Shown here piece after piece: positions 1 through 64,000 of a stretch of 64,000 bases of DNA (the first letter of the stretch is position 1; each line of letters starts with the position of its first letter). Position numbers and translations under genes: made by a program. The notes under the pieces were generated by a model. The model was not told where the DNA came from, did no database searches, and saw only the letters and a list, made by a program, of their open reading frames with translations. This DNA is from Lama glama (lineage: Eukaryota): assembly GCA_028534125.1 (NCBI GenBank), contig CM052818.1, positions 248,001-312,000 on the forward strand, written 5' to 3'.

Positions 1-1974
1 AGCAACTGCTGCTGCACATGCTCATACAAGTCCCAGTAGAGCGGTTTCTTTAATTGTACCCCCTCCTGAGCAGCAGTGCTGTCCAGGGGGTCTGAGTACA
101 GGGAATCCTGGGAAGGGCCCGGAGGAACACGCAGGGAGTCTAAGGGTTCAGCATACAGCACTGGAGGGCTGCCTGGGAGCTTCTGGGGGCCAGGGTGGGA
201 AGCCACCTTCCCCTCTGCCACTTCTTCATGGGAATCGGTTCTGAGAACACCCTGCCCCTGGCCAGCCTTTCCTTGGGCCTTCTGCCGGTGGATAGCAGTC
301 TCAACCGCCTGAAAGATGTCATTTCCCTGTGCTGTCTGGAAGGTGAAGGTTCCAGGGCCGGAGGGGCAGCGGCGGCCAGCCTCAAAAGAGAACATGACCT
401 AAAGAGGGTGTGGAGGGAAACACATTACCAGGAGCCACCAGAGGTGAGCCACGGGGCCTCAACCAGTTAGGGGGATCTACAAAGACAAGACCATCTGGGG
501 AGGGAGGCTGGGGTCATGGGCTGGCAAGAAAGGGTTATCCAGAGGGCAGATCTTCCTACCTTCCTGTCCTGCCCAACCCATCCCACAGCTGCCCAACCCA
601 GGGAGCCTGCCCTCCTTGACAACACCGCACCTTGTCGCGGCCATAGCGTCGCAACAGAGTGTAGGGCCAGTAAAGGAGCGGCTCCAGTATCTGGCTCTGG
701 GCCCCCACAGTCAGGAGAGTCAGCCTCTCAGCCTCCACTCTCAGCACAAAGGAGCCATGCAAGCCACAGCGCTCGGCGGCTTCAGTCCTCTGCACGGTCA
801 CCCAGAACTGGGATCCTGGAAGGAATACACCATCAGACTGGCACCTGGCCGGGTCTGGGGTGGGGAAAGGGAGCAGGTTGTCCGAGCACACGCTTGAAAG
901 CCAGTGCTCAGGAACTTCCTACTTCCCCTTGTAGCTATCACCGCCTTCCCGAGGACACCCTTCCCCACCCCCCTCCCTGCTGGGGCTTCTCAGGCATCTA
1001 CCTTCCCACGTGGGGCTATACAGCGAGTTCTCCAGCATCTCCAGGGCGGAAAGATTGGGTGGGTTCTCGGCGGGCGCCAGAGCCCAGCTGCCTTTCTGGT
1101 GTCAAGAGACAGAGTACGGAGGAGACTGTCATTCCCTCAACGCTGTTCCCGGGGTCTGAGCCATCCCAGTTCCTCTCCCGCTGTAACAGCTCCCACCCCA
1201 CACATCTCCTCTTGGGCCCAGTGCGGCACGCCCCCAGCCCCTCGCCGGCAGTCCCGGTCCCCCTCACCGGAAAGGCGTTTCTGCACAGCGTCTGCACCCA
1301 GGCGGCGCTGGACGGCGCGTCGGCCGCCAGCAGGTGGGAGCGCTGGGCGGTGTCCAGGCGGAAGGCTGCGGCGCCAGGCTCCGGGGGACTCTCCACCGAC
1401 ACGGGGGCCACGCTCACGCACTCCGCCAGGCGGATCACCTTACAATCCAGGCGGCGCGAGCCCCCTCGACCCCCTCCGGAGCTCGACCCCTTGTGGTCAA
1501 AGAACTCCAGCCGCGCGACGCCGTGGGGGCTGGCCGGGTAGAGCACCGCCCAGGTCTTCCTCCACCGCTGGGGAGAGAGAGCGAAGAGACTCGGGAGGGA
1601 GCGGGCAACCACCGGCGGCCCGGGCCCCGACGGGGAAGGAGAGACCGGCGCGGCCGATTTCAGGTTGAGGCCTCCCGACAGCGGGCGAAGTTTCCCAAGG
1701 CGGATGCCGCTCAGCTCCCCTGGACCAGAAAGGGAGCACCCGGAGGCCGGCAGACGCTTCTCCGGAGTGTGAGCAAACGACCTCAGCGGGAACGTCACGG
1801 GGCGCTCCAGCCCTGGGCGACGCGCTCCAACCCGCTGCCCGCCCCCTCCCTCCTTCTGGGCTCTACCGCCCACCCGTAGCTCTGATGGGGTTCGGCAACC
1901 CCTGCCCAGACTACCTTAGTACCGAAACGGTGACTCTGTAAGAAGAGCGGCCCTTCCATCACGGCCCCGTCCAT
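1..1974 (-). CDS. DOK1: Docking protein 1 (PH + PTB adaptor), 5 coding exons, last exon continues beyond position 1
   Basis: Exons 1974-1915, 1567-1268, 1095-1002, 815-631, 398-<1, all GT-AG and frame-consistent. Translation MDGAVMEGPLFLQSHRFGTK|RWRKTWAVLYPASPHGVARLEFFDHKG (PH)...WPYTLLRRYGRDK|VMFSFEAGRRCPSGPGTFTFQT (PTB), with YxxP motifs (YAEP, YSDP). Confidence 0.97.
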
Positions 1975-1979
1975 GGCCC

Positions 1980-2890
1980 CCGGCGGTTCCTTCCGCGCTT
2001 CCTGGCCCGGCGGGCCCGAGGCGGGGCGGGGCCGGGAGGAGGCGTTCCGGTCCCTCCCCGACCCCCACCCCTCCAACCCCGACCGCGAAAAGAGTGGAAG
2101 GAGAGTAGTGAGAAGGAAGAGGGGGGCGGTACCCAGATAAGCTGGGTGGTGCACCACCTTCAGGCCCCCACGCCCAGCCCTGTGGCTCCACCAAGAGAAA
2201 TCTCGTGGTTTCAGTCAGAGAACTCAGGCGCCCGGGCTTGGGGCTGCGTGCGACATCAGATGCTCAACGTGACTTAAGAGTGAAGGCCGTGACGTCACCT
2301 CAAAAATGCTGACGGGCACCCTCGGGCCCCGGAGGGACCACGTGGCCCTCGTGGCCTCAGTTCCCCCGACCAGACCCGCCCCCAGCCGGGCCTGAGCTGG
2401 GCTGTTTACGATCCGCGGAGCCGGGGACGAGGGGGAAGGGCTGGGGGCTGGGGACTGGAAGCCTTCCCGGGGCCCAGAGTCCAGCTGCCACACGGGCCTC
2501 AGCCCGGTATGGTGTGTAGCCCCGGGGCCTCTTGCGTGCCGGGCTCTTTGGCCGCAGCTGCCCGGCATCCAAGCCGCGGGAAAAGAAAGCTTTATTAAGC
2601 AAGCTAGGAGGGGCGGGGAGAGGGGCGGGAGGAAGGTGGAGCGGCGGCCGCGGCCAGCTCCGAGCAGGAGGGGAGGAGAAAAGGAGGGAACTGGCCGGGG
2701 AGGGATCGAGGGAGCAGGCGGAATGTGGGAGGGCTCAAAGGGACGTGGGAGGAACGAAAGGAGAGGGGGGAGGGAGGTGGGGGTCCAGTCTCTGTTGGCC
2801 GAGCACTTTTTTTGGAAGTCCTAGGACTGATCTCCAGGACCAGAACTCTTCTCCCAGCCCCTAGGGCCCCACTCAGCCAAAGGTAGGGAG
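1980..2890. promoter_or_regulatory. Head-to-head DOK1/LOXL3 CpG-rich promoter region, probably including the non-coding first exon of LOXL3
   Basis: High CpG/GC content, perfect CRE TGACGTCA at 2290-2297, E-box CACGTG at 2339-2344, GC boxes, and a + strand donor AAG|GTAGGG after 2882. Confidence 0.7.
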
Positions 2891-4308
2891 GGGGTGGGGC
2901 GGTGGTCACGCTGCCGGCAGCGAGAGGAAGGGGAGTTATGGATGGAGAGGATGGTGGAGGGACCAGGGAAAAGGGGTGATTTGGGATAGGGTCAAAGGGA
3001 AGCCAACCTACTGAGGGTTTAATTATTGTCAAAGAAGAGTGAGACATGAGAACGGTAGAGAAAGGAAGCAGATATTGAGGGTTGGGGGCTGCAGGGTATT
3101 ACAAATCGGGCAGCTGAGAAGGCCCTGAGGCTGAGGGCTCCTCTGTGAGGCCGTACCCCTGGGTCCCCAAGCCAAAATGTTCCCAGAACAAAGCTGTTCT
3201 GTTGGTTTGTTTGTCTGAGTTGGGGGAAGCATGTTGGGGGTGGGGTAGCTCACTGTAGAGGGGCTGTTCTCCGCCCCAGACAGTGGGAAGGCCTTGGCTA
3301 AGGAACTGATTGGTGCCCTGGCCTCCGGTAGCTCCGTGACAGTGATGGCGGTGTCGGCAGGAGGCTTGGACAGCCCCCCTTCCCCACTTGAAGCCCGGCC
3401 CTCCTGGGCCCCTTGACCCTACAGGGCATGTAGGGTGTGCAGCGAGCTCCCCAATGCATTCCAGTCTCTGCCTTCTTTGCCTGGAATCTACCCACAAAGG
3501 ACTCTTGGCTTAGCTCCCATTAAGGGGAACCAAGATCCGAGGGGCTCCCTGAGTCCCTCCTTGCCTGCTTCTCTCCACAATCAGTAGCTATCTTTCCCCT
3601 TACTGGCTGAATGGGGTCATCTGGGTCCCTCCTGCCTCTGCCCCCTCTCTCCTGTCAGCCCCTCTCCTCACCTATTGTCTGCCTGTCTCAGTTGCTCCCC
3701 AATTCTGTGTGCAGGCTCTCTCCTGATCCCTTTCTATCCATCTTCAAATTGTCTCTCTCTCCACTGTCTCTATGTGGTCCCTTTCATTCCCACAGTTTCC
3801 CTTCCTCTCACATCCTGTCTGTCTGGGTCTTCCTCTCCGTGCCTCTTGCTCAGTCTCTATCTCTTTATCTTAACCATTGTCTGACTCTTGGTCTCTAATC
3901 CCTGTCTTTTGATCACTGGGTCTTCTAGACTGGTGAGTGGGGATTTGGTGGTGATGATGGCAGAACTAGGGGAGGACACTGTGAGGCATAACAGCTAATA
4001 ATCTGAGTTTATTCTTTGCAAAAGGGAGGGAGAGCCTCTCTATCTCTGTCTCTGTCTCCTCTTCCCCCCTCCCTAATCTGGGTCTCTCAGGCTGTGCCTC
4101 TTTGATTCTGCATTTCTGCTCTTATTTAGTGTGTGTTTCTTTCTCACTGTGTCTCTTAGTCCCTGGGTCCCTCTCTTTTTCCTCTGGTCTTAACCACTGT
4201 CCTTTTTCCTCTTGTGACCTCTCTCTCTCTCTCTCAGACCTGGGCCTGGCTCGATTCCAGCATCCCTCACATACTCTCTCTCTCTGGGGCACCCAGCCCG
4301 TCCCTGCC

Positions 4309-7300
4309 ATGTGGCCTGTCAGTGTCTGGCAGTGGAGCCCGTGGGGGCTGCTCCTCTTCCTGCTGTACAGCTTGTGTGTGGGATCTCCATCCCCATCCAC
4401 GGCCCCCGAGAAGAAGGACGGGAGCCAGGGGCTGCGGTTCCGGCTGGCCGGCTTCCCCAGGAAGCCCTTCGAGGGCCGCGTGGAGATACAGCGAGCTGGC
4501 GAATGGGGCACCATCTGCGATGATGACTTCACGCTGCAGGCTGCCCATGTCCTGTGCCGGGAGCTGGGCTTCACCGAGGCCACAGGCTGGACCCACAGCG
4601 CCAAATATGGCCCTGGAACAGGTGAGTGATGCTCCAGGCACAGCCTAGGTATTGCCGAATCGTAGCGAGAGGGGACACCAGGATAGCACAGCCACAGGGA
4701 CACAGAACGCCAAGATCAGCCAGTGTCAAGTACACCCACGGAGGACAAACCAACCAGCAGTCACTTCTCAGAGCTGTATGAACTGAGGCTGTTCGGTGCC
4801 TTCTTCTGGACCTCAGATGCCCCACGTAGAAAATGACTAGATGATCTCTAAGTTCCTTTCTGCTGCAACAGCATGACTCCATAAAGTCACGTGTAAGGAC
4901 AGCCCTGACACAGGTGATCCCTGTATGATTAAAGTACAGCTGGTTTCATGGGCAGCTGAAAGGGGGTAAATGATGTCTGGATGTCCCAAAGCCAGAACGG
5001 ATCACAGACACTACAACCAACAAAAATCAGATTACAAGCCAGGGCTGAAACCTCAGGCTGGAACTTATGAAAGACAAGTACAAACTCTAGAACAAATATG
5101 AATGTCAGAGGAGGAAAGGTATAGCTCAGTGGTAGAGTGCATGTCTAGCATGCACAGGGTCCTGGGTTCAGTCCCCAGTACTCCTGTTTAAATAAATAAA
5201 CCTAATTACCTGCCACCCTCCCCCAAAAAACAAATATGAATGTCAGTAGCAGGGGCATGGGGCAATTCTAACTGAGATTTCAGGGTGCTTGTACTATATG
5301 AGCTCACAGTGGGACTGAAGGGCAGAAGCTGGTGCAGTCTGCAGATGATCCTCCGAACCCACTGTCTAGGCCACTTCTAGAATGAGGTTTAGATGCCAGA
5401 TTTTAAAAGAGACAGTAGAAAATGGAAAAACACTTTCAGAAGGGAGCTGCCCAGATGTGAAAGGTTGGAAATCAAGTTTCAGGGAGGAAAAGCTGGAAAA
5501 ACCAGGGATATTTGGCATGAAAAGAAAAAGCTCTGGATAACAAGTACATGATAGTTGTCTTCAAATGTGAGGACAGTCATTCGACTGAGGGATTTTTCTG
5601 CATGGCATCAAAAGACTGAATCAGACCTGGTGGGGGAAAGTCATAGAGTCACAAGGACTTTGCAATGGTTCCAGCAGCCTGGTGGGGCAGGAGTAGGTGT
5701 CCCAGCAGATGCTGGATAAGTTCTGTCAGGATGTACATGAAGGGTCCCTGCATATTGGCTGGGACCAGCATTTAAGGGGCAACATGGTGGCACAGACAGG
5801 GCAGGCGCATGGGAGAATGTGAGGCTGAGATGAAAGGATCTTAGATTTCCAAATCTCACAAATGGCTCAAACCCCTAAGACCCCATGTATTGGCTGTGTG
5901 GTCTTAGGCAAGTTATTTAACTTCTCTGAACCCCAATTTCTTTATACAAAATGGTGATAATACCTTCTGACACTTCTGTTCTAAGGATGATCATGTATGG
6001 GTAGACCCTGGCAGAGCACCTAACACACAGTAGGTACTCAATTAATTGCAGCTATCATTGAATGGGTATGGACTGATCATAACTTCAGTGTTGACTCTTG
6101 GCTTTTTATTCACCCTATCAAATTCTTGAGTATCCCCCGATCACTACCAACCCTCCCTCAATCCTTATGCTCCCTTTCCTATTCCTTCTAGGGTCCCCTG
6201 TCCCTTCTCCACCCATTATCTCACCAGAAAAAAATGGGATCATCATGGCCAGGTGTGAGGCCTCGGTACTCACGGTCACCAACATCCATATCACTTCCCT
6301 CATGCTACCTCCCCAAGCCTCTATCCCCTCATCTGCCCCCTCCACAGGCCGCATCTGGCTGGACAACCTGAGCTGCAGTGGGACTGAGCGGAGTGTGACT
6401 GAATGTGCCTCCCGGGGCTGGGGGAACAGTGACTGTACCCACGATGAGGACGCCGGGGTAATTTGCAAGGACGAGCGCCTCCCCGGCTTCTCGGATTCCA
6501 ATGTCATTGAGGTCTGTAACTCACAAACACACACACCACCCAGGGTGGTGAGACAAAGAGGGCTGTGGGGTGGTTATATGTGGTTAGATGAGATAGTAGA
6601 AGGTAGGGGGTCATCACATATGCCCAGTGGGGTCATTTGGGTTGATGGGATGCTTGCAGGGGCAAAATGATGGAGCTCCAAGACACCGTAAAGCTCAGTT
6701 CTGTTTTAGCATTAGTGTTCAAGTTGCAAGGCTTGGCATAAGCCTCTGCAACTTCATCTCTGGTCTCCAGGGCATCCTGTGCCCTCCCTCACCTCAGATG
6801 TTCCTGCTCTCCTGGAACATCTCCCTTCTTACTTTTCCCCCTGCCTTCAATGCCACTTCCTCTGTGAAGTGCTCCCTCAGGCTCCCAGGCAGAGTTAGAT
6901 GCTCCTTCCTCAGCTTCTTCAGGACCCTTAGTTATTTCTCAGAGCACAGCATGTCCTTCCACTCTCCTGACTGCAGGAGAGTTCACACACCCACACACCC
7001 CAATCAATACCTCTTAGAGGGCAGGCATGCCTCTCAGCCCCCTCTCAGCCTGGACCGCTGGCTTTACAGCAAGCATACTCAATCAGGGTTCTTTAAGGGT
7101 GGCAGGATATATGAAAGGTGCTACTGGGGATTCCTTCCTTTGCTTGTGGTCCCATCCCCAGGTAGAGCATCACCTGCAAGTGGAGGAGGTGCGACTTCGA
7201 CCAGCGGTAGGGCGGGGCAGACGGCCCCTGCCCGTGACTGAGGGACTGGTCGAAGTCAGGCTTCCAGACGGCTGGTCCCAAGTGTGTGACAAAGGCTGGA

Positions 7301-9754
7301 GTGCCCACAACAGCCACGTGGTCTGCGGGATGCTGGGCTTCCCTAACGAAAAGAGAGTCAACGTGGCCTTCTACAGGTGAAGGACACGGGCGCTGAGTGG
7401 AGCGGACTGGGGTTGAAGGGTGCTTACTAAGGAATGGGGTTGAGAGACCTCCGAGAGGATTTGGGGCACTGGGAGAACCCGGGGCTGTGGAATAGTGGGA
7501 AGATACGGAGGCCTCTGCGAAACTGGAAAGTTGAGAAACCTTGTAGGACCATGAAGAGGTCCCCGAGGCAGGTCTAACACGGGACCAGTAAAGCTCTTGT
7601 GGCCGGAGCCAGGGCGGGGCGAGCGGCGGCTGGTGGCGCGCCAGTGTCCTAGACGCCAACGATCGGCAGGCGGCGTCTCGGGCGAGCGCGGGTCCTTGCC
7701 AGGCCCCGCCCGGCCCCGCCAGACCCCGCCCAGCCCCGCCAGACCCCGCCCAGCCCCGCCAGGCCGCGCCCGGTAGCCGGCCGGCTGGAGATTGAGGTTG
7801 AGGTTGCGGCGCCGGCGCAGCCCGGGAGCCTGTGGGTTGGAGTTGGGGGAGGTCCGGGCGCGGCTGGGCTCCGGGAGTCCGACAGTGACAGGCTGGGGGC
7901 GCACGCGGGGCGGCGTGTCCCCGCCGGAGCGCCAAAACCTGAAAGGCCGGAGGGCGCCGGCAGAGGCCGCGCCCCGCCCTGGGTTCAGGCCGCCCACGAG
8001 GCGCGTTGGTGAGTGCGCGAGCCCTCAGGACTCCTAGGATACTTCGGCCCGGGCCCTCTCCACCTGCCCTGGAGCCCTGGTGTACGCGCCGGCTTCGGCT
8101 TCGGGGGAAGGAATCACACTGCTGAACGGCCCTGTGCTTACAGCGTCTTGCTTCCCTGGAGAATCTAACTTGGTCATTTTGAGAAAATCGGAAATCTCTC
8201 TGTAATCTAAACACTTATTTTCTTCAGCTCTTCCTTAAATCAGTTCCTCAGAAAGACCTCTTGACATCCGGGTAGCCTTCCACTGGGCACACTACTTCAG
8301 ATGGGTCTGATCAGGGCAGGGTACAGCGAAAACACTCATCTTTAATGACAGCATGTCTAGACTTTGCATTGCCTTTCTGTTGAGGCAGCAGCCCACTCAT
8401 GTTGACCTTGTGACCACCTAAATCCAAGTCTTTCCTCATTCTTGATGCTGATGGAGCAGCCTGTCTGAACCTAAATCTGTTGAGTTTAACCTATTAAATT
8501 AGTTTGATATATCATTTAAAAGCCACTAAAACACCATGATGATCCCATGAGATTATCTTGAATCTTGACCTCGTTTTTACATTTTGTCATCCCTCCCGGC
8601 CTCCTCTGTTCAATAGATGTGATAGCTATGCCTTCTGATCCAAAGGACTATTAAAATTTTTGAAATGTTTGGAACCAAAGTCCAACTCTTTCTATGAATC
8701 CTGCAGATTTACATCAAACCTTCAAGCATTAGTTGTGAAACTTTTTTTTCCAACCAGTTGGGAACAAACTGAACACTACAATGAGGTAGCCAAAATTTCA
8801 CCATCTTATCTATAATTATGTATAGAAATCATGGGAGCTTTTGTTAGTCTTTGCCAAAATCCAGTTACACTATGTTCACAGCCATTCTGCCACCTTCTAA
8901 TTTAGTAATCTTATCAAAAAAGGAAATCATGGTGGTATGACTGAGCTAATTTTTACTGAAATGCTTTTAGATTTCTAAGGATCACCATATTTTTTTTTCT
9001 TCGATGCTCACAAACTTTCTACTTAATAACTTATTCTAGAATTAGTAATTATCTGTAGATTGAGAAATCCTTTTCCTTCTTTTTAGAAGTCAGTATATTA
9101 TCCAACCTCTAGTCTTCTCCATACTTGCTTACATTTTCCTTGCCTTATCTGTGAGACACATGTGAAAGTTCTTTGAGTCCCAGGGAACATACTTTATCTG
9201 GTATAGAGACTCAAACGGCTTTTAAATATCTCTCTGCTCTGTTCCTTTACTGTTATCTATCTTGGGGCTATATTTCTTCCCCTGTCTATGTTCTTTACCT
9301 TTTCTAATCCAGACACCAGGTTCTGAAAGATGAGTACGATTTAAATAGAAGGCATTTCAAGTGAAAAGAGTAGCATGAACAAAAGTGTGGAGATTCACTT
9401 ATTCTCTGTTTATTTACTGAGTGCCTACTGTGTGCCAGGGATTATTGTAGACACTAGGGATTCAACAATGAACAAAGCAAACGAAAAGCCCTGTTCTCAT
9501 GGACTAGAGAAGAATCAAAATAAGTAAAATCACAAAATGTAAAGATGGCAAAGAATGTAATAGACAGAAATAAAGCAGGAAGGGGATGGGAAGTGGGGCC
9601 AGCATTACACAGGTTTAAATAGGTCAGAGGAGGCTGCTTTGAGAAGGCATCATTTGAGAAAAGATTTAAGGAGGTGAGGGGCACAAGCTTTGCAAAAACC
9701 TAGAGGAGCATTTCTAGGAAGAGGCACCAGAAATGAGAAGCCCCTGAAGAGTGT

Positions 9755-9793
<39 letters not shown>

Positions 9794-12700
9794 CAGGGCA
9801 GTGGGGTGAGGAGGTGGGGAGGGATGATTTTTATCATGCTCCAGGAGGCCGTTGGGGCTGGAGCTGAGTGAATAAGGGAAAAAATGATAGGAGATGTGAT
9901 GTAGGAGGAGACAGGAAAAGAATGGGGAGCCAGACCCTGTAGGGCCACTTGAGAGACTGGTTTTTCACTCTGTGCTAAATAAGGTTTTGAGCAGAGGTGT
10001 GACATCTGACTTCCCCTTTTTTAAAGTATTATTTGGGCTGGTTTGTTAAGAATAGCTTCAAGGGATGCCATATAATCAAGGAGGCAGGGAGATAGTGAGG
10101 AGGTTACTGTCTCCTGAAGGCCAAGTAAAGAAAGTGACAGGTGATGGTGACCAGTGAAAGTGGTGAAAAATGATCCAATTCTGTGTCAAAGGTAGAGTTA
10201 AAGGTAGCGTCAACAGGACTTGCTGATGGATTCAGTGTGGTGTGATGGAAGAAGAGGAATTAAGGATCATTCCAAGGGTTTTGGCCCGAGCTAGGTACAG
10301 AGGTGGCTTCATTTGATAAGGAAGACAGTAAGTGGGGAGGGTGTAGCTCAAGTGGTAGGTTGCATGCTTAGCATGCACAAGGTCCTGGGTTCAATCCCTA
10401 CTACCTATTCCAAAAATTAATAAACCTAATTACCTCCCCTCACCAAAAAAAAAAAAGAAGAATAAGATGAAAAAGATAAGGAAGACAATGTGTGGGGATG
10501 GGAGAGTGGGGGTTAAATTTGAGGTACTTTACGACATTGAAATGGTGAGGCTGAGTAGGCAGTTGGGTATATGACTCTAGAATTCAATTGAATACAAGTA
10601 TTTAAAGCTCAGAAACTGGACAACATCACCAACGGAGTGAGTGTAAATAGGAAAAAAGAGGTCCAGGCACTGGACCTTGGGGAGCTTAAATATTATGAGG
10701 TCAGGAAGATAAGGCAAAATGCAAGCAGTGAGGTGAAGTAGAAAGAAGAGTGTGGCGGCCTGGAAGCCAAGTAAAGTGCTTCATGGAGGAGAGGGCTGAC
10801 CTGAGTCAGCACCGCTGATCGGTCTAAACATATGAGGACTGAAAAACCAGCACTGGATGTAGCAACATGGAAGTCATTTTTGACCCCGACAGAGATGAAA
10901 ATGGATATATTTGAAAGACAGGTGACTAGAGTAGGTTTGTGCTGAGGAATAATGGAAGATCTGAATGGATAAAGTAAGGCTACAAAATGGGACAGTTTTA
11001 ATGCCAGATTGGAGAGTTTTACCTTTATTTTGTGGAAAATTTTAAAAATCAAAATATTTGTATGGGACAGTGATAAAATAAGGCCAGCGTTTTCTAAAGT
11101 TTTCCTGATGGTAGTGAATTAGAAGAGGTGCTTGATGCAGTGAGACTACTTAGGAGTTATCAAAATGAAGCCGATTAGGAGGGTGACAACAAGGAGAGAG
11201 GGAAATGAAGAGATGCAGGATGACTGATGGAATACAGGAAATAAGAGAAGCGATAACTCAAATGATTCTGAAGGGAGAGGGGAGGATGGTGCCCATCAAG
11301 CATCTCTGGACTTCAAGTTCATACAAATTAACTTTAGAATTGGGCCATCCCTGGGAATTCTGAGACCCAGGAATTGTCCCTAAGTATGCACAGCTTTGAG
11401 TAATTTTCAGGAATCAGGAACATTTGTGTACATACTGGAATCTCTTACTGAGTCTGGGATATGAAGGCTGGAGAAGGGGATAAACTAAATCCACAGGTCA
11501 TTCTTAGTGGGGAAGGAGATTACAGGAGTCCTGGGAGATTCTGTGATGAGGAATGACATAGAGACTCTTTCACAGGTCAGGTCAGACAGGGAGAATCCTC
11601 ACAGCTAATACAATGATAAAGGCTAGGCAAGATCGTTAAAAAAAAAAACAGCTCCATATGCCTTAGAGAAAGAAGACGCGTGTGCTAGCTTTTAGAGAAG
11701 TTGATAGGATTTGGGGAATAAGGAAATCGGAATATGATATATTTACCATTTTTAAATTTGGTTTGGTGGTTCCACCCTAGAATATGTGAAAGTTGTAGAA
11801 TTTTACAAGAGGAAAAGAATGTGTAGATAATTGAACCATTTACTGCCCTTTTGCTGGCAAAGAAATTGGGGTTTGAGGAGCTTAAGGGCTGTTTAAGAGG
11901 TCACTCTTCTAGTTCATTTCCGTTTGACAGATATTTATTGAACTCCTACTATTTGCCAAGCACTGTGCAAGGTGCTGAGAATACAGAGGTGATGAGAGAG
12001 GTAATTAGGCACCAGATCATAGAAGACCTTATAGGCTATGGTAAGGATTTAGATCTTTATGATACAAGAAATTGGAAATCATTGAGGTGTTTTTATGAGA
12101 GGACATGACCAGGCTTGTAGCTCCAAGAGATCACTTTGTCTGCATTTCTGATAATGGTTTAGAGGAGAGCAAGAGTGAATGGATTAGACAGACCTTTAGG
12201 AAGTAACACTGACAGGACTTGGTTATGGATTGACTTTGGGAGCCAAAGAAGAGAGAAGTGTTAAGGTTGACTCCTTGGTTTCTGGAGTAGATTTTGCTGA
12301 ATTATGAGGTTTTTTTTTTTTTTGGACCCACATTACATTTTAGATAACTTTAAGATATCTAAGTAGAAACATCAAGAAGCAATGGAATATACAAGGTTAG
12401 TTGTGAATGAAAACATATAGAGAGGCTATGGAATGAGAAGAGAAGAAAGCCTCAGACAGCGCTCCCAAAATTTAAATGACTAGACAGAGGAGGAGCCTGC
12501 AAAGAAGACCAAGAAAGAACAACCAGAATTAGAAATCAAACCAGGCTTGTAGGGTTGTGACAGCCCAGGAGGGAGAGAGAGAGAACAGGAGTGTCAGATG
12601 CCACCAAGAATCAATAGGATGAGGTGGGGAGGGTATAGCTCAAGTGGTAGAGCACATGCTTAGCATGCATGAGGTCCTGGGTTCAATTCCCAGTCCCTCC

Positions 12701-15700
12701 TCCAAAAATAAATAAACCTAATTACCTCCCCTCCCCCACCAAAAAAGTTAATAATGCAATAATACATACATAAAATATTTTTAAAAATAAAAAAATATGA
12801 AGTCAAAAGGAGAATGAGAGGAGAAACAGACCCAGGTTCCATACATTAGACTTAAGGCAACCTCTTGAGGAATAAAATAAGTCAAATATTAAGGCCAATT
12901 AAAAATAAATAAGGCTTAGAATTTATTTCCCCGGAAGTAAGTTGGGGAGATGAGCTCAGCTTAGAATGACTAAAGCATATGGGGTTTAACTTAGGCAAGA
13001 AGGGTGCTGTCATCCTGGGCAGGCTGGCCTCATGCTCCCCAGCCAGGCCAAGTTAGCGTCCCTTGGTCCTGGTTCCCTGGCCCCAGGCCTGGACATGCCA
13101 GAAGCCGGAGAACATCCAAGAGAAAAAGACACAGTCAGCCTCCCTGGGCGTTACCAGGCCAGTTCTCTTTCCTCGCCTGGTCGGTCTGGTGATCCCAACA
13201 CCCTTCTGCTACGCCCTTCCCCCTGCCCTCCCCTCGGGTTTAGATCAGCCCTTATTCCCCATCTGCCTTGGCCTGATTTCTGTGGGTCCTGATATAGTGT
13301 CTTTATCGGTCTGAGGCCACGTTCTTCACTGCTGCTCACCCGGCTGGCCGTGTGCTTATAAGGCCAAACAGCTGTGCAGGGTGGAGCCTTGGGTGGATCT
13401 CGTGTCATCCTGCCACAAGGAACCCTTCTGACCGTTTGAAAAGAAATCTTGCCCCTGGTCCCAGTGGCACCAGTTCCTTCCACTTGGTTCTAGACTGACC
13501 CTGTCTCTGCTATTGTCTTATCCTCACAGAAAGTTGAGGAAGCGAGCGGCCAAAACCTCGGCCCGACGCTCCAAGCCCCTTGGAAGGTAATGGGGCAAGA
13601 GCCCCGGGACCTCCTGCTCACCACGGTGGCCCCAGGAGGTGGATGGATGGATGGAAGGCAGCCTATCCATGTCCATCCCAGAACCCAAGCCCATGAATTA
13701 GGGCTACGACTGGGAAATGGCCATTCCAGCGGGGAGGGGAGGGGAGGCAGGCATGGGGATGGGTAAGCTTTGATCTTAGGAAGCACAAGGAGGAAATAAT
13801 GTCGGAATGTCTGAGGAGGAGCCCCTGCATCTTTATACTTCCCCCAGATAGCTTGGACTCCAGCCTCAGCCACCTGCATGCTTCCTCCTTCGCCCGCCTA
13901 CTCCTGACCTCCCTTAATTCACCTACGTTCCCATTCTTTCTCCTCCCACTACTATTTCTCTATCTCGTTTCCCCTCATCACCTGGATTGACATACTAGAC
14001 TTCTCATCACTGTTGCTAAATCCAGAGAGCGGCACAAGTTCCCAAAATACACTCAAGTGCTATGCAGCATCAGTGTCTGTGGACACCCTGACCACCTTCG
14101 CTTTACCGCTTCCCATGCTCTGCATGAAGGGGCCTTCCTAGAAACAGAGAAAAAGAAAGAAAGAACCCCCTACCTTTCCTGGTAGTGTAACTGACCGCTG
14201 CCTCCACTAACTTCTTTCTCCTTTTTCCAGACAAGTCACCAAGCTTAAAGTCAAACCCAAACCCCGAGTGGGCAGGGGGCCAGTCAAGAGGTAAACAAAG
14301 TTCAGGCTGGGTGGAGAGGAGAGGGGTGCCAAGTGGTGAGTCGGGGGCATCGGGCTGTGGTGAGGAAGGGGTCCAGAGAGGCCTCTGCCAAGAGGTGGGG
14401 GAGCAGCAGCAAGGATTACAAGCCACCTTCCAGATGGTTCCCTGAAATGTAAAGTAAAGCTGGCCCTCATGTCGTTCTCTGAGGAGTTAAGCTTGTCACG
14501 GGAATTTTTGAAATCTCAACAGAAGCTCATCCACTGACTGCCCTTGTTCCATGTGCTTATTTATCTTTCCGCAGTGGATTTTAGCAGGTACTCTGGCCCT
14601 TTGGTCTTTCACATGCCATGCTTGCCTCTCCCCTAAGAAGTCACGTTTGCCTAAGGGACCAGTGTTCCCATCCTACATTTATTTGATTAATTTTTTTTTA
14701 AATAAGTGCTACCGACTTGGAAGTAAGACTCGGGATCCCCTCTGGAACCTTTACCAGGGATGGAGTCAGATGACAGTCCTGTCTCTCTGGCCCAGTTTCC
14801 ACAATGAGGCTCCCAGTTCCATAATTTTCCTCCTGGGTTCCTTCAGAGCCCCAGGGAGTGGAAAGCTTCCAGTCCCAGTGATTACGTCTCACTTGGCTTC
14901 CAAAGGCAGTTTGAACATGAAAATCTCCCTGATAGCTTCTTTAGCCGTGGCTGAGATGTAGAGAACCCATCCCTTTCTCTTGTCTCCTCCTCCCTGCAGA
15001 GCATCCCAGGATCACTCAGTGGTCCCTCCTCCAGTACCCCTCATTCCCCAGCTCCTCCTTCTGTGGCTTCAGAGGGGCTTGGAATTTGGGGGTATTCTTG
15101 TCCTGCCCTTCTAGCTTAGGGTCGTGTTGTCCAACATGGCCATACTCTGGCCTTCCCTAACCCCTAAACTAAAGTTCACAGTGTCGTTTTTACTTTGTTA
15201 GCTGGGGGGAAGGGCTTTGTTAGTTGCAGGGAAGGGGAGGAGGGAGTTTAGAAGACAGATGCCTTTTTCCTATGATGGCCTCTTTGATTTTATTTTCAGG
15301 CAGACAGGGCTTTGGGAGACAACCTGGGCTCTTTGAGCTTCAGAATCCACTTATTGTGAGCTTCTAAAGGTATTCTGTAAAGTCTCCAGGCTTCCTTTGT
15401 CTGTTTTGTTGATAACCTTTCCATCTCTCTGTGTCTTACCAGCCAATGACTTCAAATTGTCATATTCCCTCCTTCCTCTGACATTAAGTCGTGGAGCACG
15501 TTACTGCAATAGCTCACCACCTAACCAGCCTCCCAGGCCAACTCTGCCAACACCAGGCCTCCTCTGGTTCCTTCCCAGCTGTTCTGGGAAGAAAGTGCTT
15601 CTCTCATTCCAGGCTTCACTGCAGTATCTCATTCTGTTGGTGTCGATAAACAAGTCCCCTCGTTCTTCCTAGCGTCTCTCTGCAGTGTTTCCAGGTCTTA

Positions 15701-18700
15701 AAACCTCTAGTTTAGTCCCGTTTTCCTGCTCCATGGCTACAGAACATTCTCTCTGTTACGTTTGAGTTGCAGAAGCGTGGACTACTTCATTAAAGATGCA
15801 TACAGTTCAGCTCAGGTCTGGGGCTACGTCTACCCTTCTGTGTTCATATTCGCTCTCCTTCTCCGCTCATGTGGGCCCTGTAACTTTTGGCTGTCTTGCA
15901 TTTATACATTTTAATCCCTCCATACGCCATCTCCAGACTTTCCTGTGTCCACCACCCGGTCTGTTCTTCACGTAACTGCCCAGCATCCTCTGGCCTCTAG
16001 GAAGCCACGTAGACCCAGACTTACTCCTTTGCATCCGGACTCATTCAGTCATTTCAGTCTCAGTGTAACAGAAGGATCTGCTCGCTCTGGCTACTTAGGC
16101 TTCCTGTTTGTGTCAGCTGCTCCTTCCTGCCTGTCTCCTCCAGCTGGGCAGCCCTGGCTTCCTTTTCTTTTTACACAGCAGCCTCAGCCTCCATTAGGGC
16201 CAGCATCCTGAAACCATATGGGACAAGGTTTTGTCTGGCAAGTCAAGACCCATAGGGTTCTTCTGCTGCACAAGGTCCCCAGCAAATCCCACCCACCCCC
16301 ATCCCCGCTGTCCGGTTAACCTAGGCTCTTTCAGCCTAGAACTACTCACCGTTACCTTTGTCTCTTTGCAGAGAAGAGGGGAAGAAGCCCAATGTGGCCA
16401 CGAAGGGTCAGGGGTGGTGGAGGGATGGAGTGGGAGGAGGGATGTGGGCGAAGAGGCAGGAGCATTGTTTTACCGTACTGCACCCTACTCCTGTCCCCCC
16501 AGGCTGCTGGCCCAGCGGCAGCAACACTCCTTTGGTCTGCATGGGGTGGACTGCGTGGGCACGGAAGCCCACCTCTCCCTCTGCTCCTTGGAGTTCTATC
16601 GTGCCAATGACACCGCCAGGTGCCCTGGGGGGTCCCCTGCGGTGGTGAGCTGTGTGCCAAGCCCTCTCTATGCAGCAGCGTCCAGTGGCCAGAAGAAGCA
16701 ACAGTCGAAGCCTCAGGGGGAGGTGTGTGAGACAGTGACTCTGACCTTCCCCATCCCAGGTGGAGAACCCCCTAGCCTGGCCACACCCTGTCTAAGCACA
16801 GCCCTGACCTTTGAGGACAGAGAGGAGCCTTCCAGGGGGTGGGCCACAGACCTGAGACTGCCCCCTCCCTCCCAGCAGAATCTCATTTATCTCCCAGGTC
16901 TGTTAGCCCTCTCTGTGCTGAGGTCCCCATTCACGGCTGGTGGGTACCTCTCTCTCCTCTACAGGCCCGAGTGCGTCTAAAGGGCGGAGCCCACCCAGGA
17001 GAGGGCCGGGTAGAAGTCCTGAAGGCTGGCACGTGGGGTACAGTCTGTGACCGCAAGTGGGACCTGCAGGCAGCCAGCGTGGTGTGTCGGGAGCTGGGCT
17101 TCGGGAGCGCCCGAGAGGCGCTGAGTGGTGCCCGCATGGGGCAGGGTAAGGGGTGCAGGTGGGAGGGGGAAGGAGGAGGTACACACTTCCGGTGGGTACA
17201 TTCCTTGGGAAGGAGACCCCTGGGCAGACAACGAAGGTCTAGCTACAACCTCCTGGTCTTTGACCTGTGACCTTAGGCATGGGTGCCATCCACTTGAGTG
17301 AAGTTCGATGCTCTGGACAGGAACCCTCCCTCTGGAACTGCCCCCACAAGAACATCACAGCTGAGGACTGTTCCCATAGCCGGGATGCTGGAGTCCGATG
17401 TAACCTGCCCTACACTGGGGTAGAGACCAAGGTCAGTCCCTCTTTGCACCTTGGTTCAGGTGTTTCACGTCCTATCCAGTCTTGGTCATGATCCACCAGT
17501 CTGATGGCCCTGCTGCCCACTGCCCCACTATCCAGTAGCTCTCACCTGATGCCACCACTTGCTGGCCCTTTAAGTGCCTCAGGCTCGCTGTTCAGCCCAG
17601 GTCTGCTGCAGGCTCCCTCCACTCCACCCCAAAAGCTTTCCNNNNNNNNNNNNNNNNNNNNNNNNNNNNNNNNNNNNNNNNNNNNNNNNNNNNNNNNNNN
17701 NNNNNNNNNNNNNNNNNNNNNNNNNNNNNNNNNNNNNNNNNNNNNNNNNNNNNNNNNNNNNNNNNNNNNNNNNNNNNNNNNNNNNNNNNNNNNNNNNNNN
17801 NNNNNNNNNNNNNTATGCCAGCCATGGCCTGCAGGTGAGTGCGCAGGAGAGGGGAACCAAGGCCCTTGCCTCCCAGGGCTGTTTGGGGCAGAGGACTGTG
17901 GAAATGAGTCCCTTGGTCCGGGAGGCTAATGGGGGGACCTCACATAAACACCTTGATATGTCCCCAGGAGACCTGGTACTGGGACTCAGGGAATATAACA
18001 GAGGTGGTGATGAGTGGAGTGCGCTGCGCAGGGACTGAGCTGTCCCTGGACCAGTGTGCTCATCATGGCACCCACGTCACCTGCAAGAGGACAGGAACCC
18101 GCTTCACTGCTGGAGTCATTTGTTCTGAGAGTGAGTGAAGGGCGGGGTGACGCAAGCCTGGGAAGGGAGGCCCTGGGCCACCCTTTTGCAGGGAAAGAGG
18201 GCTGTCATCTGCAGGGGTATGCCTTCCAGGTGGAAAACCAGAGCTCTGCGGGAGGGGGGTGCAGCGGTCCTGTCTGGCCCCGCCCCTCAGCTGTAACTAA
18301 CACTCTCCGTTCTTTCTGGGGTGCAGCCGCGTCAGACCTGCTGCTGCACTCAGCGCTGGTGCAGGAGACGGCCTACATCGAGGACCGGCCCCTGCACATG
18401 CTGTACTGCGCTGCCGAGGAGAACTGCCTGGCCAGCTCGGCCCGCTCAGCCAACTGGCCTTACGGCCACCGGCGTCTGCTCCGATTCTCCTCCCAGATCC
18501 ACAACCTGGGACGTGCTGACTTCAGGCCCAAGGCGGGGCGCCACTCCTGGGTGTGGCATGAGTGTCATGGGTGAGAGGGGCGAGTAGAAGGGCAAGGCCA
18601 CCGGGGTTAGGGCAGGCTTGCGGGGGGGCAGGGAAGGAAACAGGGGTTCCTTTATCCCCACAGGCATTACCACAGCATGGACATCTTCACTCACTACGAT

Positions 18701-19447
18701 ATCCTGACCCCCAACGGCACCAAGGTGGCTGAGGGCCACAAAGCTAGTTTCTGTCTAGAAGACACAGAGTGTCAGGAGGGTGAGTTGGGGCTTAGACGAC
18801 AGTATCCCCATCCCGCAGACTTGCCTCACACTGACATATGCTGATCTCTTCAGATGTCTCCAAGAGGTATGAGTGTGCCAACTTTGGAGAGCAGGGCATC
18901 ACCGTGGGTTGCTGGGATCTCTACCGGCATGACATTGACTGTCAGTGGATTGACATCACAGATGTGAAGCCAGGAAACTACATTCTACAGGTGCCTGGGG
19001 TCTGAGATTTCCAGCTGTCAAGTGGGAGGAGCTTTTATTAAAGCACCTTTGATCTGATTTGAAGGCTGCAGCTGGCTGACTTCCTTCCACTCACAGGTGG
19101 TCATCAACCCTAACTTTGAAGTGGCAGAGAGTGACTTCACCAACAACGCAATGAAATGTAACTGCAAATATGATGGACATCGCATCTGGGTGCACAACTG
19201 TCACATTGGTATTTGGTGGGAAGAGTAGCCAGAAAGACTGGGGGATGGGAGGGAGAAGAATGAATTCTCTGCTCCCTAAGTTGTTCCTCTGGATCTCCCA
19301 GTCTCTCCACTTCTACCTGCCCTTCCCCACAGTGGGTCTGTTTTCCTGCCCAAACCACCCGTTCACCTTGCAGGTGATGCCTTCAGTGAAGAGGCCAACC
19401 AGAGGTTTGAACGCTACCCTGGCCAGACCAGCAACCAGATCATCTAA
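4309..19447 (+). CDS. LOXL3: Lysyl oxidase-like 3 (signal peptide, 4 SRCR domains, LOX catalytic domain)
   Basis: Exons 4309-4621, 6348-6511, 7162-7376, 16503-16722, 16965-17145, 17277-17431, (gap)-17834, 17968-18130, 18327-18570, 18664-18779, 18854-18990, 19097-19208, 19374-19447 (TAA). SRCR motifs EGRVE..WGT[IV]CD; copper-binding WVWHECHG|HYHS; LTQ-region [10 protein letters not shown] and [16 protein letters not shown]. Confidence 0.97.
5109..5228 (+). mobile_element. tRNA-Ala(AGC)-derived SINE (camelid Vic-1-like)
   Basis: GGTATAGCTCAGTGGTAGAG (A box)...GGGTTCAGTCCC (B box), A-rich tail, 18-bp TSD AACAAATATGAATGTCAG at 5091-5108 and 5229-5246. Confidence 0.9.
5885..6060 (+). mobile_element. 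MIR SINE fragment
   Basis: GGCTGTGTGGTCTTAGGCAAGTTATTTAACTTCTCTGAACCCCAATTTC...AAAATGGTGATAATA resembles the MIR core. Confidence 0.75.
7590..8110. promoter_or_regulatory. Intragenic CpG island in the LOXL3 intron with a 10-bp-periodic GC-box array; candidate upstream promoter of DOK1
   Basis: CpG-dense; six CCCCGCC boxes at 7704, 7714, 7724, 7734, 7744, 7754; perfect 20-bp tandem duplicate at 7721-7760. Confidence 0.7.
9756..9791. repeat. (GT)18 microsatellite
   Basis: Uninterrupted GT run. Confidence 0.95.
10334..10474 (+). mobile_element. tRNA-Ala-derived SINE (Vic-1-like)
   Basis: GGGGAGGGTGTAGCTCAAGTGGTAG...CTTAGCATGCACAAGGTCCTGGGTTCAATCCC, poly-A tail, flanking direct repeat GATAAGGAAGACA. 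Confidence 0.88.
12626..12790 (+). mobile_element. tRNA-Ala-derived SINE (Vic-1-like)
   Basis: GGGGAGGGTATAGCTCAAGTGGTAGAGCACATGCTTAGCATGCATGAGGTCCTGGGTTCAATTCCC plus the family tail AATAAACCTAATTACCTCCCC. Confidence 0.88.
13087..13134 (+). pseudogene. Candidate decayed LOXL3 cassette exon A (basic peptide [16 protein letters not shown])
   Basis: Acceptor CCCTGGCCCCAG|. Reading in phase 2 is open and very basic. The frame-preserving end (13134) is followed by TCAGC rather than GT, and the available GT gives a 47-nt exon. Confidence 0.35.
13530..13586 (+). CDS. LOXL3: Alternative in-frame LOXL3 cassette exon B (57 nt; [19 protein letters not shown])
   Basis: Branch-like CTGAC at 13495, pyrimidine tract and TCCTCACAG| acceptor, AAG|GTAATG donor, phase 2/2 matching the host intron, no stop. 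Confidence 0.75.
14231..14290 (+). CDS. LOXL3: Alternative in-frame LOXL3 cassette exon C (60 nt; [20 protein letters not shown])
   Basis: Consensus-like branch point CACTAAC at 14205-14211, pure pyrimidine tract TTCTTTCTCCTTTTTCCAG|, GAG|GTAAAC donor, phase 2/2, no stop. Confidence 0.72.
16372..16413 (+). CDS. Candidate LOXL3 cassette exon D (42 nt; [14 protein letters not shown]), weak donor
   Basis: Strong acceptor (CTCAC branch-like, CTTTGTCTCTTTGCAG|). The in-frame donor GG|GTGGTG is weak, and an alternative GT at 16407 is out of frame. Confidence 0.35.
17642..17813. other. Assembly gap hiding most of a LOXL3 SRCR4 exon
   Basis: 172 N. Sequence resumes as TATGCCAGCCATGGCCTGCAG|GTGAGT (YASHGLQ, exon end). 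Confidence 0.95.
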
Positions 19448-19898
19448 GGTGCCACCACCCTCCTCTGCACACCACCACTGGCCCCCAGTGGCAGGGGTCT
19501 GAGGCTGCCATTACCTCAGGAGCTTACCAAGGAAGAATCCCTGACGTCAGCAGGCCCACAGCACTCATCCAGTGTGCGCTGTGGGTGTGGAACTGTCAAG
19601 CGGAAGTGATCGCCCTTCTTAGGCCAGCTGTCCGGATCTATGGCCACACAGGGGGCACTTTTGCTCCCAGGCCCAGCACCAAGCCAAGTACGCCACAAAG
19701 AGGAGCACCTGATTAACTGCCCAGAACAAAAGACAGCCAGCAGCTCGTTTTCTTCAAGAGGGAGGTCAGAATGGTCAACTCCAGTATCTCCCCTCAGTTC
19801 AAGGAGATACAGCTTTACCTCTAACCTTTTAGTGGGGGGACAGAGCAGTGTGCTACCCTCCCCCTCATTTTTGAGTATAACATGTTGCTAGGTATAAT

Positions 19899-19992
19899 TT
19901 TATTTTATATAAAAAGTGTTTTTGTGATTCGTTAGAGCTCAGGCATTGGTGCTGGTGGTTGGAGGGACCTGCCTCCAACTGGTTCATTTAAT
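19899..19992. terminator. Convergent poly(A) signals of LOXL3 and HTRA2
   Basis: + strand TATAAA at 19908-19913 followed by a GU/U-rich tract; - strand ATTAAA at 19987-19992 and AATAAA at 19899-19904. Confidence 0.6.
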
Positions 19993-20079
19993 CCTCTGTC
20001 CAGGTGCCCTCAGAGCCTAAGCCAGGAAAGCCAGGTGGAAATCAGAGCAGAAAGAAGCCTCCTACTCTTGCTGATCCAT

Positions 20080-23035
<2,956 letters not shown>

Positions 23036-23039
23036 CAGC

Positions 23040-23410
23040 TCCGCCTTGGTTGCCTCCTCGCCCGCCCTACACAGAGGAGGCGCTCTGGACGCGAGAGGGA
23101 GGACTGCAGGACGCGGGGCACGCCGGTACCTGAAGTCTCCAGAAGTGCACGCCGGGACCCAGGATTCCGGGAGGCCGACTCCGCCCCCGCCCTGCGAATG
23201 CCGGGAATTGTGGTCCCCGCGGGACGCGAGTTCTGAGGTGGCCCAAGGGCCCGCAAGGCATGCTGGGACCGCTAGCCCTTCCGGGGCGCATCAGGGTTTC
23301 GGCTCCCGGCACCCTGGGCGGATGCCCAGAGACTCCGCCTTCCCAGGAGGCCCTGCGACGGGGAGCGAAGATGGCGGCGGAGGCTGTGGCCCGACAGCCC
23401 TAAAGCAGCA
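23040..23410. promoter_or_regulatory. Bidirectional HTRA2/AUP1 promoter
   Basis: ATGs only ~380 bp apart, CpG-rich. ZNF143-like GCCGGGAATTGTGGTCC (23200-23216) and GGCATGCTGGGA (~23257); YY1-like AAGATGGCGGC (23368-23378). Confidence 0.8.
23371..23403 (+). other. Upstream ORF in the AUP1 5' leader (MAAEAVARQP*)
   Basis: aagATGg strong Kozak context; TAA at 23401-23403, 10 nt before the AUP1 ATG. Confidence 0.55.
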
Positions 23411-23413
23411 GTT

Positions 23414-26203
23414 ATGGAGCCTCCCCCGGTGCCGGGGCCGGAGCGGCTCTTTGATTCGCACCGGTAAGAGCCCCGGCGGGAAGAGGCCAGTTCCCGCGTC
23501 CGCTTGGCCTTCTGCGCGCGATCATCCCGCCTCTCGCCCCCAGGCTCCCGGGTGACGGCTTCCTACTCTTCGCGCTGCTGCTCTACGCTCCAGTAGGGTT
23601 CTGCCTTCTCGTCCTGCGCCTCTTTCTTGGGATCCACGTCTTCCTGGTCAGCTGCGCGCTACCGGACAGCGTTCTTCGCAGGTTCCGACCCGGGCGCTAG
23701 AGGAGGGTCAGGGCTGGACCCGGCCCGAGGCCGCGCAGTCACCGCTGCCTGCATCCCTAGGTTCGTGGTGCGGACCATGTGTGCAGTGCTGGGACTCGTG
23801 GCCCGGCAGGAGGACTCTGGACTCCGGGATCACCGCGTCAGGGTCCTCATTTCCAACCACGTGACACCTTTCGACCACAACATAGTCAACCTGCTTACCA
23901 GCTGTAGCACCGTGAGTTGGGGACGAAGTCGAGAGCGCCGCGGGGTGGTTCCCGGGGCCCAGCTCAAGGCTCCCTTCTCCACGTCCGGGTTTCCTCTGGG
24001 GACTCAAGATACCGACCCTTACCCCAGACCCCGCCTTTCTACTCCATATGTTAATTTTTCTCTCTTAACAACATTCTTTTCTTCTTACTTTCTCTCCTCC
24101 CCCACCCCAGCCTCTACTCAATAGTCCCCCAAGCTTCGTGTGCTGGTCTCGGGGCTTCATGGAGATGGATGGGCGGGAGGAGTTGGTGGAGTCACTCAAG
24201 AGATTCTGTGCTTCCACGAGGCTTCCCCCTACCCCTCTGCTGCTGTTCCCCGAAGAAGAGGCCACCAATGGCCGGGAGGGGCTCCTGCGCTTCAGGTGGG
24301 TGAGCACAGGTATCTGTCTCCAAACTGGGTAGGTGGTCAGGCTTGGGGGCCCTTGGGTTTTCACAGCCTTTTTCCACCCTGCTCCTTCCATTCCTAGCTC
24401 ATGACCTTTTTAGTTCTTTTTCTTGAATCCCTATATTCCCCACTTTTCTACGGTCCAGTTTGACAGTGTTCTGTTCAAAGTCAGGTATGAGCTGCTGACT
24501 GGGCTGGCTGAAATCCCATACTCTCTCTTCCCCTTTCTAGTTCCTGGCCATTTTCTATCCAGGATGTGGTACAGCCTCTTACCCTGCGAGTCCAGAGACC
24601 CCTAGTCTCTGTGGTGAGTGTGTGCTGGACGGAGATTCTCTGGGCTTGGAGGGGACATTTCCCAGTCCTGGCCCTGGCTTAGACCTCACTCATGCCCTCC
24701 CTTCAGACGGTGTCAGATGCCTCCTGGGTCTCAGAACTGCTGTGGTCACTTTTCGTCCCTTTCACGATGTATCAAGTAAGGTATTAACTGTCCTCACTTT
24801 TTGGTGGCTGGGAGAAACTCACCTCAAGGTCAAGGAAGTAGCTGTCTCTGCCCTGTCCATTTGCAGATCTTTTAATGTCAAGTTCCCACCACAGAGGCAA
24901 TATGAAGTATTGAGTATCTCCCCACTGTCACCACCACTGTTCCAAGAAAAGAGGTATCGGAGTGGAGAGAGGGTACCCCCAACATGGTCCTGGATTGTTT
25001 TTGCAGGTGGCTCCGTCCTGTTCATCGCCAGCTGGGGGAGGGGAATGAGGAGTTTGCCCTCCGTGTACAACAGGTGACAGGGGACCCGGGCAGGATGGAG
25101 GTGGGGGTCTTCCCTCAGGGGGAAGGAGACGAAGGCTTGAGAACCTTCCAATCTTCCAATTCTCCCTAGTTGGTGGCCAAAGAATTGGGCCAGACAGGGA
25201 CACGACTCACTCCAGCAGACAAAGCAGAGCACATGAAGCGACAGAGACACCCCAGGTTGCGTCCCCAGTCAGGTGTGTAGTCCCTGTACACAAAGCTTCA
25301 CAGCCATTTTTTTCAGCCTGTTGTGGTTTCCTCCCTGTTCCTGTACTAGTCAGCCTCTTCTTCCGCCTAGTTCTCCACTCACCATATTTCGGATTTCTTT
25401 TTTGCAGCCCAGTCTTCTTTCCCTCCCGCCCCCGGCCCTTCTCCTGATGTGCAGCTGGCAGCTCTGGCTCAGAGAGTCAAGGAGGTTTTACCCCACGTGC
25501 CACTGGGCGTCATCCAGAGAGACCTGGGTATGGGGAAGGGTGGCCTCACGCAAGGAGACAGGCACAGGGAAGAAAAGTGGGTGGTGAAGGGAGAAGGTGA
25601 ACAAAGAAACAGACTCTCCTCTCCTCTCTTCCCTTCTCCCCAGCCAGGACTGGCTGTGTAGACTTGACCATCACTAATTTGCTTGAGGGGGCCGTAGCTT
25701 TCATGCCTGAAGACGTCACTGAAGAGACCCAGTCCCTTCCCACAGCCTCCACCCCCAAGGTGAGACCCCAGAAATGGTCAGGTCCAAGACTTGGGGTGGG
25801 ATGGGGCAGTCTGCACATTCTCTGTCCCTGACATCTCTTTTTTTGATCCTGAGACCCTAGCATAGTGCCTCTCTTGCAAAGTAGGCATTCGATGGGTGTT
25901 TAATGATGACTTCGCAAGCCCTCTGACATTGTGATCACCTCAGTTCCCCAGCTCTGGCCCAGCGACCCCTCAGCCCACAGCCCTAACATTTGCCAAGTCC
26001 TCCTGGGCCCGGCAGGAGAGTCTACAAGAGCGCAAGCAGGCGCTGTATGAGTACGCGAGAAGGTGAGGGGTTTGGAGAACGATGAAAGGGACAGGTTGGA
26101 AAAGGGAGCTCTTCATGGAAATAATACAGCAAAGCCCGTTCAATGTCTTCTCCTTATGTCCTGCAGGAGATTCACAGAGAGGCAGGCCCAGGAGGCTGAC
26201 TGA
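23414..26203 (+). CDS. AUP1: Lipid droplet-regulating VLDL assembly factor AUP1 (acyltransferase-like, CUE, G2BR), 410 aa
   Basis: Exons 23414-23463, 23544-23681, 23761-23911, 24111-24295, 24541-24613, 24707-24780, 25007-25073, 25170-25272, 25408-25527, 25644-25759, 25944-26062, 26167-26203 (1233 nt). NHVTPFD and FPEE motifs, CUE (VKEVLPHVPLGVIQRDL), ATTAAA at 26321. Confidence 0.97.
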
Positions 26204-27217
26204 GTACAGGATGGCGCCCAGAGCCGCAGGACGGAGACTGGGGGCAGCTCTCACCCAACTCACAACAGGCCGGATGGGTGGGTGGTAAAAAGGGAGGCAT
26301 GGGGCTCCCCCCAATATCACATTAAATTCAGGGTTTTCACTCAAGGTCTCTGTTGCCTCTCTGGGTCTCAAAAATCCCCCTAGCAGTTTCCTTTTCCCCT
26401 GGTTGTGGGGCTCAGGGATCAGGGCCTCCTTGTGGGTTTGTGGGATTGGTCAGAATGGAACTGTCTGCAGTCACCTCCGCATGCCAGGAGATGAGCAATA
26501 TGGAAGGTGTAACTGAACTGAAGACCCAGCAGCAACTGGATCCTAGCTAGGGTGTTCAGCCAAGGTATGTGAAGAAACAGCGGCAAAACTACAAGTCCCA
26601 GGATGCCTTTCGGTAATGAGTACAGTGCACAGGGTTCACACATGATGGGTGTGGTGGCTGGAGCCTGTGAAGCAGAGCAAATGGCCCCACCCCCAAACCA
26701 GTCTATAGAGTTTGTGTTTGAGCCAAGCCCTAGGGTGGAACCGGAATTTACCTTTGTACTTGACACTGGTCAGGGTTAGTGGTGACTGGCTGGGTGGGTC
26801 TGGAACTGGCTGCCATCCTGACAACATCTCAGAGCTGCAAGCAGGTTTGAATCCAGGATTCTTGTGGCCCTTCCCCTGGATTCCTAACCCCCGCTCCTCC
26901 TCTTACTCTTTATTCTTTTCCCCTGGAAACCTTCCCACAGGTTACCAGGTCTCATACAAATTCTGCTGCCCCTGAGGGCCCCTGTGTCAGTCACAGGATT
27001 TTTACTACCTGACTACAGGGTAATAGTCCGCTTTTGATAGTCCCTTACTTGGAGACTCAACTACTGTTTCCCGGCAGGCAAGAAATACTGGGAAGAAGGG
27101 ACCCCAGGGCATTATCACCTGAGGGTACAGGTTAGGGATTGGGAAGATGGTGTCAGTCACCAAATACGAAGCCTTGATGGCGGCCCTGCCTTCTATAGGT
27201 CCTGCCAGACAGCCACC

Positions 27218-30200
27218 ATGGCCTCTCAGCTTCTCGGGCTGGAAGAAGAGTCTGGCCCAAACCCTGGGGAGTCTGAACTGGCTGTGAACCCCTTTGACGG
27301 GCTCCCCTTCTCTTCCCGCTACTACGAGCTGCTTGAGCAGCGCAGAGCCTTGCCTATCTGGGCTGCCCGCTTTATCTTCTTGGAGCAGTTGGAGAGTAGC
27401 CCCAGCGGAGTGGTGCTGGTGTCTGGAGAGCCTGGCTCTGGCAAGAGCACCCAGGTGGGGAGAGATTCTGGGAGTGAACAAAGGGAGGGGCTGGGGAACT
27501 GGCTTTTCCCTGGACGAGTTGGGGGGAGTGGGAGGGGCGCTATGTGAAGTAATAGAAAATGTGGGCAAAGGGAGATTGGTTAGGCTGGCCCCAGGGTGGC
27601 TGGTGAAGGACCGGGAGACTCCCCAAATAGAGATTAAATTGGCTGCAGCTTCCCCTATGTCTCGCTGACTGGTTTTCCTTCCTTACCCCTACCCCAGATC
27701 CCACAGTGGTGTGCAGAGTTTGCACTGGCCAGGGGGTTCCAGAAGGGCTGGGTAACTGTGACTCAGCCCTACCCTCTGGCAGCCCTGAGCTTGGCCCTGA
27801 GAGTTGCTGATGAGATGGACTTGACCCTGGGTCATGAGGTTGGATACAGCATCCCCCAGGAGGACTGCACTGGGCCTGACACGCTGCTCAGGTGTGGTCT
27901 CCTGCAGGCCTGACCCAAATCTAACTCCCCTCACTGGGTAGAAATAAGCCCAGTCTTCTGACATCTCACCATACCCTCCCTCAGCCCAGCTCACTCTTTA
28001 AATTAGGAATAATGAAACTGCTGAATTAAGCCCTTTAACCCCAACTGGGGACATTCAGACATTCAGCCTCCCCACCCCCATCACAAAAAGTCTCACTCTC
28101 CTAACTGCAGTACAGCTTGTGAACAGTGTCATCAGTGGGGTTGTGGGTCCATGGGCTCAGAAGTCAGTCACAGGGTCTTTTACTGAACTTCACTATTAAA
28201 ATCTAAGCCCTGGGGAGAATTCTGGACTTCTGGGGCTGGGCAGTGTCCACATGGACTCCTCTGCCCACTGCCAATGTCAACAGGTTCTGCTGGGACAGGC
28301 TGCTCCTGCAGGAGTTGGCCTCCACCCGGGGCACCGGAGGCTGGGGCGTGCTGGTGCTGGATGAGGCTCAGGAGCGGTCAGTGGCCTCAGATCTGCTCCA
28401 GGGGCTTCTGCGAGATGCCAGGCTTGGAAACCTTCCAGGGGACCCCAGACTGGTTGTAGTTACTGACCCAGCCCTTGAACCTAAGCTCCAAGCTTTCTGG
28501 GGCAACCCTCCCATTGTGCACGTGCCCAGAGAGCCTGGCAGGTGTCCCACTCCCGTCTACAGGGACACTGTCCCTACTGACCGAGTGGAAGCTGCCTGCC
28601 AAGCTGTGCTTGAATTGTGTCGGAAGGAGGCTCCGGGAGATGTGCTAGTGTACCTGCCCAGTGAGGAGGTAAAAAAATGGGATGCAAAAGGAGGTGTTCC
28701 GGGAGGAATGGGAGCGATGCTTGGTAGGGACATTGGAGTTGTGGTATTTACTCTCCTTAGGGGTCCTGAGGAAAAACTCCGGGTTTTCATGGTAAAGAGG
28801 TCTACCAATCTCTTTTTGATTCCATACAATATAGAGGTTTGTGGTTCAACGAACTCCTGAAATTATAGCACCCCGACTTTATGAGTATGTGCATTTTTTC
28901 AGAGTGAAGGGCCATAGCTTTCGTCAGGTTTTCAAAGGGGTCTGTGACCCCAAAAGGTGAGAACTGCCCTAATGCCCCACCCGTCTCCCCAGGAAATTTC
29001 CCTGTGCTGTGAGTCATTGTCCAGGGAGGTGGGGCCCTTGGTTCCCCAAGGGCCCCCACTACGGGTGCTGCCCCTTCACCCAGGCCGTGGACAAGCTGTG
29101 CAGGCAGTGTACCAGGACACAGACTTGGGTGCCCGGAAGGTGATAGTCACTCACTGGCTGGCTGACTTCTCCTTCTCCCTCCCTTCCATCCGACATGTCA
29201 TTGACTCAGGACTGGAGCTTCGAAGTGTGAGTGAAAGAGAAATGAGGGCATATGGGGGCTAAAGACAGAAATAGCCCACTCTCGGTGGGGAGGGTATAGT
29301 TCAAATGGTAGAGTGCATGCTTAACATGCACAAGGTCCTAGGTTCAATCCCCAGTAAATCGATCCATTTTAAAAAAATAATAAATAAATCTAATCACCCC
29401 ACCACTACCCCTCCGAAAAAAGAAATAGCCCACTCTCATCAGTCTTGGCCTTGGCTGGGGGGCGGTGGCAGGTTTACAATCCTCAGATCCGAGCAGAATC
29501 TCAAGTGTTGAGACCAATCAGCAAGTGTCAGGCAGAGGCAAGACGACTGCGGGCAGGAGGGGTCCCACCAGGTAAGAGCCTTTGCCCTCAGTGAGATCCA
29601 ACATGAAAAGAGTCTCCAGCACGTGAGCCCTGAGGAATCTACAGTGGTCTTCTTCCCCAGGTCTTTCTCCCCTCAGGATCCTGTCTCTGCCTGTATCCTA
29701 AGTCCTTCCTAGAACTAGAGGCTCCCCCACTGCCCCAACCCAGGGTGTGTGAGGAGAATCTGAGCCCCCTGGTCTTACTACTCAAGAGGAGACAGATTGC
29801 AGAGCCAGGGGAGTGTCACTTCCTGGACCGGCCTGGTGAGCACCCCTCCTGCCCAAGTCCTGCTGTCCGACCACCAGGCTCTGAGAACCCCTGCCCTGTA
29901 AGCCTTGTGCCATCCCCAGCTCCAGAGGCGCTGATGCAGGCCTTGGAGGACTTAGACTATCTGGCAGCGCTGGATGATGATGGGGACCTGTCAGACCTGG
30001 GAGTCATCCTGTCAGAGTTCCCTCTGGCCCCTGAGCTTGCCAAAGCCCTGCTGGCCTCGTGCGAATTCGACTGTGTGGACGAGATGCTCACCCTGGCTGC
30101 CATGCTCACTGGTAAAATCATCTTCTCTCTCTGACTCTTACGGCCACTTCAGCCCTTCCGTTTGGCGTTCTGGTGCCCCTGAAGCTTGCCCATTCCCCCA

Positions 30201-32773
30201 TGCTCCAGTTCCCAGCTGTACCCTGTGTAAAGAACGAGGCTTCATCATTTAGCCCTCTCCTGTCTCTCTGTTGGGTCTTGTCCCTTAACATGCTTAAATA
30301 TCTTCTACTTGTTATTTCTAAAACTTTACAGCCCTCTTCCTCAACCCTATACTCAGCTGTACAGAATACTCTCTATCCTGTTCAATCCAGGGTATTTCTG
30401 GCCCACTGCATTCCAGCATCAGGCCCACCACAACCCTGATGCAGCCTTCTGCTCACCAGTGACCTCCTAGAGACCTAATCCAGTGAATGCTTGTGAGCCC
30501 TTATTCGTGACTTTCTTTTGACACTTGAGAATGCCCACCGCTCTCACCTTGAAACTGCCCCCTCGTTTAGCTTCTGTGACCCACCCCTCGTGGTTTACAT
30601 CCTACCTCTCTGACCATTCCTTCATCTCTTGCTTGAGCTGCTCTTCCTCTGCTTCGTCCTCTGCTCCTCCACTGTAAGTTGGACTTCAGGATTTTATCGT
30701 TGCCCCTTTCATCTTCTCACTCCCCGAATTCTAAGCAAGTTCGTTCACACCCACGGTCTGAACTGGCACACCACCATCCTCCTGAATCTTAGACTTACCC
30801 ACCTGACTCCTGAGGGGTGTTTCCTCGGAATGGTCCACAGGACTTCAACGCTCCCCATCACGGCTCAGGTGGATTCCCTTTGTGGCCTAACTAGTCATGT
30901 GAACTTTTTCCAGACACGTGGACTCTCTTACTTAAAAAACTCTTCTTTACCAGCTATTCTTTACCTTTCAAGCAGAATGTAAATTCATTTGTACATCACA
31001 TCTGGTCTCTCTTAACCTGGCCCATACCTACCTCTCCGGCTTTACCTCCTGCCACCCTACCACACCCGCTGTTCCCCCCACTCATAATCCTAGGTGCTTG
31101 CAGTTCTCAAAATATGCCATCCCCATAGTCTAGAATACTCCTCCCGCCCCTTCTCCACTGCACTGATTCCTACTCAAAGTTCAAATATTGGCCCCCACAC
31201 CTACTGAGTTTATTAAGTTTGCTTATCTGGTGGTCTCTCCCACCAGACTCTGTGCTTCTTGAGAGCAGAGACTTTTACACTGATTCATCTTCAATGCCTA
31301 ATAAAGGGCATAGTGTCTAGAAGTCATTTGAATAAAGTTCCCAAAGTGACAGTCCTACCTTTTCGGTATACCGCTATCCTTTCTCATTCTCCAAAACAAA
31401 CTTCCTCTCTTCTGCCTCCAGCTGCCCCTGGGTTTACTCGTCCTCCCGTCTGCGCAGAAGAAGCTGCCCTGCGTCGGGCCCTAGAACACGTGGATGGTGA
31501 TCACAGCTCTCTGATACAGGTGTATGAAGCCTTTATACAGAGTGAGTGGCCCACTCGGCATCCTCTTACAGAATCCCAGATTTGCCAGAGGGATGCGGTG
31601 TGCAACCAGCTGACAGATCTCTGTTCTGAAGAAGAGGAGGGGTTGGGTTCTCTTGGGGGATTCAAGGACTTTAGGTGCAGATGGTCCCTTTCCTCTCCTA
31701 GGTGGAGCAGACAAGGCGTGGTGCCAGGCTCGGGGTCTAAATTGGGCAGCACTGTGCCAAGCCCGTAAACTTCGGGGAGAACTCCTAGAACTCATGCAAC
31801 GGATTGAACTTCCCTTATCCCAGCCAGCCTTTGGCTCTGAGCAGAATCGCAGAGACCTCCAGAAAGCACTGGTGTCGGGGTACTTCCTTAAGGTTAGGGG
31901 AAGGAGCTGGGGTGAGGGTCATACAAGGAGCAGAAGGTAGAGGGAGCAAAGATTGGTATGTGTCACGTCTGAAATTGGGGTCCAGGTGACCATTCAAAGG
32001 ATTCTTTAGAACCAGGAGAAACTTCTCCTTTGAGGAATGTGTGGCTGTGGAAATGCCATACTGTATGGTCGTAAGGTAGGGCTATGACAGTCTGCTAATT
32101 CTCATCACCCTTGCTAATTCTTTCTCAACCTCCTTTTCTTTCTTCTACTGACCCTTCACTCTCACTTATTCCTTCAATATCTTTGCCTTTCAATGAGGTG
32201 GCCCGAGACACAGATGGGACTGGAAATTACCTGCTCCTGACCCATAAGCATGTGGCCCAGCTCTCCCCAAACTGCTGCTACCGAAGCCGCAGGGCTCCCG
32301 CCAGACCGCCACCGTGGGTGCTTTACTATAATTTCTCCATTTCCAAAGACAACTGCCTCTCCATTGTTTCTGAGATTCAACCACAAATGTGAGTTCCCTG
32401 ACACCACACCCCAAACAACACTGCCCATTCCTCTTCCTGGGGTCAAAATTACAGCTGGGGAGTTAGAGAGCCTTACAAAGAGAAAGGGATCTTACTGTTT
32501 GTAGTAACATATGATTTGAGGAGACAGGGTTTGTAGAAGGGGCAGTGAGAAATTTAACAACCTGCATTATAAGAGAAGATACAGAAAAATCATCTAATTA
32601 TGACTCTCTCTGTCAGACTGGTGGAATTGGCCCCTCCATACTTCCTGAGTAACTTGCCCCCTAGTGAGAGCAGAGACCTCCTGAACCAGCTGAGGGAAGA
32701 AATGGCAGATTCTTCAACAGGACATGAATCTCCCTCCACCCAAGAACTTGGAGATGCCTGTGTCCTGCAGTGA
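27218..32773 (+). CDS. DQX1: DEAQ-box RNA-dependent ATPase 1, 719 aa
   Basis: Exons 27218-27454, 27698-27891, 28284-28668, 28993-29226, 29472-29571, 29677-29835, 29920-30111, 31422-31541, 31702-31892, 32198-32388, 32617-32773 (2160 nt). Walker [14 protein letters not shown] motif, HA2 region, C-terminus CVLQ. Confidence 0.96.
28860..28972. mobile_element. hAT DNA-transposon fragment (MER5-like)
   Basis: CATAGCTTTCGTCAGGTTTTCAAAGGGGTCTGTGACCCCAAAAGGTGAGAACTGCC resembles a MER5-family end. Confidence 0.5.
29284..29420 (+). mobile_element. tRNA-Ala-derived SINE (Vic-1-like) in a DQX1 intron
   Basis: A and B boxes; perfect 17-bp TSD AGAAATAGCCCACTCTC at 29267-29283 and 29421-29437. Confidence 0.92.
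30200..31340. mobile_element. L2-like LINE fragments in a DQX1 intron
   Basis: Pyrimidine-rich decayed sequence ending in an L2-tail-like CTTGAGAGCAGAGAC...GCATAGTGTCTAG; boundaries approximate. Confidence 0.55.
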
Positions 32774-34734
32774 CCTGTCTACGGAGTGAAGCTGAGCTCA
32801 TCTCATCACACTAGATCCTCCCTCAGGCTAGCACCTAGGCAGCCAGTCAGATTTAAAAGCCCAGAGTTAAGGGTCAAATGTAAATACTGGAACCTGAGTC
32901 CCAAGAAATGGTAGGCCAGGAGTAGAGAGAATTGGGTAAGCCACAGTCTGTACAGGGTAGGACCACTTCCTTAGCCTTCTATTTATTTGAGAGGAACTGA
33001 TATGCCTCCATATCCCCAACTTATGCCAAACCCATCCTATGCTCCCTTTTGGTCTATAAAAGTTCTTTTTCTATGGTGCCCAACTTGAGTTTGGTTTTGC
33101 AGCAGCATTTATAATATCTATGAGTTAGAGATGACACAGTACAAAAGACTTAGGGTCAACTGCAACAGTGATGTCCTCTTGCCTGGTTCCCATCCCTGGT
33201 TAAGCCTTTGTGCTATGACTGACCTAGCTGTCATTAACATGGAACATGAGTAGTTTGACTACAGTTGGCCTCTGACCCTGCCTAAAGCTCACTCCCCTCT
33301 ATCATACTGCTCTTGCCTACAGGGGAGGCAGACAAAATCTTCCCTCTTGTCTTCATACAACTTCAGTCCTCTCCTTCCTAAACCTCAGGGCTATGGCAAC
33401 TATACCCAGCCTCTCAACTTTCCATCAACAGGCTTCCCGGCAGCGCCTGGCCCACCGAACCAGCTCAAGTTTTTCTAACAACTCCAGGGACATCATGCTT
33501 TTCTCTTTCCAGCTGGGTTATTCCTTTCCCTTTTCTTCCCTCGGACTAGTGACTTTGATATCCTCAATCATCTTGCATGTTGTAAATGTGTTTATAAAAA
33601 TTGGTGGAAAGAAACATTTAATCCTTAGAACTCTGCTTTTCTTCTCAGAATTTCCTCCCTTAGACATTCTGTCTGTTCTCATCATTCCATCTAACTATGC
33701 CTCTATGTGGATGTCGGCATTTTTCCAGAATTTACTCTCTAGGTCTAACATTTAGTTTTGCCTGCAGAGTTCATCTTGATCCTATCTTCCCAATTTCCCC
33801 TTCATCATACACAACATCGTTGATTTCTTGATCCTTTACATTTCCAACCTTGTAATTATCTTTGATTATTTTTAGGCCTGTCACTTCCTAATTACTTGCC
33901 GAATTCGGCTCACCCTAACACCACTGGGCCCATTAACTTTGTCCATTGCTTTCCGCCCCGCCTTCCCTCTCTGTCTCCGAGGGACACCAGAGCCAGATTA
34001 GTGTTCCTAGATTTTCTCTTCATTGGGTGTCTAAGTATCCGTCTCGCCTGCCACCCAGGCGCACTGTTAGGCCCAAGTGGGAGGACATAGTCAGCAGGTT
34101 AAACACACATGGACAACATGAGGCTCAAAGTCCAGAAGGAATCCTTAGCGATTATTTAACAGTTGATGGATGGATGCCCAGCGTGGATAACTCTCTGGTT
34201 CCTGTCAGTCAGTCAGACTGTCGGTCTCCAGCACCTCCTCCATTACTCTGCTGTTGTTGGCGTCTTCCTTCCTTCCTTTACTATCTGGTACAGTCCCAGC
34301 CCGCGGGGGCTGCAGCCGCCCCATCCCAGCGGTGCGTGTAACCTGCTCCAGCCCTCCGAACTCCAGCTCCGACCCACCCACAGAAGGAGCCGGAGTCCCT
34401 CGAGAGAGAGCAGCCATTGGCCAGCCTACCCCACCTCCCCGCACCTCATTGGCTGCCGTACTTCAGGTCCCGCCCCCTCAGCGGGTTCCAGCAGCCGGGC
34501 CAACAGTGGAAGTGAAAAATGGCGGGAAAGGCCGCGTTTCTGCGCTCCAGGTAACGGCTCAATGCTGGCCTGGGAGCCCGCGGTGGCTGAGGAGCCCTCG
34601 ACGGTAGCCTCAAGGCCAGCTCCTCCTCACACGCTCCACTGCCGCGGGACCGCCACGTGGGCGGCCGTGCGCTCCAAGGCCCTGGGCCCGGCGCTCCACG
34701 CCGCGCCTCGGTCCGGAAAAGAGCGCTCGGCCGG

Positions 34735-36160
34735 TCANNNNNNNNNNNNNNNNNNNNNNNNNNNNNNNNNNNNNNNNNNNNNNNNNNNNNNNNNNNNNNN
34801 NNNNNNNNNNNNNNNNNNNNNNNNNNNNNNNNNNNNNNNNNNNNNNNNNNNNNNNNNNNNNNNNNNNNNGCGGCGGCCGCAGCGGTCGCGGTAGCGCGTC
34901 CTGCTGCAGGTGCAGAAGCAGCCGGCCCGCGCGGTGCCGCTCCGCCTCGCGCTCCTCGGCCGTCTGGCGCCTGGGCGGGCGGAGACGCGGGGTCAGCGAG
35001 GCCGGCCCTCGCCCGCCCCGCGCCGCGCCTCACCGCCACTTGGCCCGGCCCGGTCCCTCGCCCACCCCGCGCCTCACCGCCACTTGGTGCGCCGGTTCTG
35101 GAACCACGTCTTGACCTGCGCGTCAGTCATGCGCAGGGCCTTGGCCAGCGCCGCCCTCTCGGCCGAGGCCAGGTACTTCTGGCGCAGGAAGCGCCGCTCC
35201 AGCTCCAGCACCTGCGAGCGGGAGAAAGACGTGCGCGGCTTCTTCCGCTTCGGGGGCGTCCGGTTTTGGTAGGGGTGACCTATACGGCGCGTCCCGGAGA
35301 AGGGCGAGAGCGCGGCTACAGGGAGGAAGAAAGCAAGACAGGGTTTTCGGGGCGGCCCGAGGTGTCACTGAGACGAGAGCATGGCTGCGCAGGCCGCAGA
35401 GCTCCCGCACCGCGTCCCTACCCCTGCCCCAAGCTCGGCCCCCCGAATCAGTAGAGGCTTCCAGATGAGAAAGGGCCTCGGAAACGCCCCCCACCTTGGG
35501 TGAGGGAGAGACGTCCCGGTAACTTCACCCTGCCCTCCCGGCGGTGTGGACAGCGGACTGCAGAGGAGGGCGCGGGTGTCGACGGCAGCTACCTCCCCAG
35601 CGCCTCTCAGCAGTGGGACCAAGAGATACAAGTTGAGGGAAGATCCCCTGGGATGAGGAGCGGAGGGTATGAAAGGGGACCTTGAGTTGGAGCAGAAGGA
35701 TCAAAGATGAGGAAACCGGGTCAGTGTGGGCAGGATGCTGGAGGGATTGGGCAACCTTACCCGTGAGCCGGTCCTTGGCATAGCGGCGGCCGCTGTCCAT
35801 CCAAGGAAAGGTGAGTCCCGCTAGGCCCCCGGCGCCGCCCAAGCCTGAGGGCCCAGGAACCGCAGGCGCGCCTCCCGCGGGCGGCTGCACTGGCAGCGGG
35901 CGGTGCGCTGGGACGCGGATCACGCCTCCCGGGCCCACACCAGAGCTGCCTGGTAGCGGGGTCAGCGAGCCCGCGGGGCCGTAGCTCGAGGCTCCGTGAA
36001 ATCCACCCGAGAACGCCGCACTCTCCCCATGGCCCTGGCCGGCGCGACCCAGGCCTAGGCCGCTCCCGGGGGGTTCCGGGCAGCTCAGGATCTGATCGAT
36101 GCCGAAGCTGATTGGCTCGTGGTGAGGGAGGTTGTGCGATGCCAGCACCGCCGGCTCCAT
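34735..36160 (-). CDS. TLX2: T-cell leukemia homeobox 2 (HOX11L1/NCX)
   Basis: Exons 36160-35761, 35315-35078, 34970-(gap)-34735 (TGA). eh1 FGIDQIL, PBX-interaction FPWM, homeodomain [57 protein letters not shown]. Confidence 0.96.
34738..34869. other. Assembly gap in the TLX2 last exon
   Basis: Run of N between GC-rich flanks. Confidence 0.95.
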
Positions 36161-36510
36161 GGGTCCGGGTCAAGGAGGACTGCAAGAGGTTTGGCGGTTG
36201 GGGACTGCGCCCAAACAGCTCTGGTGCCCAGCAGCGGAGCTCTCCGGGCGGTGGCCTCAGGGGCCCGCGGGGCTGGCCGCGGAGAGGCGCCGGGGCCCCC
36301 AGGACATCTTCATCCCTGTGTGCTGGGAGTTACCGCGCCCGTGCCGGCCTCTGCCGGGCGTCGGCTGAGGAACTCGCATCCCGGGGGAGCGCGACTGACC
36401 GGGGCCCCAGGAGCGCCCTTCCTAGCTTTGAAGTGAAGGTGGACGCTGGGCTGCTGGGGCCTCTGCCCGAGTCCGAGGTGGAGAGGGTTAGCCGGCTCCG
36501 GCTGGGGCTG

Positions 36511-36520
36511 TGACTGACAG
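36511..36520 (+). promoter_or_regulatory. PBX-MEIS/PREP decamer in the TLX2 promoter
   Basis: Exact TGACTGACAG ~350 bp upstream of the TLX2 ATG, next to GC boxes. Confidence 0.6.
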
Positions 36521-37539
36521 ATCAGCCTTGGGTGGGCAGTCGGGGCTGGGGGTAGGGCAGGGGCGGGGCCGGTCCCGTTAAAGGGGAAGAGACTCCTGTT
36601 TGCGCCCAGCGCGGGGAAGACTGGCCCGCGGGAACGGTGGGAGTGTTGTGGGGGGGAGGTGGCGATGGTGTTTTGAACCAGGCTATGCACGGGAGGGGCC
36701 CGAGCTTGGGCCATTGAGCGCTGAGTCAGCCGAGATGCGCAAGGCAACTCCATCCTCGCTGGCTTCTGTCTTTGGGCTTCCTCGGCCTCACCGACTTCAG
36801 CAGGTGCCTCGTCCCACTGCCCCCACTCTTCGCCTCCCGATGGGTCCTGCCTGACGACTCTCAGATTCGTTGTGGCCCCCGCCTAAACGCTCTTGGAGAC
36901 TAAATCTCGTTGTGACTTTCTGGCTGCGATGGAAAGTGGCTAGGGAACGGCACCGGCGAGTTGGAGGCCCGGAAAGAGGACAAGTGTGGGAAGGCGGTGG
37001 CAGAGCGTCTGGTGGGCTAGGGCGGGGAACAACTGCTCTGAGCCAGTGATCCTGGTGCACATCCCGGCCTCTCCCGTAGGGCCCCTAGCTCCTTACGGGA
37101 GCGTCAGTAATGGGTGCCCAGTGTTTCTTAGAATTTTGATTTTCTGAAATCGGTGTAAAAAGGACCAGTGGCTGAACCGGGTCAACTCATGTCGGTGAGG
37201 ACTTGGGGCTGGCGTTCAGCCCCCGAATGGGGACGACCAACGCAAGACTCTGCCCCTGTGCCTAGGAAGTCTATTTTCACACACTCTGGCCCCTCCAAAG
37301 ACGGGAGGACGAAATCGCCACAGGCGACATGTGGGACCTCACCGAAGTCTTCAGAGGATCCCAACCGCCTCATTTAGCATAGATGCTTCACCCCACCCAA
37401 GCCCAGGAAACCGTGCCTGGAGCGTGTCAGAGAAGGGAGGTAGGGAAAGACGAAGCCGCTCGGTGACCTTGTGACCTCTGGCTGCGGACCCAGGAGCTGA
37501 GAGTGTGTGAACTCTGCATCCTTCCCCGGAATGGGACCC

Positions 37540-37670
37540 CGGGCCGGCCGGGCCCCTGCGCCTTAGACCCGCCCCTGCCGCCACCCGGCCCGGTGCAGGC
37601 CGCCATAATCGGGTTAGCTGGGTCGGAATTACATTACCTTCCCCGGCCCGCCCCGGCCCTGGGATGGGGG
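37540..37670. promoter_or_regulatory. Candidate TLX2 neural-crest enhancer with paired homeodomain sites
   Basis: TAATCGGGTTAGCTGGGTCGGAATTACATTA (from 37606) is an AT-core cluster inside a GC-rich block ~1.45 kb upstream of the ATG. TLX2 is a known PHOX2 target. Confidence 0.5.
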
Positions 37671-39299
37671 GTTGTGGGGGCTGGCGCCTCCGAGCCGGTG
37701 AGACTGGGCGCCTGGAGGGGGATGTTCCTACCATCCCTTGGAGGGTGGGCACCGAGGAGCAGCTTGGCCTGCGTCAGACACGTGGTTCCCAAAGGACCCC
37801 CGCCCCTGTGCCAGCCCTAGCCCCTCAACCCCAACCCACTCTGGTGCCGTGGTCCAGGCTGCCCGATACCCTTGTGAGCCAAAATGCCTTCTGAGGCTAG
37901 TGGATAGGTCTCCCTGGGAGCACGGATCTTCCGGTTCATTCTCCAGGGTTTCCCAGGAAAAACTCTGCCCCTCCTTTCTCCCCAGCAGATGGGCTGGCAG
38001 CCTGGCGCCTAGGGCAGTGTAAGGGGTCTTTTCTCTCCAGGGAACCAAGAATGATATTTGGGCATCTGGGCAGGAAGAAAGAGAAGAGAAAGAAGGCAGT
38101 GGGGTTTCTCCCCACACAAAGCCAGCAGTCCCTCAGTGTTCTCAGAAGCTTCAGTTTGAAGGGGGTGAATGATGGGGGAGGGAGGGGTGAACATTAATAA
38201 TATGTGACATCCTCCCCCAACCTTGTCCACCTCCATCATCCAGTTTCTCCAGCCCTTTCCCCTTCCTACCAATAGCCACCTTCTGAAAGGGGTGGGGGTC
38301 CTACCACGTTGGCAGCTGTTTTTGGTGAAGAAGATGTCTCCTCCCCTAAGCCTTCACAGAACTCCAAGCACCTTTTCTTTGCAGCAGTGGAGGGGCTGAG
38401 GCTACTAGGGAGCATGAGTCCCCTGCCGCTCAGGTAAACACTTCGGAGGTATCATGGGCTAGATTCCCCCAGATGAGACCAGAGAGCCTAGGAAGACAGT
38501 GAAGTAAATAAAGTATCCGAAGAGGGGCTGGCCTGCATGTTAGGAGTTTGCCATTCCCTTTTCCCACTCTAGCAGTGGGCCTCTGGTTAGACAGATTGGA
38601 GGCACTCATGTGTCTCCAATCAAGCTGAATAAATCCTTCTCAAATGAATCAGTGACTGAACCAATGAAGGGGAAAAAGGCAGCATCGTGCAGACCTGTAT
38701 GTCTGCTTACTGTACATCCTACCTTTCGAGGTCAGCACAGATGGCACTGCCACCCAGAGATTGCCCAAATGATTGATTCCTGGAGGAGAATGGTCACAAA
38801 CCCAGTAATACACATCTTCTGAGGAATATATATATATATATACATTGCTCCACTTCAAGGCCAAAAGGTATCCAGTTCTGTCAACCACAGTCCTAGGAAT
38901 TTCTCTGCTTGCCTCTTCCTTGATGATTTCCTGATTCTCTGAAAAGGATGGTTCCTGCTAGTTTATGTTGATGATGGAGGCTCTGGGGTCAGCACCATCA
39001 CCTCCCATACACACTGCCTTGGATCCATCTCACTATATCCTTCCTACATGCACATGGCCACTCAAGTCGTCAAGTTTTCATGCCTTCAAACCGCAGCTTC
39101 ACAGGGAGAGGCCATGTTCCCAGCCTGTGCTCCCGCATCTTCTCTTCCTTTCTGCTCTTGGTCTGGTGTCTTTCCCTCGAGATGGTCCCAATTCTTGTAT
39201 CATCATTTCTTTCATCAACTTAGTCCTTCCTACCCACAACTGTTTTAGGTCTATATTATCTGAACAAAGTCTTTGCCTAACTCTTTAAGAGAAATTATT

Positions 39300-41250
39300 T
39301 TTTTCTTTTTCCCTTTTACTGCCCATACCCACGGCCTCCCTTTCCTCATTATTTATTCTTTTCACCCACTGCAAGCTGGCTTCACTACGTGGACCCTTTC
39401 TCAGAGAGCTCCAGTGTCCGGTGTCTATTATCCGGAACTTCTCTGAAACAGTTTTTGTTGTTGCTGACCATCAACTATTTCTTAAAATGTCCCTTCTTTT
39501 AGCTTCTGTAATATTTGTCTTATTCTACATCTTTAGACATTTACAGTCAATGCTTATGTTTTCCCTCCAGTGACTTTTCTTCCACTGAAGACTGTGAACA
39601 TTCTTCAGAGCTCAGACTTCAGCTTTACCCATCTCTACATCCGTTCAGGTTTCACCCACTCCAATAGTTCCATCTATTACATTTACCCACAAAACTCTCA
39701 GACCTCTGTCCCTGGTTCTGACATTTGCTGTACTCCACCCCACCATTCTTGTTTTCAGGCCAGCTCCATCTGCTTTTGCTGTAGCCACCTTAAGTGCAAA
39801 AGGCTGGAGGACATGCTTCCCCTCAAGCTCCTTATTCACCTCCTCTTATTATTCTTTTCTTTGAAATGTTTCATCTGTAGCCCTTCCTTTCCATTTCCAG
39901 AGATAAAAAGGCTAATGTAGGCCATCATTACCACCATCACCTACATGCATATATTCATCCAGAAAATTTTGATTGAACACCTACTTTGTGCCTGGCACTG
40001 GAGATACAGCTGTAAATGCAACAACAATCACTGCCATTGAGCAGTTTACATTCTAGTGGGGAAGGCAGGTGAAAAACAAGAAAATATATAAAACATGCTT
40101 AATAATAAAAATGCTAATAAAAAAATAAAGCAAGGAAGGGGAAGAAGAAGTGTAAGAGTGGGGAATTATGATTTATCTAGACTGATCACAGAAGGCCTCA
40201 TGGAGTAAAAACCAAAAGGAAGAAAATGACCATTTGGATATCTGAGCATTTCAAGTTGGAGACACAGTGGGAATATATCCTAGTGTATCTGTGGGACAAA
40301 CAGTGAGGGATCCAGTGTGGCTGGAGAGACGCAGTGACTGCAAGAGACCATGAAAGGCCTTGACCGCTGTAAGGAGTTGGGTTTTTATTCTAATTGAAAA
40401 GGGAAGCTATTGCAAGGTTTTAAACAGAAAAGTAAGGCAACTTATTTTCAAATTTTATTTTAAACAGCTTCCTTAAGGTAAAATACATACAATAATCTAT
40501 ATATATTTAAAGTGTACAGTTTGATAAGTTGACATGTTTACACCCATGAAGTCATCAACATAATCAAGATAATAAATATCCATCAACTGAAAAGCTTTCC
40601 TTGTATCCTTTTTTATATGTTTTTACCAGAATCACTCTGAGCTGCTACGTTGAGTATAAGCTAAAGAGGGGTAAAAAAGGAGGCAAGATGCCACTGTAAT
40701 TATCCAGAAGAGAGGTGATGGCATCTCGGACCAGGGAGATAAGCAGTGGCTATAGTGAGAAGTAGCTGATTAAAAACTCACTAAACTCGTAACTTCCTGC
40801 TGCTTATCCACTCTAATTCACTCTGAAGACAAACGAACAAATATGTTTCTTTCATAGGATAACTCCCTCCCTACAAAAACGTATTTTAGTTACATAGTGC
40901 CCTGAGGCTATAGTCCCAATTCCATTAGGCCCTGCTGCTTCGATCCCTACTCTCAAATCTACATCTTGGCCTCCTTATATTCCCGCTCCTTTCATTCCCC
41001 TCCACTTTGCCTTTCTTTTCTATTCCCACCACACTTCTCACCCCTACCCGCACCCCTAGTCTCTAAATTTTACCCACACAAATCCCACTTCCTCCTGAAA
41101 GTCTTTCAGGGTCTCTACTGGGATCTCTCCTTTCTTGAGTCTCCAATTGCACTTGATGTTAATACTTCATAGTAATCTTACCTCTTTTTTTTTTTTTTGA
41201 CTCATAGTAATCTTACCCTTGTTTTGTTTTGTCTCGTTTTCTAATCTCTC
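39300..41250. mobile_element. L2/L1-derived decayed repeats between TLX2 and PCGF1
   Basis: L2 tail motif GATTGAACACCTACTTTGTGCCTGGCACTGGAGATACAG near 39970; L1 3'-like TTTAAAGTGTACAGTTTGATAAG near 40510; boundaries approximate. Confidence 0.55.
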
Positions 41251-41559
41251 TTTTGCCCAGGGACATCGATGTACCAGCTCTAGGGCCCCGACGTCCTCCC
41301 CAAGTACAAGACTGGGCCTATGCTACTGCAGAAGCTCTCTGCCTCAGCGTGTCTGTGTGCGGTAGTGTCCTAGCCGCCCTCCCCTCCTTCTTGGGCATCT
41401 GCTCTGCATTAGTCTGTCCCAGGCCTCCGCAGGCGCCGGTGATTGAATCATCATCATTAACCAGGGCCTGCCCCCCCTGCCCCAATTCTCGGCGGCAGCG
41501 GGGAGGAAGGGGCGGGGGTAAGATCACTACCAAGTCCCTGGAGGTCCCTCCCTCCGCCA

Positions 41560-42400
41560 CCCTCTCCGAGATTTCGCATAGCCCCAAGAAACTCCCGCTG
41601 TGGAGCCGGGAGAAGGCCCGCCATCGGTATGAAGCTCCGTAACGCGGACGCGTCAGCCGAGGAGGGCTGCACTAGAAGTAAAAGGCCCGGAGGGGCTTCT
41701 TTAGCGGGGATGTCGTCACAGGAGATCGACGACCGTGAGCGGTGGCGGGCGAAGACCGCCGGGCCTGTCGGGGTAGAAGGTGGGGGTCTTTTGCAGGCTC
41801 CAAAAGTTAGTCCCGAGGTCGTGTAGGGTCTATTATGATGATTACTACAACAGGTCAATGAGATAGGACCCCTTCCTACGCGCCCCCTACTCCCTAATTA
41901 CAGATTGAGGAGGGGGAGGGGCCAGTGGGGCTCAGGTGAGCACACGGGGAGAAAGGGACGTGGGCGGGGCCTTACAGAGGGTCAGCGAATCCGAAAAGAC
42001 TTAAGCCTTCGTTGCGAGGCGACAAGTCCCGCCCCGCAGGCGGCACCGGAAGTGGCAGGCCAGGATCAGCCTTTAAGATGGCGTCTCCTCAGGGGGGCCA
42101 GATTGCGATCGCGATGAGGCTTCGGAACCAGCTCCAGTCAGTGTACAAGATGGACCCGCTACGAAACGAGGTGCAGGGGCGGCAGGGTTATCACTGTGGT
42201 CGGCTAGCGGTGCGAACTGGGGCCGGCTAGAGGACGGGCGGTGGCTGGCCGGGTGCCCAGTGCGCCTGCGCAGAGGCAGGGTGCCCAATGCGCCTGCGCG
42301 ATTGCGGTTGGGTTGCCAAACTCCGGGCTAGGACGCCTGCGCATTGTGCTGCCTACGTCTTGTAGTCTCCCCTGGGAAAGGAAAGTCGGGAGAGTCCACG
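41560..42400. promoter_or_regulatory. PCGF1 CpG-island promoter
   Basis: ETS ACCGGAAGTG at 42046-42055, YY1-like AAGATGGCG over the ATG, GC box, three NRF1-like CGCCTGCGC sites in intron 1 (~42261, 42289, 42334). Confidence 0.75.
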
Positions 42401-44248
42401 TAAACCGAACCCCAGCTGTGCACGGAGCCCTCTGCCGGGCAGAAGGGGAGTGCCAGCCCTCGGGAGCTAATTCTCAGCTAACCGCGCAGGGTGCGGGGCT
42501 TGGCCTTGGGATACAATGAGAGGTGACTTCTAAGTTGTGAAGGCCCACGGGTTGGGGTTGGGGGAGTGATCGTTGACCGAGGTTGTGTTTGCAGGAGGAG
42601 GTCCGAGTAAAGATCAAAGACTTAAATGAGCACATCGTCTGCTGCTTGTGCGCAGGCTACTTCGTGGACGCCACCACCATCACAGAGTGTCTTCATACGT
42701 GTGAGTGCTCTGGACTCTGGCTGGTTCTTCCAGGCCCTACTCCCCGCCAAACTGGCTGCCAGCCTCTAGGCTGCTTCCCCAACCACCCAGGCACCCCGAC
42801 CCAGCCCATGAACTCGATTTCCAGAGGGCCTGAGAATCTACTTTTCTCTTCATGCAGTCTGCAAGAGCTGTATTGTGAAGTACCTCCAAACCAGCAAGTA
42901 CTGCCCCATGTGCAACATCAAGATCCATGAGACACAGCCACTGCTCAACCTCAAACTGGACCGGGTCATGCAGGACATCGTGTACAAGCTAGTGCCTGGT
43001 TTGCAAGACAGTGAGTGACCAGCCTTTGAGGGGTCTCTAGAGGACTGATGCGGGGTGGCAGGTTATGGTGACAAGGGCTTTGGTGGGAATCATGCAGGTA
43101 AAGAGGCCGACAGCTAAAAGGACAAAGAGTGCGGGAGGGCCTATACTTCCCACACTCCACTCCCTTCTAGGTGAAGAGAAACGGATCCGAGAATTCTACC
43201 AGTCCCGAGGCTTGGACCGAGTCACCCAACCCAGCGGGGAAGGTATGTCCCTTGGTGGCAGGAGGGTACGGTAAAGCCCCAGAGCATTCCTCCTGCCCAG
43301 TTTTGCTCCCTGGGGAAGGAGTATGGAACATGTGCCAACCCTCCTCACTACTCCGTCTTTCTCAGAGCCAGCCCTGAGCAACCTTGGCCTCCCCTTCAGC
43401 AGCTTCGACCACTCCAAAGCCCACTACTACCGCTATGATGAGCAGCTGAGCCTATGTCTGGAGCGGCTGAGGTGAGGGGCAGGTCATGGACCATCTGAAG
43501 TGACAGTGACAATGACCCAGAGCCAGAGAGGGGCTCAGGGTGGGACCGAGCAGTGAAGGAGTGTCTGTTTCCCTTGGAGAGAGAGTATATCTTGGCTCTG
43601 GGTGGGGGGCAGGGGAAAGATAGGGCTCCCTAACCTGTGTCTGTTTCCCCTCAGTTCTGGCAAAGACAAGAGTAAAAGCGTCCTTCAGGTGAGAGGGGCT
43701 TAAGGGAGGGCCTCTCTAAGGAGACTTACCTCCCCATGGCCCTTCCCTCACACACCTTATCCTCTTCCTTTCCCTTCTGACCCCCCAGAACAAATATGTC
43801 CGATGTTCTGTTAGAGCTGAGGTTCGCCATCTCCGGAGGGTCTTATGTCACCGCTTGATGCTGAATCCCCAGCATGTGAGTATTCCCACAGCAGGGTTTT
43901 CTGGGGCAGGGGAGAAGGGACTAAGAAAGGAGGAACACAGTCTGGGGTAGACCAGGGTAGTTCTTGACCTATGCAGGAGGAGAGTTCCTAAAACTGTGCC
44001 CCCATCTCCCGCCTAGGTGCAGCTCCTTTTTGACAATGAAGTTCTCCCTGATCACATGACCATGAAGCAGATATGGCTCTCCCGCTGGTTCGGCAAGGTG
44101 AGCCAGTGCCAAGGCAGTCCCCAGGGCAGGGGTGGGCTGAGGTGGCCTTTTGGGTAGGAACGTTCCTGCTGACTACCTCCTCCCCTTGTTCTCTCCTTAG
44201 CCATCCCCTTTGCTTTTACAATACAGTGTAAAAGAGAAGAGGAGGTAG
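42078..44248 (+). CDS. PCGF1: Polycomb group RING finger 1 (NSPc1), 259 aa
   Basis: Exons 42078-42170, 42595-42700, 42858-43010, 43171-43242, 43366-43471, 43655-43688, 43789-43875, 44017-44097, 44201-44248 (780 nt). C3HC4 RING [26 protein letters not shown]..CPMC, RAWUL domain, AATAAA at 44326. Confidence 0.98.
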
Positions 44249-44699
44249 GGGCCAAGCCCCCACCCCACCCCTCCCCATTCCCTCCCAGATATTTATGTGA
44301 AATTAACCTCGGCTTTATTTTTTGAAATAAAAACTTTTAAAAAGCATCTCTCTTTTCCCTTTTTGTTCTGCCACACGCATGCTTTGTCCTGTGACCTGCT
44401 TCCCTCTTGAGAAATCCTCTGGAGTTTCATCAAGAAGGAGGGCCTCTCTTTGTCGGTGGTCCCTCAGTGAATTGCCAAAGGAAAGTGGTAGAGGACCCTA
44501 CGTATGTAAAACTCAGAAGGTGAGCTAAGTGAAACCAGGTCATGCAAATCAGCTTCTTTTTGGTGAAGGGAAGGGGAGCTCTCACTGTCCTTGAATGTTG
44601 CCACATATGATGCAGGCCTGAGTGGAGGTATCCTAATTCAAGAGTGGGGCTAGGGTTGGACAGTGGCCACTGCAGGGCTGAGGAAGAGTGATATTTTAA

Positions 44700-47100
44700 A
44701 GAAAATACAAAGAATTGCACTATGTGGGGAGGAGTCCTTAAAAAACTGAGACGCAAGACCACACCGGGGATAGTCACAGTTGGAAACCTGGCAATCCATA
44801 CAAGATTTGGTGGGTCTTCAGAAACATGGGCTGGGCGAAGCCAGGGAGTTGAGGAGGAGAGGAAGCTGGTGCTCAGGAGAGGCGGCTTTAAGGAACAAGA
44901 GGGAAGCAGCAAGTTTTCCTTGTCTGTATGAGCCAGACAGTAACAGGAGAGGCTGGAGGCCAATGCAAGGCATTCCTGAAGGAACCTAATGGGCTGTTGT
45001 GGAATCTGGGACAAACAGGATGGTGCAGGTGGCATAAATGTGGCCAGAACCTGATTTTAAAGCCTAAATCTCACACTGCCCAAAGTCTGACCCCATTAAT
45101 TCAAGGCGGTCTTTGGGCATAGCTGGTGAGGGCTGAAGGCACCTGAATTTCCCCAGATGGAGATTGAAGATTAGAGATTATGTGGCAGAGAACTCGGGAC
45201 GGGAGTAGTAAAGGCAGCCTGAACTGGCTGAGAGAGACAGTGACTCAGGGGGCAAACACCTGGGCTGTCTCCCAGAGCACAGTACGCCTGGGATGAAGCT
45301 CGTAGGCCAAGAGAATGGCCTGTGGATAGACTGCAGACAGCAAGGAAGAGCCCTTGGAGTGCACTGGGCAGGCAGTGGGGACCGGGATGGGGACACTGCA
45401 GAGCCACTGGCCCAGGCCCGATTCCTTCCTGACACCACTCCAAGATTCCTAAAGCTTCCCATGTCTCAGGCCTCATGCCTGGAATGTCTCCCCTGCCATA
45501 CTGAGCTGTCCTTGGAAGGCCTAAGTGTCACCTCCTCCAGGACGCCCTCCCTTAGTCAGAATCAGGGCTTCATCCACTGTCTGCAGCCTGCCTCCCCACC
45601 AGCATACATCTTGAGGTTTGGGATGAATTCTGTCTATCTCAGGATTTCCTGCTCTCTTCTCCTCTGGGGACTCCCAAGACCACTGCGCTCTGGTTGTTGT
45701 CAAGACATTTGTGTGTAAAAGGGTATTTCCAAGGAGTGACTCCAGAGGAAGAAATGTGGGCTGGAGGGGGATGGGATGAAGGTAAGGAGAATAGAAATGC
45801 CCCTGGGTACTTAGCAGGGGCCCCAGGAACTTGGGCGTAGTCAGATGGGGTTTGGCGGCAGATTGGCGCCTGGCACGTCCAGTCAGAAGATAAGGCTGCC
45901 CGAGGCCCGCCTGAGGACCAAGCCTGGGGATGAGGCCTGGCTTGTGGCCAAGAAGCAGCGGAAAGCGATCTGGGATGGAGCGGCTGTCCGCCTCGCCACC
46001 AGCTCAGCAGAGCCTTCTTTTTGTCTGTCAGCGGCCGGCGGTGGGGTGCAGCTGCCGGGCGTCTCCCGAGGTGGCTGATGCAGGCCGGCTGCAGGCACCA
46101 TGCTGCTCTCCCTCCATCCATGGGCTCATTACTCTCCTGCCTGGCTTGCCCCACGCAGACCTTGTCCCTCGGGGTCACCCGGGTCTTGATCTGCGCCAGG
46201 GCGGTCGAATCAAGCCAAGATTCTCTTGTGCGCGGCATTCAAAGCGAAGCCGCCCCAGTGCGCGGCCCTCCCTTTCCTGGGCGCCCAGCACCGAGGCTTC
46301 AGGGTGGAGGCATTAGTCCTCACCTGCAGGGCCAGGCCTGCCTGGCCCCTGCCCCTCCTCACCTAGCCGTTTCCGCGGTCCACACTTACCTGGGGAAGGG
46401 GGCACCGAGATTTGCTCCTGTCTTTGGCGCAGAGGGGGACCGGTCCCTCTCAGCCTGGCCAGTCTCTCCCAGGACTCGGGTGTGGGAAGGGGTGAGGAGC
46501 TGGGGAAAAGGGGCTTTCCTGGAACAGTGAGTCTCAAGGTGTACGCCCCTGTGAGCGGGTGGGGAGCGTCTGAGCATCCCCGCTCCCCTACCCAAGCCTA
46601 CACACCCGCGGGTTTCCCCGCGGCGGTTGCGCAGAGCTTTTTGTGAGCCGGCGTAAAGGGCCGAAAAGAACTCACAAACCTTAGGCCCTAGAAGTAAGAA
46701 AAAAATTTGTGTCTGAATCAGCTCTGTCTGCATTAACGACTTCTGAAAGAGAAACCATCCCAGAAGTGTGCGAGATGGACGGACGCCCCGCCCCACTTTC
46801 CTCTGCCTGGAGTTTCCTCCCTAAATTGCCGCTTCTCTCTTATTCTGGTTAATGATTTTCCCCAAGGGGAGGGGAGGACAGGACATGCACATCTCTTGAG
46901 ACTGTCCTTCTCAGCTATTCACTGCCCCAAGGAGGTAATTCTGATGATCCCCAAACACACCCCCCACGCACACGCAAAATTGGGAGAAATGGATGGATGG
47001 GAAATCCGGGAGACTGAAGGCCATTTATTGAGCAGATAGGGATGCCAAGAAGGGGGAGGGGGTACATCTAGGGCAGGCCTGAGTAAAGGAACCTGCAAGA
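44700..47100 (-). ncRNA. Region syntenic with human lncRNA LBX2-AS1 (transcription not demonstrated)
   Basis: Lies between the PCGF1 3' end and LBX2; CpG-rich at 45850-46800; perfect minus-strand donor CAG|GTAAGT at 46390/46389. Boundaries are guesses. Confidence 0.3.
46500..46693 (+). other. Non-coding counterpart of the human LBX2 upstream alternative first exon
   Basis: Translates in pieces as LGKRG..VSL and LRRAFCEPA*RAEKNSQTLGPR|GTAAG, resembling the recalled human isoform N-terminus (MGKRTSLEVSL...RRDLCKTASRAENNSQACRPQ). Confidence 0.5.
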
Positions 47101-49791
47101 TGAAAGGCTGAGGTGGGTATGGCGGATAAGAAGTACGGTGTCAGGGAATGAGAAATAAGATGGGGGTGATGAGGAAAGGGAATTCTAGAGGACAAGGCAG
47201 AGAGGGTTGGACCACAGGGGTGGGAGGAATGGCGGGAAGAGATGCACTGGAGGGCGGCAGCACTCCCAAAGTGTGGGGGGGTAGCCTATGAGACAGCTGA
47301 GCGCCCCGCCACCCCTGCCCCAGGCAGCCCAGAACCCAGGTTTAATCTCTTAATCTCCCTCATTAATCATTCACCCTCCTCCCACCCCACTCGGAGGATC
47401 TGGTTTCTCCCCAGCTCAGGTTCCAGGGGCTTTGCTGGGAAAAGTCCCCTCCTGTGGCCCCACAATTGTCTGGACAAGTCCCTGGCCGCTGGGATGACCT
47501 TAGCTGGGCTCTACTGCCAGCAGCTCCTCCCTTGAGTAGTCCTCCATCTCTCTCCGCCCCCAAACCTACATCTGGAGATCGCCAAACCCCACTGTCCAAC
47601 CCCATTCCTAAGCCTGGTTGCTCCGGGGAGAAGGTTGGAGAGACGGAAGGGGAGGAAAGCAAAGGCCCTACAGGAGAGCCCGAGCTGATACACAACAGTA
47701 ATTGAGAGCAGAAGAGATGACATAAAGGCCACATAGAGGGTGCACGAGTGAGGGTCGTAGTGTCTGGTGACAGGCCTGGGATATAAGCTAGGCAGTTCCT
47801 GCAGCCTCCTGGGACTCCCTTTAATTGCAGATTAAATGAAACCACCAGGATGGGTCAGAGGGCTGCATCCTCTAACTAGGAGGCCTTCTCCTGGCCCTCC
47901 TCCACCCTCCACCATTAATAACCAATAAACAAGATCCTGAGGCATCTCAGCTTTTCACACTCTGGTCTCTGACCCAACAGTGGCCCACTGGGCTGTGTTG
48001 CTCAGGCTGCCATGAGGGTATTATATGATTGTCTGGATGTGTCTTAGGGGATGGAGGGGTGTCATGGGAGGGAGCTTTTTACCAAGAAGACCCTGTGTTT
48101 CTTCACCTTTGTTGGGTGTGAGCTAGGTCAGTGCCTCAGGTCACACGAGGTTCCCTGACCCCCATTACCAAAGTCCCTTCCTGTCCTTATCAAAGGGTCT
48201 CTGACCCAGGTGCCTTGGATTTCCCAAGCTCAGGTTTAGGCACCCCAACTGCAGGCTCCACTTGCCCCAGGGAATAGACAGGGGGACCCAGAGGATCACT
48301 GCACAAATGGTGGGAGGTACAGAAGTCTACAGAGAAGGTGACATGATGGACAGTCCAGGAGAGACCGGCCCACATTTTCATGGCACTGTTCAAAAACTTC
48401 TGTGGAAACCCATAGCAGTTTCTTAGGGGTGGTGAGTTGCTTAGAGGTGGTGGGGCTTCTCTGCCTCTGGGCCGTGAACTCCCTAGCTCATTGGGAGGCA
48501 ATTTGTGAACAAAACCCTTTTTCCATGAGGCCTCCACTGGTGAGCAGTGCTGACCCAGAGGTGCTTTATTCCTACTAAGAAGGGCTGTGGTGCGAGCCCA
48601 GGACAATAGGTGTGGGAGTGAAGAGGGAAAGACAGGACACAGATAAAAGAGCAATGACTACCCCATGTCTTAGAATTTGTCCCTGGATAGGCAGGGGTTT
48701 CTGTCCCAGGATTTGGATGGGCAGATAAATTCTGCCCTTCAAGTCACTCTTCTATAGGGAGTGACCATAATTTTCCTCAGCAGTGACCAGTGGCCCTTCC
48801 TACTGCTGCTGATGCTAGGTGGTTTCTGGGCCTCCCAGGCTGAGGGACCCCTACTCCAATTACAGGAGCTTAATAAAGAAACAAAGACAGATGGACTGGT
48901 AGACCTAAAGAGTAAGCAGGAGGCCCTCGGTGAAGCCAGCCTTCATTGGCGAGGACCCCTCCTGGGCAGTAACCCTAGCTCGGGTTTGCTGTGTCCTCTC
49001 TCCTGAGGCCCAAGTCTCTGGCCCCTTCTCCGTGTGCTCTGGCTTCCTCAGGACCTCTGAGACGCGGCAGGACAGCCGTGAGTCCAGCCAGAGAGCCGGC
49101 AGAGTCCACTCACCTGCGCGCTTGATTCCCCACCGCATCCCCACTATTCCCCGATTGCAGTCGCTCTGCCAGTCCAGGTCCTCCCAAGTCTTGAGTCCCC
49201 CAGCCCCCAGCGCCGCGCTAATAATTTCCAGCCGCGCTGGACCTCTTAAAGAGCGTTCCACAGGGGTGGGGCGGGACGAGGGGGCCAGGTCAGGAGACAG
49301 AGGTCCTTACTAGGTGGGACTGGGGGGCTCCCAGCACTGTCAGCTCTACTCTCTCTCCTCGGAATTTTGCAAATCCCCAGCCGCTGGGGCCAGGGAAAGC
49401 GATTTTATTGCCTACGAGTTTATGAGCCAGAGCTGCGGCTAGGCGGGGAGTCTGTGGTACACAGAATCTGGGGGCCGCCCAGGAAGGGTCCAGCCCGAGT
49501 GTGCACGGGGCCGTGTCTGGCCTACGGCCGGGTCTGGCGGGATTGTTCCGCCGGTTGCTCTCCATACCTTCCCACCCTGTAGAAATACCGCTGCCTGGAC
49601 TTCTACCAGCTCCAGACCCACCGCGGCCCCGGGTTGGGGGGTGGGGGCGCAGGAGGAGGGGCATACGAGGCTCGGGCCCAGCGCGGGGGGCGGGTCCGAG
49701 TCGGGGGGCCCAGATCGGGAGCCGCGCTGGGGCCCAGGCAGTTGCGGAGCCCAGCGCAGCGGGCGGCGGGACTGCCACAGCCCGGCTGGCC

Positions 49792-51436
49792 ATGAGCTCG
49801 GGATCCGAGCCCCGGCCACCTTGGACACCCTTCAGCATCGCAGACATCCTAGGCCCACGTATGGTTCCCCGAGGACCCTCTGCGTCGCAGCTTCCAGAGT
49901 CGAGCCCAAGTCCCACGTCGCCGCTGTGCGCGCTGGAGGAGCTGACTAGTAAAACTTTCTGCGGACTTGACGGGCACGCTCCACAACCCTCTGAAGGTAT
50001 AGTGCTGGCAAGGTCGCGCACTGTGACTTGGCCTTCTCCCCATTTCTCTCCTCCAGGTTACCGATCCTTCGTTCACCCTGACCGCTACCCAAATCCGAGC
50101 CCTGCCCTCAGCCCACGTGCTGGGGCCGGTATTTCCCTCTGCCCCCCTCCCCTCCTCTAGTTCCCAGGCTCCGCGGCCGCTCCTGGAGGCCGCCAGCGCC
50201 GAGGGGAAGGGCCAGTCTGTCGAGAACTGAGCGACCCGTCGGTCCGTTCGCTGTAGGCGGGGCAATCGCGACAGAGAAAGGTCGGAGAGGAGACAAAAGG
50301 CCTGAGCTGGAGGCTGTGAACGAGTGAGCTAGGACAGGGGCGACGCAGAAAGTGCTGGGAGACGAGGCTCAGGCCTCTCCGAGTGACCGAGCTCCGCTCC
50401 AAGCCGCTCTCTTCTGGAGAGGGCACAAGAACAGAGGGTCCTTGGAACGGCCAGGGCTGCGGGACTCCGCACTCCGCCTTTCCTCGCCCTTTGTACCCCA
50501 CTCTCTTCCTTTCGGGCTCGATGAGGGGGAGCCTGTGTCACCAAAAAAAAAGTAAGCCGAGAGTGCCCGACACGACCCACGAGTCTAAAGAGGGGCACGA
50601 TCCGGGTCCTGTTACACTCACCGTGCCGGTTGGCTGCCGCTACTCTGACCGTGGTCAGCCCCCGCCTCTGGTTCCCTGGTTCCGGCCCGGATCTGCAAGC
50701 CCGCTCCGTCAGGGGCTCCGGAAGGCCTCAGAGGCCCCGCCCTAGACCTCCAGACAGTGCACGACGTCTCCTCTGGCTTGTCCCATCCTCCTCCCACTCC
50801 CCCGTCCCCGCAAGATGCCCTTGGCCTGCAGCGTACCCCAGTTGCCGATTCCACTTTGTGCGCCCCGCCTCGGGGTCACCTCCCGGCCCCGCCTCACAGT
50901 TCGGGAAGGGACAGCGTTTCTGGCTCCTGCCCCCTTCCTGGTTCCGCACCAAGCCCGCCTCGCTGGCTTGACCCCCATCCCTGCTTTTCCTCCCGGGCCC
51001 GACGCCTGATTCCCGCAGGCTAGAGACTGACGCGCGCCCTATCCCCGCAGGCCGCGCAGCCCCGGGCGCGCTGGGCCCCGGCCCGGCCGGCCGCAGACGG
51101 CGGAAGTCACGCACGGCGTTCACCGCGCAGCAGGTGCTGGAGCTGGAGCGGCGCTTCGTCTTCCAGAAGTACCTGGCGCCTTCCGAGCGCGACGGGCTGG
51201 CAGCGAGGCTCGGCTTGGCCAACGCGCAGGTGGTCACGTGGTTCCAGAACCGGCGCGCCAAGCTCAAGCGCGACGTGGAGGAGATGCGCGCCGACGTGGC
51301 CTCGCTGCGCGCGCTGTCCCCCGAGATCCAGTGCCGCCTGGCGCTGCCTGACGGCGCCCCGGGCCTTGGCCCCGGCCCTGCCCGGCCTGACTCTGGGCCC
51401 CACCTGGCAGACGAGGAGATAGAGGTGGACGATTGA
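49792..51436 (+). CDS. LBX2: Ladybird homeobox 2, 196 aa
   Basis: Exons 49792-49996 and 51051-51436. eh1 FSIADIL, SPLCALEELTSKTF, homeodomain [58 protein letters not shown], acidic tail DEEIEVDD, AATAAA at 51567. Confidence 0.97.
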
Positions 51437-51619
51437 AATGAAAGCCGCCGTCCGGGCTCCGGGGCGCTGGACTCCGCGCCTCCGCGTCCAGTCGGGGTTC
51501 CGGGGTGGAGGGAGGGTGTCGACCCAGGCCTCACAGCCCAGACGCCCACATTTCCCAACTGCTGAGAATAAAGTTGAGACTCCGCCACAGCATGCCTCAG
51601 TCCTGGCGCCCAGAGCAGT

Positions 51620-51815
51620 AAGAGCGGACTCTACTGATTATCGCGAAGATTCTATGTTTGGCACTGTGCCCAGCGCTTTAAACGCGGTGTTTCCGTTAAC
51701 CTGCATAGCAACCCTGTAAGGTAGGTGATATAACTACGCCCATTTTACAAAAGACGAACCCCCAGGTCAGGATTTGGGCCAGGCATCCAGTCAGCCTTCA
51801 GAGCTGGTGCTGGTT
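51620..51815 (-). mobile_element. MIR fragment
   Basis: GGCACTGTGCCCAGCGCTTTA...GCAACCCTGTAAGGTAGG...CCCATTTTACA. Confidence 0.65.
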
Positions 51816-53428
51816 AGCTTTCTGCTCCGGATGAGGGGAAGGGCATGGGATTCTGGTAGCTTCGGGCAGAGCCGACTCTTCCTCTACTGGTCGCCCGGCC
51901 TTTGATCATACGCCGCCTGGGAGACTTTGAGCCTAACGAATAGACTGGCCTCAGAGTGACAACGTCCTGTCTGACTCTTTCCTGTTTCCCCACCCTGAGA
52001 TCAATTGTTAATGGGGTCTCGACCCTTCTTCTTGCCCCCACGGAAGGAATCCTATGCTGGAACACAGGCAACGTGATGAGCGCTGGGAGAGGGGGCACAC
52101 ACCTGTTTCTAGGATCTCCACTCGACTAGTACTTGGGCAGAAAATGTCCCCGCCAGGATGGTGGCGGTGGCAGGAGGGTGAGAAGGCCTGGCCCTACCTG
52201 CCGAGGTGGATCTTGGAGTAGCCGCTTACAGAGAGCCCAACCCACCTCCTCCTGTGGATATTTCCGAGATCAATTTCTAATGCTGGTGATTAATCACCAT
52301 CCTGCGTGTGATGGGGAGGGAAGAGAAACATTCCTGTGGCTGCAGGTCTTCCCCCATGCCCGGCCATCCCAGCTCATCTTCAGGAGACCATGCTTAGGCT
52401 TGGTCTTCCTGCCTCCCCTCTCTCCCTATCAGTCCCTCCTCCCTCCTCAGACCTTCCCATGCTCAGGTGCTACAACCCCACCATCAGGATGCTCTGGAAA
52501 TAATCCACCTGGGGTTCAACGTTGGGGTAGGGGTGATGTCAGCTAGGGCCTCAGTTACAGGCAGAAGGGATATTTCAGGGGAATGAACAAGGCTGGAAGG
52601 CAGAAAGGAACCTGGCATTTTAAGACACAGTTTCAAGTGCTTTGCATGGCCTAATCTTTACCATAACCTCATGAGATGCGACTTTAATTTCATTTTAAGG
52701 ATAAAGAGACTGGATCAAAGAAGCCCATGATCATGTCATGGAAACCTCAAAGAAACCTGATCGTGTCATGAAGTCTGTAAGTGGCAGGGCTGTGATTAAC
52801 CTGATTGCTTGTCTGATTCAGGAGCTCATGCTTTTGGCCACTACAGGTTCTGTCCCTATAACTCGGCCTGGGCCTAACTGGGAGAAGGGTTCACAGAGAG
52901 AGGAGAGGAGGCAGGGCCAAAGATAGGAATTCAGCCGTTGTACTCCAGACAGAGCATGGTCCTTGGAGGTGTTAGTGAGGAGAGGCATGAGAGCAGAGCT
53001 CAGACCGGCTAATCCGGCTGCATGTGCAGGGTGAACCGGAGACCTGCACAGACCTGAGGAAGAAGTGTAGCTCTGGCCACTACGAAAGGTAAGAGCAGAG
53101 AGAATTCAGGGCCAGACTGGAGTGGGGAGGTTGTCATGGAACAGGAATCAGTGTAATTACTCCAGTGACCAATGATTCGAGGAATCGGAGACGACCTTGC
53201 AACCCTGGACAACTGGCAGGAAAGTGGCACCACTGACAGAAGCAGAGAACGCCTACTAGCACAGAGCTCATCTGTCACCCACTGTGTACAAAAAGGAACC
53301 TTTGCTCCTGCACTGCCACTTCAATACACAAATATAGCACACACACACATAGCTCCCCTGGTTCCTGTTCAGGGCCCCATCTGTATTCTGTTCACCCCCT
53401 TCTAAAGGCTACCTCTCTAGGACCTTTA

Positions 53429-53600
53429 TTTTTTTATTTTTAAAAATGTAGTCTTTTATTTTTTTAGGGGGTGGTGGTAATTAGGATTATTTACTTATTT
53501 TTAGAGGAGAGACTGGGGATTGAACCCAGGACCTCCTGCATGCTTAACATGCGTTCTCCCACTTGAGCTATGTTCTCCCACTTGAGCTATATCCTCCCCC
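53429..53600 (-). mobile_element. tRNA-Ala-derived SINE (Vic-1-like) with a duplicated A-box segment
   Basis: Reverse-strand SINE; TSD CTCTCTAG(G/A)ACCTTTA at 53413-53428 and 53601-53616; perfect 19-bp tandem repeat at 53553-53590. Confidence 0.9.
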
Positions 53601-53619
53601 CTCTCTAGAACCTTTAGAT

Positions 53620-53733
53620 TGGGGTGACCAACTCATTCCTGTTTGCCCAGGACTTTCCCGGTTTTGACACTGAAAGCCGCACACCCTAGGAAATCCCTCA
53701 GTCCCTGGAAAACCAGGATGGTCGGTCACTCTG
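53620..53733. mobile_element. MER94-like hAT MITE
   Basis: Terminal inverted repeats GGGGTGACCA...CGGTCACTCT around GTTTGCCCAGGACTTTCCCGGTTTTGACACTGAAAG. Confidence 0.65.
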
Positions 53734-54361
53734 CTTCCTAGCCCTGGGGACTCGGAGCTCTCAGGCTGCTAGGTCAGAACCCTACCAGTTAGCAGTGTGA
53801 GTGTGGGAGAAAGTGAAGGCAAGGTGTCAGGAGTCCTATGGCTCTTGAAGATTCAAGTCCAGGACAGGATCAGAGGTACAGGAGAGGGGACATTTCTTTG
53901 AGAGGCTACGAGAGTAAGGAGCCAGCTCAGCCTGCAAGCAAAGATGCCAAACACGGGTGGTGGGTGGCCCTTCTTTGACGAGCCAGGGTCCCTAGTGGAG
54001 TCCCCAAAGCAGAGAAGTCCCACCACACCCCCAGCCCCAGCCCAGAACGAGGCCAGATGAGCAGGCCTCTTACGGAGTCACTGTGATGTAATCACCCTTT
54101 AAAGAAACACAAACACGGCTTCCGAACCCCACCCCTCCACCAGGCATGAGCAAAGAACTCCCAGGGCAAATAATTCTAGTCAGGAAGATAGGCAGGGTCA
54201 GGTCAAGTCAACTGGCTCTGAGCCGTAACTTTTTTCTACTCGAGGCTTCCTTAATGCTAGCCCAGTGTTGCCACCTTTTGTAACGAAGACTCCCATAAAC
54301 GAAACTCAAACTTGCCCCAACAAAATGGCCTCCTGGATGGGCATCTCCTCGGCCTGGAGCT

Positions 54362-54550
54362 AGAGCCGAGCTTCCCAAATGTTTGGGTGCCTCAGGTCAC
54401 CTGGAGGGCTTCTTGAAACACAAACTGTTGAGCCCTACTCTTCCAGCTTCTGGCTTAGAAGGTCTAGGGTGGCCCCGAGAATTTGTGTTTGTGAAAAGCT
54501 CTCAGACGATACTGCTGCTGGCCCAGGGACCACACTTTGAGAACCAGTCC
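54362..54550. mobile_element. MER5A-like hAT fragment
   Basis: TCACCTGGAGGGCTTCTTGAAACACA...CTGCTGCTGGCCCAGGGACCACACTTTGAGAACCA. Confidence 0.75.
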
Positions 54551-54649
54551 CACAGACCCTGGATTTGGTGAAATAAGCAGTCATTTACTCATGCTCCTCT
54601 CTTCCTAGTGTCGGAATTATGAATACGAAGGACAGTTGCAGGTGCAAAT

Positions 54650-61071
<6,422 letters not shown>

Positions 61072-61329
61072 CTCCCGTTACAGTGACCCGAAAGTGAAAG
61101 ATAGTCTGGTATTTGATACTAGCCAAAGGGCGGAGTAGGACCGGGTAGGCGGCCATCTTTGTTAGGGGCAGAAGCCTCGACTACGGAGCGCGAGAGAGTC
61201 CATTACGGTTCCGGCGGCTCCCGGGCCTGAGACGACCGCTCCGGGGATGGGGCGGAGCCCGGGCTGCCGCGGGCGCTGGGCGGCGCGGGGAGGTGGGAAT
61301 CGTTAGGTTCGTTCCGCACCGGCCGTCCC
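61072..61329. promoter_or_regulatory. Compact bidirectional TTC31/CCDC142 promoter
   Basis: 258 bp between divergent ATGs; YY1-like GGCCATCTTT at 61151-61160; GC boxes. Confidence 0.8.
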
Positions 61330-63483
61330 ATGGCCCAGGCGTCTCGCTCCGGTGGTCTTCTGTCTCCGCTCGCTACCGTGCCGTCGTTGCGGGCGCAGCC
61401 CGGGGGCGCTGTGGAGGAGCAGTGGCAGAGCGAGCGGGCGGGCGCTCTCCGCCGGGACGTTCGTGGCAGGCCGGGGCTGCCGGTTGCCGGGAGCATCCCC
61501 TGCCTGGACCCACGGCCCGGCGGAGCTCCAGGAGGGCAGCCATGCTGGGTGGCGCCGGCGCCGGCGGACGCAGGAGAGCACCGCGAGGCCGGCGCTGCGG
61601 CCTGGGGGCGGGAGACGGCAGCTGGCGGCCCGATCCCGCCTGCGCTGCAGCGTCTCCGGGCGGTGTTCCTGCGGCTGCACCGGGAGCGAGAGCAGCTCCT
61701 CCAAGCACGGGACTGCGCCCGCCGCCTCCAGGCAGCCGTGCGCCTCCTGTGGATCCTGAGTCCCGGCGTGCCACCCGCCAGCCCCAGCCCCGGCCCCTTG
61801 CCTCAGCTGTGCCGCGACCTGCTGCCGCACCCTTCCAGAGGGGCAGTCCTGCGAAGCGGCCTTGAGGAGACCCTCGAGCCGCTACTCCTGGCGCGCCCCA
61901 TCGGACTAGCAGCCCAGCGCCTGGAGGCTACAATCGAGATGCAGCTTCAGGCTCTGGGCCGGGCGCCCGCGAGCCCGGGCCTGTCGTCCCAACTCGCCGA
62001 CCTGCTGCTGGCGCTTCCCGCCTACCACCAGCTGCAGGGAAAAGCCTTGAGCCACGTCCCAGGGGCCGCGCGCCCTTTTCTCCCGGCCCGTGTGCTCCGC
62101 CTCCTGACAGGGGAACGGGGTTGCCTGGTAGCAGGTTGGCTGAATGAGGCGCTCGGGGTATCCGGCTTGCGGGACCAGCTCCGCAGGCGTTGCCACGAGG
62201 AGCGCGAGCTGCTGCCAGGGCTACTGGGCCTGATGGGGGGCGTGGCGTGTCCAGTCAGCCCTGGACTAGGGCTTGGCGGGGCTGGAACCCTGTGGAGCCA
62301 GTACTGGACCCTGCTATGGGCAGCCTGTGCGCAGAGTCTGTACCTAAATCTAGGACCCTGGAAGGACCCCAGGGAAGCGGCACAACAGCTGAAAAAGGCA
62401 CTGGGTCAGGGTGAGTGACAGGCCTGGGTGGGCGTTTGGGAATGCTGGGGTCTCTTTCCTCTGTTTAGCTCACTCACCTGTCAGCCTGACTACAAAAGCA
62501 AGCCCTTCAGGATGAACTCCCCACAACCGCCCCCATCAGCGGGGGTTGGGGGTGCGGGTGCAGTTCAAGCTATAGTTTCTGGGCTTTCAAGGCAAAGTCT
62601 TGCTTTCCATGCTGGTCTTGGAAGCCTCTCCTTTCCCCCATCATTGAGTGGGCAGTGGTTGTGGAAAAGAAAAGCCTTGTTTTCAGGCTCCAGGGTCATT
62701 TCTCCCACTAGCATCACTGCCTCAGGAGTGTGAGAAGGAGCTGGTGTCTTTGTGTCACAACCTAATTCATCAGTCTCTTCTCTGGAGCTGGGACCAAGGT
62801 GAGAAGGAAGGGGTATTGGTAGCAGCCCAACCCCCAGATCACCTCTTCCTTATCAAACCGTGCCCCCTCATCTTCAGGCTTCTGTCAGGCCTTGGGATCT
62901 GCTGGTGGAGATCAGAGCAGCCTTCCCTCATCCTCTAGTACCACTGAACTTCTGCGACAGCTCTTCCCTCCTCTCTTAGATGCCCTTCGAGAACTCAGAT
63001 CAGGGATGCTCCTCTGGCAGCCTCCAGGTGAGACAAGGTGCTGGGGATGGGGGGAACAGAAGGACAGTTGGGGATACCCACTTTATTCCTCCATTGTGTT
63101 CGGAAGCCTGCCTCCTCCCAAAGGTGTTCTGTGGCCCTTCAGATACTCCATCCCTCTCCTCCCCAGGTCCTGCACCTCTTGCCTTGGGGCTCTGTACCCT
63201 GCAGACCACCTTGCTCTGGTTTTGGAGCAGAACTCAGAAGCACCTGGCAGCATGGGCCCCGGGTTCCTTCCTGCTCCTGACCCAGAAGGACCTACCTGTG
63301 AGTAGCTAGGGGATGGGGAGGGGAGCATTCTGGGCTGGGCTCTGATCTCACTCCCTGTTTCTGCTAAAGCCTCTATTGCGTGAGGCAGAAGCTCTGTCTA
63401 GCCTGGCTTCAGAGGAGAGCTTGGCCCTGGAGGTGGAGCAGCAGTTGGGCCTGGAGATCCGGAAGCTGACTGCACAGATCCAG
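61330..63483 (+). CDS. CCDC142: Coiled-coil domain-containing protein 142, 5' part (continues beyond the window)
   Basis: Exons 61330-62410, 62712-62798, 62878-63027, 63167-63297, 63370-63483. MAQASRSG...GGPIPPALQRLRAVFLRLHREREQLLQARDCA...LWSQYWTLLWAACAQSL. Confidence 0.93.
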
Positions 63484-63878
63484 GTGAGGAGAGCAGGGGG
63501 ACGGGACAGTCGCCAGCTTTGGGGCTGGTGGGGTGGTTGTGGTGATGGTGGAACATCTCAGTGTCTTGGAAGCACGGCTAAATTTATCTTTTCTTGCTCT
63601 TTGCTTCTTGTTCTCTATTTAGCTTTTTATTATGGAAAATTTCAAACATACACAAAAGTAGAGATAAGAGTATAATGGACCCCATAGTCCTACCACTGAG
63701 GCTTTAACACTTAACAGCTCATGGTCAGTTTCATTTCATTTCTACATCCTACCACCAACCCCCATGTAGAATCTTAAATTGTGTGCTGTTCACAGCCACT
63801 GATGATTGATGGTCATTGTCTACATCCATTATTTCACTGGGGGATGCAAAGTGGTGACATTCCAATTCCATCATTCCT

Positions 63879-64000
63879 GAGGAGGGTACAGCTCAAGTGG
63901 TAGAGCACATGCTTAGCATGCACAAGGTCCTGGGTTCAATCCCCAGTACCTCCTCTAAAAACAAATAGATCTAATTACCCCCCAAATAAATAAAATTAAA
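63879..64000 (+). mobile_element. tRNA-Ala-derived SINE (Vic-1-like) inserted in an L1-like fragment
   Basis: GGAGGGTACAGCTCAAGTGGTAGAGCACATGCTTAGCATGCACAAGGTCCTGGGTTCAATCCCCAGTACC plus tail. Confidence 0.88.

Follow-up and report, generated by a model that had tools for sequence, protein, structure and literature searches.

Exons 6 and 7 of VEGF-A are basic exons that mediate matrix retention of a secreted growth factor. PDGF-A exon 6 (69 bp) is likewise a basic alternative exon and carries a matrix-retention motif (PMC2289277, PMC3072383). Among the LOXL proteins, LOXL2 is processed by PACE4 at RFRK|A between its SRCR2 and SRCR3 domains (PMC8699698), the basic site after SRCR2 that a preliminary description of the present locus had mentioned. 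For LOXL3, an enzyme that cross-links collagen, the published variants are sv1, which lacks exons 1-3 and 5, and sv2, which lacks exons 4 and 5 (PMC12619944). These also represent alternative processing of LOXL3 around exons 4 and 5, but they remove exons, whereas the two exons considered here, B and C, are extra exons of intron 4 that are included with all domains kept. Exons B and C are annotated from mammals to reptiles and birds but have never been studied: the orthologous isoforms in public annotation are computational models without functional study, and our literature search found no paper describing either exon, in keeping with the preliminary description, which knew of no functional account.

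The window, a stretch of 64,000 nucleotides of Lama glama DNA, contains exons 4 and 5 of LOXL3 and the long intron between them, with the following features:

7162..7376, + strand: LOXL3 exon 4, encoding the first half of SRCR2; the translated sequence agrees with LOXL3 orthologues
7377..16502, + strand: LOXL3 intron 4, phase 2, 9126 nt, probable host of the alternative exons
13087..13134, + strand: segment A, an open K/R-rich stretch judged to be a chance open reading frame (no GT donor; absent from isoforms)
13494..13529, + strand: B-long, a putative optional lengthening of exon B by 36 nt at its 5' end, using an upstream acceptor (open in phase 2; annotated elsewhere)
13530..13586, + strand: probable cassette exon B, 57 nt, 19 codons including a split Arg (splice sites; orthologous 19-aa inserts)
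14231..14290, + strand: probable cassette exon C, 60 nt, 20 codons including a split Arg (strong acceptor and donor; tblastn; orthologous inserts)
16372..16413, + strand: segment D, an open stretch judged to be a chance pseudo-exon (weak donor; absent from isoforms)
16503..16722, + strand: LOXL3 exon 5, second half of SRCR2 and linker

Exon 4 ends at 7376 with ..NVAFY and the AG of a split Arg codon (donor CAG|gtgaag), while exon 5 begins cag|G CTG CTG (..R LLAQRQQ..) and ends GAG|gtgtgt; the phase-2 intron of about 9.1 kb that had been reported to split SRCR2 is therefore found as described. Segments A, B, C and D, previously picked out as K/R-rich, are all open in phase 2, give the peptides reported for them and measure 48, 57, 60 and 42 nt, all divisible by 3. 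Within the intron, GC content is 0.48-0.63 and CpG o/e 0.2-0.47 from 13077 on, as against a GC content of 0.32-0.47 in 8277-13076, and this base composition fits a 3' third free of SINEs. The non-coding intron near B and C is also fairly conserved among placentals.

B and C have good splice sites, as first suggested. Exon B is bounded by an acceptor cag|A and a donor AAG|gtaatg, and exon C by an acceptor ttccag|A with a strong pyrimidine tract and a donor GAG|gtaaac, with branch-point candidates CTAAC at -24 and CTGAC at -40; crude donor scores for B, C and exon 4 are 6.3-7.6. Both exons are strongly basic, with about nine K/R and no D/E in B (CpG o/e 0.93) and eight K/R and no D/E in C, so that in the window the two together carry a net charge of about +17 and no acidic residue. 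Upstream of B, phase 2 is open from the AG at 13492-13493, giving a total exon of 93 nt without a stop; the resulting 12 additional residues are mostly hydrophobic, and this 12-aa extension also appears in the annotation of dog X1/X3 (P0215, P0216) and Phyllostomus X5 (P0229).

About 45 predicted LOXL3 isoforms carry inserts placed precisely between ..FY(R/K) and L(L/Y).., corresponding to the window junction ..AFYR|LLAQ... These isoforms are predicted proteins from several pipelines (RefSeq XP_, Ensembl/UniProt and GenBank KAM/ELK/MEJ entries), some of which align proteins across species and may carry an exon over into further species wherever its frame and splice sites are conserved. Judged at the protein level, B is 19 aa long in placentals and marsupials; in placentals it is always 19 aa and near-identical, with a single difference in 19 positions between the window and the cetartiodactyl form. 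Exon C is 20 aa long in all placentals and marsupials with the insert, which is annotated in bats, cetaceans, ruminants, mustelids, dog, elephants, elephant shrew and marsupials. In local tblastn searches, the Mustela C peptide matched the window at 14232-14291 with 85% identity and a marsupial C peptide matched exon C with 74% identity. The closest counterparts are the predicted X1 isoforms of Artibeus jamaicensis (P0162), Mustela putorius furo (P0205), Elephas maximus (P0220), Canis lupus (P0215) and Monodelphis (P0292), which share both exons and their junction with the window, at 19 + 20 aa and with near-identical peptides. Across therians, B and C together hold 14-17 K/R and 0-3 D/E per about 40 residues.

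The annotation of placentals and marsupials includes B-only, C-only, B+C and skipped forms. Inclusion and skipping are predicted within one species in Artibeus (X1/X3/X4), Mustela (X1/X3), Cervus (X2/X5), Hemicordylus (X1-X5) and Anolis (X1/X2), and also within Canis and within Sminthopsis. Such isoform sets, with and without the exons, bear out the earlier view of B and C as frame-preserving cassettes skipped by canonical LOXL3, and the suspicion that they might already appear among predicted isoforms proved right for Artibeus X1, Mustela X1, Elephas X1, Canis X1/X3, Ovis X3 and Monodelphis X1. Beyond mammals, B-like inserts occur in squamates (Hemicordylus, Phrynocephalus), a parrot (P0298) and sharks (P0190-P0192, P0303), and C-like inserts in Anolis, Hemicordylus, a cuckoo (P0174) and the parrot, in the order B then C as in mammals; these sauropsid and shark inserts are equated with B and C by position, length, order and short motif, with no significant alignment. 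Taken together, these observations suggest that B and C are very probably genuine conserved coding alternative exons, and from the conserved splice sites and the orthologues we infer that they are included in this animal as well.

To place the inserts in the protein, we consider an AlphaFold2 model of the Mustela B+C isoform, whose overall mean pLDDT is 59 and pTM 0.30. In SRCR2, helix 207-216 and strand 280-286 enclose a low-confidence helix at 227-240 and residues 239-276 with pLDDT below 50; the model puts the insert site between helix alpha1 and the next beta-strand, and the low pLDDT, in a model that is poor overall, fits a flexible surface loop. A Cardin-Weintraub motif, XBBBXXBX, is present in every therian B and absent from C and from most non-mammalian inserts; a scan of exon C for the canonical heparin-binding consensus (XBBXBX or XBBBXXBX) found neither form.

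We propose that B, with its optional acceptor at 13494, and C are coding cassettes of LOXL3 that can each be included independently, conserved across amniotes and, for a B-like exon, also present in sharks. Inclusion would add 19 residues for B and 20 for C in an unchanged phase-2 frame and would form a basic loop in SRCR2, which could act as a splice-controlled electrostatic tether of the secreted enzyme to sulfated glycosaminoglycans, matrix or cell surfaces; the multibasic stretch with which B begins (..K/R-R then A-A), itself conserved, perhaps doubles as a proprotein-convertase site. As a whole, this explanation, in which A and D are chance segments, appears probable. The tether itself is a plausible suggestion that falls somewhat short of an even chance; it would resemble the basic retention exons of PDGF-A and VEGF-A. 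Those exons, like B and C, are short, frame-preserving, K/R-rich and alternative, and occur in secreted proteins; they have persisted for hundreds of millions of years and govern attachment to heparan sulfate and matrix. LOXL3 B+C, too, are K/R-rich and alternative in a secreted protein, the signal peptide of which is present (exon 2). The PDGF-A and VEGF-A exons form C-terminal tails, however, whereas B and C would insert in a loop of a folded SRCR domain of an enzyme.

How far the exons stand out from their surroundings bears on two other readings. Polybasic, AG-led sites open in phase 2 number 28 in intron 4, against 12.5 +/- 5.0 expected (maximum 29) in first-order Markov simulations; the property is thus common in this intron, and judged by sequence alone, only exon C is both frame-preserving and above the two thresholds of a crude splice-site scan. 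What lifts B and C above chance is orthology: the same peptides recur at this junction in many species. Segment A is followed directly at its 3' end by TC rather than GT, and use of the nearest GT would give a frame-shifting exon of 47 nt; the acceptor of segment D is acceptable, but its donor is weak (GGG|gtggtg, crude score 1.4). The peptides of A and D were looked for in about 150 LOXL3 proteins and found in none, and both segments were rejected as exons. The preliminary description had joined A-D, all phase-2-open, K/R-rich and of lengths divisible by 3, into a single modular four-exon switch; given the splice sites of A and D, their absence from other LOXL3 proteins and the frequency of open basic segments by chance, such a switch is very hard to credit, and from the proposed cluster of four we retain the pair B and C, with the upstream acceptor of B, and discard D as well as A with its RSRR. 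It has also to be considered that B and C are conserved as non-coding regulatory or splicing elements, or reflect low-level splicing noise spread by annotation, and yield no functional protein isoform. Every supporting protein is a prediction, conservation extends over the 3' third of the intron generally, and sv1 and sv2 are the only published LOXL3 variants. Against this, placentals and marsupials alike retain the exact 57 and 60 nt, the open frames and the K/R content, sauropsids and sharks also have basic inserts at this junction, and the models come from independent pipelines. Adjacent conserved intron segments, moreover, keep no frame, as seen in the counterparts of two lineage-specific extra exons, the deer exon (isoforms P0159 and P0209) and the cetacean exon (isoforms P0201 and P0203):

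15305..15370, + strand: counterpart of the deer-specific extra exon (local tblastn, 64% identity, in-frame stop)
16257..16298, + strand: counterpart of the cetacean-specific extra exon (local tblastn, 71% identity, one-residue gap)

Since these segments retain 64-71% likeness in translation and yet contain a stop or a gap, frame conservation is specific to B and C, and an origin of the two exons in non-coding conservation or noise seems improbable. If B and C are coding, their basic residues could still serve ends other than tethering. Exon B might mainly be a furin/PACE4-type cleavage site in SRCR2, so that splicing would decide whether LOXL3 is clipped, by analogy with the action of PACE4 on LOXL2. 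Shark, squamate and parrot B-like exons do contain a perfect R-X-K/R-R (RFRR/RRRR, RSKR, RFKR, RVKR) followed by A-A or A-S, therian B retains K-R then A-A with Arg at P3 and P6, and the low model confidence of the segment suits an exposed loop; the LOXL2 site (RFRK|A; PMC8699698) is similarly multibasic, followed by Ala and located in an exposed segment near SRCR2. That site, however, is constitutive, lies in the SRCR2-SRCR3 linker and has been shown experimentally to be cleaved, whereas B lies inside SRCR2, where a cut would free no fragment if disulfides of the domain bridge it. Therian B has no Arg at P4, our search for R-X-K/R-R in placental and marsupial B returned none, and exon C would be left unexplained; we consider cleavage as the main role of B unlikely. 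The cassette could instead be a nuclear localisation signal behind the reported nuclear pool of LOXL3, whose signal has not been identified (review PMC12619944). Read by eye, exon B with its split Arg has a loose bipartite-like layout (two basic residues, a 10-residue spacer and a cluster with 3/5 basic), and the cassette contains no monopartite K-K/R-X-K/R core. Full-length LOXL3, though, is a secreted protein with a signal peptide, the insert would sit within a disulfide-bonded domain of extracellular type, and among the isoforms examined none ties the cassette specifically to N-terminally truncated forms lacking the signal peptide, all of which makes a nuclear role rather improbable.

Independent B and C cassettes forming a basic loop, our preferred reading, may also belong to a longer history. 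Conceivably, though we are inclined to doubt it, one ancestral cassette in the SRCR2 intron predated the LOXL3/LOXL4 duplication and gave rise to the two-exon polybasic module of LOXL3 and to a 13-aa cassette of LOXL4, with tissue-specific splicing setting the location of the enzyme. If so, splicing of the module would choose between heparan sulfate- or matrix-retained and diffusible, clipped and intact, and nuclear and secreted LOXL3; it would constitute an unrecognised layer of control over the cross-linking of collagen, elastin and fibronectin, and the cassette could supply the missing localisation signal of nuclear LOXL3. The LOXL4 cassette may derive from the same ancestral cassette as that of LOXL3: it shares intron position and phase with B and C and is present or absent between isoforms, but it is a single 39-nt exon, mildly basic and in most annotated forms, and its sequence resembles that of B too weakly for homology to be proved. 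Its sequence, K-L/Q-W-..-P-K-x-R, accounts for the LOXL4 insert noted earlier at this SRCR2 position, now seen to vary between isoforms, and it is present in 58 cluster representatives and absent in 37.

The preliminary description of this locus drew attention to a phase-2 intron of 9.1 kb that splits the second SRCR domain (SRCR2) of LOXL3, and proposed that K/R-rich segments within it, here termed A to D, act as cassette exons. Measured in the window sequence, the intron between LOXL3 exon 4 and exon 5 is indeed in phase 2 and 9126 nt long, and all four segments were found where they had been placed, open in phase 2, encoding the peptides reported for them and with lengths that are multiples of three.

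Positions of LOXL3, its neighbors and the four segments in the window
about 4300-19500, + strand: LOXL3
7162-7376, + strand: LOXL3 exon 4, ending in ..NVAFY plus AG (the first two bases of an Arg codon), then gtgaag
13087-13134: segment A
13530-13586: segment B, proposed exon of 57 nt
14231-14290: segment C, proposed exon of 60 nt
16372-16413: segment D
16503-16722, + strand: LOXL3 exon 5, opening with G, then CTG CTG (R-LLAQRQQ..)
in the window, - strand: DOK1
in the window, - strand: HTRA2
in the window: AUP1 and DQX1

Segment A is followed by TC and lacks a GT donor, and the sole donor of segment D is GGG/gtggtg. The donor of exon B is AAG/gtaatg, while exon C displays a long pyrimidine tract, branch-point candidates CTAAC and CTGAC at -24 and -40, and the donor GAG/gtaaac. 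Splice sites were scanned with a crude, home-made procedure based on consensus frequencies, which was used for ranking only and scores the acceptor of B too low. As acceptor-led, open, K/R-rich segments are not unusual in this intron (28 such AG sites, relative to 12.5 +/- 5 in first-order Markov simulations), composition by itself proves nothing. Exon B stands out in that it keeps five CpGs in its 57 nt (observed/expected 0.93), compared to 0.3-0.4 in the intron around it.

We then compared the exon 4-exon 5 junction among approximately 150 LOXL3 proteins, retrieved by a search limited to the exon 4-5 region and from three cluster listings. The seed, public protein P0043 (labelled Pan troglodytes), was obtained with LOXL3 exon 2; that search of 50%-identity representatives returned mostly multi-SRCR proteins and was used solely for the seed. 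An unlabelled transcript-derived protein 99% identical to the seed (P0151), possibly from an ape or human, entered only the bulk junction scan. Comparisons were made at the protein level, exon by exon or with public orthologue proteins, and whatever lay between the conserved motifs ..FY(R/K) and L(L/Y).. was taken as the insert. Approximately 45 of the predicted isoforms carry an insert exactly at this junction, and the models that do so stem from RefSeq and Ensembl/UniProt as well as from several GenBank annotations made independently.

Among placental mammals, B is always 19 amino acids long with its first 11 residues almost invariant, and C is always 20; the window copy of B differs from that of cetartiodactyls at one position, and the window copy of C is 85% identical to that of Mustela. 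Predicted isoforms include B only (Pteropus, Manis, Cricetulus, Canis X3), C only (Glossophaga, Rhinolophus, Pseudorca, Loxodonta) or both (Artibeus, Mustela, Ovis, Cervus, Globicephala, Canis X1, Elephas, Rousettus, Rhynchocyon, Apodemus), and annotation also lists isoforms that skip B and C, in many cases for a species that has inclusion forms. In dog and Phyllostomus, B has a 12-amino-acid N-terminal extension, for which a matching upstream acceptor at 13494 is open in the window too. Both exons, at the same lengths, are found in the marsupials Sminthopsis, Notamacropus, Monodelphis, Sarcophilus and Phascolarctos. Beyond mammals, basic inserts occupy this junction as well. In a cordylid lizard, a B-like insert of 20-21 amino acids precedes a C-like one of about 20, an order shared by the B-like and C-like inserts of a parrot; an agamid has a B-like insert at the junction, Anolis and a cuckoo have a C-like one, and four shark isoforms contain an 18-amino-acid B-like insert. 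A 17-amino-acid insert at the junction in frog is less basic and of uncertain relation. B-type exons share a recurring core, a multibasic run that ends in K/R-R and is followed by A-A or A-S. Taken together, these protein comparisons indicate that B and C correspond to alternative LOXL3 coding exons conserved across amniotes, with B-like exons in sharks as well. As had been suspected, both are present in predicted isoforms already, yet they are not known to have been studied.

Segments A and D are absent from all of the approximately 150 LOXL3 proteins compared. With a donor that is absent (A) or weak (D) and no orthologue isoform to match, both were rejected as contributors, including the RSRR sequence carried by A, and are attributed to chance. 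The original observation is thereby reduced by half: B and C match conserved alternative exons, while A and D do not belong with them.

Two further exons served as an internal control. Deer and cetaceans each possess one additional lineage-specific exon in the LOXL3 intron, with window homologues at 15305-15370 and 16257-16298 that show 64-71% identity in translation; one of these contains a stop codon and the other requires a gap. The homologues thus indicate general conservation of the intron's 3' part, yet length and frame are kept by B and C only. We regard 15305-15370 and 16257-16298 as examples of lineage-specific exonization in the same intron, which in this genome either lack an open frame or are out of register.

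A basic insert at this SRCR2 position had also been noted for the paralogue LOXL4. Indeed, LOXL4 proteins (comparison set P0304-P0422) contain a 13-amino-acid segment at the same junction that starts with K-L/Q-W and ends with P-K-x-R. Annotation treats this segment, too, as alternative: 58 cluster representatives have it and 37 lack it, with differences sometimes within one species or genus. The cassette is missing from primate and bird Ensembl models and present in those of frog, shark and sturgeon. In the few LOXL2 sequences compared, the junction holds no insert.

Together, B and C add up to 39 residues and a charge of about +17 to SRCR2, and the therian pair contains 14-17 K/R and 0-3 acidic residues. 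The Mustela isoform with both exons was modelled with AlphaFold2 from a 101-sequence alignment; the result is weak overall (pLDDT 59, pTM 0.30), with SRCR domains resolved at pLDDT 70-85. In this weak model, insert residues 232-270 lie between helix 207-216 and strand 280-286 of SRCR2, pLDDT is under 50 for residues 239-276, and the first part of B is modelled as a low-confidence helix. The prediction fits a flexible surface loop, although it is not strong evidence for one.

Judging from sequence, the most likely role of B and C would be that of a splice-controlled polybasic loop that tethers LOXL3 to sulfated matrix components. A heparin-binding-type pattern, XBBBXXBX, occurs in therian B and not in C, and basic alternative exons that retain a secreted protein on the matrix are well known from PDGF-A (PMC2289277, PMC3072383). 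One of the two main alternatives is that B may contain a convertase site: perfect R-X-K/R-R motifs are found in the non-mammalian B-like exons, therian B has K-R only, with Arg at P3 and P6, and LOXL2 has a PACE4 site, RFRK/A, in the SRCR2-SRCR3 linker (PMC8699698). The other is that B/C may act as a nuclear localization signal (NLS). B reads loosely as bipartite, and a review from 2025 notes that nuclear LOXL3 still lacks an assigned NLS (PMC12619944). Matrix tethering, our preferred reading, and its two alternatives each make B and C the source of a testable hypothesis, concerning how LOXL3 is placed in the matrix, whether it is proteolytically processed as LOXL2 is, and by which route a fraction of it enters the nucleus.

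LOXL3 is required in the development of the palate, spine, muscle-tendon junction, eye and ear, and has been studied in fibrosis and cancer. To our knowledge, this work uses the canonical 753-amino-acid form and two exon-skipping variants. The only variants in the searchable LOXL3 literature are sv1 and sv2, both exon losses; exons B and C are not described there and are known only from unlabelled predictions named 'isoform X'. The exons also bear on how variants are interpreted: deep-intronic changes in intron 4 could strike coding sequence.

Other features of the intron were also observed. A CpG island at 7377-8277, directly 3' of exon 4, has a GC content of 0.56-0.79 and a CpG observed/expected ratio of 0.74-0.85, compared to 0.1-0.2 further on, and may serve as a regulatory element or an internal promoter. 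Within the island, a short direct repeat yields the same 12-amino-acid peptide in translation at 7707 and 7727. A scan of the island for bacterial-consensus promoters and terminators was discounted, as such patterns are uninformative here. At the other end of the intron, the exon 5 frame remains open upstream from 16231 (16231-16502), and a porpoise LOXL3 isoform of 615 amino acids (P0199) begins with an alternative first exon, the end of which resembles the window at ~16240-16300; this hints that some species have an N-terminally truncated LOXL3 lacking the signal peptide. Runs of N occupy 17642-17813 (172 bases), within the LOXL3 span, and 34738-34869 (132 bases).

RNA runs carry 0.08-0.39 of the words sampled from 13000-16700, shares that were not used as evidence. 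RNA-seq contigs labelled 'reproductive system metagenome' contain 17-26% of the words sampled from this stretch, which is mostly intronic, a larger share than exon 5, B and C could explain; it may come from pre-mRNA, from DNA carry-over or from an intronic transcript. Finally, two of the four RBFOX-type TGCATG motifs of the 9.1-kb intron, at 13875 and 14121, fall in the 644 nt that separate B from C, a mild enrichment that may point to tissue-specific regulation and is a lead rather than a finding.
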